From Nitrospirota bacterium (GTDB lineage Bacteria; Nitrospirota; UBA9217): 64,000 nucleotides of DNA. The stretch is taken from contig CAWBNQ010000003.1 in assembly GCA_963790205.1 (NCBI GenBank), forward strand, positions 320,001 through 384,000. The letters are read 5' to 3'. Below are positions 1-64,000 of this stretch, one piece after another; within the stretch, counting starts at the first letter, position 1; every line of letters starts with the position of its first letter. The translations under genes were made by a program, and so were the position numbers. The notes under the pieces were generated by a model. That model had not been told where the DNA came from, made no database searches, and saw nothing but the letters and a program-made list of their open reading frames with translations.

Positions 1-1
1 G

Positions 2-703
2 GTCAATCCGTCCGCGCCGGCGAGCACGGTCGCGCACGCGCTCTATCCGGTCCCGCAGCACCTCAAGACCCCGCTCCTCCTGGAACTGTTAAAGCATACC
101 GATACGGAGTCCGTCCTGATTTTCACGCGCACGAAGCACCGCGCCAAGCGCGTGGGGCAGCAGCTCGAAAAGGCCGGCTACCGCGCCGCATCGCTCCAGG
201 GCAACCTGTCGCAGAACAGGCGCCAGGCGGCGCTCGACGGGTTCCGGAGCGGTTCGCATCAGATCCTCGTGGCGACCGACATCGCTGCGCGCGGCATCGA
301 CGTTTCCCTGATTTCCCACGTCATCAACTACGATATCCCCGACACGACCGACGCGTACACTCACCGGATCGGCCGCACGGGCCGCGCTGCGAAGACCGGC
401 GACGCTTTCACCTTCGTTACCCGCGAGGACGAGGACACGGTCCGGAGCATCGAGCGCGTCCTCGGAGAGAAGATCGAGCGCCGCACGCTGAAGGATTTCG
501 ATTATAAAAAAGCGGCGCCGGCGCGCGATATTGAGTTTGCGCGTCCGCCCCGCGAACAGCAGCGACGCAGCACCCAGAAGAGACCGGAGCAGGTCCAGGC
601 GCACACGCCCCGGACCGGCACGCATCATGGTCAGGCCGCGGCCCATCCCGCAGGAGCGCGGACCTTCAAACCACGCACGCACAGGCCGGGCCCCGTCCGC
701 TGA
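2..703 (+). CDS. DEAD-box RNA helicase (RhlE-like), 5'-partial
   Basis: Open frame from window edge; motifs IFTRTK, LVATDIAARGID, HRIGRTGRA; basic disordered tail. Confidence 0.9.
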   Translation, partial: VNPSAPASTVAHALYPVPQHLKTPLLLELLKHTDTESVLIFTRTKHRAKRVGQQLEKAGYRAASLQGNLSQNRRQAALDGFRSGSHQILVATDIAARGIDVSLISHVINYDIPDTTDAYTHRIGRTGRAAKTGDAFTFVTREDEDTVRSIERVLGEKIERRTLKDFDYKKAAPARDIEFARPPREQQRRSTQKRPEQVQAHTPRTGTHHGQAAAHPAGARTFKPRTHRPGPVR

Positions 704-737
704 GGCTGTCTCTTCACGCGTGGGCGTGCTGAGCGCT

Positions 738-775
738 AAAAAAAGGCCGCCGGCAAGAGCACGGGCGGCCTTTTT
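738..775. terminator. Likely bidirectional intrinsic terminator
   Basis: aaaaaaaggccgcc...ggcggccttttt hairpin between convergent genes. Confidence 0.75.
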
Positions 776-798
776 CATAAGTGTATTGACTTGACTGC

Positions 799-1875
799 TT
801 ACTTCTCGAAAAGCTTCGCGTATTTCCCATATCCTTCCTTCACCAGGTCTTCCTTCGGAATGAACCTGAGAGCCGCCGAATTCATGCAATAGCGAAGGCC
901 CGTTGGCGGGGGGCCGTCGTTAAAAACATGGCCCAGGTGCGAGCCGGCGTGTTTGCTCCGGACCTCGGTCCTGACCGCGAGGTACCACGTCCGGTCCTCC
1001 TTGGTCACGATGTTGCCGGGTTCGAGGGGCCGGCTGAAGCTCGGCCATCCCGTGCCGGATTCGTATTTATCGAGTGAGCTGAACAGGGGTTCGCCCGAGA
1101 CGATATCGACGTAGATGCCTGCTTTATGATTGTCCCAGTACTCGTTTCTGAAGGCCGGCTCGGTCCCGCCCTCCTGCGTTACCTCGTACTGCATCGAGGT
1201 CAGCTTCTTTTTTAATTCCTCCCGGGAAGGTTTCACATAAGAGCCTTCGACTTTTCCGCTCTGCGTTGCCTTGTCCTGTCCCCAGATCTTTTCCAGATAC
1301 TGGTCGCGGCCCGAATTAAAGCGGTAGAACTTGTAGCGGAGGGGATTCTTCTTCCAGTAATCCTGGTGATAATCCTCGGCCCGGTAAAAGGGCCCGGCGG
1401 GACGTATCTCGGTGACGATGGGTTTATCGAAACGGCCGGACTCCGCGAGCTTCTTCTTCGATTCTTCGGCAAGTCTCTTCTGCTCTTCATTGTGGTAGAA
1501 GATGGCGGACTGATACGACGGTCCGCGGTCCACGAATTGGCCTCCCGCATCAGTGGGGTTGATCTGCCTCCAGAAGACATCAAGGAGCTTTTCGTAGCTC
1601 ACCTTCGATGGATCATAGATGACTTCCACCGACTCCAGGTGGCCGGTGGTCTCGGAAGTCACTTCCTCATAGGTGGGGTTGACCGTGTGCCCCCCGGTGT
1701 AGCCGGAGACGACCTCTTTCACCCCGTCCAGTTTCTCGAAGGGCGGAGTCATGCACCAGAAGCAGCCCCCCGCAAAGGTCGCTTTTTCAAGGCGCTGAGC
1801 GCCGCCTGCAGCGGTTTGCGCAACAACGATGAGCGGGAAAAGAACCAACGACCCTATGAACAGTTTCCAAAACAT
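799..1875 (-). CDS. msrAB: Bifunctional peptide methionine sulfoxide reductase MsrA/MsrB with signal peptide
   Basis: GGCFWC (MsrA), HLGHVF and RYCMNS (MsrB); hydrophobic N-terminal signal sequence. Confidence 0.95.
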
Positions 1876-1988
1876 GACAATGTTCCTCCTCTTTCTACCT
1901 TTTATTATACACCTTTATCCTGCGAGAAAACGACCGGCCTTCTTTTCTTGTTGTAATAACCGCTCTTTTGGAATAAATTATATTGTCT

Positions 1989-3023
1989 ATGTCCGACCAC
2001 AATATCCCCTATAAGGTCAGGGTCCTGGCGCTGACGGCCCTCATGGTTTTTATCTGGCTCGTCGTGGGTATGGTCTACACGGAACGGTTCATCGCCCCCC
2101 TTGGCCGCCTTGAGCTGTGGTTGATGCCCTGGAAGGGGGCAATACCCCCGGGGGCCGGCCTCGACAAGCGTCTTTCCATCATGCAGGACCAGCTCGACGC
2201 GTCCAACAGGGTCTCCTATTACGCGCTGGTGGCCATGATCGTGTCCTTCGCAGCCTTTATCGTGAACCTGTCGATCGTTTACCAGCAAAAGCAGCGGAGG
2301 GCGCGGGAGAACATGTTTCTCACGCTGAAAAACCGGGAGATCGCGCGGCGAAACGAATTTATCCGCTATATCTCGGCCACCATCGGCCACGAATTCAAGA
2401 ACAATCTCGGAAGGATAAAGCGAAGGATCGACCTGCTCCCCGGCCTTCCCCGGGACGCCCAGAAACGCATCGACGACAACCTGGACAAACTGTTCGCCGA
2501 CATCGATATCTTCAAAAAAATTTCGGACGAGCGCGAAGCCGGCCTGGTCGAGTTCCAGAATACCGATCTCAAGGCCATGCTGGACGTCCTGGCGGCGCAG
2601 TACGCCGATCTGGCGGACATCGAGGTTCACGAGAGAGCCGCCATCCCGATGATCTATGCCGCCCCGCCGCTCTTGAAGACGGTGTTCGAAAATGTGGTCG
2701 ACAATGCCGTCAAATACAAAAAGGCGGGACAGCCCCGAGCGCGCGTACAGGTTTCCTCCACGATCGAGAGCGACGGCAGCAGACGATACGTGACGGTTTC
2801 CGTGCGGGACGAGGGGGTCGGCATGGATGAACAGCAGGCCGATCAGTGTTTTTACAAGGGGAAGGGCCTTGGCGAGAACTGGGGACAGGGCCTCTATTTT
2901 GCCAAATACGTCGTGGGCCTTCATGCAGGCAAAATCAGGATCGGCAAGGAATATACGGCGCCGGGGAGAGGCGCGGAAATAATCATCAATCTGCCCTTTG
3001 TCGAGGAGGCGACGGATGTTTAA
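1989..3023 (+). CDS. Membrane sensor histidine kinase
   Basis: Two TM segments; H-box IGHEFKNNL, N-box ENVVDNAVKY, G1 DEGVGM, G2 GQGLY. Confidence 0.9.
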   Translation: MSDHNIPYKVRVLALTALMVFIWLVVGMVYTERFIAPLGRLELWLMPWKGAIPPGAGLDKRLSIMQDQLDASNRVSYYALVAMIVSFAAFIVNLSIVYQQKQRRARENMFLTLKNREIARRNEFIRYISATIGHEFKNNLGRIKRRIDLLPGLPRDAQKRIDDNLDKLFADIDIFKKISDEREAGLVEFQNTDLKAMLDVLAAQYADLADIEVHERAAIPMIYAAPPLLKTVFENVVDNAVKYKKAGQPRARVQVSSTIESDGSRRYVTVSVRDEGVGMDEQQADQCFYKGKGLGENWGQGLYFAKYVVGLHAGKIRIGKEYTAPGRGAEIIINLPFVEEATDV

Positions 3024-3906
3024 GGTGCTGATCGCCGACGACGATTTCGAGGATCGGGAGCTCCTGAAACTCGAAATTCAGCGGGCCCTCAAGGGGGACG
3101 ACCCCGACCTCCGGTTTCACGAGGCGGTCAGCGTCAGGGAGGCCGTCAAGGCCCTGACAACGCAGGTCTTCGATCTCATGACGCTCGACATCGAGTTCGA
3201 CAAAATGAATGAAGGGATCGATGCTTTGCCGGAGCTCTTTGAGACCCATCCGGCGCTGAACATCATCGTCATCAGCGGCAAGCTTGACAAAAGCGAGGTT
3301 TCGGAGCGCCTCTTCCGCTTCACCAAGGACAACGTGCTGAAGGGCAAACGCTGGGCCAGGCATTTCGACGTGCTCGACAAGAAGGATGACAAGACCGAGG
3401 CACTGCGGCGCGCCCATGCGTTCGCCGTGAAGCAGCGGGAGGGAGCGGACAGCCTCCGCGAGCTGTTTCTCCTTGCCGAATCCTATCTCGAGAAGAACAT
3501 GCTCGACAAATGCCTGGGAGTCTATCAAAAAATACAGCGTCTGGCCCCCGGGGAAATCGAGTCCACGGAAAACATCCGCATCGTCCAGGGAGAGGTATCG
3601 CCCGAGCAGGCGCTTGAATATCACCGGAGAGGGGAAAAGCTCGTGGCCTCCCTCCTGCTGGGCTATTATCTGGAAAACCGCCTGAGGGCGTTCACGAGCG
3701 CGGCGCTTGGACGGACGTTCGTGATCCTTTCCGATGGCCTGAAGTCTATGGAACAGGGCCGCCGCATAAGCCACTTCAGGAAAGGCCTGTTCCGAGAGTT
3801 GCTGGGACTGCGGAACAAGGCCATCCATCAGCCGGCAGCCGTCACGGAGAGCGATTTCAAGGCGGCCGTCAAAAAACTGGAACTCCTGGAGGAAACCGCG
3901 CCATGA
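3016..3906 (+). CDS. Response regulator: receiver + TPR-like helices + C-terminal HEPN-like (RxxxxH) domain
   Basis: REC motifs IADDD, DLMTLD, IVISG, LDKK; TPR-like LAESYLEKNMLDKCLGVYQKIQRLAP; LENRL (3670-3684) and RNKAIH (3811-3828); overlaps the kinase stop. REC is secure, HEPN is inferred. Confidence 0.75.
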   Translation: MFKVLIADDDFEDRELLKLEIQRALKGDDPDLRFHEAVSVREAVKALTTQVFDLMTLDIEFDKMNEGIDALPELFETHPALNIIVISGKLDKSEVSERLFRFTKDNVLKGKRWARHFDVLDKKDDKTEALRRAHAFAVKQREGADSLRELFLLAESYLEKNMLDKCLGVYQKIQRLAPGEIESTENIRIVQGEVSPEQALEYHRRGEKLVASLLLGYYLENRLRAFTSAALGRTFVILSDGLKSMEQGRRISHFRKGLFRELLGLRNKAIHQPAAVTESDFKAAVKKLELLEETAP

Positions 3907-4550
3907 ACGGCAAGTCCCTGTGGAAATACGCGCCGCCGGCCGGCCCGACCCTCAGCCTCCTGCTTATCGGCCTGGTGCTCTTGAGCGCCCTCGTTTATTA
4001 CCGGGCGGTCAAGATCCAGCGGTTTCTTGAACCCGCCCTGGCCCTTTCCCAACCCCGAAACGAATTCACCAAAAGCATCAACCAGAAATTCCATAAGGAG
4101 TTCGGAACGGAACCGATCAGGGGCCTCACGTTCAGGTCGGGCTCCTTTCTGATGGAAAAGTCCCTGCTGTTTACCCGCGAGGGAAGGCTTACCCCTTCCG
4201 CGCAGGTCGATCTCCAGAAACTTGCCCGCGTATTCCTGGCGCTCATGAAAGATGACCATGCGCGGTCCGAGATCAGCCTCGTCATGATCATCGGCCGCTT
4301 CCCCTCCCAGGGGGCGGGGGGAACGAACATCGCGGAGTGGGCGCAGGTGGGAAGAACGGTCGGGTTCATTCAGGACGCCCTGTTTCAGCTGGAGCCCGAG
4401 CTTGGAAAGCGGTACTCGACCTTCTTTGCAAGCGTTGTTCAACCTGCAAACCCGCACGAGCGAAACATGGATGCCGTGGAGTTTCGCATCATCCCCTCGG
4501 AATTCCTGCATATAGAAGTGCTGGAGAAACTGGAGAAGTATTTCCACTGA
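3903..4550 (+). CDS. Single-TM membrane protein with degenerate MotB/OmpA-like domain
   Basis: ATGA overlap with upstream gene; N-terminal TM; pattern SLLF...L..LA...I..IG...VEFRI. Confidence 0.55.
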   Translation: MNGKSLWKYAPPAGPTLSLLLIGLVLLSALVYYRAVKIQRFLEPALALSQPRNEFTKSINQKFHKEFGTEPIRGLTFRSGSFLMEKSLLFTREGRLTPSAQVDLQKLARVFLALMKDDHARSEISLVMIIGRFPSQGAGGTNIAEWAQVGRTVGFIQDALFQLEPELGKRYSTFFASVVQPANPHERNMDAVEFRIIPSEFLHIEVLEKLEKYFH

Positions 4551-4890
4551 TCTCCCCGCTTCGAACAACCTCCCTGCCTCGAACTGCGCTCCCGCCGGGA
4601 ATCACCTGCCCCCTTCCCACAGTCTGTCCGGCTTCGTTTCAGCCTCTACGATCATAAAACACTGTCCTGACGCTGTTGTTCCCGCGTTCCTGGAGAGGGG
4701 GCGGCTTTGCGTTGAAAGGTTTCCCCAACAGGCCTCGGCGGGACCACTCTCGCTCCTGTTAATACTTTACTCCTCATTTTCCTCGAAAAACGATCACGTT
4801 GTCGCAGCGCTTGTGCTATGATTTTCATGAGCGGTTGAATGAAAATAAGCTGAATGCTCCTGCATGGGGAGAATCGGAGTCTTCAAGGGC

Positions 4891-6388
4891 ATGAGACGCA
4901 TTTTGTATATGAGGATTGCCGTTCTTGCGGCAATCGCCGGTGCTGCGCTGACGGGGTGCGCTGTCGGCCCCGATTTCCATACGCCCGAGGCCTCGGACGC
5001 GACTGCCTATACGGCGACGGCGATGCCTCCGGAGACCGCGGCCTCGCCGGGTCCCGGCGGAGCTGCGCAGCGCCTGGTCCCGGAACAGGAGCTCCCCGCG
5101 CAATGGTGGACGCTGTTTCATTCCGCGGCGCTGGACCAGCTGGTCCGCCAGGCGCTTGCGGATAACCCCACGCTCGCGGCAGCGCAGGCCACGCTCCGCC
5201 AGTCGCAGGAAAGCCTGAACGCCCTCGTCGGCTCAGCGCTCTTTCCGAAGGTAGACGCGAATGCCTCGGTTTCGCGTCAGAAGATCTCGGGCGCCGCGTT
5301 CGGCCAACCCGAATCGCAATTCAGCCCCTTTACGCTCTATAACGCCTCGGTAAGTGTCTCGTATGCGCTCGATCTTTTCGGCGGAGCGCGGCGCGAGCTT
5401 GAGGCGTTGCGGTCGCAGGTCGATTTTCAGCGTTTTCAACTTGAAGGCGCCTTTCTCACGCTCACGTCGAACGTCGTCACCACCGCGGTAAAAGAAGCGT
5501 CGCTGCGCGCGCAGATCCGGGCGACCCAGGAGATCGTCGTTGCTCAGGATAAGCAGCTCGAACTGGTAGAGCGCCAGTTGCAGCTCGGGGGTGTAGCGCG
5601 CTCCGACGTGCTCGCACAGCGGGTGCAGGTCGCGCAAACGCGGGCGACCCTGCCGCCGCTGGAAAAAGAGCTCGCGCTGACCCGCCACCAACTGGCGGTG
5701 CTTGCCGGTCGGCTCCCCGGCGAAGCAGCATCCCTGCCCGAGTTCGACCTTGACGGACTGGAGCTGCCGCAGCAGCTGCCCCTGAGCCTGCCGTCATCGC
5801 TGGTGCGCCAGCGCCCCGACATCCGCGCTTCGGAAGCGCTGCTGCACGCAGCGAGCGCGCAGGTGGGCGTTGCAACAGCGAACCTCTATCCGCAGCTCAC
5901 GCTGAGCGGCAGTTACGGGTCGGAGGCGGTCAAGCCCGGCACTCTGTTTTCCAGCGGCACGGCGGTTTGGAATCTCGGGGCGGGATTACTGCAGCCCCTC
6001 TTTCACGGCGGGGAGTTGAGCGCAAAGCGCCGTGCCGCCGTCGCCGCGTACGATCAGGCTGCGGCGCAGTATCGCGCGACCGTTCTGCAGGCGTTCCAGA
6101 ACGTGGCCGATGTGCTGCGGGCGCTGGAAGCGGATGCAAGGGCGCTCCAGGCAGCAGGCGGACGCCGAGGCGGCGGCGCGCGACACGCTCGACCTGACCC
6201 AGAAGCAGTTCCAGCTCGGCGCTGTGAGCTACCTCTCACTGCTCAATGCCGAGCGCCAGTACCAGCAGTCGAGGATCAGTCTGGTCCAGGCGCAGGCCGC
6301 GCGCTTCGCAGACACGGCGGCGCTGTTCCAGGCCCTCGGGGGCGGGTGGTGGAACCGGGAGAAGGAAGAGGTTAAAAGTAAAAAGTGA
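4891..6388 (+). pseudogene. RND efflux outer-membrane factor (NodT/TolC family lipoprotein), +1 frameshift near 6153 (possibly assembly error)
   Basis: Lipobox LTGC-AVGPDF, RQRPDIRASE, ALFQALGGGW reached only after a frame change. Confidence 0.85.
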
Positions 6389-6434
6389 GAAGTAAGCAGT
6401 AAGAAGTTAGAATCAAGAAGAAGGAGAATGCTTC

Positions 6435-7563
6435 ATGTCCAAGCGAATGGTGATCATGCTGGCGATCGTCGGGCTGCTGTTCGGCGGGGTTTTCGGATTC
6501 AAGATGTTCAAGGCGGGCATGATGAAGAAATACATGTCCTTCCAGGCGCCGCCGTCGACGGTGACGGCGATGAAGGCAGAGTATCAGACCTGGCAGCCGC
6601 AGCTCTCGGCGGTGGGGAGTCTGCGCGCCGTGCGCGGCGTGGAAGTAACGAGCGAGATCGCAGGCCTTGTGCGCACGCTCCACATCAAACCCGACGAGGA
6701 GGTGAAGGAGGGGCAGGTGCTGGTCGAACTGAATGCCGATGCCGATATCGCGCAGCTGCACGCCCTCGAAGCAGCGGCCGATCTGGCCCAGACGGTCTAC
6801 GACCGGGACAAAAAACAGCTCGAAGTCCAGGCCGTGAGCCAGGCGACCGTCGACGCCGACGCTGCCGATCTTCGGAGCAAGCGCGCCCAGGTGGCGCAGC
6901 AGCAGGCTCTGGTCGAGAAGAAGACGATCCGCGCGCCCTTTGCGGGTAGGCTCGGCATCACCACCGTGAACCCGGGTCAGTATGTGAACCCCGGCGACAG
7001 GATCGTTACGCTCCAGTCGCTCGACGCGGTCTACTGCGACTTTTACCTCCCGCAGCAGGAGCTTTCGCGGCTCGCGATCGGCCAGAAGATCGTGGTCACG
7101 ACCGACTCCTATCCGGGCAGATCTTTCACGGGAAAGATCACTGCCATCAACCCCAAGGTGGACCCTGATACGCGAAACGTCCAGGTCGAGGCAACGATCA
7201 TGAATCCCGGGCACAAGCTGCTCCCGGGGATGTACGCGGCAGTGGACGTGCGGGCCGGGGCCGTGCAGCGCTATCTGACGCTCCCCCAGACGGCAGTGAC
7301 CTACAACCCCTACGGCGACACGGTCTTCCTCGTCGAGGAGGGCGGCAAGGGCCCCGAAGGGAAGCCGCTCTTGACCGCGAAACAGGCCTTCGTCACCCTC
7401 GGCCCCACGCGGGGCGACCAGATAGCCGTCATGACGGGGGTGAAGGAAGGGGACACGGTGGTCACGAGCGGACAACTGAAGCTCAAGAACGGAAGCACGC
7501 GTGATCATCGACAACAGGGTCCAACCGGCGAACGAGGAAGCGCCGAAGCCGGAGGAACAATAG
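6435..7563 (+). pseudogene. RND periplasmic adaptor (AcrA/MexH-like), +1 frameshift near 7500
   Basis: IRAPFAG, LLPGMYA, VVTSGQLKL; natural C-terminus VIIDNRVQP...EEQ* lies in the +1 frame ending at 7563. Confidence 0.85.
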
Positions 7564-7589
7564 AGGGGCAAGCACCAGCTTTCAAACAC

Positions 7590-7633
7590 CGCCCTGCACT
7601 CGCGACAAGCGCTCATTACCGCCGGATGCACGC
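7590..7633 (+). repeat. 43-44 nt palindromic mini-element, copy A
   Basis: cgccctgcactcgcg...cgccggatgcacgc; related copies at 16301-16343 and 35797-35882. Confidence 0.65.
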
Positions 7634-7735
7634 AAATCACAAATAAGCTCCAAGCACCAAGCATGAATGACCGAAACGTTTTGAATTTGGAATTTGCCGT
7701 TTGGAATTTATTTGAGATTTGTAATTTGGAATTTC
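7634..7735. repeat. 7-nt-period inverted intergenic repeat array
   Basis: aaatcac/aagcacc units facing gaatttg/gatttgt units around aaacgttt. Confidence 0.7.
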
Positions 7736-7744
7736 GAGGTATTC

Positions 7745-10700
7745 ATGCATTTCACCGACCTCTTCATAAAACGTCCCGTGCTGGCCACGGTGGTGAGCCT
7801 GCTTGATTCTCGTACTGGGCCTTCGTTCGGTCGGACTTCTGCCGGTGCGCCAGTACCCGCTGATCCAGAACGCGGTCGTGACGGTCCAGACCGTGTATTA
7901 CGGCGCGGACCCGGCCCTTGTCGCCGGTTTCATCACGACGCCGCTCGAGAACTCGATCGCCCAGGCAAACGGCATCGACTATCTCACCTCTTCGAGCAGG
8001 CAGAGCGTGAGCACGATCCAGGCGAACCTGCGCCTGAATTACGATCCGAACAAGGCCCTGACCGAGATCAACACCCGGGTGAACGCGGTGCTGAACCAGC
8101 TGCCCCGTGACGCGCAGCAGCCCGTCATCACCGTCGCCATCGGCGAGACCATCGATTCGATGTACATCGGTTTTTCGAGCAAGGTGCTGCCCACGAACAA
8201 GATCACCGACTATCTGATCCGGGTCGTGCAGCCCAAGCTGCAGGCCGTGGACGGCGTGCAGACGGCCGAGATCCTGGGCCAGCGCCAGTTCGCGCTCCGG
8301 GCGTGGCTCGACCCGGTGAAGATGGCGGCCCTGGGCGTCACCGCCACGGACGTGAGCAACGCCCTGGCGGCCAATGACTTCATCTCCGCCCTGGGCCGCA
8401 CCAAGGGCCAGATGGTGACCGTGGACCTCACCGCGGACACGAGCCTGCACTCCGTGGACGAATTCCGCAACCTCGTGATCCGGCAGAAGAACGGCGCGCT
8501 CGTCCGCCTGGGCGACGTGGCCAACGTGACGCTCGGGGCCGAAGACTACGATACGGCGGTGACCTTCGACGGCAAGAGCGCCGTGTACATCGGCATCAAG
8601 GTCGCGCCCACGGCCAACCTGCTCACGGTGATCGACGGCGTGCGCAAGGCCTTTCCCGCAATCGCGGAGCAGCTGCCGCGAAGGACTCGACGGCCGCATC
8701 GTGTACGACGCCACAAAGTACGTGAACAGCTCGATCCGCGAGGTGGTCAGGACCCTGATCGAGGCGCTCCTGATCGTGACGGTCGTGATCTTCCTGTTCC
8801 TCGGCACGGTGCGGTCGGTCATCATCCCGACGATCGCCATGCCGCTCTCCCTGATCGGCGCGTTTTTCATCATGCTCGTGCTGGGCTACACCATCAACCT
8901 TCTGACCCTGCTCGCGCTGGTGCTCGCCATCGGCCTCGTGGTCGATGACGCCATCATCGTGGTCGAGAACGTGCACCGCCACATGGAGGCAGGCATGAAG
9001 CCCCTGCCCGCCGCGCTCCAGGGCGCGCGCGAGCTCGCCGGGCCCATCGTCGCTATCTCGGTGGTTCTGATCGCCGTGTACATTCCCATCGGGTTCATGG
9101 GCGGGCTCACGGGCGCGCTCTTCACCGAGTTCGCCTACACCCTGGCCGGGGCCGTGGCCGTGTCCGCGGTCATCGCGCTCACGCTCTCGCCCATGATGTG
9201 TTCGCGGTTCCTCAAACCCTTCGAGCACGACGGCCAGAACCGGTTCGCGGCATGGATCGACCGGCAGTTCGGGAACCTGCGCCAGCGGCTACGAGCGGCT
9301 GCTGCACGCGTCGCTCAACACGCTTGCGGTCACGGGCGTGTTCGCCGCGCTCATTCTCGTGAGCATTTATTTTCTCTATACGACCTCGAAGAGCGAGCTC
9401 GCGCCCGACGAGGACCAGGGCATCATCATCGCGCTCACCACGGCGGCGCCCAATGCCACGCTGGACCAGACGCTGCTCTCGACGCGGCAGGTGTACGATA
9501 TTTTCGCTTCCTATCCCGAGACCGACCATGTGTTCCAGTTCGCCGGCGCCGGCGCGCTGAACATCGCCTTCAGCGGCATGGTGTTCAAACCGTGGGATGA
9601 GCGGAAACGCACGTCGATGGAGCTGCTGCCGCCAGGTCCAGATGAAGCTGGGCCGGATCGCCGCTTCCCGCTCGGCTGCCTTTCTCAGGCCTCCGCTTCC
9701 CGGAAGCAGCGGGCTGCCGGTACAGTTCGTGATCGGCACGACCGAATCCTACGAGCGCCTGAACGAGGTTTCACAGGCCTTTCTGGGCAAGGCCTATGCC
9801 AGCGGCATGTTTGCCTACCTGGACAATGATCTCAAGCTCGACAAACCGCAGACCACGGTCGACATCGACCGCGACAAGGCGGCCCAGCTCGGTTTGACCA
9901 TGCGGGACGTGGGCGGCGCCCTGGGGTCCATGCTGGGCGGCGGCTATGTCAACTACTTCAGCCTTGCCGGCCGCTCCTACAAGGTGATCCCGCAGGTGAT
10001 GCGAGGCAAGAGCGGTTGAACGCGGAGCAGCTGAAGGACTATTACATCACGACGCCGGCGGGGGCATCGGTGCCGCTTTCGACGATAACGAAATTAAGGA
10101 CGACCGTCGTTCCCGAGTCCCTGAACCACTTTCAGCAGCTCAATTCAGCGACCGTTTCGGGCGTGCTGAGGCAGGGCGTTACCCTGGGCCAGGCCCTGGA
10201 AACGCTCACGGCCCTGGCAAAGGACGCCCTGCCGCAGGGTTACAGCGTCGATTACGCGGGCCAGTCCCGGCAGTACGTGCAGGAATCGACGGCGCTCGAG
10301 GTCACGTTCGTTTTCTCGATGATCATCATTTTCCTGGCGCTTGCGGCCTTGTTCGAGAGCTTCCGCGATCCCTTCATCGTGCTCGTCTCCGTGCCCATGT
10401 CGATCTGCGGGGCCATGATCTTCATCAGCCTGGGCGTGGGCGGGGCGAGCCTGAATATCTACACCGAGGTGGGTCTGGTGACCTTGATCGGCCTCATCAG
10501 CAAGCACGGCATCCTCATCGTCCAGTTCGCGAACGACCTCCAGCGCGAGGGCAAGGGCAAGCGCGAGGCCGTGGAGACGGCCGCCGCGATCCGGCTCCGG
10601 CCGATCCTGATGACGACCGCGGCCATGGTCCTGGGCGTGCTGCCGCTCGTGACCGCGACGGGCGCCGGCGCCGCAGGCCGCTTCAACATGGGGCTGGTGA

Positions 10701-10840
10701 TCATGACCGGGATATCGATCGGCACCCTGTTCACGCTGTTCGTAGTGCCGGCGATGTATATGTTCCTTGCAGCGGAGCACGTGAAGGAGGAGGCGGGCGA
10801 GGGAATTCCGGGTGCGGCGCCGCAATCGCCTCGCTCCTGA
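7745..10840 (+). pseudogene. RND permease (AcrB/MexI-like), about 5 frameshifts (possibly assembly errors)
   Basis: MHFTDLFIKRPVLA start, GLVVDDAIIVVENV, RLRPILMTT, TLFVVPAMY spread over six consecutive frame segments. Confidence 0.9.
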
Positions 10841-10885
10841 GCTTCCTGGATTTTTTGCAGAACGATATGAATCCGGAGAGAGAGA

Positions 10886-11839
10886 ATGGAAAAACGAAAA
10901 CTCGGAAATTCAGGCATTGAAGTCTACCCCTTGGCCCTGGGCGGCAATGTGTTCGGCTGGACCGTTGATGAGCCGACTGCGTTCAGGCTGCTTGACGCTT
11001 TCGTGGACGCGGGACTGAACCTGATCGACACCGCTGACACCTACTCGCGGTGGGTCGCGGGCAACAAGGGAGGGGAATCGGAAACGATCATTGGAAAGTG
11101 GTTCACGAAGAGCGGCAAGCGCGCCCGGGCCGTGATCGCCACGAAGGTCGGCAGTGAGATGGGTCCGGGGCGGAAAGGGCTTTCGAAGGATTATATTTTG
11201 CGCGCCGTGGAGGATTCGCTTAAGCGCCTGCAGACGGACACCATTGATCTCTACCAGTCGCACCGGGACGACCTCGATACCCCCTTGGAAGAGACGCTGG
11301 AAGCATACGCTCAATTGATCAGGGAGGGCAAGGTGCGCGCAATCGGCGCTTCGAACTACAGCGCTGAACGGCTTTCAGAGGCGCTGCGGATCAGCGGGAA
11401 GCGGGGATATCCCGCCTACCAGAGCCTGCAGCCTCGATATAATCTCTATGATCGCGCTGATTATGAACGGTCGCTCGAGCCGCTCTGCCGGGAAAAGGGG
11501 TTGGGCGTGATTACCTACTATTCGCTGGCAAGCGGTTTTCTCACCGGTAAATACCGGTCGGACCAAGACCTGTCAAAGAGCATCCGCGGCCAGGGAGCAA
11601 AAATATATCTCAATGAACGGGGATTCCGCATCCTCAAGGCACTGGATGAAGTTGCAAAACAACAGCATGCCGTGCCTGCGAGCGTGGCGCTTGCATGGCT
11701 GCTTGCACGCCCGGGCATCACCGCCCCTATTGTCAGCGCCACGAGCCTGGAACAGTTGAACGATTTGACGGCGGCGACAAAACTTGAATTGGATCAGGCT
11801 TCGATCGCATTTTTGAATGAGGCGAGCGCCGGATCGTAA
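10886..11839 (+). CDS. Aldo/keto reductase
   Basis: LALGGNVFG, IDTADTY, IATKVG, IDLYQSH, IGASNY. Confidence 0.92.
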   Translation: MEKRKLGNSGIEVYPLALGGNVFGWTVDEPTAFRLLDAFVDAGLNLIDTADTYSRWVAGNKGGESETIIGKWFTKSGKRARAVIATKVGSEMGPGRKGLSKDYILRAVEDSLKRLQTDTIDLYQSHRDDLDTPLEETLEAYAQLIREGKVRAIGASNYSAERLSEALRISGKRGYPAYQSLQPRYNLYDRADYERSLEPLCREKGLGVITYYSLASGFLTGKYRSDQDLSKSIRGQGAKIYLNERGFRILKALDEVAKQQHAVPASVALAWLLARPGITAPIVSATSLEQLNDLTAATKLELDQASIAFLNEASAGS

Positions 11840-12159
11840 GCGCCACGTTCCGAGAGTCAAAGCACTGCTCCCCTGCAAGGGAAGGACGAGCTCCCGGGAA
11901 ACGTGCCTGGCCGGGCGAGTCCAACCGCAAGGAGCTTCCGGCGATTACAGACCGCACCCAACCTTCTCCTCTCGGGGGAGAAGGTAAAGGAGAGGGACAG
12001 AGCAGGCACAAATCTGAGCGGCGCCGGTATTCGTAGCGCCCCCCGGTATCGCCTATCGGTAATCCGGCGTCCGGTTGCCATTATTCCGCATCAGGCGTTC
12101 AGTATTTGCTATACTGTAAACGTTGCCCATCGTACTTTAAACAGTAAGGAGACAAAGGC

Positions 12160-12444
12160 ATGCTGTCGAAAATACCCCTTCAGCTCGAAAAGGTCAGGAA
12201 AGAGGATGTGGACAAGGAGATCCTTCGGGCCGGGATCATGGCGGAGCTGGATGCCGTCAACCTCTATGAGCAACTGGCCGCGATGACCCGGAAGGAGGAA
12301 ATCCGGAAAATCCTTCTCGATATTGCGCGGGAGGAAAAAACGCACGTGGGGGAATTCCAGGCCCTTCTGCTGAGGGAAGACCCGGAACAGGCGGAAGAAC
12401 TGCGCGCAGGAGAGCGTGAGGTACGCGAGAAAACGGACGGTTGA
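12160..12444 (+). CDS. Small ferritin-like protein (encapsulated ferritin/Flp-like)
   Basis: AELDAVNLYEQ and REEKTHVGEF di-iron motifs; AAGGAG RBS. Confidence 0.8.
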   Translation: MLSKIPLQLEKVRKEDVDKEILRAGIMAELDAVNLYEQLAAMTRKEEIRKILLDIAREEKTHVGEFQALLLREDPEQAEELRAGEREVREKTDG

Positions 12445-12549
12445 CGAGGGACGGCGCGCGGGGCCCTCAACGCGCCCTTCGCGGCCGGCTCCCGTCATCA
12501 TGCCTGCGCTCGGGGGACTGCCCCGCGGTTTTTACCGGTCCCGACCGCG

Positions 12550-13854
12550 CTATTTCCCGCGGGTCGAGGACAGCCTCCCGATCAAGGTGTTCAGAAACAT
12601 CTTGGTAAACTTCAGCTGGCAGAATACCGAGGTTTTTTCGAGCAGCTCGTTGCTGATCTTCAGAGCCGCCACGTCGGTCGCCGATCGGATGCTCACGGTG
12701 CGCGGCCTCTTGGCGACGTACGCCATCTCACCGAAACAATCGCCTGCCTTCAGCGCGGCCATGATGTTCCCGGCCACCAGTACCGAGACCTCCCCCTCGA
12801 TGACCACATAAAAAGATTCATCGAGGTCTCCTTCGCTCAGAATCATCCGGCCGGGAGCATATTCCAGCCATACGCCCGCGTTAACGACCTCCGACAGCTC
12901 GATCTCGAAAAAATCCCTGAAGAACGGCAGTTTCGCGAGCCGGTCAAGTTTTTCCCTCATGCCCACATCGCTTGTCACGACCGCGTGCACGATCTTTTTA
13001 TGGAACGCGTTCAGGTCCACGGCCATGTCCGCGGCGCTCGGATAGCGGTCTTTCACGTCCTTGGCCAGGGCTTTTCTCAGAATCGGCTCAAGAAGATCGG
13101 GCGCGTCGGGCCGGAATTGCCCCAGGGGCGCAGGCTCGTCGTTAATGATCTGCAGGACGAGTTCATCCAGGCCCGGACCCGGGAACGGGCGATGGCCGGT
13201 CAGCATGAAATACATGACCACCCCGAGGGAATAGATATCGGCCTGGTGATTCACCGGTTCCTTCAGCAGCCGTTCCGGGGACAGGTGCATCGGAGTGCCG
13301 AGAATATTTTCCAGGTACAGATGCTCGGTGTCCGGGTGCAGGATCTTCGCAAGGCCGAAATCGGCCAGTTTCACCCGGTCGTCAGGGGTGAGCATGATGT
13401 TGTTGGCCTTGATGTCCAGATGGATGACGTTGCGTGAGTGGGCGTATTGAAGCCCTTTGCAGCACTGATACAGGATCTCGACGGCCTTCGGTATGGGCAG
13501 GAGGTTGTCCTGCTGACAGTATTGCTGCAGGGTCCTGCTGTCCTCGATATATTCCATGACCAGATAGTACCGGTCCCCGTCTTGTCCGGCGTCGTACACG
13601 GGAAGGATGTTCCGGTGGTCCAGCAGCCCGTATATCTGGGCTTCGGTGAAAAAGAGCTCCACGAGCCTCCGCCGGATCCTGTCTTCGGAGAGGGACTTGG
13701 GGTCGGTGACCTTGATGGCCACGTTCCTCTGCATGTAGGGGTCAAAGGCCTTGTAGACCATGCCCATGCTGCCCTGGCCGATTTTACTGATGACATGGAA
13801 TTTTCCTATCTGCGACGGAGACAGCGCTTCGTTACCGGCATTCGCACTCTTCAT
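12550..13854 (-). CDS. Ser/Thr protein kinase with C-terminal cyclic-nucleotide-binding domain
   Basis: GQGSMG, VAIK, HLDIKANN, DFG, SPE; FGEMA...PRT phosphate-binding cassette. Confidence 0.92.
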   Translation of the reverse strand: MKSANAGNEALSPSQIGKFHVISKIGQGSMGMVYKAFDPYMQRNVAIKVTDPKSLSEDRIRRRLVELFFTEAQIYGLLDHRNILPVYDAGQDGDRYYLVMEYIEDSRTLQQYCQQDNLLPIPKAVEILYQCCKGLQYAHSRNVIHLDIKANNIMLTPDDRVKLADFGLAKILHPDTEHLYLENILGTPMHLSPERLLKEPVNHQADIYSLGVVMYFMLTGHRPFPGPGLDELVLQIINDEPAPLGQFRPDAPDLLEPILRKALAKDVKDRYPSAADMAVDLNAFHKKIVHAVVTSDVGMREKLDRLAKLPFFRDFFEIELSEVVNAGVWLEYAPGRMILSEGDLDESFYVVIEGEVSVLVAGNIMAALKAGDCFGEMAYVAKRPRTVSIRSATDVAALKISNELLEKTSVFCQLKFTKMFLNTLIGRLSSTRGK

Positions 13855-14304
13855 CGAATAAACCTTTCAGCACAACGGGACATGATAACGCGCGGACATC
13901 CGCGCGGTCAACAACTAAGAACGCCGGCTGCGCCCGCACGCCGGGTCCCGTATCCGGCGCACGGCATCGGTCAAACGTCGGTCCCTATCCTGTTGCCTCG
14001 CGTCTCGGAAACCCGATTTTCCCTTACAATAAACATATTTGTCTTGATAATTTTCTTTTCAGATGTTATGCTTTTTCCTGCGCTCGAGGGCGATTTCCCT
14101 CAATCCATGGTCATGACGTATGGGAAAAAAGATCATTGAAGGAGGGGCGACTGCTGCAGCGGCGACGTTGCGGCAGATACGTTGCGCCGACCGGAGTAAA
14201 CAGGATCCTGGTCTATTTCTCCGCCATGGCCGGGCAGGAAAGCGGCGGGCTCCCTGCAGTTCATGACTTCATAGAGCGTTTTTCTCCACACCAAGGACGT
14301 GACC

Positions 14305-14895
14305 ATGGCATCCATCGAAACAATACTCAAAGAGCTCCTGACGGATTACGAGAAAAAGGCTTATGAGGCCGCGGAAAAGGCGGCGGACGAACTCATCGCC
14401 GTTCACCCCGATTTTCCCCAAGGGCAGTTCCTGAAGGCCGTCATCCTCGATGAGACCGGGCGGGCCGCCCAGGCGGAACAACATTATGCCAAGGCGGGGA
14501 ACCGGTATACGCTTTGGTCCCGGCTGGCTTTGCAGCTCCACGACATCGATCCCGAGCGGGCCCTCGTCTATTACGAGCGGGTGATCAAGGCGGACCCGGA
14601 GAACAATACGGTGCGGTTCATGCTTGGGTCCCTGTATGAAAAAATGGGCCGGACCGGCGAAGCGCGGTCCTGCTTCCAGGGCCTCCAGCCCGTTCGGGAG
14701 GCCCTGTCGCGGATCCTGATCCCTCTCGGCTTCCTCATCATCATGATCAGCGGGGCCGTCATCATGATCAAACGGGGAGACCGGGCACTCGCCTTCTTCC
14801 TGGTCCTGTCCGCGGGCGTTTGCCTGCTGTGGCTCAAACGGGACGGAGGGAAGGCCGTAAGGATGTGGGTCAAAAAGAAAGAGTACCAGGAATAA
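14305..14895 (+). CDS. TPR-containing protein with two C-terminal TM helices
   Basis: ALVYYERVIKADPEN...LGSLYEKMG TPR pattern; hydrophobic C-terminal hairpin. Confidence 0.75.
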   Translation: MASIETILKELLTDYEKKAYEAAEKAADELIAVHPDFPQGQFLKAVILDETGRAAQAEQHYAKAGNRYTLWSRLALQLHDIDPERALVYYERVIKADPENNTVRFMLGSLYEKMGRTGEARSCFQGLQPVREALSRILIPLGFLIIMISGAVIMIKRGDRALAFFLVLSAGVCLLWLKRDGGKAVRMWVKKKEYQE

Positions 14896-15156
14896 AAAAG
14901 ACGAACTCCGGAAGACAGCTCCCTTCCTCTGTCCTCTCTGTGATAACTATCCTCTCTCATCCTGAACGTCCGACCTTCGTCTGCAATGATACTGCATTGC
15001 CGGATTTGCGCTTCCTTTCATGTAATTAATCTTGCCGTTTCCTAAAAATCTCTGCAAAATCTCTGCTATGCTTTTTATATGAGGAGAAGCTCGAAATTCG
15101 CCTGATGCAACTATAGTTGCCTGTTCGGATTGTTCGGAACAAGAAAGGAGAAAGCC

Positions 15157-16212
15157 ATGCGTTATCGTTTATTCGGAAAAACAGGTCTCTATGTTTCCGA
15201 GCTGTGTCTCGGGACCATGACCTTCGGCGGGAAGGGGTTCTGGGAAGCCATTGGAAAGCTTACCGCGTCCGAGGCCGAGACGCTCATCGGCGTTGCGCTC
15301 GACGCGGGCGTGAATTTCATCGATACCGCGGACGTCTATTCGGAGGGTGAATCGGAGAAGCACGTCGGCGCGGCGCTCGCCTCGCTCGACCGCCCGCGAG
15401 ATCGTATCATCGTCGCGTCCAAGGTCCGCAGTCGCACCGGCCCCGGGCCGAACGATATCGGCCTGTCGCGAAAACATATCCTGTCGTCCCTCGACGCGAG
15501 CCTGCAGCGCCTCAGGCTGGACTACCTGGACCTCTACCAGATCCACGGCGTGGACCTCGACACGCCCATCGAGGAGACCATGCGCGCCCTGGACGACGTG
15601 GTGCGCTCCGGCAAAGTGCGCTACATCGGCTACTGCAACCTGCAGGCCTGGCAGGCGATGAAAGCCATCGCGTACTCGGATACGCACCATCTCACACGTT
15701 TCGTGAGCGCCCAGATGTATTATTCGATCGCCGGCCGCGACATCGAACGCGAAGTCGTGCCGCTGGTCAGGGACCAGGGCCTTGCCGTCCTCCCCTGGAG
15801 CCCGCTTGCGGGAGGATTGCTCTCCGGCAAATTCGACCTGGAGAAGCCGGGGCCCGAGGGAGCGCGGCGGACCTCGTTCGATTTCCCGCCGGTAGATCGG
15901 GAACGCGCGAAGAACGTGCTCAAGATGCTGCGCATTGTTTCCAATGCCATGGGTGTTTCGGTTGCGCGGGTGGCGCTCGCGTGGCTCCTGACGCGCCCCT
16001 TCGTCACCAGTGTCATCATCGGCGCGAAGACCAGAGAGCAGCTCGTCGATAACCTCGCTGCGAGCGATGTGCAGCTTGCTGCGGAGCATATTGCGCAGCT
16101 TGATGCTGCAAGCGCGTTGCCGTCCGAGTATCCGGGCTGGATGGTCGAGAGGCAGGACCGGGACCGGCGGCCGGAGGCTGAGGTTAAGGCCGAGGTCAAG
16201 AAGGCGGCGTAG
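15157..16212 (+). CDS. Aldo/keto reductase
   Basis: LCLGTMTFG, IDTADVY, LDLYQIH, PWSPLAGG; AGGAG RBS. Confidence 0.93.
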   Translation: MRYRLFGKTGLYVSELCLGTMTFGGKGFWEAIGKLTASEAETLIGVALDAGVNFIDTADVYSEGESEKHVGAALASLDRPRDRIIVASKVRSRTGPGPNDIGLSRKHILSSLDASLQRLRLDYLDLYQIHGVDLDTPIEETMRALDDVVRSGKVRYIGYCNLQAWQAMKAIAYSDTHHLTRFVSAQMYYSIAGRDIEREVVPLVRDQGLAVLPWSPLAGGLLSGKFDLEKPGPEGARRTSFDFPPVDRERAKNVLKMLRIVSNAMGVSVARVALAWLLTRPFVTSVIIGAKTREQLVDNLAASDVQLAAEHIAQLDAASALPSEYPGWMVERQDRDRRPEAEVKAEVKKAA

Positions 16213-16300
16213 AATCCGGACAAGCCGGAACCAACTATGCCACGAAGGCCCGAAGAACACACAGAGCTGCATCCATTCGTTGCGTGTTCTTCGAGTCTTA

Positions 16301-16343
16301 GCCTGCACCCAGCGGTTACGAGTGGTAACGCGAGTGCAGGGTG
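16301..16343 (-). repeat. 43-nt palindromic mini-element, copy B
   Basis: Reverse complement reads caccctgcactcgcgttaccactcgtaaccgctgggtgcaggc. Confidence 0.65.
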
Positions 16344-16419
16344 TGACTTTGTGGCTGGCGTTTGGTTTCGGATTTATAGTCTGGGGATGATTTTATTTTG
16401 GCGCCAAGGGGGTACGATC

Positions 16420-17394
16420 ATGAAAGCCATCAAGGTTTCAAACTACGGCGATGCCGATGTTCTGCAGCTCACGGACTCGGAGCTGAAGCCGAGGCCCTCA
16501 GCAGGGCAGGCGCTTGTGAAAATTTACGCGGCAGGCGTGAACTTCGTCGATATTTATCAGCGGCGGGGGACCTATCCGCTGCAACTTCCGTACGTTCCCG
16601 GACTGGAGGCGTCGGGAGTAGTGGAGGAGACCGGCGCAAAGGTCGCCGGAATCCGGCCCGGAGACCGGGTCGCTTATACCGGCCACATCGGGAGCTACAG
16701 CGAGTACGCGGTGATCGATGCGGAAAGGCTGATCAAATTGCCGAAAGCACTGTCCTTTGAACAGGGGGCCGCGTTTCCGCTCCAGGGAATGACCGCGCAC
16801 TACCTTATCCATGATTTCCGCAAGCCGAAAAAAGGGGACACGGTGCTGGTCCATGCCGCGGCAGGGGGAGTGGGGCTCCTTCTGGTGCAATGGGCCAGGC
16901 ATCTCGGAGCCAGGGTCATCGGGACGGTCTCCACCGAGGAGAAGGCGGCTGCGGCAAAAAAAGCAGGCGCCCATCACGTGATACTTTACACAAAACAGGA
17001 TTTTGCGAGCGAGACAAAACGCCTTACGGACGGTCGCGGCGCAGAGCTCATTCTTGACGGAGTTGCGAAGACCACGTTCCCGGGAGACCTCGAGGCCGCG
17101 GCGCTTCGCGGGCACGTGGTGATCTTCGGTTCCGCAAGCGGCCCCGCGGACCCCATCGCGCCCAATTCGCTTATGGCAAAGTCGATCACCCTGTGCGGTG
17201 GAAGCCTGCCGAACTTTACGGCCACGCGCGAAGATCTGGTCCGACGGTCAAAGGACGTCCTGAACGGCGTCAAACAAGGATGGCTGAAGCTCCGGATCGA
17301 CCATGTCCTGCCGCTGGCCGAGGTTGAGAAGGCGCACCGGCTGCTCGAGGGCAGGCAGTCCATCGGCAAGATCGTTTTGAAAGTGGCCGGCTGA
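16420..17394 (+). CDS. qor: NADPH:quinone oxidoreductase (zeta-crystallin/MDR family)
   Basis: GVNFVDIYQRRG, HAAAGGVG, LEGRQSIGKIVL. Confidence 0.9.
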   Translation: MKAIKVSNYGDADVLQLTDSELKPRPSAGQALVKIYAAGVNFVDIYQRRGTYPLQLPYVPGLEASGVVEETGAKVAGIRPGDRVAYTGHIGSYSEYAVIDAERLIKLPKALSFEQGAAFPLQGMTAHYLIHDFRKPKKGDTVLVHAAAGGVGLLLVQWARHLGARVIGTVSTEEKAAAAKKAGAHHVILYTKQDFASETKRLTDGRGAELILDGVAKTTFPGDLEAAALRGHVVIFGSASGPADPIAPNSLMAKSITLCGGSLPNFTATREDLVRRSKDVLNGVKQGWLKLRIDHVLPLAEVEKAHRLLEGRQSIGKIVLKVAG

Positions 17395-17467
17395 AAGCTG
17401 AAAAAGGAGGGAGATAAGGGAAGCAAGACGGTCCGGGCATTGGACGGGGCGGAAAGTCTTCGGGAAA

Positions 17468-18112
17468 CTACTCGTGCAATTCCTTTTGCCGCTCGACTGC
17501 TTCGCGGTACTTTGTTTCATCTCCCGCGGCCTTATAGGCATCCGCAAGGTGTCCCTCTGCTTCAGCCAGCAAATCCGCTCTCTCCTTCGGGAGCGTATCA
17601 ACGGCTTCCTGCAAGGCCGTGACCGCCCCGGCCGCGTTGCCGAGCTTGAGGAGAACGACCCCGAGCGTATCAAGATAATAAGGCCGATGGGCGGGATTGA
17701 GCGTCAGCGCCTCGGAGATCAGTTCTTTTGCCTTGTCCGTATTTTTACCCGACCGCAGGTATACCCATGCCAGATCATTCAAGACGTCGCCGTTCTTGGG
17801 GCCGAGTTTGAGGGCCTTCGTGTATGCCGACTCTGCCCCGGGGTAATCGTTGGTGCGGTACAAAAGGTCCCCCAGAAGAAGGAGAGAGGTGAGGTGCTCC
17901 TTGTCTTTCCTGAGCGCTTCCCGGTATTGTCCGAGGGCGAGATCAAATTTCCCTTGTGACTCGTAGATCCGGCCGAGGTTGTCGTGCTCTTCCGCTGTCA
18001 GAGGGTCGTGAAGCACGATGACGCGCGGCAGGGAGCACGCGGAGAGGAGAAGTGCCGAGGCGATCAAGAGTATGGACGTCCGCTGCCGGATGACGGACCT
18101 TCGGTTTTTCAT
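17468..18112 (-). CDS. TPR lipoprotein
   Basis: Lipobox LSAC; TPR motifs NLGRIYE, NDLAWVY, YLDTLG; ATGA overlap with upstream gene. Confidence 0.85.
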   Translation of the reverse strand: MKNRRSVIRQRTSILLIASALLLSACSLPRVIVLHDPLTAEEHDNLGRIYESQGKFDLALGQYREALRKDKEHLTSLLLLGDLLYRTNDYPGAESAYTKALKLGPKNGDVLNDLAWVYLRSGKNTDKAKELISEALTLNPAHRPYYLDTLGVVLLKLGNAAGAVTALQEAVDTLPKERADLLAEAEGHLADAYKAAGDETKYREAVERQKELHE

Positions 18113-18738
18113 CGTTTGTTCTCCCGGGAAGGTGTTCCGGGCAGGGCGACCAGCATCCAGTTGCCGGCGCGGTCCCATTCCTTCAGGAGCTTCTCATAGC
18201 CGATGACCTTGTTCTCGGTCAATCCGTCATGGGCGATGAACGCCCTGTTCACGTCGTCAAACCCGATCACGGTAATGTAGTGCGGACGCCGGTAGAGAGA
18301 GAACCCCAGGTCGAGGAGGCAGATGACCGGCATGTTCTTGCGGACCAGTGCTTTCAAATCATCAAGGGTACCCGAAGATGAAGACGTCCAGAAACCTGCT
18401 TCACGCATGAAGCGTTCCATGTCCATGGGGAGCGTGCCGCGCAGTTCCGGAAGGTACACCCTGCTTTTGATCTGCTCCACGCTGACCTGTTGTCCCCAGA
18501 ACGAGGCAACGCCGGCGAGCGCGGCCGGGCCGCAGGAGTCTTCTCCCTGGCGATAGAAGGGTACGCCCGCGATATAATGTCCCCGTTCCTCGATGCCGGG
18601 CCGGAGCGCTGAAAAATCTATTTTAGCGCACCCCGGGAAGGACGCGAGCGCCGGCATGGCCAACAGTATGAATAAAACGGCGCTCCCCCGACGGTTTCCC
18701 CGTAGCGAAACTTCCGGCAGAGCAGCCGTCCCCGCCAT
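18109..18738 (-). CDS. C39-like cysteine peptidase (PA2778-like), probable lipoprotein
   Basis: VPFYRQ...CGPAALA, HYITVIGFD, AHDG. Confidence 0.85.
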   Translation of the reverse strand: MAGTAALPEVSLRGNRRGSAVLFILLAMPALASFPGCAKIDFSALRPGIEERGHYIAGVPFYRQGEDSCGPAALAGVASFWGQQVSVEQIKSRVYLPELRGTLPMDMERFMREAGFWTSSSSGTLDDLKALVRKNMPVICLLDLGFSLYRRPHYITVIGFDDVNRAFIAHDGLTENKVIGYEKLLKEWDRAGNWMLVALPGTPSRENKR

Positions 18739-18741
18739 CAG

Positions 18742-19155
18742 CTACTTCACCTCGATACGGCCCTGAAGCAGAAAGACCAGTACCACGACGAGCAATGACA
18801 CGATCACAAGACCGAAGAACAGGCCGACAGCGTCGCCGCCGGCCTGGACCGAGTCCGTGCGGGCCGCGAACTCGTGGAGCTGCCGGTCGGAAAGCCTGTT
18901 CACCCGCATCAGTGCTTCCGACGGCGAAAGTCCGTAATCCATGAGTTTCTGCCGGACGATTTTGGATTCAAGGACAGACCGTACCTTGGCCAGGTCCGCT
19001 GCCCGGTCCACGGACAGGTGCGGCTGGGCGGACGCTTCCTCGCCGGGCGCGGCAGTGATGAACATGGCCCACCCTTGGGCCGGAAGGCTCAGAAGCACCA
19101 TCGCAATTGCCAGATAGCCGGCAAGTACCTTGAAGAGCGTTTTTTTCGGCAGCAT
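18742..19155 (-). CDS. PA2779-family exported protein with AGG motif and C-terminal TM
   Basis: Signal peptide, RVNRLSDRQL, QAGGD followed by hydrophobic anchor. Confidence 0.8.
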   Translation of the reverse strand: MLPKKTLFKVLAGYLAIAMVLLSLPAQGWAMFITAAPGEEASAQPHLSVDRAADLAKVRSVLESKIVRQKLMDYGLSPSEALMRVNRLSDRQLHEFAARTDSVQAGGDAVGLFFGLVIVSLLVVVLVFLLQGRIEVK

Positions 19156-19571
19156 ATGTCTCCTTTCCCGGGTGAAATGCCGCTCTTATATCATAAGTAG
19201 CGAAGGCGGCAATCACTCACAACGTAAATCACTGTGTTCCTGAAAAACCGGATGTTCGTACTCATAGCAATATTTTAGCACAAACGATAACGTGCTCATC
19301 ATAGCGAATAGTTGGAGGAGGGAAGGCCGCAAGCAGGATCACCGGAGAGCACTCTCATCTCTTTCCAGTGGTCTCTCCTTGTTCTCCTGGGAGGATCCGT
19401 AAGTCCTTCTTTCCGGATTTTGCCAAGAACACAATAAGGATACTTCGGATGCTCTCTTTTTGAAAGAGCAGGTTACGTGTATTTTACACCATCAATTCAA
19501 TAAAAAAGCGCTCAGCGCATCATTACGGCCCGGCAAAACGGGATATCTATTCGATGAGGATGCGGTGATCG

Positions 19572-19613
19572 CAGCAAAAAAGGCCCCGGAAGATCCCGGG
19601 GCCTTTTTTGCTG
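19572..19613. terminator. Intrinsic terminator (bidirectional)
   Basis: cagcaaaaaaggccccgg-aagatc-ccggggccttttttgctg hairpin. Confidence 0.85.
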
Positions 19614-19622
19614 ATGCTGTCT

Positions 19623-20165
19623 TTAAAAATAGTACGCCGCGCCGAATTGCATGCTGACATAGCTGTCGGTGACCGGATGGAAGCGGCCGAGCATGAAGAC
19701 GCTGATTTGCGGGTTAAGGTAGAATTCGACACCAGCGCCGGGCGAGATACCGATGTTCACTTGGCTCTTGGATTGCGTATAGGGGAATGGGTAATAGATG
19801 TAATATTCCTTGTAGTCGTTGCTTGTCTCTACCCCGGCCTGGGCGAAGACCTTCAGTTGATCGGAAATCGGGAAATAGTACCGTGCGCTCACCGTGATCG
19901 GAACGCGCGTATAGGACAGGCCGCTGGTGCTGAAATCGTAGTAACCCACATCGATCCGAGCCTGGAGGTTCTTGACGATGCTGTTCAGCATGTATCCGGC
20001 CCCGGCGTTGATGCCGTAGCCGCTGTCGTAAGAGCCCGGAGCCGTACCAAAGGCAAAAGATCCGTCCACTTCAATATCCCCTGTATCCGAGCTCGCGGCG
20101 AAGGCCGCGGCGCCGGTGCTCAATAGTATCAATGCTGTGAGTATTGCAATTGCCGATCTTTTCAT
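19623..20165 (-). CDS. Outer-membrane beta-barrel protein (about 8 strands)
   Basis: Signal peptide, alternating aromatic/Gly strands, C-terminal YYF. Confidence 0.8.
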   Translation of the reverse strand: MKRSAIAILTALILLSTGAAAFAASSDTGDIEVDGSFAFGTAPGSYDSGYGINAGAGYMLNSIVKNLQARIDVGYYDFSTSGLSYTRVPITVSARYYFPISDQLKVFAQAGVETSNDYKEYYIYYPFPYTQSKSQVNIGISPGAGVEFYLNPQISVFMLGRFHPVTDSYVSMQFGAAYYF

Positions 20166-20412
20166 GTTTTTCTCCTTTAGCCGTAGTTGAATATTGATTT
20201 TACGGTGACTTTAACCGACTCATAAAAATATATCATAATCCGGTAAAAATTGTTGGGGGTGAAACAGCGTTTGCAGCCATCGCCTCCTTCCCTGTAGATT
20301 GATACTTTATTCGTCAAGGAATAATTATTTTATACCTGTCAGCGTCCGCGTTGTCAAGGCCCATCTTAATGTACGTGCGGGCCGCCTTTTCCCTCGAATC
20401 ACAAGGTTCGTT

Positions 20413-20441
20413 TTGACACTCGCGAAGTTTTCTCGTATAAT
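20413..20441 (+). promoter_or_regulatory. Sigma70 consensus promoter upstream of groES-like gene
   Basis: TTGACA-N17-TATAAT exact. Confidence 0.75.
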
Positions 20442-20510
20442 GACTATGAAGCGGGTAAACTGCTTTCATAAAGCCATCAAGGTCAGACGAGTTGCCAGAG
20501 GAGGCATGCC

Positions 20511-21113
20511 ATGAAACTGAAACCGCTGCATGATTGGGCCGTGATAGTGCCATCGGAGGCGGAATCCAGGACCGCCGGCGGATTGTATATTCCCGATTCG
20601 GCCAAGGAGAAACCCGAGGAGGGGGTGGTTGAGGCCATCGGGCCGGGCGCCTACGAAGAAAAGAAACACGGCAAAAAAAAGGACGAGAAAAAAGAACGCA
20701 AGTTCATCCCTGCGACGGTGAAGCCCGGGGACCACGTCCTTTATGAGCGCTATGCCGGACAGACCTATACGATCGATAACGAGGAGCGCATCCTCGTGCG
20801 CGAACGCGATATCCTGGGCCATATTGAGAGGCCCCTCCAGATTCCGCCTGTTACAACGTCGCGATCAGCAACGGCCATCATGGAGCGTCCGGCCCCGTCA
20901 CCGCTGATGAACGTGCCGCAGAAGAAGGCGGCAGCCGGCACCGTAAAAAGAAAGGCAAAGAAGGCTGCAAAAGCGCCTGTTAAGAAGGCCGTTAAAAAGA
21001 AAACCGCCAGGAAGACCGTTAAAAAAGCGGCGGCGAAAAAAGCAAAAAGAGCTGCAAAGCCCGCCAAGGCCCGCTCGTCGAAAGTCAAAAAATCAGGCAA
21101 AAAAAAGAAATAG
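20511..21113 (+). CDS. groES: Co-chaperonin GroES with Lys/Ala-rich C-terminal extension
   Basis: MKLKPLHD, TAGGLYIPDSAKEKP, VKPGDHVLY, RERDILG; about 95 extra residues. Confidence 0.85.
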   Translation: MKLKPLHDWAVIVPSEAESRTAGGLYIPDSAKEKPEEGVVEAIGPGAYEEKKHGKKKDEKKERKFIPATVKPGDHVLYERYAGQTYTIDNEERILVRERDILGHIERPLQIPPVTTSRSATAIMERPAPSPLMNVPQKKAAAGTVKRKAKKAAKAPVKKAVKKKTARKTVKKAAAKKAKRAAKPAKARSSKVKKSGKKKK

Positions 21114-21131
21114 AAGAACGCAAGGTGAATC

Positions 21132-21731
21132 GTGGAAGACGAAAGCGCGGTACGCGAAAAAAAGATCATTGCCATCCTGGACCAAGAGCTCGACGACGGC
21201 GAGAGCCTGGCCGCCGCGGCCCGGAAGACGGTCGAATATCTTTTGCTCGAAAAGAAGGGTTATGCGCGTGAAGAGGTGCGGAAACAGGTGGTCTTCGAAG
21301 TGATCCTCGGACAGGAGACCACGCATTCTTCCGTGGATTTTCTCGTTACCGTCGAGGGGAAGAAGGCAATGGTCATCAAGTGCGCCTCGGGCTCTCTTTC
21401 GTCCCGGGAACGCCAGGCCGTGGCAGCCGCGCGTCTGCTCGGCTCACCGCCTATACCGATCGCGGTGGTCGCCGACCCAACGACTGCGGAGGTCCTGGAC
21501 GTTATGACGGGCAAGGTCGTCGGTGAAGGCTTCGGCGCCATCCCGGTCCGGGAGCAGATCCTCGCCGTGCTGTCGGAAAAGGAACCAAAACCCCTGTCGC
21601 CTGACCGGATCGAGAAGGAGAAGCGCATCCTGCTCGCCTTCGACGCCATCCGGTGCTCCGTTCCGCAAGGCGCGAACGGCGGGGTGCAGATCGGCCCCGA
21701 ACCGGGAAAGCAAGAAAAATCTCAATGCTGA
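21132..21731 (+). CDS. Type I restriction HsdR N-terminal-like (PD-(D/E)XK fold) protein
   Basis: LLLEKKGY...VDFLV...MVIKC...RQAVAAARL pattern. Confidence 0.6.
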   Translation: MEDESAVREKKIIAILDQELDDGESLAAAARKTVEYLLLEKKGYAREEVRKQVVFEVILGQETTHSSVDFLVTVEGKKAMVIKCASGSLSSRERQAVAAARLLGSPPIPIAVVADPTTAEVLDVMTGKVVGEGFGAIPVREQILAVLSEKEPKPLSPDRIEKEKRILLAFDAIRCSVPQGANGGVQIGPEPGKQEKSQC

Positions 21732-21735
21732 TCTC

Positions 21736-21836
21736 TCTCGCAAAGCCGCAAAGAACGCAAAGGAACCTTGTCATTCTTTAAAGCCATACGCCATTCTGCC
21801 TTAAACCTTTGCGACCTCTGCGTCTCTGCGCGAGAA
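21736..21836. repeat. 9-nt-period inverted intergenic repeat
   Basis: cgcaaagcc/cgcaaagaa units facing ctttgcgac/ctctgcgtc units. Confidence 0.7.
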
Positions 21837-21885
21837 TGATCTCTGTTTTGTACATTCGCATATCTTTTTATCGTCACTTCCTCCC

Positions 21886-22743
21886 ATGACCCAGATAACC
21901 GAAGAGACCTTCGAACAGACCATCAAATCCTTTATCCGGGCGGAACAGATCGACCTCAGCGGCGTTTCCTTCATCGACCCCTACGGCATGCTGGGGCTCC
22001 TCGAGATCGGAGAACTCTGCATGCTGGAGGACGTGAGAAAGACCGTCATCCTTCCGCGGTCCGGCGAGGTGCTCAAGTATCTCGACCGGATGGATTTTTT
22101 CAGCCATGCAAGGCGATATTTCTCTTTGGAGCACCCGGCTGAGGACGTGGCCGGAAAATATCAACGGAGCGCGGATTCCGATGTTCTCCTCGAGATCACG
22201 CCGATCGAAAAAGCGAACGACATCCACTTCATCGTCGGGAAGGTGAGGGACCGCGCGCAGGCCATCCTCGCGACCCACCTGCGCTACGACGAGCGGGCCG
22301 TCAACGGCTTCATCGTGGCCCTGTCCGAGGTCTGTCAGAACATCGTCGAGCACAGCGAGAACAAGGGGTTCGTGGGCATCCAGAAGTACCGGTATCAGAG
22401 CCTGAATAAAAATATCGTGAAGATCGCGGTCATGGACGTCGGCATCGGGTTCAGGAAGTCGCTTTCAGGGAGGTTCAAGCTGCGCGGCGATCTTGACGCT
22501 ATTGACAAGGCGCTCCTGCACGGCGCCTCACGCTATGAAGACGAGGGCAGGGGCCACGGTCTGGCCGCAGTCCGGCGCTTTGTCACGCAGTGGAACGGCA
22601 AACTCTCCATCCGCTCGGGCACGGCCCGGCTCTCCATCATTCCTCCATGGTCGCGCGGCAGGGAACAGGAGCGGGGCCTCATCTCCTTCCCCGGAGCGCA
22701 AATTAATATTCTCCTTCCGGAAGTGGCGCTTACCACCCCTTAA
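21886..22743 (+). CDS. STAS-like + GHKL (anti-sigma-kinase-like) ATP-binding protein
   Basis: IDLSGVSFIDP STAS-like motif; ALSEVCQNIVEHS N-box, DVGIGF, GRGHGL. Confidence 0.8.
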   Translation: MTQITEETFEQTIKSFIRAEQIDLSGVSFIDPYGMLGLLEIGELCMLEDVRKTVILPRSGEVLKYLDRMDFFSHARRYFSLEHPAEDVAGKYQRSADSDVLLEITPIEKANDIHFIVGKVRDRAQAILATHLRYDERAVNGFIVALSEVCQNIVEHSENKGFVGIQKYRYQSLNKNIVKIAVMDVGIGFRKSLSGRFKLRGDLDAIDKALLHGASRYEDEGRGHGLAAVRRFVTQWNGKLSIRSGTARLSIIPPWSRGREQERGLISFPGAQINILLPEVALTTP

Positions 22744-22968
22744 TCCCCTCTTGGATATCGAAGGATAAGCCGTTTAGCAATTGTCCCGAATTTTTATATT
22801 TATAGTTGTCATTAGCATATGATTTTGTTACACTCGCAGGCGTGATGACTGAAAATCTCATCAGAAAGAAACCTCAGATATGTCAACTCGATCATTCTCG
22901 CGACAAATTTGCCTATATGATTGAGTTGTCCGGATGGAGATTGCAGATTCTTAACAGGAGGGGGACTC

Positions 22969-25900
22969 ATGAACTATTCTGTTCTGGAGAGCATAAATGG
23001 GAGAAGCACAAAACATAATGTGCCTGCTCACATACCAGCCGTTATCGCTGCAATCGTTTTATTCCTTTTGCTGGCAGGTGTTATCGCTACTGACGCAAGG
23101 GCTGCGGATACGGACAAACTGGTTATCGATATCGATAAAGCCCAATTAAACATTCAGTTCGAACCGGACTTCAAATCTTATCACAGCATTTTTGGCAGCA
23201 TGTTCCTCGGGGGGACATATTCGGTAAAAGACTGGGAAGTAAAACAATACACCCCGACACAATATCATGTCCGCCTTAAGTCGTGGAGGGATATGTTCTG
23301 GAGTATCGACTCTGAACAAAAAAAGATATGGCGCATGAAGGGCGCCGATTTAACTGCCGCCGGGAGCGAGGCGCAATTATTGGATGATATTACGGTGAAT
23401 ATACTGCACAACAGATTCACCAAGAAGGGAGTACCTCTTGATGTGCCCAGCTTCGGCCCAAACTCGTTGAATAATAACCGAGCCAGGGATGTTCAAAAAG
23501 ACGATACCGATATCGTCCAAAAGACATCGATATCCCTGACAATGACATCACCGAGATTGATTCTTGACCAGCAGGCCGGCTCGGTGCTCGTTGTTGCGGG
23601 GGGTGCTGTTATATCAGGCGCCGATGCCTGGGAAGTGCGGCATGTCAACAAGAATACCTATCATATGCGCTATAAGCCGAGACAGCAGATGCAGCATGAT
23701 TATTGGCAACTTGACTTGACTTCAATGACCGCGGATTATGCGATAGGAGATACCTTTGGTTTTCCCAACGGGAAGTTTATCGGCATTTCAAAAACTATGT
23801 ATAGGGAACGTGCCAATGGTTCGTCGGAGCAGAATGAAATTCCGGTCGACCTGACCATGGCTCGCTATAGCGGAGACCATCCCAAGTCAGCATGGCAGGA
23901 GTCAGAGAAGGCCCTCAATACGGCGGTTTTGAGCAAATACTCCTATGATGTATTGGTCGTTCCTTTTCAGGTAAGCGGATACGCCATTGATCGCGTCGAT
24001 CGCTCCCTGATGACTCGGTATCTTGCCCGCGAGATAGAAAACTCCACGAAAATGAAATTGCCGAGCCCCACGCTGGTGGCGCGCGCTTTGGGAGAAACGT
24101 ACAGGACCTTCGATGACTATGATGTCTTTCAACTTGCCAACAAACTGGGAGTGAAGCAGATCATCCGGGGATATGTAGGTCATAACCTGAATGAGAAAAT
24201 GAGCGTCACCCTGGTCGTGCAGACCCGGAATGAGCAGGAATACTTTTCTCCCGCCACAAAGACAGTGAAATATACGTGGCGCGACATCGAAATTTCAGAC
24301 GAGCGCACGCCTGGAGAAGCATTCGCGAGCATTCTGCACGACGTAACGGCGCGGCTTCAACTTCCCAAAGTCAAAAAAGATGCTTCCGTACAGCAGGACG
24401 AACCTCCCGCGGTACCGGCGGGAATCAAGGGACTTGTGGTCAATAGTTCATCGTCTCCGGCAGTACGGGCATACTATCTGCAGCTTCTCGGCTTGTTGTA
24501 TCCTGAGCAGTCCGCGGCAAAGGAGCAACTGTTCGAACGTTCTTTGGTGGTGCTTCGCGAAATGCTGCCGCAATCACCTTCATACAACGTACTCAAAGCA
24601 CGCGCCTTATTCCATCTCTATCGTCGCCCAGCAGCGATAGCCGTTCTGGCTAATCCGAAAAGCGCTGAGGAAAAGGCGCTATCTGCCGTTATGGACGGGA
24701 ATTTGCAATTACTGAACAAAAACATGAAGGACATCAAGGGAGGCATCCCGCGGCTCATTGCACAGATAGAACATTCGGATTTACTCTGGCGGTATAGTCC
24801 CGATCAGGCACTCAGCGAATCTACGGACCCTATCATAAAACAATGGCCCGGCTGGGAGAAGATTCTTGCCCGGCGGCTAAGTCAGCGGGACGGGTGGAAC
24901 ATCCAATCAAACGTGGAGGTAAAAAAGGAGCTTGATCGTATTTTTCCGATCATAGGTTTTACGGCCGCGGATATTATTAAAAGTAAAATGGCAATCGGCG
25001 AATTGCCGATAGACGATGACGATATAGACTTTTCGGTTTATAATCACTATCGGCGCATGATGGAAAATCGACCCGAGGTGCTATCGACGAATGAATCCTC
25101 CGGCATCGTGGACCGTGATATTCTCGACCTCATGGTTGCGATGGGTGAGTCCAATCTTGTTAAAAAGATCGAGTTGCGGCGCATGCAGGCGCTCTATGAT
25201 GAAATGCTAAAACTCGCAGATCGATATAACACAGTCTACGACGGATATCCGAAAATGGCCTATCTCAAAGCATTTGCACTCTATCGGATCGCTGATTCGA
25301 AGCAGGGACAGGCGCAAAAGAATCTTCGTGAAGAGGCGAATCAGCTCCAGGGAAAGGTATGCTATTGGTCGCAAGGCCAGACTGACGTTACTTCCAATAG
25401 AAGCTGTTCAGGGAATAATATTTATGATGCCGATTATCCTCGTCGCTGGTATTGGGAGTTTTCGAGAGACCCCGATGATTTGGCGGACAGAAAGTACCGG
25501 GGGCCCGAGGGGATTGAGCAACGGGGCAATATCGCAATTACGCGTTTCGACAGAAAGAAAATCATGAATTATGAGCTTTCTCTTTTATATACTCAAACTG
25601 ACTTTTCCAGATTTACGTCTTATTATGATGAGTTGCAATCGGTGCACATGGATGACGAAGCTGTTGCACTTCTGGAAAAGAACAAGCGTCGATTTGTCGG
25701 TAACCCCTCGCAAACTTCATTCTATGCCCATGCTGCTGAAAAGGAAGGCAATATGCAGCGCGCCAGATCGATCTATGAAGAGGATATCGCTCTCCAGCCC
25801 AACAGTTGGGCCGCATACTCTGGCCTCAGTTCATTACTGATACGACAGGGAGATTTCAAAACCGCGTCGGAAACCGCCCTGAAGTATCCCTTGTTTTCAG

Positions 25901-27216
25901 TTCCCCCGGATCGAAGAGATCAACCGGGAATCGATACGGTTGCACTTTCTAATTATGCAGTTCATATCGGGCGTGATCTCTGGTGGACCGGTGCAGCAGA
26001 GGAGGCAAGGCCGCTGCTCAGATTGTCCGCGAGCTACGATACCGGTTCAGGTGCCGAAATGTGGAGCACGGCCATGTTGGCCCTGCTGGATCATGACTTT
26101 GGAAAAGCTGCGCAAATGTCCCTGACCGAGGCAAGACGCTATGATTCAAGAGATGCTTATAGCGAGTACATGAAGCTTCTTCATATGATGGGTTATCACG
26201 ATGAAGCATGGTCTGCATTCACGCAGATTCAACAACTCTCACATGGTGGCATGGACTGGAGTCCGGTATTGCTCGGCCTTCGGATGGAAGGGAAGACCAC
26301 TGACGAACAGCTGCAGTGGCTCAAGAAGCAGCCGGTTGCCGCGCTTACCCCTCAGGATGCCGTCGATTTCTCCTTTTTTGCCTACACGGTTGACCGCAAG
26401 CCGGAAATAAATCTTTCGAAAAAACTGCATTCAATTCGAGAACAGATAGAAGAGTCAAAAACCGGATCGAAGGCGCCGGCACCTCCGAAATTTCAACCGC
26501 GACCTCAAATCGCAGGAGCGCCGAGTGAGGAGTTTATTAAAAAACGCTTCGCAGATCCGCTGGAAACACTTTCAGACGGTTATGCCCTTCTCAAGGAGCG
26601 CCAATTCTCAGATGCTTACGAAAAACTCAAGGGAAGATTCCTGGGTGACTGGATAAAAGAGGGTATGTTCAGTTTTGCTATTCCTTACCTTGCCTGGAGT
26701 GCCGTGAAGAGCGGCAAGGCACCGGAAATCGAGTCCTATCTCGCCGACTATAGGAAGGAACTGGGTGACGATTTCGATTATTATCTGTCGCAGGCGTTTC
26801 TGTCCGCAGGCAGGAAAGACCATCAGGGGGCGATCAGGAATCTGGAGTCGGCCCGATATCATGGGAGTATTTTTAATGGTAAGCGTCTTTTTTCGGTATG
26901 GTATCAGTTGACGGAAAGCTGCGAGTGGCTGTACGAGGATTCGAAGTATGAAGGGTATCGGGAACTGTTGCTGAAGTTTGCAAGGCTCCGTCAGACGATC
27001 CGGCCGATGGATTCCTGGGCTTATTCGTTCGAAGCGAAGTATACGAAATCTGAATCGGATCGTATCCGGGCATTAGCTATCACTCTTTATTTAGACAAGC
27101 AATCAGAACGAATAGCACATTTTTCAACGAAACAAAAAAATCAGGCACTCGAGTGGCTAAAAGAAAATAACCCTTTCCTTTTAAATCAGAAAGGAGCGAC
27201 CCAGCGGGATATATAG
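22969..27216 (+). CDS. Large exported multidomain TPR protein (about 1415 aa)
   Basis: Uninterrupted 4.2 kb ORF with GGAGG RBS; signal/TM segment, duplicated beta domain, CsgG/TolB-N-like segment, TPR-like helices. Confidence 0.75.
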   Translation: MNYSVLESINGRSTKHNVPAHIPAVIAAIVLFLLLAGVIATDARAADTDKLVIDIDKAQLNIQFEPDFKSYHSIFGSMFLGGTYSVKDWEVKQYTPTQYHVRLKSWRDMFWSIDSEQKKIWRMKGADLTAAGSEAQLLDDITVNILHNRFTKKGVPLDVPSFGPNSLNNNRARDVQKDDTDIVQKTSISLTMTSPRLILDQQAGSVLVVAGGAVISGADAWEVRHVNKNTYHMRYKPRQQMQHDYWQLDLTSMTADYAIGDTFGFPNGKFIGISKTMYRERANGSSEQNEIPVDLTMARYSGDHPKSAWQESEKALNTAVLSKYSYDVLVVPFQVSGYAIDRVDRSLMTRYLAREIENSTKMKLPSPTLVARALGETYRTFDDYDVFQLANKLGVKQIIRGYVGHNLNEKMSVTLVVQTRNEQEYFSPATKTVKYTWRDIEISDERTPGEAFASILHDVTARLQLPKVKKDASVQQDEPPAVPAGIKGLVVNSSSSPAVRAYYLQLLGLLYPEQSAAKEQLFERSLVVLREMLPQSPSYNVLKARALFHLYRRPAAIAVLANPKSAEEKALSAVMDGNLQLLNKNMKDIKGGIPRLIAQIEHSDLLWRYSPDQALSESTDPIIKQWPGWEKILARRLSQRDGWNIQSNVEVKKELDRIFPIIGFTAADIIKSKMAIGELPIDDDDIDFSVYNHYRRMMENRPEVLSTNESSGIVDRDILDLMVAMGESNLVKKIELRRMQALYDEMLKLADRYNTVYDGYPKMAYLKAFALYRIADSKQGQAQKNLREEANQLQGKVCYWSQGQTDVTSNRSCSGNNIYDADYPRRWYWEFSRDPDDLADRKYRGPEGIEQRGNIAITRFDRKKIMNYELSLLYTQTDFSRFTSYYDELQSVHMDDEAVALLEKNKRRFVGNPSQTSFYAHAAEKEGNMQRARSIYEEDIALQPNSWAAYSGLSSLLIRQGDFKTASETALKYPLFSVPPDRRDQPGIDTVALSNYAVHIGRDLWWTGAAEEARPLLRLSASYDTGSGAEMWSTAMLALLDHDFGKAAQMSLTEARRYDSRDAYSEYMKLLHMMGYHDEAWSAFTQIQQLSHGGMDWSPVLLGLRMEGKTTDEQLQWLKKQPVAALTPQDAVDFSFFAYTVDRKPEINLSKKLHSIREQIEESKTGSKAPAPPKFQPRPQIAGAPSEEFIKKRFADPLETLSDGYALLKERQFSDAYEKLKGRFLGDWIKEGMFSFAIPYLAWSAVKSGKAPEIESYLADYRKELGDDFDYYLSQAFLSAGRKDHQGAIRNLESARYHGSIFNGKRLFSVWYQLTESCEWLYEDSKYEGYRELLLKFARLRQTIRPMDSWAYSFEAKYTKSESDRIRALAITLYLDKQSERIAHFSTKQKNQALEWLKENNPFLLNQKGATQRDI

Positions 27217-27434
27217 AAACAAGGGTCGCCGATAATGTCCAGGCACGATGTAATGTTGGTAAGGGCGACCGTTAATAATTATTATTTTTTCATTGTAATG
27301 GAATATTTTTTCTTCCTGCACGAGGTTTTACAAACTCGTGCAGGAAGTGTAGGTGAGCCACCCTCCCAAAAGTGTAAGTTCATTACCCAGCCCCATAAAG
27401 TGCCGCAACCACGCCGTCCGGAATGAACGATCTA

Positions 27435-27463
27435 TTGACAACGCATAATTGACTTGGTAATAT
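27435..27463 (+). promoter_or_regulatory. Putative sigma70 promoter
   Basis: TTGACA-N17-TAATAT with TG extension. Confidence 0.5.
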
Positions 27464-27500
27464 GTTGCAACTTTTCGAAACTATTCAGAGGGGGAATGTC

Positions 27501-27899
27501 ATGAAAAGATTTATAGCAGGATTGTTCCTGGTTGCGGGTTTACTGTTTGCCATCGCGGCGTTTGCCAATGACACCGCGCCGCTTAGCACGCCAGAGTTGC
27601 AGAAGACAATTGGCGCGGGCAAGAAGAGCACGGTCGTGTTCTTCCTGAATCCGCAAGGCGGGCCGTGCAAGGCGCAGAACGAGATCCTTTTGAAGTTGCA
27701 GAAGGAGCGTAAGAACAATTTCAACATCGCCTACGTGAGCGCGCTCGAGCAGGCGAACCGGAAGGCGTTCTACGGTTACGGTGTCAGGAGCCTGCCGACC
27801 CTTGTGATCGTTGACAGCAACGGCAAGATCGCCAAGTATTTCCCGCCGGGCATCCAGCCCTACGAGGTCCTGACGGCGACCCTGGATGGAGTGAAATAG
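27501..27899 (+). CDS. Exported thioredoxin-fold protein (GGPC site)
   Basis: Signal peptide; GGPCK; YGVRSLPTLVIVDSNG cis-Pro loop. Confidence 0.8.
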   Translation: MKRFIAGLFLVAGLLFAIAAFANDTAPLSTPELQKTIGAGKKSTVVFFLNPQGGPCKAQNEILLKLQKERKNNFNIAYVSALEQANRKAFYGYGVRSLPTLVIVDSNGKIAKYFPPGIQPYEVLTATLDGVK

Positions 27900-28543
27900 T
27901 GGACTTGGGCGTTACGAATATCGGACTGGCAGTCGGCGCGGGCGTGGCGAGCGTGTTGTCGCCCTGCGTGCTGCCGGTTGTTCCCGTGATCATGGCAGGG
28001 GCGGAGCGGGAGGACCGCATCCGCCCTCTGCTCGTCGTGCTCGGCCTGTCCCTGATGTTCATGATCATGGGCGCGGTGTCGTCGCTCTTCGGCGCGCTTT
28101 TGGTCGGCCGCACGCGGTACCTCGAAGTAGCCGGTGCGGCAATTATTCTGCTCATGGGCTTCGTGGTCCTCTTCGATGTCAACATTTTTAAGAGACTCTA
28201 CCGCCTCTCCAGCATTCGGGTGAAGGGCGAGGGCAGGTTCTCGGGGTTCGTGCTCGGCATGGCCCTGGGTCTCGTCTGGGTCCCCTGCATCGGCCCGTTC
28301 CTCTCCAGCATTCTCGCCATGGTCGGCACGAGCGGCGAGATTGCAAAGGGCATCATCCTGCTCGGATTTTACTCCCTCGGCCTCGCAATCCCGATGCTGC
28401 TTGTCGCGTATTCATCCCACTTCCTGCAGCGAAAGCTCAGGGCCTTGTCGCAGCACGAAGCGGCATTCCGCTATGTGACCGGCGGCATCCTCATCGCCTT
28501 CGGCCTCTATGCTATTCTGGTCGGCAACTTCGCGTTCTCTTGA
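27899..28543 (+). CDS. ccdA: CcdA/DsbD-type transmembrane electron transporter
   Basis: LSPCVLPVVP and WVPCIGP motifs; about 6 TM. Confidence 0.9.
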   Translation: MDLGVTNIGLAVGAGVASVLSPCVLPVVPVIMAGAEREDRIRPLLVVLGLSLMFMIMGAVSSLFGALLVGRTRYLEVAGAAIILLMGFVVLFDVNIFKRLYRLSSIRVKGEGRFSGFVLGMALGLVWVPCIGPFLSSILAMVGTSGEIAKGIILLGFYSLGLAIPMLLVAYSSHFLQRKLRALSQHEAAFRYVTGGILIAFGLYAILVGNFAFS

Positions 28544-28672
28544 ATCATCGTCTTTCCACAATTCTCATCTCCTTGATTTACCGTCCATAATTCCGTCAGA
28601 AATTTCCCCTTGACAAAACCTTCAGAATGTGGTTCAATTGAATCAATTGAACGGCGTCCGGGCGGAGGTTTC

Positions 28673-29215
28673 GTGAAACCCATCGTCACTGCGGAAGACC
28701 TTGAGAGTAAAATCTACCTGGTTCGCGGGCAGAAGGTGATGCTCGACGGCGATCTGGCGGAACTCTATGAGGTTGAGGTTAAACAGCTCAAGAGACAGGT
28801 CAGAAGAAACATTGATCGCTTTCCGACGGATTTCATGTTTCAACTGTCGCAAGATGACTACGATTCTTTAAGGCGCCATTTTGGCACCTTAAAAAGAGGG
28901 GAACATTCAAAATATTTGCCTTACGTTTTTACAGAACAAGGCGTCGCCATGCTGTCCAGCGTTCTTAACAGCAAGAGGGCTGTACAAGTAAACATTCAGA
29001 TCATGCGGGCCTTTGTCAGGCTTCGGGAGATGATCTCTTCGAACAAAGAATTGGCCAAACGGCTCGACGAACTGGAAAAGAAATACGACTCCCAATTCAG
29101 GGTGGTCTTCGATGCAATACGCGCTCTCGTGGCGGTGCCGGCACCGAAGGAAAAGAAGATAGGATTTCTAGTCAAAGAAAGCGGACTCCATACAGAAAAG
29201 GTAGCGGGGAAATGA
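28673..29215 (+). CDS. ORF6N-domain DNA-binding protein
   Basis: [44 protein letters not shown]. Confidence 0.92.
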
Positions 29216-29278
29216 AGAGTACGATCAATTAGGTTTTGCTAAACGAAGTTCCGTAGGTTGGGCTGAACGTCCCTCTTC

Positions 29279-29871
29279 GCTGGTTCAATCTTGTAGATTG
29301 AACCAAAACATTAAAAGGCGCTGATATGCCGTCCGTCAGGGTGTCGAAAGAACTGAAAGAAGAAATATACTTTCTGACCTTCACGGTGCATCGCTGGTAC
29401 TATCTGTTCGACCGGCATAACCGACGGGACCTCCTGATTGACTCGCTGAAGTACTGCCTGGCAAACAAAGGCTTGAGGATATATAATTTTGTATTTATGT
29501 TAAACCACATTCACCTGATTGCTCAAAGCAAGGACATGGTCGGCTTCATCAGGGACTTCAAGACGTTTACATCGAAGGCGATCAGGGAGAACATAGCTGC
29601 GAACGAGCCTCATATCCTCAAGCTGTTTGAAAAGAGCGGCGCTTATCATTTCTGGCAAAAAACGAATATGCCGGAAATCATCAGGACTGAGGATTTCTAT
29701 CTGACCAAGGCGCGATACATAGAGCAGAATCCGGTTCGGAAACACTATGTCAACAGAGCGGAGGATTGGGTCTATTCTTCGGCAAATAGAGAGGAATGGG
29801 GGCTGATGCTGGACGGCCTTTTATGATGAATGTGGTTAATGGGGTGGTCCAATCTGCAAGATTGAACCAGC
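29279..29871 (+). mobile_element. RAYT (REP-associated tyrosine transposase) unit bounded by inverted REP-like hairpins
   Basis: 27-nt inverted repeats at 29279-29305 and 29845-29871 (2 mismatches), each self-palindromic. Confidence 0.75.
29326..29826 (+). CDS. REP-associated tyrosine transposase (IS200/Y1 HUH family)
   Basis: YFLTFTV, MLNHIHLI (HUH), FWQ, YIEQNPVR, WVYSSA. Confidence 0.9.
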   Translation: MPSVRVSKELKEEIYFLTFTVHRWYYLFDRHNRRDLLIDSLKYCLANKGLRIYNFVFMLNHIHLIAQSKDMVGFIRDFKTFTSKAIRENIAANEPHILKLFEKSGAYHFWQKTNMPEIIRTEDFYLTKARYIEQNPVRKHYVNRAEDWVYSSANREEWGLMLDGLL

Positions 29872-29892
29872 AAAATAATGGAACTAACACGG

Positions 29893-30198
29893 ATGAGATA
29901 TGCACTTATAAATGGAGAAAAAGTTGAAGCCCGGCCAAAAACTAAAGGCATTTGTCCACATTGCCAGTCAGAAACGATTGCAAAGTGTGGACGAGTTAAA
30001 GTTTGGCATTGGTCGCACAAAGGAAATTCTCCCTGTGATCCATGGTGGGAGTCGGAAACAGAATGGCATCGAGAATGGAAAGATCAGTTTCCGAAAGAAT
30101 GGCAAGAAGTCTCGCATGTTGATCCTGTTACCGGAGAGCAACATATTGCTGATGTGAAAAGTCCATTTGGACTGGTATCGGGGTGGACCTCGACGTAA
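29893..30198 (+). pseudogene. CoiA-like competence protein, 3'-truncated
   Basis: CPHC...AKCG...WHWSH...CDPWWESETEWH...HIADV, ending before the expected IEFQ motif. Confidence 0.7.
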
Positions 30199-30319
30199 AC
30201 GCATTTCTTTCCTGGTGCAAGGCGAACGGCCGGCAGGCGAACGGTGAAGCACGCGCCGAGTTCATCACTGAACTTCTCCGGCAGGGGCGGGGAAGGAAGA
30301 TCGGGGAATAAGATTTATC

Positions 30320-30880
30320 ATGATTAAGTACGACCTCTATAAATTATTAAAAGAAGAACTCGGCAACGGCTCGAAAGACCTCGTGACGCGGCCGTCGGGA
30401 GAGACCATCCGGCGGCGGATCGAGCGGGATGTCGAGAAGGAGCCGGAGGGAACGGTCATTGCGCTGGATTTTTCAAAGATCGGGATCATTGACTATTCCT
30501 GCGCGGACGAGATCGTCGCCAAGCTTATTTCGCGGCTCCTCTCCGGCGAGTATGGGGACAAGTATCTGCTGCTCCTTGGCCTGAACGAGAACCAGAAGGA
30601 GAACATCGAAGTGGCCCTGGAGCGGAAAACGCTGGCTATCGCCGCGGAGATGGGTGACGGAACCCGGACGCTCGTCGGGAGCCTGAACAACTATCTCAAG
30701 GAAACGCTGGACTTCATCCGGAAGAAAAAGAAGGTCTCTGCCAAGGACCTCTCGGCGGGTCTGAAGCTCGAAGCCAACACGAGCGGCACACGGCTGTTGA
30801 ACCTTCACAAAAAACGGCTTGTTCGAAGGACGGAAACGATCGGGGCCGAAGGGAAAGTATGGCTGTACGAGCCGCTCTGA
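30320..30880 (+). CDS. STAS-like (DUF4325-like) + winged-helix protein
   Basis: ALDFSKIGIIDYSCADEIV; SAKDLSAGLKLEANTSGTRLLNLHKKRLVRR wHTH. Confidence 0.75.
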   Translation: MIKYDLYKLLKEELGNGSKDLVTRPSGETIRRRIERDVEKEPEGTVIALDFSKIGIIDYSCADEIVAKLISRLLSGEYGDKYLLLLGLNENQKENIEVALERKTLAIAAEMGDGTRTLVGSLNNYLKETLDFIRKKKKVSAKDLSAGLKLEANTSGTRLLNLHKKRLVRRTETIGAEGKVWLYEPL

Positions 30881-30924
30881 GGCCAAATTCAATTGACGGC
30901 GAACAGTTATTGATGTTACAATAA

Positions 30925-31404
30925 ATGATAACTTTACCGAAGAACAAAATCGCGAAGATAGTCATTCTTTTCATCGCCGAGGGTGCCTATTCAGGCCGGT
31001 CTCCCTTCGCACCGGGTACCGCGGGGACCGTGGTCGGGGTACTCCTCTATCTTTTGGTAAAGGGACTCGCGCCTGCATGGTATCTTGCTGCGGCAGCGGC
31101 AGTAATCGTCACCGGCATCTGGACTGCAGGACGTGCCGAGGTCCTGCTCGGCAAGAAGGACGCCCAGTCCATCGTGATCGACGAGATCGCAGGGTATCTC
31201 GTGGCCATGTTTCTAGTCTCGTCCGGATGGGGATTCATCGCTGCGGGCTTTCTCCTGTTCCGTTTTTTTGATATCGTCAAACCCTGGCCGCTCAAGCGGC
31301 TTCAGGATCTGCACGGCGGCGTGGGCGTGATGCTTGACGATATCGGGGCCGGGATATATACGAACATCGTGCTGCAACTCGCGGCGGTATTGCTGAGACA
31401 TTAA
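30925..31404 (+). CDS. pgpA: Phosphatidylglycerophosphatase A
   Basis: APGTAGT, IVIDEIAG, FRFFDIVKPWP, GVMLDDI. Confidence 0.93.
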   Translation: MITLPKNKIAKIVILFIAEGAYSGRSPFAPGTAGTVVGVLLYLLVKGLAPAWYLAAAAAVIVTGIWTAGRAEVLLGKKDAQSIVIDEIAGYLVAMFLVSSGWGFIAAGFLLFRFFDIVKPWPLKRLQDLHGGVGVMLDDIGAGIYTNIVLQLAAVLLRH

Positions 31405-31463
31405 CCGCAGGGGACGCGTTCCCGCTGTTCTCTGCGACCTCTGTGGTGAAAAGGAAGTTTCTT

Positions 31464-32699
31464 ATGCGCGCTGAAATCATAGCCACGGGCACCGAGCTCT
31501 TATCGGGCGGCGTCCTCGATACGAATTCCCTGTTCCTTTCCGAGGAGCTGTTGCCCCTGGGCATCGAGACGGCCTACAAGACCGTTGTGGGCGATAATGA
31601 GAAGGACATGGAAGAAGCCTTCCGCAGGGCCATGGACCGCGTCGGGGTGCTGATCATCACCGGCGGGATCGGCCCGACCGAGGACGATATCACGCGCAAG
31701 GTGATCTCGAAGATCGTGAAGAAGCGCCTGGTGCTGAATGAGGACGCGCTCAAGGCCATACACGCCAAGCTCGCCGGCCGGGGCAGGGATGTAGTGGCGG
31801 CGAATGACCGTCAGGCATTGATCCCCGTCGGGGCGCGGCTGCTTCGGAACTCCGCGGGTATAGCGCCCGGTTTTTTTCTCGATGAAGAGAACACATTCAT
31901 CGCCGTGCTGCCCGGCGTTCCCCGTGAAATGCGGGCCATGTTCACCGAGGAACTGCGTCCGCTCCTCGAAGAGCGGTCCGGCGGAAAACACTTCATCAGA
32001 CGCAGGGTGCTCCATACCTGCGGCATGTCCGAGTCTGCCGTGAACCAGGCCATCCAGGACATTTTGAAGCGCGACGAGCCTGTCGTGGGCCTGACGGCCA
32101 AGGAAACGGGAGTCGACATCCGCATTGTTGCGCACGAAGCAAACGCCGAACAAGTTCAGGCGCTCGTGAACAGAACCGATGCCGCTATCCGGAAAAAGCT
32201 CGGCGACAGCGTCTATAGCGCGGACGGACAGGCCATGGAAGAGGTGGTAGGGGCCCTCTTGAAACAACGGCGGCTCAAGCTTGCCGTGGCCGAATCGTGC
32301 ACCGGAGGATTGATCGGCGCGCGGATCACGAATATCGCCGGAAGTTCGGAGTACTTCGAGCGCGGCGTGGTGACCTATAGCAATGCGTCAAAGACGGAGA
32401 TGCTCGGCGTGCCTGCGGAACTGATCGGGCGCCACGGCGCGGTGAGCAGTGAAGTTGCCGTTGCCATGGCGCAGGGGATCTTGCAGGCAGCGAAAACAGA
32501 CCTCGGACTTTCGGTCACCGGCATAGCCGGACCGGACGGCGGGAGCGAGCAAAAGCCCGTGGGGCTCGTTTACACGGCGCTCGCGAGCAGCCAGGGAGCA
32601 AAAACGGCCGAATACCGGTTCCTCGGCGACCGGGAGCAGATACGCGCGCGGGCCGCACAGATGGCGCTGGACATGGTGAGGCGGCACCTGATCGGATAG
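31464..32699 (+). CDS. cinA: Competence/damage-inducible protein CinA (with PncC domain)
   Basis: GTELLSG...DTNS, GGIGPTEDD, AESCTGG, TGIAGPDGG. Confidence 0.95.
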   Translation: MRAEIIATGTELLSGGVLDTNSLFLSEELLPLGIETAYKTVVGDNEKDMEEAFRRAMDRVGVLIITGGIGPTEDDITRKVISKIVKKRLVLNEDALKAIHAKLAGRGRDVVAANDRQALIPVGARLLRNSAGIAPGFFLDEENTFIAVLPGVPREMRAMFTEELRPLLEERSGGKHFIRRRVLHTCGMSESAVNQAIQDILKRDEPVVGLTAKETGVDIRIVAHEANAEQVQALVNRTDAAIRKKLGDSVYSADGQAMEEVVGALLKQRRLKLAVAESCTGGLIGARITNIAGSSEYFERGVVTYSNASKTEMLGVPAELIGRHGAVSSEVAVAMAQGILQAAKTDLGLSVTGIAGPDGGSEQKPVGLVYTALASSQGAKTAEYRFLGDREQIRARAAQMALDMVRRHLIG

Positions 32700-32708
32700 G
32701 CAAGATGT

Positions 32709-32788
32709 CCGACGGACGAGAGACGAGGGACGCAAAATCGTCCATCGTCCCGGCGAACGCAGTGAGCGGTCGTCTCTCGTCAATCGTA
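32709..32788. repeat. 7-nt-period inverted intergenic repeat (gacgagg/tcgtcc type)
   Basis: gacggacgagagacgagggacg facing tcgtccatcgtcc...cgtctctcgtc; similar array at 55251-55312. Confidence 0.65.
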
Positions 32789-32796
32789 TTTATTTT

Positions 32797-33354
32797 ATGA
32801 GGACTTTCATCGCCATAGAGATCCCCGAGGAGATTAAAAAGCAGATGGCGGAGGCGCAGCGCCGGCTGAAAGGCGCCGGCGTGGACGCAAGCTGGACGCG
32901 GTCCGAGGGCGTTCACCTGACGCTCAAGTTTCTCGGAGAAATTCCGGAATCGAAGGTCTCTGAAATCATGAGTGCGCTTACCGGCGCAGCAAGCGGCTCA
33001 GGCAGATTCCGGCTCGAAGTGGCAGGCGTAGGCGCCTTTCCGAACCCCGGAAACGCACGCGTGGTCTGGGTCGGGTTATCGGGTGATATTGAAAAACTGA
33101 CCGGGCTCCAGGCTGGTGTTGAAGATGCCATGGCCCGGCTCGGCATGAAGTGCGAGGAGCGGAAGTTCACGCCGCATCTCACGCTCGGACGCATCAAGTA
33201 CATCCGCTCGAAAGAAAGCTGGCTGGGCGCGCTGGAAGAGCTCAAGGACATCAAGTTTCCGGGGTTCGACGTGACGTCGGTGAGTCTGATGAAGAGCGAG
33301 CTCAGGCCGTCGGGCGCGGCGTATACGGAGATGGGCAGGGTGGAACTAAGATGA
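32797..33354 (+). CDS. thpR: RNA 2',3'-cyclic phosphodiesterase (2H family)
   Basis: Two HxT motifs: HLTLKFLG and PHLTLGR. Confidence 0.93.
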   Translation: MRTFIAIEIPEEIKKQMAEAQRRLKGAGVDASWTRSEGVHLTLKFLGEIPESKVSEIMSALTGAASGSGRFRLEVAGVGAFPNPGNARVVWVGLSGDIEKLTGLQAGVEDAMARLGMKCEERKFTPHLTLGRIKYIRSKESWLGALEELKDIKFPGFDVTSVSLMKSELRPSGAAYTEMGRVELR

Positions 33355-33426
33355 GTACAGAGTACAAACGTATTATATTGTGCATATGCTATTGACGAGC
33401 CGCGCTGCGGCGAAAGGAGATACATC

Positions 33427-34536
<1,110 letters not shown>

Positions 34537-35775
34537 ATGAACCTGAATGATCTGCTCAAATTAACATTTGAAAGACGCGCGTCCGATCTGCACGTCAAGG
34601 TGGGGGTGCCGCCGATCCTGAGGATCGATGGCAAGCTCATGCCGCTCGAGACCGAGAAGCGGCTGACCCAGGAAGATGCGATCGCAATCGCTTTCGGCAT
34701 CATGAACCCTATGCAGAAGGCGAAATTTAACGAGAAGAACGAGCTCGACATGGCCTACGCCGTCCCGGGCCTCGGACGTTTCCGCGTGAACGTGTTCAAA
34801 CAGCGCGGGAGCGTGGGCATGGTATTTCGGCTGGTCCCGGCCAAGATATTGAACTTCGACGAGCTCACGCTCCCCACCGTGCTCTCGAAGATCGCATCGG
34901 AGCAGCGCGGACTGATCCTGGTAACGGGCACGACCGGAAGCGGCAAATCAACGACCCTTGCCGCGATGATCGATTACATCAATACCTCGCGGACGGCGAA
35001 CATCGTTACGATCGAAGACCCCATCGAATTCCTGCATAGAGATAAAAAGAGCATCGTGAACCAGCGCGAGATCGGCAGCGACACGTTTTCGTTCAGCGAC
35101 GCGCTCCGCAGCGCGCTCCGTCAGGACCCCGACGTGATCCTCGTGGGTGAAATGAGGGACTTTGAGACCATCTCTACGGCGCTGACCGCGGCGGAGACCG
35201 GCCACCTTGTGCTCTCCACTCTCCATACGCTCGATGCGGCGGAAACGATCAACCGTATCATTACGGTCTTCCCTCCCTATCAGCAAAAGCAGGTCAGGAT
35301 GCAGCTTGCCTCGGTCGTCAAGGGAATCATGTCGCAGCGGCTCGTCTCCAGGGCGGACGGCAAAGGACGCGTGGCTGCGGTGGAAGTGATGCTCGGGACG
35401 CTTTCGGTGCGGGAAGCCATTATCGATGAGAACAAGACCCGCCAGATACCGTCGATCATTGCGTCCGGTATTACCCATTACGGCATGCAGACCTTCGACC
35501 AGTCGCTCCTCATGCTCTACAAAAAAGGGCTGATCACCTATGAAGAGGCGATCACGACGGCGAGCAATCCCGACGACTTCGCGCTGAAGGTCAAGGGCAT
35601 CCAGTCGACAAGCGATGTCGCGCTGGAAGACGAAGAGCGGCGGAAGGCAGGCTCGCAGAAGTTTGGAACAACGAAGCCGGGAGGTTTTTCTCCTCAAAAG
35701 CCGGGAGAGGCGAAGGAGTACAAGGCGCCTTCACAGGACACTGACTTCAAGATCGACCGGTTCGGGGACAAGTGA
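34537..35775 (+). CDS. pilT: Type IV pilus retraction ATPase PilT/PilU family
   Basis: GTTGSGKSTT, TIEDPIE, LRQDPDVILVGEMRD, GMQTFDQ. Confidence 0.92.
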   Translation: MNLNDLLKLTFERRASDLHVKVGVPPILRIDGKLMPLETEKRLTQEDAIAIAFGIMNPMQKAKFNEKNELDMAYAVPGLGRFRVNVFKQRGSVGMVFRLVPAKILNFDELTLPTVLSKIASEQRGLILVTGTTGSGKSTTLAAMIDYINTSRTANIVTIEDPIEFLHRDKKSIVNQREIGSDTFSFSDALRSALRQDPDVILVGEMRDFETISTALTAAETGHLVLSTLHTLDAAETINRIITVFPPYQQKQVRMQLASVVKGIMSQRLVSRADGKGRVAAVEVMLGTLSVREAIIDENKTRQIPSIIASGITHYGMQTFDQSLLMLYKKGLITYEEAITTASNPDDFALKVKGIQSTSDVALEDEERRKAGSQKFGTTKPGGFSPQKPGEAKEYKAPSQDTDFKIDRFGDK

Positions 35776-35796
35776 GCCAGTGCGGAATGCGGAGTG

Positions 35797-35882
35797 CGCC
35801 CTGCACTCGCGCTGCGCACACCCTGTATTCGCGGCAAGCACTCAAGGCACCGGGTGCGGGCTCGTGAACGCCGGGGGTGAAC
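35797..35882 (+). repeat. Two nested copies of the 43-nt mini-element
   Basis: Inner copy 35819-35861 interrupts an outer copy starting cgccctgcactcgcg. Confidence 0.6.
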
Positions 35883-35893
35883 GGAATTCGGAA

Positions 35894-36367
35894 TTGGAAG
35901 AAAAAGAACTGACGAGAGCAAAGAATGCCGCCTACCGTCTGCTCACCTACCGGCCGCGAAGCCGGGTCGAGCTTGAGGCTAAGCTTCGCGACAGGGAGTT
36001 TTCCGAAACGGCGGTCCAGGAAGTTATTGACAGCCTCGTGCTGCTCGGGTATGTGAATGACCTCCGGTTTGCCGCACAGTGGTCAGCCGGAAGGGTCAGG
36101 CTCAGCGGGTACGGCAGGCGCAGGATCGAGCAGGAACTCAGGAATAAAGGTGTCGCCGGCGATGTCATCAAAGAGGCGCTTGCTGGCATCTTCCTCGATA
36201 ACATTGAGATGGACACTGCGAAACAGGTGGCTGAGAAGAAGCTCAATACCATGAAGTCGGTTGACCGGGAAACCCGGCGTAGACGCCTTGCCGGTTTCCT
36301 GGAGCGAAAAGGCTTCTCCTACGATATCATCCGAACTGTGCTTAACACGGTAAGGGAGGGTGTATAA
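35894..36367 (+). CDS. recX: Regulatory protein RecX (start uncertain)
   Basis: AYRLLTYRPRS, GYVNDLRFA, FLERKGFS; position after recA. Confidence 0.9.
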   Translation: MEEKELTRAKNAAYRLLTYRPRSRVELEAKLRDREFSETAVQEVIDSLVLLGYVNDLRFAAQWSAGRVRLSGYGRRRIEQELRNKGVAGDVIKEALAGIFLDNIEMDTAKQVAEKKLNTMKSVDRETRRRRLAGFLERKGFSYDIIRTVLNTVREGV

Positions 36368-36425
36368 GGAGCGGCGCCAGCATATCAGGCTTACCAAGAC
36401 GATCAAGCGCATTGAGGTGTTTATG

Positions 36426-36641
36426 ATGTCTGACAATGAGATTGCACGCAGGTGTCAGCCCGGTGACTTGACTCTGACCGCACAACGGAAAAATCCTCTG
36501 AATAATTCGTGGCCAGATTGGTCCTTATGGGCTTGTACGATTTGTGGCAAATTAAAAGAAAATCAGGCTCATTTGCAGGAGGACCCTGAATGGCAAGTCT
36601 CTCTCCATGGGCAAATGCAACGGAAGAGTACGTTAAATTAA
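36426..36641 (+). CDS. Possible small protein with CxxC motif
   Basis: GAGGTG RBS before ATG; WACTICGK. Confidence 0.3.
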   Translation: MSDNEIARRCQPGDLTLTAQRKNPLNNSWPDWSLWACTICGKLKENQAHLQEDPEWQVSLHGQMQRKSTLN

Positions 36642-36847
36642 TTTACAGTTTAGATGCAAAGCAAACAAGAGGACTAATTGAACAAAGCCGGAATACGAGA
36701 CTGGGTAGTTAGTTTGGACAAGTGACGACTCTGGTGTTTTTTCTGACCGCTTACCTTGATAGGTAATGGCCTGTTGAAATTTTCCCTTGTTTCTGCTATT
36801 TTCCTACATTGCTACCTCGATATCCCCAGTATAGTAAGGAGTCTGCT

Positions 36848-39487
36848 TTGAAAGCGAACGATTTACGAAAAATGTTTCTCGACTATTTTGCAGCGCGGGG
36901 GCACAAGATCGTGCCGAGCTCGTCGCTCGTCCCGAAGAATGACCCGACGCTTCTCTTTACGAACGCCGGCATGGTCCAGTTCAAGGGTGTGTTCTTGGGC
37001 GAGGACGTTCGGGACTACAAGCGGGCCGTCACGTCGCAGAAGTGCGTGCGCGCCGGCGGCAAGCACAATGACCTCGAAAACGTGGGCCACACGGCCCGGC
37101 ACCACACCTTTTTCGAGATGCTCGGGAACTTCTCTTTTGGCGACTATTTTAAAAGGGACGCCATTGCCTTCGCCTGGGAATTTTTGACCGAGACCGTGAA
37201 GCTCCCGAAGGAGAAGCTCTGGGTCACGGTCTACAAGGACGACGACGAGGCCTTCGAGCTCTGGCAGAAGGTTGCCGGTGTCAAACCCGACCGAATTGTC
37301 CGGCTGGGCGAGAAGGACAACTTCTGGTCCATGGGAGACACGGGCCCCTGCGGGCCCTGCTCCGAGATCATCATCGACCAGGGCGAGGAGATTTCCTGCG
37401 GCAAACCGGGCTGCTCCGTTGGCTGCGACTGCGACCGGTACCTTGAGATCTGGAACCTGGTGTTCATGCAGTACAACCGCGACGAGACGGGCAAGCTCAC
37501 GCCGCTTCCGAAGCCCAGCATCGATACGGGCATGGGGCTGGAGCGTCTCTCGTCGGTCGTGCAAAAGGTGAGGACCAACTTCGAGACCGACCTCTTTCAG
37601 GCTATCATCAAGGAGATTGCGGCCGGGGCGGGCGTGGCATACCACAGGGACCAGCAGACCGACATCTCCTACCAGGTCTGCGCGGACCATCTCCGGGCCA
37701 TGACCTTCCTGATCTCCGACGGGGTTTTGCCGTCGAACGAGGGCAGGGGGTATGTTCTCCGGAGGATCATTCGCAGGGCAAGCCGCTACGGCAGGCTTAT
37801 CGGCATTACGAAACCCTTCCTGTACAAGCTCACGGGTGTGGTGGTAGATGTAATGCGCGAAGCCTATCCCGAGTTGGTTGACTCGCGCGAGCACGTGGCA
37901 AAAGTGGTGTTGATCGAAGAAGAGCGGTTTGTCGTCACCCTCGACTCCGGCCTTACCCTGTTAAATGAGACGGTTGCAAAGCTCAAAGCGGAAAAGAAGA
38001 ACAGTATCCCCGGCGTCGTGCTGTTCAAGCTCTATGATACGTTTGGATTTCCGCTTGATCTCGTGGCGGACATGGCGCGGGACCTGCACCTGGAGATCGA
38101 CGAGGAAGGTTACCGCAAGGCCATGCAGGAGCAGCGTGAGAAGGCGCGAGCGGCCTGGGCCGGTTCCGGTGAAGAGAAGATCAAACCGGTTTACAAGGAG
38201 ATCGCTGCAAGCGTCAAAAAGACGGTTTTCACCGGATACGAGACGCTCGAAGGCCCCGCGGAGATCGTCGCTATCATCAAAGGCGACAAACGGGTGGTGG
38301 AAGTGCACGAAGGCGAGGATGCGGAGGTCATTCTCGACCAGACGACCTTTTATGCCGAGTCCGGAGGCCAGGTCGGCGACAGGGGAGAACTCCTGGGCGA
38401 GGCGGCCAAGTTCGCAGTGAGCGATACGATCAAGCCCGTGGAAGGGATCTTCGTCCACAAAGGGAAGATGAAGAAGGGTGGCTTCAAGGTTGGCGATGCG
38501 GTGCTGGCAAAAGTCGAGGCAGAAGACCGGACGGACACCATGCGTCACCACACCGTGACCCATATCCTGCATGCCACGCTTCGCTCGGTACTGGGCGAAC
38601 ACGTGAAGCAGGCGGGCTCGCTGGTCGCGCCCGACCGGCTGCGCTTTGATTTTACGCACTTCACGGCCCTCTCGGAGCGGGAGAAGAAACGCGTCGAGGA
38701 ACTGGTCAATGACCGGATCATCGAGAACCATCCAGTCGAAACCATGGTGATGGACATCGATCAGGCCATCGCGACGGGGGCCATGGCTTTGTTTGATGAA
38801 AAGTACGGGGACACGGTGCGCGTGGTATCGGTCAAGGATGTGAGTAAGGAGCTCTGCGGCGGCACGCACACGCATGCGAGCGGAGACATCGGCGTATTCA
38901 AGATCCTTTCCGAAGTCGGCATCGCCGCCGGTATACGCAGGATCGAGGCGGTGGCCGGCCGGCACGCATACCGGGCATTTAAGCGCGAGGAACAGAGCCT
39001 TCGGGACATTGCGCAGCTGCTCAAGACAGCGGACCTCGACGTGGCCCCGCGCGTGGAGAAGTTGGTGGCCCAGGTCAGGGGGCTGGAAAAGGAGATTGAT
39101 CAGTTCAAGCATAAACTCCAGTCGTCACAGGCCGGCGACGTTGTCGCTGATGCGCAGACGATCAACGGCATCAAAGTCCTCGTCAAGCGCGCGGATGGCT
39201 TGGACCCCAAGGACTTGCGGGACTTCGGTGACAAGCTGAGGGACAAGCTCGGCTCGGGGATCCTGGCGCTTGGCTCGGCCAAGGACGGCAAAGTGACCCT
39301 GATTGTCATGGTTTCGAAGGACCTTACCGGCCGGTTTCATGCGGGTCATATCATCAAGGACATGGCGGTCATTCTCGGCGGCACCGGCGGAGGCAAGCCG
39401 GACCTTGCCCAGTCCGGGGGAAAAGACCCGGGGAAGCTGGACGAGGCGCTCGAAGCGCTGTATACTATAATCATGAAGAAAGATTGA
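36848..39487 (+). CDS. alaS: Alanine--tRNA ligase
   Basis: DPTLLFTNAGM, HHTFFEMLGNFSFGDYFK, ELCGGTH, GGGKPDLAQ; TTG start with AAGGAG. Confidence 0.99.
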   Translation: MKANDLRKMFLDYFAARGHKIVPSSSLVPKNDPTLLFTNAGMVQFKGVFLGEDVRDYKRAVTSQKCVRAGGKHNDLENVGHTARHHTFFEMLGNFSFGDYFKRDAIAFAWEFLTETVKLPKEKLWVTVYKDDDEAFELWQKVAGVKPDRIVRLGEKDNFWSMGDTGPCGPCSEIIIDQGEEISCGKPGCSVGCDCDRYLEIWNLVFMQYNRDETGKLTPLPKPSIDTGMGLERLSSVVQKVRTNFETDLFQAIIKEIAAGAGVAYHRDQQTDISYQVCADHLRAMTFLISDGVLPSNEGRGYVLRRIIRRASRYGRLIGITKPFLYKLTGVVVDVMREAYPELVDSREHVAKVVLIEEERFVVTLDSGLTLLNETVAKLKAEKKNSIPGVVLFKLYDTFGFPLDLVADMARDLHLEIDEEGYRKAMQEQREKARAAWAGSGEEKIKPVYKEIAASVKKTVFTGYETLEGPAEIVAIIKGDKRVVEVHEGEDAEVILDQTTFYAESGGQVGDRGELLGEAAKFAVSDTIKPVEGIFVHKGKMKKGGFKVGDAVLAKVEAEDRTDTMRHHTVTHILHATLRSVLGEHVKQAGSLVAPDRLRFDFTHFTALSEREKKRVEELVNDRIIENHPVETMVMDIDQAIATGAMALFDEKYGDTVRVVSVKDVSKELCGGTHTHASGDIGVFKILSEVGIAAGIRRIEAVAGRHAYRAFKREEQSLRDIAQLLKTADLDVAPRVEKLVAQVRGLEKEIDQFKHKLQSSQAGDVVADAQTINGIKVLVKRADGLDPKDLRDFGDKLRDKLGSGILALGSAKDGKVTLIVMVSKDLTGRFHAGHIIKDMAVILGGTGGGKPDLAQSGGKDPGKLDEALEALYTIIMKKD

Positions 39488-39663
39488 GCCGGGTGGGATG
39501 GGGTTTGGACGACAAAACAGGGAGCCCGGTCGGATAAAAAAATATTTATTTCAAGAACCCGGAGCCTCAAACAGCTTTTTCCCTTATGAATTGTGCTAGA
39601 CTTGTAATCGTAAGACCCTAGGTACGCAGAGGATAGCAGAAAACCACTTGCAAGGAGGGTACC

Positions 39664-39984
39664 ATGACGGTTGCGGAGATTATCAAGAAGGCAATGCTGG
39701 CAGGTCTGGGTGCGCAGGAAAAGGCGAAGGAATTTGTCGACGAACTGGTCAAGGCCGGTGAGCTTTCCAAGAGCGATGCCTCGTCGCTCGTAAAAGAATG
39801 GGTTTCCAAGGCAGAGGAAAGCCGCAAGGACCTGGACACCAAGATCAAGGACGCGATGGCGGCCGCGATGGAGAAGCTCAACATCCCGAGCCGAGACGAC
39901 ATCGAAAAGATGGAAAAGAAGCTCCAGAATATCTCCGCGAGGCTTACGAAAATTGAAGGCGGTGATGGGAAAGGCGGGGCTTAG
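39664..39984 (+). CDS. Phasin-family protein
   Basis: KKAMLAGLG...FVDELVKAGEL...LNIPSRDDI. Confidence 0.8.
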   Translation: MTVAEIIKKAMLAGLGAQEKAKEFVDELVKAGELSKSDASSLVKEWVSKAEESRKDLDTKIKDAMAAAMEKLNIPSRDDIEKMEKKLQNISARLTKIEGGDGKGGA

Positions 39985-40004
39985 CGCACCGCCCCGGAGC
40001 GCCC

Positions 40005-41711
40005 ATGTCTGTGCTGGGTTTCTGGAGAAGACACTACCGGGACATCCCGAGGATCCGGCAGATCATTGGCGTGATGTCCCGGCACGGGTTCGGACAACTG
40101 GTCGAGCAGCTCGGCATGCAACGCTTCATCTCGTTCGGCCGGCGTGTGCTCACCTTCAAGCAGCAGCCTCTTCCCGGACATCGGCTGAATGCGCCGGAGC
40201 GGCTGCGGATGGCGTTCGAGGAACTGGGTCCTTCCTTCATCAAGTTGGGGCAGGTCTTGGCTTGCAGGCCGGACATGCTCCCCATCGAATACGCGCAAGA
40301 ACTCTGTAAGCTCACCGATTCCGTTTCTCCCTATCCCTTTGAACAGGCGAAAGAGATCATCGAACAGGACCTCGGGGCTCCGCTCGATGCGCTGTTCGCC
40401 GAGTTCGATCCCGCGCCGGTTGCCGCTGCGTCGATCGCCCAGGTCCATCAGGCCGTACTGCCCGACGGCACCGAAGTCATGGTAAAGGTCCAGCGACCCA
40501 ACATCGAACGGGTCATCGCGCGTGACATCAGCATCCTCCGGGGGCTCGCCGAGCTTATCGAGGCCCACGTGCCCGAGATGGCCCCCTACAATGTCCAGGG
40601 GGTCGTCGAGGAGTTCGCGCGGACGATCAACCGGGAGTTGGATTTCTTCATGGAGGCCTCGAACGCGGCCCAACTCAGAAAAAACTTCGAGAAGAGCGGC
40701 GTGCTCCATATCCCCGCTGTCTTTTCCAACGTCTCAAGCAAGCGCGTACTGGTCCTGGAGAAACTTGAAGGCGTGCGCATCGACGATTTTGAGGCGCTGG
40801 AACGCAAAGGTTTCGACCGCCACGAGCTGGCGAGAAAGGGCGCTGCCGCATTTTTCCAGATGGTTTTTCAGGACGGGTTTTTCCACGCCGACCCCCATCC
40901 CGGCAACATCTTTGTTCTCGAGGACGGCAGGCTTGCCCTGGTGGACTTCGGCATTGTGGGCAGGGTGACCGAGGAGAACATCGAGTATTTCGCCAAATCC
41001 TTTCTGGCCTTGGTAAACCACGATTACGACTCCCTGGTCCAACAGTATATGAGTTTGGGATTCGTGGCTGAAGAGGTTGTGGACCTCGAGCGGTTCCAGC
41101 GGGAACTCAAGGAAGACTTCAGCGAACTGCTCGAACCCTACTACGGCATGAAGGTCAAGCAGATCGACTTCGGCGCCTACGTGGAACGGGTGACCCAGAT
41201 CCTTCTGCGGCACCGCCTGCGGCTTCCCCAGAACCTCTATCTTATCGATAAAGCGCTTATCACCCTGGAAGGCATCCTGAAGCAGCTCGACCCCGAGTTC
41301 GATTACCTCGAGGCAGCGCAGCCTTACGTGGCCGACCTTATCCGCAGGCGCCGCAATCCTCTGCAGGCCTACCGCAAACTGCAAAAAAACATGGGGGAAT
41401 TTTCCGATACGATCTCCAGTCTTCCGCGCCAGGTGCGGAACGTGGTCCGGAAGGTCCTGCGGAACGATATCCGCGTAAACATACACCATGAGGAACTGGG
41501 CCATTTCATACGGGACCTGGACAAATCCAGTAACCGGCTGGCTTTCAGTATCATTACCGCTGCCATCATCGTGGCATCGTCCATCATCATCCACTCGGGC
41601 CTGGGCCGCACAATCTTCGGCCTCCCCGTCTTCGGCCTCATCGGCTACGTCATCGCCGGATTTTTCGGCCTTTGGATCCTCATTGGTATCCTGCGGTCGG
41701 GACAGTTATAG
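40005..41711 (+). CDS. ubiB: AarF/UbiB (ABC1) family kinase
   Basis: ELGPSFIKLGQ, AAASIAQVH, VKVQRP, FFHADPHPGN, DFG. Confidence 0.9.
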   Translation: MSVLGFWRRHYRDIPRIRQIIGVMSRHGFGQLVEQLGMQRFISFGRRVLTFKQQPLPGHRLNAPERLRMAFEELGPSFIKLGQVLACRPDMLPIEYAQELCKLTDSVSPYPFEQAKEIIEQDLGAPLDALFAEFDPAPVAAASIAQVHQAVLPDGTEVMVKVQRPNIERVIARDISILRGLAELIEAHVPEMAPYNVQGVVEEFARTINRELDFFMEASNAAQLRKNFEKSGVLHIPAVFSNVSSKRVLVLEKLEGVRIDDFEALERKGFDRHELARKGAAAFFQMVFQDGFFHADPHPGNIFVLEDGRLALVDFGIVGRVTEENIEYFAKSFLALVNHDYDSLVQQYMSLGFVAEEVVDLERFQRELKEDFSELLEPYYGMKVKQIDFGAYVERVTQILLRHRLRLPQNLYLIDKALITLEGILKQLDPEFDYLEAAQPYVADLIRRRRNPLQAYRKLQKNMGEFSDTISSLPRQVRNVVRKVLRNDIRVNIHHEELGHFIRDLDKSSNRLAFSIITAAIIVASSIIIHSGLGRTIFGLPVFGLIGYVIAGFFGLWILIGILRSGQL

Positions 41712-41830
41712 CCGGTATCGAAATAAGCTGTTTCAAAATTCATTTTCTTGCGATATAATGTGTCAATACCGCGCTTGTGCAGCAGGGCGGGCTGGCGGGT
41801 CATTGACAGTTAAGGACAGGGAAGAGGGCA

Positions 41831-42928
41831 TTGAAAAAGAGTTTAAAATCTCAACATGCGTCCTGGTACGCTGCAGGAAAATGGGTCAAGAGGAATCCGT
41901 GGTTGTCCTTTCTGGTCGCCACCGCGACACTCACCATTGTGATACACTTTTATATCGCTCTGTTTGTTCCCCCGACGAAAGAGAAGGAATGGAAGGAAGT
42001 GCAGGTCACGGAAGGCATGAGCTTCAAGGCCATCGCAGGCACGCTCAGAAAGGAAGGCCTGATCCGGTACCGGGGCTACTTCGAGATCATCGGCAGGCTC
42101 CAGGGCATCAGCCGCAAGGTGCGTGTGGGCTATTATGGATTAAACACCAACATGAGCATGTGGGAGGTGCTCGAAGTCCTGCGCAAGGGCAGGATTATAG
42201 AGTATGAAGTGGTGGTCCCCGAAGGGTACAGCCTCTATCAGATCGGATGGACGCTTTCCAAAACACCGCTCATCTCCGATCCGGAGCAGTTCATCAAGCT
42301 CGTGAAGGACAAGAACTTTGTCCATTCCCTTGGTATCGATGCCGACACGCTCGAAGGCTATCTGTTCCCGGACACGTATTACTTGCCCAAGGGCATCAAA
42401 CTCGAAGATATCCCGAAGAAGATGGTCCTGCGCTACAAGGCGGTGTTCGACGACAGCTACCGCGCCCGCGCGCGGGAGCTCGGTTTCACCGAGCAGCAAA
42501 TCATCACCCTGGCCTCGATCATTGAGAAAGAGGCTAAAGTTTCGTCGGAACGCAAGCTTATCTCGGCGGTGTACCACAACCGCCTCAAGAAGGGGATGAG
42601 GCTCCAGGCAGATCCGACCGCGGTCTACGGCACGAAGGCGTGGATCACCAGGGTGACGGCCAAGGACCTCAGGCGGAAATCTCCCTACAATACATATCTT
42701 CACAAGGGTCTGCCTCCCGGCCCGATCGCAAACCCCGGTCAGGGCGCAATCCTCGCCGCGCTCTATCCCGAGCCCGTGGACTATCTCTTCTTCGTGGCCC
42801 AGGGTGACGGCAGCCACTATTTCTCGAATGATTATAATTCGCATGAGAAAGCTGTGGTGAGGTACCGGTCAGCCAAAAAGAATGCGAAGAGGCAGGCGAT
42901 GGTAAAGGCCCAGGCGAAGCAGCAGTGA
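41831..42928 (+). CDS. mltG: Endolytic transglycosylase MltG
   Basis: EGYLFPDTY, LASIIEKE, LQADPT, GLPPGPIANPG. Confidence 0.95.
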   Translation: MKKSLKSQHASWYAAGKWVKRNPWLSFLVATATLTIVIHFYIALFVPPTKEKEWKEVQVTEGMSFKAIAGTLRKEGLIRYRGYFEIIGRLQGISRKVRVGYYGLNTNMSMWEVLEVLRKGRIIEYEVVVPEGYSLYQIGWTLSKTPLISDPEQFIKLVKDKNFVHSLGIDADTLEGYLFPDTYYLPKGIKLEDIPKKMVLRYKAVFDDSYRARARELGFTEQQIITLASIIEKEAKVSSERKLISAVYHNRLKKGMRLQADPTAVYGTKAWITRVTAKDLRRKSPYNTYLHKGLPPGPIANPGQGAILAALYPEPVDYLFFVAQGDGSHYFSNDYNSHEKAVVRYRSAKKNAKRQAMVKAQAKQQ

Positions 42929-43239
42929 AGTAAAGGGTTCCTGCCACGGGATATCGCACCCTGTGCATTCTGGAGTGAGCGCGTTCCCCGCAGCTTGGTG
43001 CGGGGTCTTGCCCCCGCGTTTTTCGTAGCCTGCTTGCCAAAGCGCGGCCACAGGCAAGAGCAGGGGTTGGCGAGTGAGTATGATTCTGTTCGTACTTTGA
43101 GAATCGAGATCTCCTGCAGATGCTTATACGAACCTTTCATTTGCTGCAGGGAGCCTCAATTACACGCGGTATTTCCCGGGACCGTTAAAGGACATGCGGC
43201 TGTGGAGAGAGTTGGAGAGAGAGGGCCGGGAATACTTCC

Positions 43240-44118
43240 TTAAAATCTGCAGCCCAGTTGAATGAGGTTGGTGCTTGGCTTGTTCTTGGCGGCGGGGCTC
43301 AATGTGCGGTTAAAGTCCCGCTCGACCTGTATATAGGTGTCCTTGCCGAGGACATATCTGAAGCCCAGGCTGTTGTGACCCTGATTGTCGAGGTTTACTT
43401 TATAAAAATAAGACGCATTGCGGTATCTGGCCTCTGTCTCCGATACCAGGCCTAATTTTCCGCTGTCGATCCGGACCCGCAATCCTGTTTTCAGGATTAC
43501 CTTGTCCTTTACAACAGTATTCCCGGCGGGATGTGTCCCCCCGGGTTTTTTCTCGGCGATTTTATTATTGCCGGTTTTAATATCATTCGCTTCCGCGCCG
43601 GCATCCTCATGCCCGGTTTTGTCAGATGAAACCTCATATTTCAGGGCTTTGACCAGCCTGTCGATCTCGACCACCCGTTCTTTCGTAAACTTTAAGGTCT
43701 CCTTTAAGACGAGCTTCATTACTATTCTTCCCTCGTCTGTCTGCTTACCGAGTTTATTATCGGTCGGCATGCGGTTGACCTGCGACGGGTCCTCTTGATG
43801 AGGACCGAAGTACTCACTTATTGTCTTGAACATTTGCTCGCGCCAGTCCCCTATGACCCCCTGCTCCGGATGGCCGCTTTGTTTTATCGCCCCCGCGGGG
43901 TCCGAGACGGCCATAAATTTCGATCCGGTATAAAGGGCGTTCAATTCTATCGGGGAATTATTGGAAGGAGCGGCCGTAGTACCGTGCCCGGAAGGGTCAG
44001 CCGGCAGGGCCGTCTGCTCATTCATGCCCGACGAAGTATTCACTTCGGAGGCGAGCTCCTGGGCCATGGCAAATTCAGGCACGAGCATCAATAATACGAA
44101 AAATGTAGTGAGCTTCAT
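43240..44118 (-). CDS. Hypothetical exported protein, possible C-terminal beta-strand/OM domain
   Basis: Signal peptide (AMA), amphipathic C-terminal strands, terminal Phe. Confidence 0.6.
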   Translation of the reverse strand: MKLTTFFVLLMLVPEFAMAQELASEVNTSSGMNEQTALPADPSGHGTTAAPSNNSPIELNALYTGSKFMAVSDPAGAIKQSGHPEQGVIGDWREQMFKTISEYFGPHQEDPSQVNRMPTDNKLGKQTDEGRIVMKLVLKETLKFTKERVVEIDRLVKALKYEVSSDKTGHEDAGAEANDIKTGNNKIAEKKPGGTHPAGNTVVKDKVILKTGLRVRIDSGKLGLVSETEARYRNASYFYKVNLDNQGHNSLGFRYVLGKDTYIQVERDFNRTLSPAAKNKPSTNLIQLGCRF

Positions 44119-44169
44119 GACAGCCAACTCCTGATCGTGACATACACGCTTCGCTTCTGATCAGTTAAT

Positions 44170-44185
44170 TGCATCTGTTGTGCCA
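44170..44185 (-). promoter_or_regulatory. Sigma54 (-24/-12) promoter
   Basis: Minus strand TGGCACAACAGATGCA = GG-N10-GC; IHF-like aatcaataacatg near 44227. Confidence 0.65.
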
Positions 44186-44415
44186 TGAAAGTGAAGGGTG
44201 GGAGCAGTAATGCAAAAATATTACAAAATCAATAACATGGTCATGGTTTCAGTTCTTTGGTTTTGCAGGAATTGTTAGCGAATGGGGGAAAAGTGGGGAG
44301 AAATAATCTGATTATCGAAGCTGTGACATACGATTTTCGAACATCCGAGTATTACTATTTTTGATGAGCACGGATCGATCAAGTTCGTAAGTGTCAGCCG
44401 GGAGGAGGAAGGTCA

Positions 44416-45267
44416 TTATTCCCTTTGTCTCGGATCGAGAGCATCGCGTATGCCTTCGCCCAAGAGGTTGTAGCCGAGAACGGTGACGAGGATGGCGAGG
44501 CCGGGGAAGGCTGAGAGCCACCAGGCTATTTCGATGTTGTCCTTACCCGATGAGAGCAGGCTGCCCCAGCTCGGGGTAGGGGGTTGAACGCCGAGGCCGA
44601 GGAAGCTCAGGGCAGATTCGATGAGGATCGCCCCGCCGACGCCCATGGTGGCTGAGACAAGAATGGGGGAAAGACCGTTCGGCAAGATGTGCCTCATCAT
44701 GATGCGGACGTCGGTTGCACCGATGGCGCGGGCGGCGATCACGAATTCGCGCTCTTTCAGAGAGATGAACTCGGCCCGGATAAGCCTCGCCGGCTCCATC
44801 CAGCTGGTGAGGCCGATCACGACCATGATGTTGACGATGCTGGGTTCGAGAATGGCGATCACGGCAAGCACGAGAAAGATCGTGGGGATGCTCAGCATGA
44901 TGTCCACGCTTCGCATGATCATGCTGTCCACCCAGCCGCCGTAGAACCCCGCGAGCGAGCCGAGGATGATGCCGAGGATCGTTGCTATCCCGACTGCAAC
45001 GAACCCTACCTCAAGAGAGATCCTGCCGCCCCAGAGCATACGCGAGAGCACGTCCCGTCCGAGGTCATCGGTCCCCAGGGGATGGGTCAAGCTCGGGCCG
45101 ACAAGGATGTTCTTGATGTCAATGGTGGAAGGGTTATAGGGTGCGACCAGTGGTGCAAAAATGGAAAGAATGAAGACGAGCAGCACGAGTAGTCCGCCGA
45201 TGACGGCAAGTTTGTTCTGCATCAGATAATGAAGCGTTTGGGCCGTGAAGGATTCGGTATCGTTCAT
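44416..45267 (-). CDS. Peptide/nickel ABC transporter permease (DppC/OppC)
   Basis: HPLGTDDLGRD, EFVIAARAIGA, NLLGEGIRDALDPR. Confidence 0.93.
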   Translation of the reverse strand: MNDTESFTAQTLHYLMQNKLAVIGGLLVLLVFILSIFAPLVAPYNPSTIDIKNILVGPSLTHPLGTDDLGRDVLSRMLWGGRISLEVGFVAVGIATILGIILGSLAGFYGGWVDSMIMRSVDIMLSIPTIFLVLAVIAILEPSIVNIMVVIGLTSWMEPARLIRAEFISLKEREFVIAARAIGATDVRIMMRHILPNGLSPILVSATMGVGGAILIESALSFLGLGVQPPTPSWGSLLSSGKDNIEIAWWLSAFPGLAILVTVLGYNLLGEGIRDALDPRQRE

Positions 45268-45346
45268 TATCAAGATCCCGGTATCATTTCATCTTGCAAT
45301 TTCGGCTCATGCCGGCAGGCGCCGTTTCCGCATTTCGCACTGTGCA

Positions 45347-46318
45347 TTATTTCAGTCTCACCCTCGGATCAGTAAAGGCATAGGCGATGTCAGCGAGGAA
45401 GTTTCCGATCATTGTGAGGAATGCACCCGGCACCAGGATGCCCATGACGAGGTTGTAGTCCCTGGATAATACTGCTTGATACATAAGCTGGCCCATGCCC
45501 GGGATGCCGAAGACGGTTTCCATTATGGCGCTGCCTCCAATAATGCCCGGAAGCGACAGGCCGAGGATGGTGATCACCGGCATGAGAGCGTTTCTGAGCG
45601 CGTGCTTGTAAATTACGGTCTTCTCCGGAAGTCCTTTGGCCCTGGCGGTCCGGATGTAGTCCTGGCGCAGGACTTCGAGCATGTTGCTCCTCATGTATCG
45701 CGAAAACCCGGCAAGACCACCGAAAGCAGAAACAAAGACCGGCAGGACGAGGTGCTCAGCCCGGTCCATGAGCCAGCCCCAGGTGGTGAGCCCGGTAATG
45801 TCCAAGCTCTCTTTCCCCGATATCGGCAGTATCCCCCACTGTACACCGAAAACATAAATGAGCAGAAGGGCGAGCCAAAAGGCGGGCGTGGAAAATCCTA
45901 CAAAGACAAAGATCGTTGTGAACCGGTCGATCACCGAGTATTGTCGCGTGGCCGACATGATGCCTAAGGGTATGGCGATGAGCAGCACAAGTCCGAGGGA
46001 AAGAAGGTTGATCGTGAGCGTGATCGGAAGGCGTTCCAGTATCTTGTCCTTTACCTTGCGGCCGTCGGCAAAGGCCTCGCCGAAGTCGAGGGTCACGAAC
46101 TTTCTGAGCCAGGTGGCGTACTGTTTGTAAAAAGGCTGGTCGGCGCCGTAGAGCTTCCTCAGCCGTTCCCGTGCCTCGGCCGAGGCACGGGCCGAGAAAT
46201 CCATCTGCGCTTCCGCCGGTCCGCCCGGGGCAAGACGCATGACGCCGAAGCTCAGCACGGTGATGCCGATCAGGATGGGTATCATGAGGAGCATGCGTTT
46301 TATGACGTAGATGAGCAT
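45347..46318 (-). CDS. Peptide/nickel ABC transporter permease (DppB/OppB)
   Basis: [31 protein letters not shown]. Confidence 0.93.
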
Positions 46319-46327
46319 GAGGTCGCG

Positions 46328-46591
46328 CTATCCGGTGACCTTGTACACCAGGTCGAAAGGCTTTGCAGCCTGGGAGAGCTTGATGCCGGTGAATTGGCCG
46401 CGGATGGCCTTCTGAACCGGCTGGTGGTCGAACTCCATGGTCTCCACTTTCTGGGTAAAGTCGGTAGCGGACCCCTTGATCCGGACGGTATCGCCGATTG
46501 CGAGGTCGCCGAAGTCCAGCTTGACCGCTGCGACGGATGTTTTATCGAAAAATTTGATCACCGACCCGATCCGCTCTTCCATGCCGCTCAT
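46328..46591 (-). CDS. Small translation-factor-type beta-barrel protein (EF-Tu domain II/U32 C-terminal-like)
   Basis: IGSVIKFFDKTSVAAVKL...GDTVRIKG..TDFTQKV..ME. Confidence 0.7.
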   Translation of the reverse strand: MSGMEERIGSVIKFFDKTSVAAVKLDFGDLAIGDTVRIKGSATDFTQKVETMEFDHQPVQKAIRGQFTGIKLSQAAKPFDLVYKVTG

Positions 46592-46743
46592 GATAGTATA
46601 AAATCCGCAGTATTTCAAGGAAAATTCAGGCGCACATTCTCCCCGCGTCACGCGAGATGTTGAGGGGGCAATCACGAGCGGGCTTTGTGCTCCAGGGGGC
46701 GGTAAAAAGATTAAATTAGGTAGAAGTATTCGGCTATTAGAGC

Positions 46744-46772
46744 TTGACAATGGGTAGCCCTGTGAGTATTAT
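46744..46772 (+). promoter_or_regulatory. Sigma70 promoter for tRNA cluster
   Basis: TTGACA-N17-TATTAT; further ones at 47087-47115 (TTGACA-N17-TAGAAT) and 47566-47594 (TTGCAT-N17-TATACT). Confidence 0.7.
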
Positions 46773-46810
46773 ATGCCTTGCGGAGCAGGGGTAGTGTGTA
46801 GTGCATCTCA

Positions 46811-46887
46811 CGGGGCGTGGCGCAGCCCGGTAGCGCGTCTGCTTTGGGAGCAGAAAGCCGGAGGTTCAAATCCTCTCGCCCCGACCA
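46811..46887 (+). tRNA. tRNA-Pro(TGG)
   Basis: Cloverleaf, anticodon arm tctgc-tttggga-gcaga, GTTCAA, CCA. Confidence 0.97.
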
Positions 46888-46896
46888 TTCTATTAA

Positions 46897-46975
46897 GAAT
46901 TGGAAATTGAAGATTGGAAATTGTAAATTGAGCCTCAAAAGTTAGAATCTTAAATTTCCAATTTCCAATTTAAAA
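46897..46975. repeat. 7-nt-period inverted repeat (aattgga/tccaatt)
   Basis: aattggaaattgaagattggaaattgtaaattg facing aatttccaatttccaattt. Confidence 0.7.
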
Positions 46976-46990
46976 TATGCGAAGCGATTC

Positions 46991-47067
46991 GCGCCTGTAG
47001 CTCAGGTGGATAGAGCAACAGCCTTCTAAGCTGTGGGCCAAAGGTTCGAGTCCTTTCAGGCGCACCA
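46991..47067 (+). tRNA. tRNA-Arg(TCT)
   Basis: Anticodon arm acagc-cttctaa-gctgt, GTTCGA, CCA. Confidence 0.97.
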
Positions 47068-47161
47068 TTCCATTGCGGATTGTTTGTTGACAAAGTATAG
47101 CCGACATTATAGAATGTAACCTGATTTCGCAGTCTGAAATCCACATTTTAAATTATAACAC

Positions 47162-47238
47162 GGTGGGCGTAGCTCAGTTGGTAGAGCTCCAGGTTGTGGC
47201 CCTGGTGGCCGCGGGTTCAAGCCCCGTCGCTCACCCCA
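47162..47238 (+). tRNA. tRNA-His(GTG)
   Basis: ccagg-ttgtggc-cctgg, encoded G-1, CCA. Confidence 0.97.
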
Positions 47239-47250
47239 ATTTTGTATCGT

Positions 47251-47285
47251 AGAGACGGTCGATGTCGGCCGTCTCTGCAGTTTTA
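47251..47285 (+). terminator. Hairpin/possible terminator between tRNA-His and tRNA-Arg
   Basis: agagacggtcga-tg-tcggccgtctct followed by tttt. Confidence 0.5.
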
Positions 47286-47298
47286 GAGGCTTGACAAG

Positions 47299-47375
<77 letters not shown>

Positions 47376-47450
47376 AGAAATTGCGAATTGCGGATTGCAG
47401 ATTGCGGAATGAAATCATGAGATACGTCTAATCCGCAATCCGAAATAGAT

Positions 47451-47527
47451 GCGCCTGTAGCTCAGCTGGATAGAGCGTCGGCCTCCGAAGCCGAAGGTCG
47501 TGGGTTCGACTCCCGCCAGGCGCACCA
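47451..47527 (+). tRNA. tRNA-Arg(CCG)
   Basis: tcggc-ctccgaa-gccga, GTTCGA, CCA. Confidence 0.95.
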
Positions 47528-47632
47528 TAAAAAATATCTTTTCCGGGTGAATATTAGTTTTTTTGTTGCATCCTGCTGTAAAGATAAGTATACTGTAATC
47601 CGTTTTTCACCATCTGGTACTCTCAACCTTAT

Positions 47633-47708
<76 letters not shown>

Positions 47709-47789
47709 TAAAATAACACAGGGAGCAGTGGGCAGCAGGCAGCGAATTTTGACAGCTGCTATCCGCTCACTGCTCTCTTTGTTCATGCA

Positions 47790-47872
47790 GCGAGAGTGGC
47801 GGAACTGGCAGACGCGCCAGACTTAGGATCTGGTGGGCGACCATGGGGGTTCAAGTCCCCCCTCTCGCACCA
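47790..47872 (+). tRNA. tRNA-Leu(TAG)
   Basis: ccaga-cttagga-tctgg, variable arm, CCA. Confidence 0.97.
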
Positions 47873-47996
47873 AATAATTCGCATGCCGATTGGGGAGCTT
47901 GGAGCGCGGACTGAAAATCTCAACCTGCCTCCCGCCCTCCGAACGCGTTACAATCCATAAACTTCAAATACACTCTTATGCAAAGGTGGAAAAGGA

Positions 47997-49277
47997 ATGA
48001 AATCGGTCGTAGAAGATATCAGTTCGGTTAAGAAAAAGATCAATGTCGAAATCACGCCCGAGGCCGTGGCCAAAGAGATGGAAAAGGCCCTGGCCGATGT
48101 GGCAAAAAAGGCCAGGATCGCGGGGTTCCGGCCGGGAAAGGCCCCGAAGGGCATTGTCGAGAAACACTACGGCGAGGAAGTGCGGAACGAAGTGATGCAG
48201 CGGCTGGTTACAGAATCCTATTTACAGGCGTTGCAGGAAAACAATCTTAACCCGGTCGACGTGCCGCACATCGAGAAGGTCTCTTCGCTGGCAAAAGACG
48301 CGCCGCTTACGTTTACCGCCACGGTCGAGGTCCGTCCCAAGATCGAGCTGGGGACCTATGACGGCATCGAAGTGAAGGAACAGAGCCTCGTCGTAAGCGA
48401 CGACGAGCTCAATCAGACCATCGACCGCCTCCGCGAGATGTATGCCCAGCTCGAGGTGGTCGAGGGCCGGCCCCTTGAGAAGAACGATTCGGCGGTCATC
48501 GATTTCGAGGGTTTCCATGACGGCAAGCCCATCGAGGGCGCCAAGGCGTCCGGTCATATGCTCTCGCTCGGGGCGAATTCGCTGATCCCCGGTTTCGAGG
48601 ACCAGCTCGTGGGCATGAATGGCGGTGAAACCCGGGATATCAAGGTCACCTTCCCTGCGGATTATCAGAACAAGGATATCGCCGGAAAGAATGCCACCTT
48701 CACCGTCACGCTCAAGGAAATCAAGAAGAAGGTCCTTCCCGAGTTCAACGACGAGTTTGCCAAGGACATCGGCGGCGACAAATCAGTGGAAGAGTTGAAA
48801 GAGGGGATCAAGAAGGACCTCGAAGCGCGGAAGCGAGACGAGCAGGCATCGGCCCAGCGCGAGGAAATCCTGTCCAGGCTGGTTGAGGCCCATACCTTCG
48901 ATATTCCGCCCGGCATGGTGGAGCGGGAGCTTCAGGCCATGGCCCGCCAGCAGGCCACGCGGCTGGCGCGGCAGGGTATGGATATGAAGACCTTCGATAT
49001 CACGAAATTTCGCGAGGAGCACAAGGCCGTCGCTGAAAAACGCGTCAAGGGCCTTTTGCTCCTTGACGTCATAGCCGAGAAGGAAAAGGTGGAAGTGAGC
49101 GATCAGGAAGTGAATGCGGCGCTCGCTGCGATGGCAAGGAGCTCGCGCCAGACCGTGGACGCGGTCAGGAAATATTACGAGTCGCTCGACGGCGGCCTCG
49201 ACAACCTGCGCATATCGCTGACCCAGGAAAAGACGCTCGGTCTCTTGCTTTCCCGGTCAAAGAAGAGTTATAATTAG
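47997..49277 (+). CDS. tig: Trigger factor
   Basis: GFRPGKAP signature, FKBP domain LIPGFEDQL. Confidence 0.97.
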   Translation: MKSVVEDISSVKKKINVEITPEAVAKEMEKALADVAKKARIAGFRPGKAPKGIVEKHYGEEVRNEVMQRLVTESYLQALQENNLNPVDVPHIEKVSSLAKDAPLTFTATVEVRPKIELGTYDGIEVKEQSLVVSDDELNQTIDRLREMYAQLEVVEGRPLEKNDSAVIDFEGFHDGKPIEGAKASGHMLSLGANSLIPGFEDQLVGMNGGETRDIKVTFPADYQNKDIAGKNATFTVTLKEIKKKVLPEFNDEFAKDIGGDKSVEELKEGIKKDLEARKRDEQASAQREEILSRLVEAHTFDIPPGMVERELQAMARQQATRLARQGMDMKTFDITKFREEHKAVAEKRVKGLLLLDVIAEKEKVEVSDQEVNAALAAMARSSRQTVDAVRKYYESLDGGLDNLRISLTQEKTLGLLLSRSKKSYN

Positions 49278-49399
49278 TATGAATAAAGGCTGATAAATGG
49301 AGGGCCCCCCACCGGGCCGATCAGGATACACCCGCCGGTGAAATTTTTTCCGGTTCTGCGTGCCGGAAGGGCAGGAACGGTTAAGGAGAATTTCAATCT

Positions 49400-50002
49400 A
49401 TGTCATTGATCCCCATGGTAATTGAACAGACGAGTCGCGGCGAGCGGGCCTATGATATCTATTCCCGCCTCCTCAAGGACCGCATTATCTTTCTCGGTAC
49501 GCCTATCGACGACAACGTAGCGAATACAGTGATCGCGCAGCTCCTGTTTTTGGATGCCGATGACCCTGACAAGGATATCTACCTGTACGTCAACTCTCCC
49601 GGCGGGGTCGTGACTGCGGGGCTTGCGATCTATGATACCATGAATTATCTCAAGTCCCCTGTTTCAACCATCTGCATCGGCCAGGCTGCGAGCATGGGCG
49701 CCCTGCTTCTGGGCGCGGGGACAAAGGGGAAACGGTTCTCCCTGCCGCACGCCCGGATCATGATCCATCAGCCCATCGGCGGGTTCCAGGGCCAGGCCAC
49801 CGACATCGAGATCCATGCCAAGGAAATATTAAAACTCAAGGACACGTTGAACCAGATCTTGTCCAAACATACCGGGCAGCCCATCGAGAAGATAGCAACG
49901 GACACGGAGAGGGATTTTTTCATGTCCGGCGAGGACGCGAAGCAGTACGGTCTCATTGATGAAGTCATAACCAAGGTAAGAAGCGTGAAGAAGGAGAAGT
50001 AA
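49400..50002 (+). CDS. clpP: ATP-dependent Clp protease proteolytic subunit
   Basis: [29 protein letters not shown]. Confidence 0.98.
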
Positions 50003-50006
50003 ACAT

Positions 50007-51254
50007 ATGACCGACAAAGAAAAAAAGGAACATACTGCGCCGCTCAAGTGTTCCTTCTGCGGCAAAGGGCAGGAGGAAGTGAAAAAACTGATCGCCGGCC
50101 CTTCGGTCTTTATCTGCAACGAGTGCGTGGACCTCTGCAACGAGATCATTGCCGAGGAGTGGGAAGAGGCCAAGGACGCGAAGATCCCCCGCTTGCCGAA
50201 GCCGGCGGAGATCAAGCGCACCCTTGATGAATATGTGATCGGCCAGGAGCGCGCAAAGAAGATCCTGTCCGTGGCGGTGCATAATCACTACAAACGCATC
50301 GGCATCCAGCAGGAAATAGGCGATGAGGTAGAGCTTCAGAAGAGCAACATCCTGCTTATCGGGCCGACCGGCGTGGGAAAGACCCTGCTGGCCCAGACCC
50401 TGGCGCGTATTCTTGACGTGCCGTTCACCATTGCCGATGCCACGACGCTCACCGAGGCCGGTTACGTGGGAGAGGACGTAGAGAACATCATCCTCAAGCT
50501 TCTGCAGAGCGCCAATTACGACGTGGAGCGAGCCCAGCGCGGTATCGTTTACATCGACGAGATCGATAAGATCAGCCGGAAGTCGGAAAACCCGTCGATC
50601 ACGCGCGACGTTTCCGGCGAGGGCGTGCAGCAGGCGCTCCTGAAGCTCATCGAGGGGACTGTCGCGAGCGTGCCGCCCCAGGGCGGCCGCAAGCATCCCC
50701 ATCAGGAGTTCATCCAGGTCGACACCAAGAACATCCTGTTTCTCTGCGGAGGCGCATTTGTGGGGCTCGATACGATCATCGAGCAGCGCATCGGACAGAA
50801 GACCATGGGCTTCGGCGCCGAGATCCAAAGCAAGAAAGAACGGAAGCTCTCCGAAACGCTCGCCAGCCTCCAGCCCCAGGACCTGCTCAAGTACGGGCTT
50901 ATCCCCGAGTTCATCGGCCGCATGCCCGTTGTGGCAACGCTCGAGGAGCTCGACGAGCACGCGCTCATCGACATTCTCACACGCCCCAAGAACGCGCTCA
51001 TAAAACAGTACCAGAAGCTGCTCGCGCTCGAAGGCTGCAAGCTGCGCTTCAGCGACGACGCGCTCGTGGCCGTGTCGAAGAAGGCGATCAACCGGAAGAC
51101 AGGCGCCCGCGGGCTTCGCGCCATCCTTGAGGACGTGATGCTGAACGTGATGTACGATATCCCGTCGCAGCCAGGCATCCGCGAGTGCATCATCAACCAG
51201 GAAGTGATCACCGAAGGGGCGGAACCCCTGCTCATCTACGAAAAGATAGCGTAA
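50007..51254 (+). CDS. clpX: Clp protease ATP-binding subunit ClpX
   Basis: CSFC/CNEC zinc finger, [13 protein letters not shown]. Confidence 0.98.
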
Positions 51255-51343
51255 CACCAATCAAACACTGGTAGAGATTAAGGAATTGTCAGTACTTAAT
51301 CTCTATTTTTTTGCGTGTCTTCCGGCGTACCTGACCCAACGAC

Positions 51344-51928
51344 ATGAAAATACTCTCAGCCGAATTCGTCATCAGCGCAGCGGCCCCGAAGCAGTTCCCG
51401 ATCGATCGGAGGCCGCAGATCGCTTTTGCCGGCCGCTCGAACGTCGGCAAATCGTCAATCATCAACACGCTGCTTCACCGGAGAAATCTGGTGAAAGCAA
51501 GCGTGACCCCGGGGAAAACCCAGCTTATCAACTTTTTCGCCGTCAATGACGGGTTCTATTTTGTCGATCTCCCGGGCTACGGGTTCGCCCGGGTGCCGCG
51601 CGCCGTGACCGACGCGTGGGCGCCGATGATCGAGGGCTACCTGAAAGGTTCTCCGGGCCTGCGGGCCGTGGTCGTGCTCCTGGATGCCCGGCGGGAACCG
51701 GACGAACGGGACCTGCGGCTTATCGATTGGCTCCAGCAGTACGGCATTCCCGCAATCTACGCCTTGACCAAGGCCGACAAACTGAACCGGCAGGAGGCTG
51801 AATGCGCGCAACGGGACATCCATGCGCGTCTGGGCATAGCAGCTCCGCTGCTCCTCACGTCGGCCAAAGCCGGGTTGGGCATCAAGGAGCTCTGGGCGGA
51901 GATTGGTAAAAGACTCAATGCAAAGTGA
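51344..51928 (+). CDS. engB: Ribosome biogenesis GTPase EngB/YihA
   Basis: GRSNVGKSS, DLPGYG, TKADK. Confidence 0.95.
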   Translation: MKILSAEFVISAAAPKQFPIDRRPQIAFAGRSNVGKSSIINTLLHRRNLVKASVTPGKTQLINFFAVNDGFYFVDLPGYGFARVPRAVTDAWAPMIEGYLKGSPGLRAVVVLLDARREPDERDLRLIDWLQQYGIPAIYALTKADKLNRQEAECAQRDIHARLGIAAPLLLTSAKAGLGIKELWAEIGKRLNAK

Positions 51929-52049
51929 ACAGGGTAGAATGCAACAGGCAAAATGATTGTATCGTCATTCCAGCTCTTGCACTCTGTAATTTGCATTTTG
52001 ACTTTTCAGTGGAGGCTTTCGTGGACTTGATCAAAGACCTCACGGCAAG

Positions 52050-52196
52050 AGCGGCAAGGTGGACGTGGTCGTGGAAAAATCGTCGGGAGAATCGTCCGTC
52101 GTGGCCACGCTGGGCCCCGGCCAGTTTTTTGGCGAGATGAGCCTCTTGACCGGTGCTGCACGGACGGCCAGCATCCAGGTGAAGGAGGACGCCGAG
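52050..52196 (+). pseudogene. Internal fragment of a cNMP-binding domain
   Basis: SGKVDVV...VATLGPGQFFGEMSLLTGAARTASI with no N- or C-terminal context. Confidence 0.7.
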
Positions 52197-52204
52197 AGGC
52201 GGGT

Positions 52205-53209
<1,005 letters not shown>

Positions 53210-54556
53210 TTATAGTATGTATCTGCTCAGGTCTTCGCTCTTCAGCACATCCGCCATGCGTCCGCGAACGTACTCGGCATCGATCGTATGCTTCGATCCT
53301 TTTTTCTCGGGCGCGTCGAAGGATATTTCGTCGAGCAGCCGTTCCAGGATCGTGTGGAGCCTGCGCGCGCCGATGTTCTCCGTCCGTTCATTGACCCGCG
53401 TCGCGATATCGGCGATCTCTTCGATCGAGTCGGTCGAAAAGGAAATCGTGACCTCTTCCGTTGCCAGAAGCGCGATATGCTGCTTGATGAGCGCGTTTCG
53501 CGGCTCGGTCAGGATGCGGATGAACTCGGGCTTGCCCAGGGAGTCGAGTTCGACCCGGATAGGGAATCTGCCCTGAAGCTCGGGTATCAGGTCCGACGGC
53601 TTCGATACATGGAACGCGCCCGCCGCGATGAACAAAATATGGTCGGTCTTGACCGGGCCGTATTTCGTGGCGACCGTCGATCCCTCCACGATCGGCAGGA
53701 GGTCGCGCTGCACGCCCTCGCGCGATACGTCGGGTCCGTGGGACTCGCGCCCGGCGATCTTGTCGATCTCGTCGAGGAACACGATGCCCGACTGCTCCAC
53801 TCGCTGGAGCGCTTCCTTGGCCACCTTTTCCATGTCGATCAGTTTCGCCGCCTCTTCCTGGACCAGGAGACGCAGCGCCTCCGGCACCTTGACCTTCCGC
53901 CGTTTCGTTTTTTCAGGCAGGAGCCCGCCGAGCATATCCTTGAGGTTCATCTCGATCTCCTCCATGCCGACGTTCGAGATGATGCCGAAGGGCATGACCT
54001 TTTCCTTCTGTTCTACTTCCACCAGGCGTTCATCGAGCTTCCCCTCCCTGAGCTGCTGGCGGAGCTTATCACGGGTGTTCTTGTGCAGCTCCTGCTGGTC
54101 GGCGCTTGGCGTCTCGAATTCGGGCGCGGCGGTCCTGATGGGGGGGAGCAGCAGGTCAAGGAGACGTTCTTCTGCAAGGCCCGCGGCCTTTTCCTGCACC
54201 TCGTCGGACAGCTCGTTCTTTACCATGTTGATGCCGATCTCGGCAAGGTCGCGGATGATGGACTCGACATCGCGTCCTACATAGCCGACCTCGGTAAACT
54301 TGGACGCCTCGATCTTGAGAAAGGGGGCCTGGACAAGTTTTGCGAGCCGCCGGGCGATCTCGGTCTTTCCCACCCCGGTGGGGCCGATCATGATGATGTT
54401 CTTCGGCAGCACCTCGTCACGGAGCTCCTCCGGCAGGCGCTGGCGCCTCCATCGATTTCGGAGCGCTATGGCCACCGCCCGTTTGGCCTTGTGCTGGCCG
54501 ATGACGTACTTATCGAGCTCTTCGACGATCTGGCGGGGTATCAGGGTGTCTTTCAA
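53210..54556 (-). CDS. hslU: HslUV protease ATPase subunit
   Basis: [26 protein letters not shown]. Confidence 0.98.
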
Positions 54557-54574
54557 GAAAACCTCCAGGGTGTT

Positions 54575-54688
54575 AAGTACAAAATCCTAATATCTAAATC
54601 CTAAATAAATTCCAATGCCCAAAAGAGCTGTTTGAATATCGGATTTTATAATTTCGACTTTGTTTAGGATTTCGGACTTAGCATTTGC
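54575..54688. repeat. 7-nt-period inverted repeat (aaatcct/aggattt)
   Basis: aaatcctaatatctaaatcctaaat facing tttaggatttcggacttagcattt. Confidence 0.65.
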
Positions 54689-54690
54689 AG

Positions 54691-55233
54691 CTATAGTTCT
54701 TCTATCGTTATTTCCTTATTCGTGTAAATGCAGATTTCGGCCGCGATCTTCATGGCCTCTTCCACGAGTGTGCGCGCATCCAGCTTCGTGTGCTCCATGA
54801 GCGCCCGTGCGGCGGCCAGTGCGTAAGGGCCGCCGGAGCCGATGGCTGCGACCCCGTTCTCGGGCTCGATCACGTCCCCGTTTCCCGAGAGGATGAACGA
54901 GCGTTCGTTGTCAGCCACGATCATGAGGGCTTCGAGCCTGCGGAGCACCTTGTCGGTGCGCCAGTCCTTGGCGAGTTCCACGGCGGCACGCGTGAGGTTG
55001 CCGTGGTATTGTTCGAGCTTGGCCTCGAATTTTTCGAAGAGGGTGAAGGCGTCCGCCGTTGCGCCGGCAAAACCGGCGAGGATCTTGTTGTTATACAGGG
55101 TGCGCACCTTTTTTGCGTTATGCTTCATCACCGTGGCGCCGACCGTCACCTGTCCGTCGCCGGCAATCGCGGTCTTGCCGTTCCGTCGAACGGACAGGAT
55201 CGTTGTTGCATGCAGGGGTGTTATTTCACTCAT
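54691..55233 (-). CDS. hslV: HslUV protease peptidase subunit
   Basis: TTIL...AGDGQVT, GSGG, ICIYTN. Confidence 0.98.
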
Positions 55234-55314
55234 GACGCCTCCCGTTAAATCCGATGGACGATGGACGGAGTCTTCATGGTTCTATCGTCCCTCGTCCTTT
55301 CGTCCGTCGTCGCT

Positions 55315-56205
55315 CTATTTCTGCTTCCTCGCCTTCGGATGCGCCCTGTCATAGACGTCCATCAGCGAGTCGAGGTTGAGATGGGTGTACCGCTGGGTGG
55401 TCGAAAGGCTCGCATGGCCCAGGAGCTCCTGGATGGCCCGCAGGTCCGCTCCGGATTCGAGCATGTGCGTGGCGAAGCTGTGCCTGAGCGTGTGCGGGCT
55501 CGCCTTCTGCTGCAGCCCCAGTTTTTTTCTATAGTTTTCTAAAATACGCTGAACCGTTCGAGCTGTCAAGCGTTTTCCCGCCGGGCCGCTGAATACCGCC
55601 GAAAGCTCGGTGCCCACGGGCTTTGACCGAACATAGGCGTCGATGGCGTCGAGCGCCTTATGTCCGATCGGCACAACGCGCTCCTTGCGTCCCTTGCCCC
55701 TGATGCGGATGAGCCGGTCATGGACGTCGATATCCTCATGGTTCATCCCGATGAGCTCGCTCGCGCGAATTCCGGTGGAGTATAGGGTTTCCAGAACGGC
55801 CCGGTCCCTGAGTTCGACGCCGGGAACCCCGGTCTTTTTCCCTCGCGGCGCTTCCATGAGCCGCTGGGCATCGTCGGCGGTCAGCACGACGGGGAGGCGC
55901 TTTTCCCTGCGCGGTGTCGAAACGAGCCTTGCCGGGTTCGCCGTGAGGACGCCTTGCCGGTTCAGATATTTGAAGAAGGTCCTCAGCGTGGACAGCTTCC
56001 TGGCGATAGAGGATTTTCGTACATCGAGCTTCATGAGATGCGCCAAGAATTGACGAAGGAATAGATGGTCGACTGAAGCCAGGTCCATAGTACCAAGAAA
56101 ATCGAAGAACTGGTCCAGGTCAGAGAGGTAGCTCCGCTCGGTGTGGGGTGAAGTATTTTTTTCATGCTTGAGGTACTGGAGGAAGTCAAAGACGCGCCTG
56201 CGCAT
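55315..56205 (-). CDS. xerC: Tyrosine recombinase XerC
   Basis: LYSTGIRASEL, GKGRKER, HTLRHSFATH, LLGHASLSTTQRY; next to hslV. Confidence 0.9.
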   Translation of the reverse strand: MRRRVFDFLQYLKHEKNTSPHTERSYLSDLDQFFDFLGTMDLASVDHLFLRQFLAHLMKLDVRKSSIARKLSTLRTFFKYLNRQGVLTANPARLVSTPRREKRLPVVLTADDAQRLMEAPRGKKTGVPGVELRDRAVLETLYSTGIRASELIGMNHEDIDVHDRLIRIRGKGRKERVVPIGHKALDAIDAYVRSKPVGTELSAVFSGPAGKRLTARTVQRILENYRKKLGLQQKASPHTLRHSFATHMLESGADLRAIQELLGHASLSTTQRYTHLNLDSLMDVYDRAHPKARKQK

Positions 56206-56331
56206 AAGGTTACTTTAGCGTAACCGATGGGATTTTGCAAGAGGGAGGCACATGCGGATTTCGGATAGAGGAATAAAAAAACGATGGAAAGAGACGGGGC
56301 CTCGGGCAAGGAATGAGAGACGATGGACGTG

Positions 56332-58632
56332 TTATGTTGCTTCCGTTTTCTGTACGCTTTCTTCCGTGCCCTGGCCTTCCACTTTCGGCTCTTCTTTATA
56401 CCCGCACTCTTTCTTCAGGCAGGCGATGTAGGGGCCGGTCTTCTTGGAATACTTTTCCACGAGGAACGGCGCATTGCACTGCGGGCACGCGCGGGGCAGG
56501 GGCTTATACCAGGTGGCGAACTTGCAGTCGGGATAATTCGCGCAGGAGTAGAACATTTTCCCGAAGCGGGAGCGCCGCTCCACGAGCATGCCGCCGTCCT
56601 CGGGACAGGCAACGCCCGTCGACATGCCCTGGGTGTGGTTGCACTCGGGGTAGCGCGAACAGGCGAGGAACTTTCCGAACCGGCCCCGTTTGACGACCAT
56701 GGGCGATTTGCACTTGGGACAAAGCTCGTCCGTGGTTTCTTCGGGCGCAGCCTCCACCTCGCCGTTCTCCTTGCGGATAAAGGGCCTGGTCGTCTTGCAC
56801 TCCGGATAGCCGCTGCAGGCAAGGAACTGGCCGTTCCGGCCCCACTTGATCACCATGGGCTTGCCGCATTTTTCGCAGGCAATGTCCGTGGGCGTCAGTT
56901 CGGCCTTGAAGTCCTTCATCTCTGCCTGGGCCTTCTCGAGGCTTTCGTTGAAGGGTTTGTAAAAATCCTTCACGGCGCTTACCCAGGGCATCTGTCCTTC
57001 TTCGATCTTGTCGAGCTCTTCCTCCATTTTCGCGGTGAAGGCGACGTCCATGATCACCGGGAAGTGGTTCACGAGAAGGTCGCACACGAGCACCCCGAGC
57101 TCGGTCGGCCGGAACTTGTTCTCCATTTTCTGGACGTAGTCCCGTTCCTGGATCGTGGAGATGATCGCGGCGTAGGTGCTCGGCCGGCCGATGCCTTTTT
57201 CCTCCAGCGTCTTGACGAGCAGGGCCTCGGAAAACCGCGGGGGCGGCTGGGTAAAATGCTGTTTGGGGTCGAGTTTGACGAGCGAGAGCGCCTCTCCCTC
57301 GGTGAGCGGCGGAAGAACGGCCTCCCCGTTTTCCTCTTCTGACGGCGCCTGATCTTCCGCCTTTTCTTCCATATAGACGGCCATGAAGCCGGGGAATTTC
57401 ACGACCGAGCCCGTGGCACGGAACGTATAGACTCCGGCTTTGATATCGACCGAGGTCTGGTCGATGATCGCCGGGTTCATCTGGCTCGCAACGAAACGGT
57501 TCCAGATGAGCTTGTAGAGCTTGTACTGGTCGGGCTCCAGATACTGTTTGATCGCATCCGGTTCCCGCAAGACCGACGTGGGGCGGACGGCTTCGTGCGC
57601 TTCCTGGGCGCTCTTGGCGCTGGCGTACACGGGCGGCTTTTCCGGTACATACTCCTTGCCGTATTTATTCGCAATGAGTTCCCGCGCCTCGTCCTGCGCT
57701 TCCTTGCCCACGCGGGTGGAATCGGTCCTCATGTACGTGATAAGGCCGACGGTGCCTTCCTTGCCCACGTCCACGCCTTCATAGAGCGACTGGGCAATGC
57801 CCATCGTTCTCTTGGAGGTGAAGCCGAGCTTCCGGCCCCCCTCCTGCTGGAGCTTGCTCGTGGTAAAGGGCGGCACGGGATTGCGGCGGCGCTCCTTTTT
57901 GTCCACCTTGGCGACGGAATACGATGCGCCCTGGAGCTCGGCGAGGATCTTTTGCACCTCGTCGTTGTTTTTTACCCGGAGCTTTTCCTCGTCTTTTCTG
58001 AGGAGCTTGGCCTCGAACTGCGGCGGCAGTTTCCCTTCGAGGAGCGCTGTAAGGGACCAGAACTCTTCGGGGACGAAGGCCTTGATCTCTTCCTCGCGCT
58101 CGACGATCAGGCGCAGGGCCACGGACTGCACGCGGCCGGCCGAGAGCCCGCGCCGCACCTTTTTCCAGAGGATGGGGCTGATCTGGTAGCCGACGAGCCG
58201 GTCGAGGATGCGCCGCGCCTGCTGAGCGTCGACCTTGTTCGCGTCAACCTTGCCGGGATGCTCGATGGCCAGGAGGATGGCCTTCTTGGTGATCTCGTTG
58301 AACAGTACGCGGTAGACTTCCTCGTGCTTGATGCTTCCCGATATGACCTCTGCAACATGCGCGGCAATGGCTTCTCCTTCGCGGTCCGGGTCGGTCGCGA
58401 TCAGAATCCGGTCGGCTTTCTTGGCGGCGGACTTGAGTTCCTTCACGACCGGGGCTTTGCCCTTGATCACGATGTACTTGGGCTCGAAGTTGTTTTCGAT
58501 ATCGACGCCGAGCTTGCTCTTGGGCAGGTCCATGATGTGGCCCACGGAGGCCTTGACCGTGTAATCCTTGCCCAGATACTTGGCAATGGTCTTTGCTTTT
58601 GCCGGCGATTCGACTATGACGAGTGATTTCAT
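56332..58632 (-). CDS. topA: DNA topoisomerase I
   Basis: IVESPAKA, DPDREGEAI, ITYMRTDS, C-terminal zinc ribbons. Confidence 0.98.
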   Translation of the reverse strand: MKSLVIVESPAKAKTIAKYLGKDYTVKASVGHIMDLPKSKLGVDIENNFEPKYIVIKGKAPVVKELKSAAKKADRILIATDPDREGEAIAAHVAEVISGSIKHEEVYRVLFNEITKKAILLAIEHPGKVDANKVDAQQARRILDRLVGYQISPILWKKVRRGLSAGRVQSVALRLIVEREEEIKAFVPEEFWSLTALLEGKLPPQFEAKLLRKDEEKLRVKNNDEVQKILAELQGASYSVAKVDKKERRRNPVPPFTTSKLQQEGGRKLGFTSKRTMGIAQSLYEGVDVGKEGTVGLITYMRTDSTRVGKEAQDEARELIANKYGKEYVPEKPPVYASAKSAQEAHEAVRPTSVLREPDAIKQYLEPDQYKLYKLIWNRFVASQMNPAIIDQTSVDIKAGVYTFRATGSVVKFPGFMAVYMEEKAEDQAPSEEENGEAVLPPLTEGEALSLVKLDPKQHFTQPPPRFSEALLVKTLEEKGIGRPSTYAAIISTIQERDYVQKMENKFRPTELGVLVCDLLVNHFPVIMDVAFTAKMEEELDKIEEGQMPWVSAVKDFYKPFNESLEKAQAEMKDFKAELTPTDIACEKCGKPMVIKWGRNGQFLACSGYPECKTTRPFIRKENGEVEAAPEETTDELCPKCKSPMVVKRGRFGKFLACSRYPECNHTQGMSTGVACPEDGGMLVERRSRFGKMFYSCANYPDCKFATWYKPLPRACPQCNAPFLVEKYSKKTGPYIACLKKECGYKEEPKVEGQGTEESVQKTEAT

Positions 58633-58728
58633 AATTTAAAACCTTTTACCGCAGGAACGAAGAGAGCGTAATTTTTAATTCTCGGATCGAGGTCGCTGAG
58701 GTATAGAGTTATAAGTATAACCGGTCTT

Positions 58729-59205
58729 TTAATTCCAGGCGGTGTTTTTTATTCGCCGCAGATTAGAGAGGGCAGAATGCTCCTGTTCATGGGCGCTCAT
58801 GAACAGGATAAGGGCGATCAACGTCTTCATGACCGGGAGATCGATCGTGCCCGAGTGCATGTTCATGGCCTTCTCGAGCAGTTCCTCCCGCTGATCTTCG
58901 GAAATAATGTCGAGGAGCGTAAGCTTCAATACGAAGCTGAAAGCGTCCGCCGAGAACCGTCCGCGCTCTTCCCGGGTCATGGTCCTGATCCTGAGCGACT
59001 GGAAGGCGTGCTCAGGCTCAAAAAACGTATCGGTCTCTTTTTGCACCAGCGTCTGCATGAGCGTAAGAGCGGCATCCGCTTCATGGAGATGATAGCCGTT
59101 ATTCAACAGCGCCTGCATGATCTTGCCTTCTTCATCGAACAGTTCCCGCTTGTTCCGCACCTGGTCCGCAATAAGCGAGAACATGTTCATCATAAGTTCG
59201 TCCAC
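58729..59205 (-). CDS. Smg/DUF494 family protein
   Basis: Between dprA and topA; LLNNGY..EADAAL, IRTMTREER pattern; GTG start with GGAGG. Confidence 0.75.
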   Translation of the reverse strand: MDELMMNMFSLIADQVRNKRELFDEEGKIMQALLNNGYHLHEADAALTLMQTLVQKETDTFFEPEHAFQSLRIRTMTREERGRFSADAFSFVLKLTLLDIISEDQREELLEKAMNMHSGTIDLPVMKTLIALILFMSAHEQEHSALSNLRRIKNTAWN

Positions 59206-59330
59206 AAAGAAACCTCCGTAAATTTGCCGCGGAGCACGCAGAGCGCGCGAAGCAAAAGAGTAAAGAGGCGACATGCAAAGTCTAGCCTTAAAACTCCGCG
59301 CTCCCGGCGGTCTCCTCGGTCAAAAGCCTC

Positions 59331-60422
59331 TTATTCTTCCCGCACATAATACTTCCCCGGAAGCTGTTTTGCCAGTTCTTTCAATTCCAGGGTGATTAGG
59401 ACCCCGCTCAGCCTGCCTGCGGCAAGGCGGGACTCATTCATGATGACGTCGATATGCCTGGGCTCGCTCGTAATACAGCTGAGAACGGATTCCTCATCCG
59501 GGGTGAGCGCCGGCGGCCGCGTCCCGCTCTTCCGGTTCGTCCCGGGTCGTTTTATTCCGAAGCTCCGCAAGATGTCATCGGAGCCTTCCACCAGGACGGC
59601 TCCCCGCTTGATGAGACTGTTCGTTCCCCGGCTGTTCGGCGAGCTGATGTTACCGGGCACGGCAAAAAGTTTTCTGCCCTGTTCGAACGTGTAATTCGCG
59701 GTGATGAGCGACCCGCTGTCTTCCGTCGCTTCTATGATTACCGTTCCGCGCGAAAGCCCGCTGATGATCCGGTTCCGGGCGGGAAAGTAACCGGCCTCCG
59801 GCTTCGTGCCGAATGGGTTCTCGGTCACGACGGCGCCGCTGCTGCTGATCCGTTCCAGGAGGTCGCTGTTCTCGGGCGGATAGACGATGTCGATGCCGCA
59901 CCCGAGCACCGCGATCGTTCTGCCCTTTGCCGCAAGCGCGCCCCGGTGCGCCTGGGTATCGATGCCCCGCGCCAGGCCGCTCACGATGGTGAGCCCGGCC
60001 GCGGCCAGCTCGTAGGCGATCCGATGTGTCACGGTCAGGCCGTAGTGCGTCGGTTTGCGCGTGCCCACGATCGCGACGCCGTCCCCATCCCCCAGGCTGC
60101 CCTTTATATAAAGGAGGAGCGGAGGGTCCGGCGTGTTCCTGAGCGAAGGGGGATACGCTGTGTCGTCGGCGAGAATGATCCGGACCCCGGCTTTTCGCGC
60201 TTTTTCCAGTTCTTTTTCCGCGTACTCGCGCCACGAGAAAGACGCGATGTCGGCGATTACCCTCTCCGACAAGCCTGCGTTGTCCAGTTCATCCCGCGGC
60301 GCGGTAAGCGCCTGCTCCGGCGAGCCAAAATGATGCGCAAGCTTCCTGAAGGTGACCCTCCCGACTCCGGGGATGCTGCTGAGCCCTATCCAGAAGAGCG
60401 CAGGATCGTTGCTTTTTTGCAT
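59331..60422 (-). CDS. dprA: DNA-processing protein DprA
   Basis: VAIVGTR, IVSGLARGID, FPARNRIISGLS. Confidence 0.97.
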   Translation of the reverse strand: MQKSNDPALFWIGLSSIPGVGRVTFRKLAHHFGSPEQALTAPRDELDNAGLSERVIADIASFSWREYAEKELEKARKAGVRIILADDTAYPPSLRNTPDPPLLLYIKGSLGDGDGVAIVGTRKPTHYGLTVTHRIAYELAAAGLTIVSGLARGIDTQAHRGALAAKGRTIAVLGCGIDIVYPPENSDLLERISSSGAVVTENPFGTKPEAGYFPARNRIISGLSRGTVIIEATEDSGSLITANYTFEQGRKLFAVPGNISSPNSRGTNSLIKRGAVLVEGSDDILRSFGIKRPGTNRKSGTRPPALTPDEESVLSCITSEPRHIDVIMNESRLAAGRLSGVLITLELKELAKQLPGKYYVREE

Positions 60423-60649
60423 GCGGCTGTCCGTCGTACAGCGGTTTTATGCACTTAAGGGTAGAAATTATACAGACTCAGGGGAGATAGTCAAGGATTT
60501 TTTTGGTTTGCGCGTATATTCCGATTGAAAATTGCGGCCATAAGTCGGATAATGCGGCAATACCGTTGGAGATGACGCCTCGCGAGACTGAGGAAATCCG
60601 TTCGCGGACCGAAAGCGGGTTCACGGCTGACATTCAAGGAAATAAATCA

Positions 60650-62959
60650 GTGAAGGATGACGACGCCATAAAAGAGCCGCACGATAACGACAGGCAAAAT
60701 GCGGAGGACTCGCTCCGCGAAGCGGAACAGCGCTATCGCACCCTGTTCAGGCAATCCCCTGATGGCATTCTGATCATTGATACTGAGGGAAAGTTCATTG
60801 ATTTCAATGAAGCGGCGCACGTTCAACTCGGCTACTCGCGCGAGGAGTTCGAGAAACTGCGCATTGCCGACATCGATCCCCATCAGAGTCCTGAGGAGAT
60901 ACGGGCCTCGATCGAAGAGGTTTTCAAGAAGGGCAGCGCGGAGCTCGAAGTCAAGCATAAAACCAAGAGCGGAGAAATGCGGGACGTCCACGTCATTACC
61001 CAGTTGATGGTGTTGTCCGGCCGCACGGTTTTTCACACCATCTGGCGCGATGTGACCGAGCACAAACGCGCAGACGAGGCCCTTATCGAATCGGAAAAAA
61101 AATACCGGGACTTGTTTGAAAACGCAAATGATGCGATATTGATCGTCGGTCCGGCCCTAAATTTTATCGATGTGAACAAGAGGGCCACGGAAATTTTCGG
61201 TTATTCGAGAGAAGAATATTTAACCATGAGGATCCTCGATGTGATCCCGCCGGAGCAGGTCCCCCGGTCGGAAACCGCCTTCACCTCATTAAGAGAAAAA
61301 GGCTCCTATGAAAAGTTCACCGGGAAAAGCCGCACAAAAGACGGGCGCTGGCTCGATGTCGAGGTCAGCTCTTCTGCAATTATTCATGATGGGAAAATCG
61401 TCGGATCGAGAGACATCCTAAGGGACATTACCGAAAGAAAACGCGCGGAAGATGCGCTGCGGTCGAGCGAAAATTATCTGCAAACGATCATTGAGACGGA
61501 ACCGGAATGTGTCAAGCTCATTGCTTCCGACGGCGCTTTGCTCATGATGAACCGTTCCGGCCTTGCCATGCTCGAGGCTGACTCCCTTGACCAGGTCAAA
61601 GGGCAATCGGTTTATCAGCTCGTAGCTCCAGAGCACCGCGAGGCCTTCAAGGCGCATGTGAAAACGATTTTCCAGGGCAAACAGGGGATACTCGAATTCG
61701 ACATGGTGGGCATCAAGGGCAGGCGGCTTCGTCTGGAAAGCCATTCCGTCCCTCTTCGCAACGCAAAAGATGAAATAATCGCCTTGCTCGGTGTAACCCG
61801 CGACATTACGGAGCGCAAAAAACTGGAAGAAGAGCTCGTCAAGGCGCAGAAACTCGAATCAGTGGGTCTTCTTGCCGGCGGCATCGCGCATGATTTCAAC
61901 AACCTGCTGACCGCGATTTTAGGCAATATCAACCTCGCAAAAATGTATCTCAAAACCGAGGACAAGGCACTTGAACGGATCGTTGAAGCGGAAAGAGCGT
62001 CTCTCCGTGCGAAGGACCTGACCCATCAGTTGCTGACCTTTTCCAGGGGCGGGGCCCCCGTCAAAAAAACAGCCTCCATAGCAGAAGTAATAAAAGAGTC
62101 GGCGCGGTTCGCCTTGAGAGGGTCCAAGGTGCAATGCGATTTTGTCATTCCCAACAACCTCCGGCCTGTTGAAATAGATGAAGGGCAGATGAGCCAGGTG
62201 GTCAATAACCTGATCATCAACGCCGACCAGGCCATGCCCGGAGGAGGCGGGATCAAAGTGGAGTGCCGCAATGTTGCCGTTCAAGAGGCGGATGCCCTGC
62301 CGTTAAAAGAAGGGGAATATGTAAAAATATCCTTTGAGGACCACGGCAGCGGCATATCACCGGAACATATTTCCAGGATATTCGACCCGTATTTTACCAC
62401 AAAAGAGAAGGGAAGCGGCCTCGGACTTGCTACGACCTACTCTATTATCAAGAGGCATGACGGCACTATTACGGTGGAATCCGCGCCGGGGGCCGGAGCA
62501 ACGTTTCATATCTACCTTCCCGCATCTGAAGCAAGGAACTTGCCAGAGAAAGTAAAAGAGGAAACCTTTTGCACGGGAACCGGAAAGATCCTGGTAATGG
62601 ACGATGAAAGAATAGTGAGGGAAGTCTCCGCGGAGATTTTGAAAAACCTTGGATATGAGGTCGAGGTTGCCAAAGACGGAACTGAAGTAATAATGTTGTA
62701 TACAAAGGCCAAAGAATCAGGAAAGGCCTTTCACGCCGTCATCATGGACATTACGGTCCCCGGCGGCATGGGGGGCGAAGAAGCCATCAAAAAACTGCGC
62801 GAATTTGACCCCGGAATCAAAGCGATCGTCTCAAGCGGTTATTCGAATGATCCCATAATGGCCCACTTCGGCAAATACGGTTTTAAAGAGGTAATCGAAA
62901 AACCGTATACCAGCTCCGCTCTCGGCAAGATACTGCATAAGGTGCTCGCAGAACCGTAG
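60650..62959 (+). CDS. Cytoplasmic hybrid histidine kinase (3 PAS + HisKA + HATPase + REC)
   Basis: Repeated RDITERK, AHDFNNLL, FTTKEKGSGLGL, VMDDE/MDITVP. Confidence 0.93.
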   Translation: MKDDDAIKEPHDNDRQNAEDSLREAEQRYRTLFRQSPDGILIIDTEGKFIDFNEAAHVQLGYSREEFEKLRIADIDPHQSPEEIRASIEEVFKKGSAELEVKHKTKSGEMRDVHVITQLMVLSGRTVFHTIWRDVTEHKRADEALIESEKKYRDLFENANDAILIVGPALNFIDVNKRATEIFGYSREEYLTMRILDVIPPEQVPRSETAFTSLREKGSYEKFTGKSRTKDGRWLDVEVSSSAIIHDGKIVGSRDILRDITERKRAEDALRSSENYLQTIIETEPECVKLIASDGALLMMNRSGLAMLEADSLDQVKGQSVYQLVAPEHREAFKAHVKTIFQGKQGILEFDMVGIKGRRLRLESHSVPLRNAKDEIIALLGVTRDITERKKLEEELVKAQKLESVGLLAGGIAHDFNNLLTAILGNINLAKMYLKTEDKALERIVEAERASLRAKDLTHQLLTFSRGGAPVKKTASIAEVIKESARFALRGSKVQCDFVIPNNLRPVEIDEGQMSQVVNNLIINADQAMPGGGGIKVECRNVAVQEADALPLKEGEYVKISFEDHGSGISPEHISRIFDPYFTTKEKGSGLGLATTYSIIKRHDGTITVESAPGAGATFHIYLPASEARNLPEKVKEETFCTGTGKILVMDDERIVREVSAEILKNLGYEVEVAKDGTEVIMLYTKAKESGKAFHAVIMDITVPGGMGGEEAIKKLREFDPGIKAIVSSGYSNDPIMAHFGKYGFKEVIEKPYTSSALGKILHKVLAEP

Positions 62960-63024
62960 AGCGCCTGTCTCGGACAATTCTTTTCTACCCGAACCAAACC
63001 CTCTTACGCCCTCTCAGCAGAGAA

Positions 63025-63660
63025 TTAAATGCTTCTCGATGGGCAGATCTCGAATAACACGCATTCGCTGTGCTTCGGATTTCTCGCCTGGCAGACCGCC
63101 CTTCCGTGGAAGATAAGAAGATGAGAGAGGTTTCCCCAATCCTTCTGAGGAGTGACGACGATCAGGTCCTGTTCTACCTTGACCGGGTCGTCGTGTTTTG
63201 TAAGGCCGAGCCGGAAAGCGAGCCGCTTCACGTGGGTGTCCACGGCGATCCCTTCGTTGACGCCGAAGGCGCTCGACAGCACGATGTTCGCCGTCTTTCT
63301 CGCGACCCCCGGAAGGGTGATCAGTTCCTCCATCGTCTGCGGCACGTTCCCGTCGAACTTTTCGATCAACATCTTCGCTGTCTTGTTGATGCTCTTTGCC
63401 TTGTTGTTGAAGAAGTTGACGGAGCGAATGTCCTGGGAGAGCTTTTCCGGGGTGGTGTCCGCGAAGTCCTGCAGGGACCGGTATTTTTTAAAGAGCCCTT
63501 CAGTCACTCTGTTCACCAGTACGTCCGTGGTTTGGGCCGAAAGGATGGTCGCAATGAGCAACTCGAAGGGCGTGGAGAAACGGAGGGCCGTCTGCGGCGT
63601 CCCGGCGTATACCTTTTTCAGTTTCTTCAGAATTTCCGTTACCTGCTTCTTCCTGTCCAT
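63025..63660 (-). CDS. nth: Endonuclease III
   Basis: LSAQTTD, LPGVARKTA, VDTHV, C-terminal Cys cluster. Confidence 0.95.
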   Translation of the reverse strand: MDRKKQVTEILKKLKKVYAGTPQTALRFSTPFELLIATILSAQTTDVLVNRVTEGLFKKYRSLQDFADTTPEKLSQDIRSVNFFNNKAKSINKTAKMLIEKFDGNVPQTMEELITLPGVARKTANIVLSSAFGVNEGIAVDTHVKRLAFRLGLTKHDDPVKVEQDLIVVTPQKDWGNLSHLLIFHGRAVCQARNPKHSECVLFEICPSRSI

Positions 63661-63702
63661 GGCAGCTCCTCATTATTAATACATTCCTGATTCAGCAGCA
63701 CC

Positions 63703-64000
63703 CTATCGGGAGCGGTTCTTATATGTTTTTATGCGCTTGTACGCCGTCGGGAAAAGCGCTAAGGCCGCCAGGACCGTCAAAGCGACGATCACCCGAGCGG
63801 AGAGGATTTCGGAGACTGCATTGATCGTTCCGATCTGGCGCCCGGCATAAGCGAATATGATAGTAACGGGGACGATCCCGAGCGCCGTTGTCCAGACGAA
63901 TGTCTTGACGGGTATGCTCGTGAGCCCTGATAAAAAATTGATCATAAAGAAGGGAAACGCAGGGATCAGCCGTACGGTCAGCAGGTATCGCGGACCGTTC
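63703..64000 (-). CDS. TVP38/TMEM64 (VTT/DedA-like) membrane protein, 5'-partial
   Basis: RLIPAFPFFMINFLSGLT...FVWTTALGIVP runs off window end. Confidence 0.8.
   Translation of the reverse strand, partial: NGPRYLLTVRLIPAFPFFMINFLSGLTSIPVKTFVWTTALGIVPVTIIFAYAGRQIGTINAVSEILSARVIVALTVLAALALFPTAYKRIKTYKNRSR

Follow-up and report, generated by a model that had tools for sequence, protein, structure and literature searches.

Bacterial response regulators mostly act by binding DNA, and few of them have RNA-binding or enzymatic outputs. A locus in the genome of a Nitrospirota bacterium raises the question of whether a two-component system can act directly on RNA: three overlapping genes encode a membrane histidine kinase, a response regulator ending in a putative HEPN RNase domain, and a membrane protein resembling ZorB and MotB. 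The locus lies within a window of 64,000 nucleotides, the whole stretch of DNA that was analysed, and an initial annotation had suggested that an envelope signal could switch on an RNase through phosphorylation of the regulator. Here, we consider whether these genes form a conserved system, what the output domain is likely to be, and which cellular purpose it would serve. The features discussed are as follows.

1951-1979, + strand: predicted sigma-70-type promoter (−35-like box 1951-1956, spacer of 17 nt, −10-like box 1974-1979)
1989-3023, + strand: cassette gene 1, membrane histidine kinase, 344 aa
3016-3906, + strand: cassette gene 2, REC-TPR-HEPN response regulator, 296 aa
3016-3441, + strand: receiver domain of the regulator, aa 1-142, with D8/D9, D58, S87 and K122
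3442-3597, + strand: TPR-like helical linker of the regulator, aa 143-194
3598-3906, + strand: HEPN domain of the regulator, DUF4145-like, aa 195-296, with profile match and invariant motif
3903-4550, + strand: cassette gene 3, ORF3, ZorB/MotB-like single-TM protein, 215 aa

A conserved three-gene cassette

The overlaps between the three genes, which the initial annotation had pointed out, are plain in the window: the stop of the kinase gene and the ATG of the regulator overlap at 3016-3023, and the regulator and ORF3 join in an ATGA at 3903. This order is preserved at 63 of 65 genome loci. The kinase lies immediately upstream of the regulator at 64 of the 65, the remaining locus being truncated by a contig end, and ORF3 lies downstream at 63, with one exception truncated by a contig end and the other, L060, broken. 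The L060 regulator is interrupted near residue 206 and fused to unrelated sequence, and is probably an assembly chimera. Among metagenome loci (the best 80 of 196), the kinase is found at 75/80 and ORF3 at 79/80, all absences being contig ends. When loci are anchored on ORF3, the regulator is upstream at 78 of 80; the exceptions carry ORF3 without an upstream regulator, solo in L106 and preceded by other genes in L087. In L106 the ORF3 homologue (4968-5606) is intact, with a −10-like box kept before the ORF and a siroheme-synthase-like gene downstream, and there is no kinase or regulator. Across the phylum (301 genomes), the regulator occurs in 44 genomes and ORF3 in 43, every one of them among those 44; the corresponding counts in the bacterium's own family (63 genomes) are 34 and 33. 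ORF3 is a near-obligate partner of the regulator, and no fourth gene is co-conserved with the cassette among the loci compared.

These observations confirm the cassette as a real, conserved system. None of the findings that the initial annotation had named as fatal to its reading (a non-HEPN fold of the C-terminal domain, R and H that vary among homologues, genes that do not co-occur) was seen: by profile the domain is HEPN-like, R, H and E are invariant, and the genes co-occur. A chance motif was also considered and rejected, given the invariant motif residues, the profile matches and the three-gene order kept across the family.

A protein search with the regulator returned 652 relatives, the best 120 of which have 81-100% identity. 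The titles of the 65 genome loci are almost all Nitrospirota/Thermodesulfovibrionia, with two contigs labelled Betaproteobacteria and two unlabelled. Clustering at 50% leaves the regulator family as approximately one cluster plus fragments, and regulator identity across families is 61-88%. Presence is patchy even inside genera (3/6 genomes in g5 and 8/15 in g7), and the cassette is dispensable, since near-complete genomes from the same family and genera are without it.

Several other genes lie near the cassette in the window. Upstream and divergent from it is a gene for a methionine sulfoxide reductase in which MsrA and MsrB are fused and the N-terminus has a hydrophobic stretch (799-1875, − strand); this gene is not a conserved neighbour among the loci compared. 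An RND efflux operon lies downstream (4864-6388 and 7744-10840); its OEP/TolC-like gene changes frame near 6150 and its AcrB-like gene is split over several frames, possibly through sequencing errors. Further along are a small protein of the encapsulated-ferritin-like/rubrerythrin type (12160-12444, + strand) and a Ser/Thr protein kinase with a fused C-terminal cNMP-binding domain (12550-13854, − strand).

Histidine kinase, receiver and linker

The kinase matches HATPase_c (PF02518, E 1.5e-14) in Pfam. Its H-box holds H134 within GHEFKNN, with the ExxN pattern (H134 codon 2388-2390), and the N, G1 and G2 boxes are all present. Hydropathy indicates two hydrophobic helices near aa 12-30 and 79-97, with a loop of ∼45 aa between them that is predicted to be extracytoplasmic. 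Residues H134, E135, N138, N235, D238, N239, D274, G276, G278, G299 and G301 are invariant in 57/57 sequences, so that the box positions, the hydropathy and the alignment all bear out the earlier description of intact H/N/G boxes and a short extracytoplasmic loop. An ESM Atlas search with the kinase N-terminus gave nothing usable (best 0.78).

The N-terminus of the regulator matches Response_reg (E 1.5e-9, Pfam) and has the acid pocket, phosphoacceptor Asp, S/T and Lys of a two-component receiver. The phosphoacceptor D58 is encoded at 3187-3189, and D8, D58, S87 and K122 are invariant in the alignment, in keeping with the intact receiver originally proposed. From the overlapping genes and their co-occurrence, we infer that the kinase may transfer phosphate to this receiver. 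Between beta4 and beta5 of the receiver there is a highly conserved basic insertion (about aa 92-116; 3289-3363), in which K109, K111, R112, W113, R115 and H116 are invariant; it is a possible dimer or RNA-binding surface.

The receiver is followed by helices that had been likened to a TPR pair. In the window's regulator TPR_2 matches at residues 149-179 with E 0.013, under the Pfam cut-off, while among family members at E<=1 TPR_6 is found in 61/62 and TPR_2 in 60/62 (best 2e-4); the AF2 model agrees, with helices at 145-159, 163-176 and 181-190. Omega is 0.08 in the receiver and in the TPR part (22 independent pairs). No HTH family reaches its Pfam cut-off in the regulator, as the annotation had held. 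An HTH output was rejected: the candidate, HTH_60, has only E 0.055 and 14.2 bits against a cut-off of 24.1, and is absent from the 25 families listed for the 62 regulator family members.

The HEPN output domain

Active HEPN domains have been described as carrying Rx4-6H at the end of helix 3, with N, D or H after the R; their helix 2 bears Ex3[KR] and is separated from helix 3 by an insert (PMC3710099, in part). The C-terminal domain of the regulator has each of these elements. E220 (codon 3673-3675) lies within Ex3[KR], and R266-N267-x3-H271 (codons 3811-3828) lies at the end of helix 3. The AF2 model places helices at 196-204, 208-231, 253-271 and 278-292 and an insert at 238-247, with pLDDT about 85-95 over 201-290; the four-helix topology and the helix 2/3 insert are read solely from this secondary structure, in which E220 falls within helix 208-231. 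The all-helical domain with LENRL and LRNKAIH that had been noted from the letters is therefore present, and is helical in the model.

Conservation of the motif residues is close to complete. An alignment of 62 loci (the 65 genome loci minus 3 that are partial or frameshifted) has E220, R266 and H271 in 62/62, K or R at position 224 in 58/62, and N at position 267 in 60 with H in the other two; replacement of N267 by H alone is as the published HEPN rule predicts (PMC3710099, in part). Nine of 101 positions in the domain are invariant across the 62 loci, and the polar ones are E220, R266 and H271 only. The same three residues are kept in 119/119 proteins and in 80/80 metagenome loci, and R-N-x3-H in 22/22 further loci, these sets (62, 119, 80 and 22) overlapping and consisting of kin. 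All six Arg codons are used at position R266, and omega for the domain is 0.16 (22 independent pairs). The HEPN catalytic residues are under strong constraint, and the proposal that R and H would be conserved in homologues is upheld in each of the three larger sets.

Profile comparisons place the domain near known HEPN families. At E<=1, Pfam finds DUF4145 in 36/62 members (best 6e-5) and HepT-like in 15/62, the window's own regulator copy being below every Pfam HEPN cut-off. With hhalign, the match to a DUF4145 alignment (14 domains) scores 94.3% (E 1e-7, 88 columns), compared with 63.9% for a HepT-like alignment (17 proteins) and 0.3% for a control. When the domain profile was searched against PDB sequences, 3/4 rows were HepT structures, though only at E 0.33-0.61, and the best ESM Atlas cluster for the C-terminal domain (0.87) has DUF4145 in 13% of its members, which is a lead only. 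Fold searches with the full-length regulator, filled by receiver domains, are uninformative on the HEPN fold, so that of the profile and fold checks suggested at the outset the profile-profile comparison supports HEPN and the Foldseek search of the full-length model listed receivers only. A search among longer proteins gave no match, a weak piece of evidence. Together, the matches to DUF4145 and HepT and the invariant E/R/H support the view that the C-terminal domain is HEPN-like, as the initial annotation had claimed.

Related architectures were also seen. P0143 is a distant full-length REC-TPR-HEPN relative (309 aa, 31% identity over 266 aligned columns) with an intact motif; it exceeds the DUF4145 cut-off, is a singleton on a 1.2-kb contig, and suggests that the architecture is present outside this regulator family. 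In family f10 genomes, four loci (L240, L243, L248 and L238) encode proteins of ∼320-340 aa with a C-terminal DUF4145-type HEPN (R-N-x3-H) behind an unrelated N-terminal domain. A weak match, P0159, combines REC, TPR and DUF2325 in another unusual regulator architecture.

The membrane partner ORF3

ORF3 has no match in Pfam or NCBIfam, and the 8 Pfam OmpA matches in its own genome do not include it. Its model resembles ZorB/MotB/OmpA-like structures, with ZorB the top fold match over the full length, and its single TM passes without a linker into the OmpA-like domain, a fusion described as a ZorB trait (PMC11946911). The same study found a TM aspartate (Asp26) to be essential in ZorB; in ORF3, D or E falls within the TM segment in just 1/59 sequences. 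The peptidoglycan-binding pattern (ZorB Y151/N152/L155/R159) is likewise missing, with no N-x2-L-x3-R in either register in the 59 sequences; N142 is found in 33/59, R152 in 17/59 and P134 in 55/59. In the register that we assume, P134 presumably occupies the Asp position of OmpA-like domains. The cassette has no ZorA/MotA partner, and the genome's single MotA_ExbB match sits on another contig. ORF3 is therefore not an ion motor, as the cassette lacks the TM Asp, the canonical peptidoglycan motif and ZorA/MotA. Of the original description as a MotB/OmpA-like membrane protein, the ZorB/MotB fold stands in the model, while the motor Asp is missing, as are the residues that canonically bind peptidoglycan. 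A positive-inside count of 2.5 versus 3.0 K/R does not settle the topology.

Predicted promoter and leaderless mRNA

In the window, the −10-like hexamer of the predicted kinase promoter ends 9 nt before the ATG, and there is no Shine-Dalgarno sequence. A −10-like hexamer is found 4-9 nt before the kinase ATG at 50/50 loci (49 of 61 kinase loci plus the window), compared with 106/1999 (5%) of own-genome long ORFs, whose first-ATG starts are imprecise; shuffles gave a mean of 7.2 and a maximum of 15. By contrast, a Shine-Dalgarno-like word precedes the kinase at 4/50 loci versus 750/1999 of the same long ORFs. A consensus scan gave neither a convincing terminator nor a convincing promoter, and the box at 1951-1979 is absent from its list. 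The position of the −10 box and the lack of a Shine-Dalgarno sequence lead to the prediction that the operon has its own sigma-70-type promoter and an mRNA that is leaderless or nearly so. A promoter of its own fits the survival of the cassette in changing neighbourhoods.

Inheritance and gene neighbourhood

Trees of the cassette and of rpoB were compared in 29 genomes (FastTree, with no formal test). The patristic correlation is 0.85 with one discordant second copy included and 0.91 with that genome's other copy, and 10/12 supported cassette splits are found in the rpoB tree. Two deep splits conflict, which together with the discordant second copy points to some transfer or binning noise.

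The flanks were sampled as 129 ORFs from 34 loci, with crude ORF calling. Eight of the 129 match PADLOC at E<=1e-10: four are SMC/methyltransferase-type cross-hits, two make up a type I RM system at a single locus, and the other two may be defence or mobile genes. This leaves one clear defence neighbour (type I RM, L043) and two possible ones (L027, L037) in 34 loci, with no base rate alongside. Other flanking genes include gyrA, gatA/B, pheT, rplI, hisD, rpsA, rny, smc and signalling genes. On the cassette itself, PADLOC gave weak receiver and ZorB matches only. No relatives of the cassette were found in viral contigs or in plasmids. The cassette contains no antitoxin gene, and no HEPN/MNT nucleotidyltransferase antitoxin Pfam was found beside it in the 129 flanking ORFs at E<=1e-12, a scan that covered ORFs of at least 120 aa.

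Mostly vertical inheritance, mostly housekeeping flanks and the lack of a viral or plasmid copy favour a chromosomal stress or regulatory switch over mobile phage defence, and favour regarding the cassette as an old, often-lost chromosomal module rather than a mobile defence cassette. We infer that it is probably a mostly vertically inherited, self-contained two-component system with an endoribonuclease output. Of the roles proposed initially, the anti-phage one is weakened by the mostly vertical inheritance and the non-defence neighbourhoods.

Proposed mechanism and alternative explanations

Receivers commonly dimerize on phosphorylation, and HEPN RNases build composite active sites in dimers. 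A HEPN RNase output is put forward for the cassette because E/R/H are invariant, the kinase and receiver residues are intact and there is no DNA-binding domain. In the proposed mechanism, ORF3, a motor-less ZorB/MotB derivative, would serve as an accessory sensor, using its conserved juxtamembrane helix to pass the state of the envelope or membrane to the two TM helices and short loop of the kinase. The kinase would phosphorylate or dephosphorylate D58, and receiver dimerization, relayed by the TPR linker, would pair two R-N-x3-H motifs to form a composite HEPN site; PorX provides a precedent in that it dimerizes with acetyl phosphate (PMC9757075, in part). The composite site would cut cellular RNA (mRNA, tRNA or rRNA), and under envelope stress expression would be remodelled post-transcriptionally or growth would be reversibly arrested. 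As a speculation, the leaderless operon mRNA could stay translatable while Shine-Dalgarno-led translation falls.

That the cassette encodes an active, phosphorylation-gated RNase acting on cellular RNA is highly probable when its stress and phage-defence versions are taken together. An Ire1-like pathway, in which the motor-less ZorB derivative and the kinase sense envelope perturbation (stress or phage entry) and D-phosphorylation switches HEPN on, is moderately likely, and for the specific reading as a phosphorylation-gated HEPN RNase in stress or regulation, a bacterial analogue of Ire1, the balance tips slightly in favour. With the same biochemistry, the purpose could differ: in Zorya-like abortive infection, the ZorB-like protein would sense the breach caused by phage entry, the kinase would relay the signal and HEPN would stop the cell. 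The top fold match of ORF3 is the anti-phage ZorB, full length and with the linker-less TM fusion (PMC11946911), presence is patchy, as is typical of defence systems, the compact unit occurs in variable contexts, and HEPN RNases are often Abi effectors, most characterized bacterial ones acting in conflict systems (PMC3710099, in part). This version is nevertheless unlikely, if a serious contender, in view of the few defence neighbours (1 clear and 2 possible in 34 loci), a cassette tree that tracks rpoB, regulators that keep 61-88% identity across families with omega of 0.08-0.16, the lack of any viral-contig or plasmid match, and an ORF3 without the essential Asp and peptidoglycan residues of ZorB.

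Two further explanations change the biochemistry. The HEPN site could be a ligand- or RNA-binding or protein-interaction surface and the regulator a phospho-switched adaptor, given that non-catalytic HEPN domains exist (PMC3710099, in part), that the dimer geometry is presumed, and that the conserved basic insertion of the receiver could itself bind RNA. The non-catalytic HEPN families named in the available part of PMC3710099 lose Rx4-6H, though, and the cassette HEPN retains E, R, N/H and H while neighbouring positions vary, which makes an adaptor rather improbable. It is very improbable that the target is a small messenger oligonucleotide (an oligoadenylate, cyclic or linear) in place of cellular RNA. 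The model for such an activity is phosphorylated PorX, with a REC, a helical bundle and a nuclease-type domain, which cleaves cA3, cA4, cA6 and pApA (PMC9757075, in part) by means of PglZ. PorX heads the regulator's Foldseek list, but with a TM of 0.34 and an rmsd of about 15, probably through the receiver only; the output folds differ (HEPN versus PglZ), and neither a cyclase nor a CRISPR or CBASS gene is conserved beside the cassette.

Relation to known systems

One of the closest parallels to the proposed phosphorylation-gated RNase is eukaryotic. Ire1 and RNase L also couple a kinase to a HEPN RNase, and Ire1, which is linked to the membrane, cleaves RNA as part of a stress response (PMC3710099, in part); there the kinase is a eukaryotic Ser/Thr kinase fused in one chain, whereas the cassette has a His-Asp phosphorelay, its HEPN is of the DUF4145 type, and its ZorB-like partner is a separate protein. 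The cassette HEPN shares its profile match, Ex3[KR] and R-N-x3-H with DUF4145 (PF13643) and HepT (PF01934). HepT has an invariant Tyr where the cassette HEPN has an invariant Pro, and unlike HepT toxins the cassette is without an MNT antitoxin gene. DUF4145 fusions in Table 1 of PMC3710099 involve REase, helicase, TM, TIR and others, with no receiver.

The PorX regulator of PorXY resembles the cassette regulator in its receiver, helical linker and enzyme output of an oligonucleotide-cleaving type (PMC9757075, in part), but is an orphan regulator whose PglZ phosphodiesterase depends on metal and cleaves short oligonucleotides; the cassette regulator shares an operon with its kinase, and its HEPN-type site is predicted to be metal-independent. 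CARF-HEPN effectors such as Csm6 and Csx1 also have an N-terminal sensor that gates a C-terminal HEPN RNase (PMC3710099, in part); they are gated by nucleotide ligands and tied to CRISPR, where aspartate phosphorylation is proposed for the cassette. The cassette would thus resemble Ire1 and Csm6 in having a sensor-gated HEPN, and PorX in the nuclease-type output of its regulator, yet it falls within none of these systems. ORF3 shares a single TM and OmpA-like fold with Zorya ZorB and flagellar MotB, and is linker-less as is ZorB, but differs from both in the missing TM aspartate, canonical peptidoglycan motif and ZorA/MotA, and its signal would go through a histidine kinase.

Stimulus-dependent RNA degradation by membrane HEPN proteins has been predicted, and in the available part of the same paper receivers appear solely as domains that can take the place of HEPN on a common TM domain (PMC3710099). 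The available parts of PMC8195603, PMC7159879 and PMC12839542 describe no such REC-HEPN system, and none was found in the literature outside subscription papers, although the full architecture tables of PMC3710099 could list one. A two-component system with a HEPN RNase output is apparently previously undescribed.

Significance

The cassette has just three genes, and the residues to mutate (H134, D58, R266 and H271) are clear, which makes the system directly testable, and a phosphorylation-controlled RNase tool is a possible use. If the proposed mechanism is true, RNase joins the output classes of response regulators. With a receiver gating HEPN, a signal at the membrane would lead straight to RNA destruction, reversibly and with no transcription step, in the way that Ire1 works in eukaryotes. 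Envelope parts of the Zorya/MotB type and a toxin-type RNase would also have been domesticated into a stable chromosomal signalling module.
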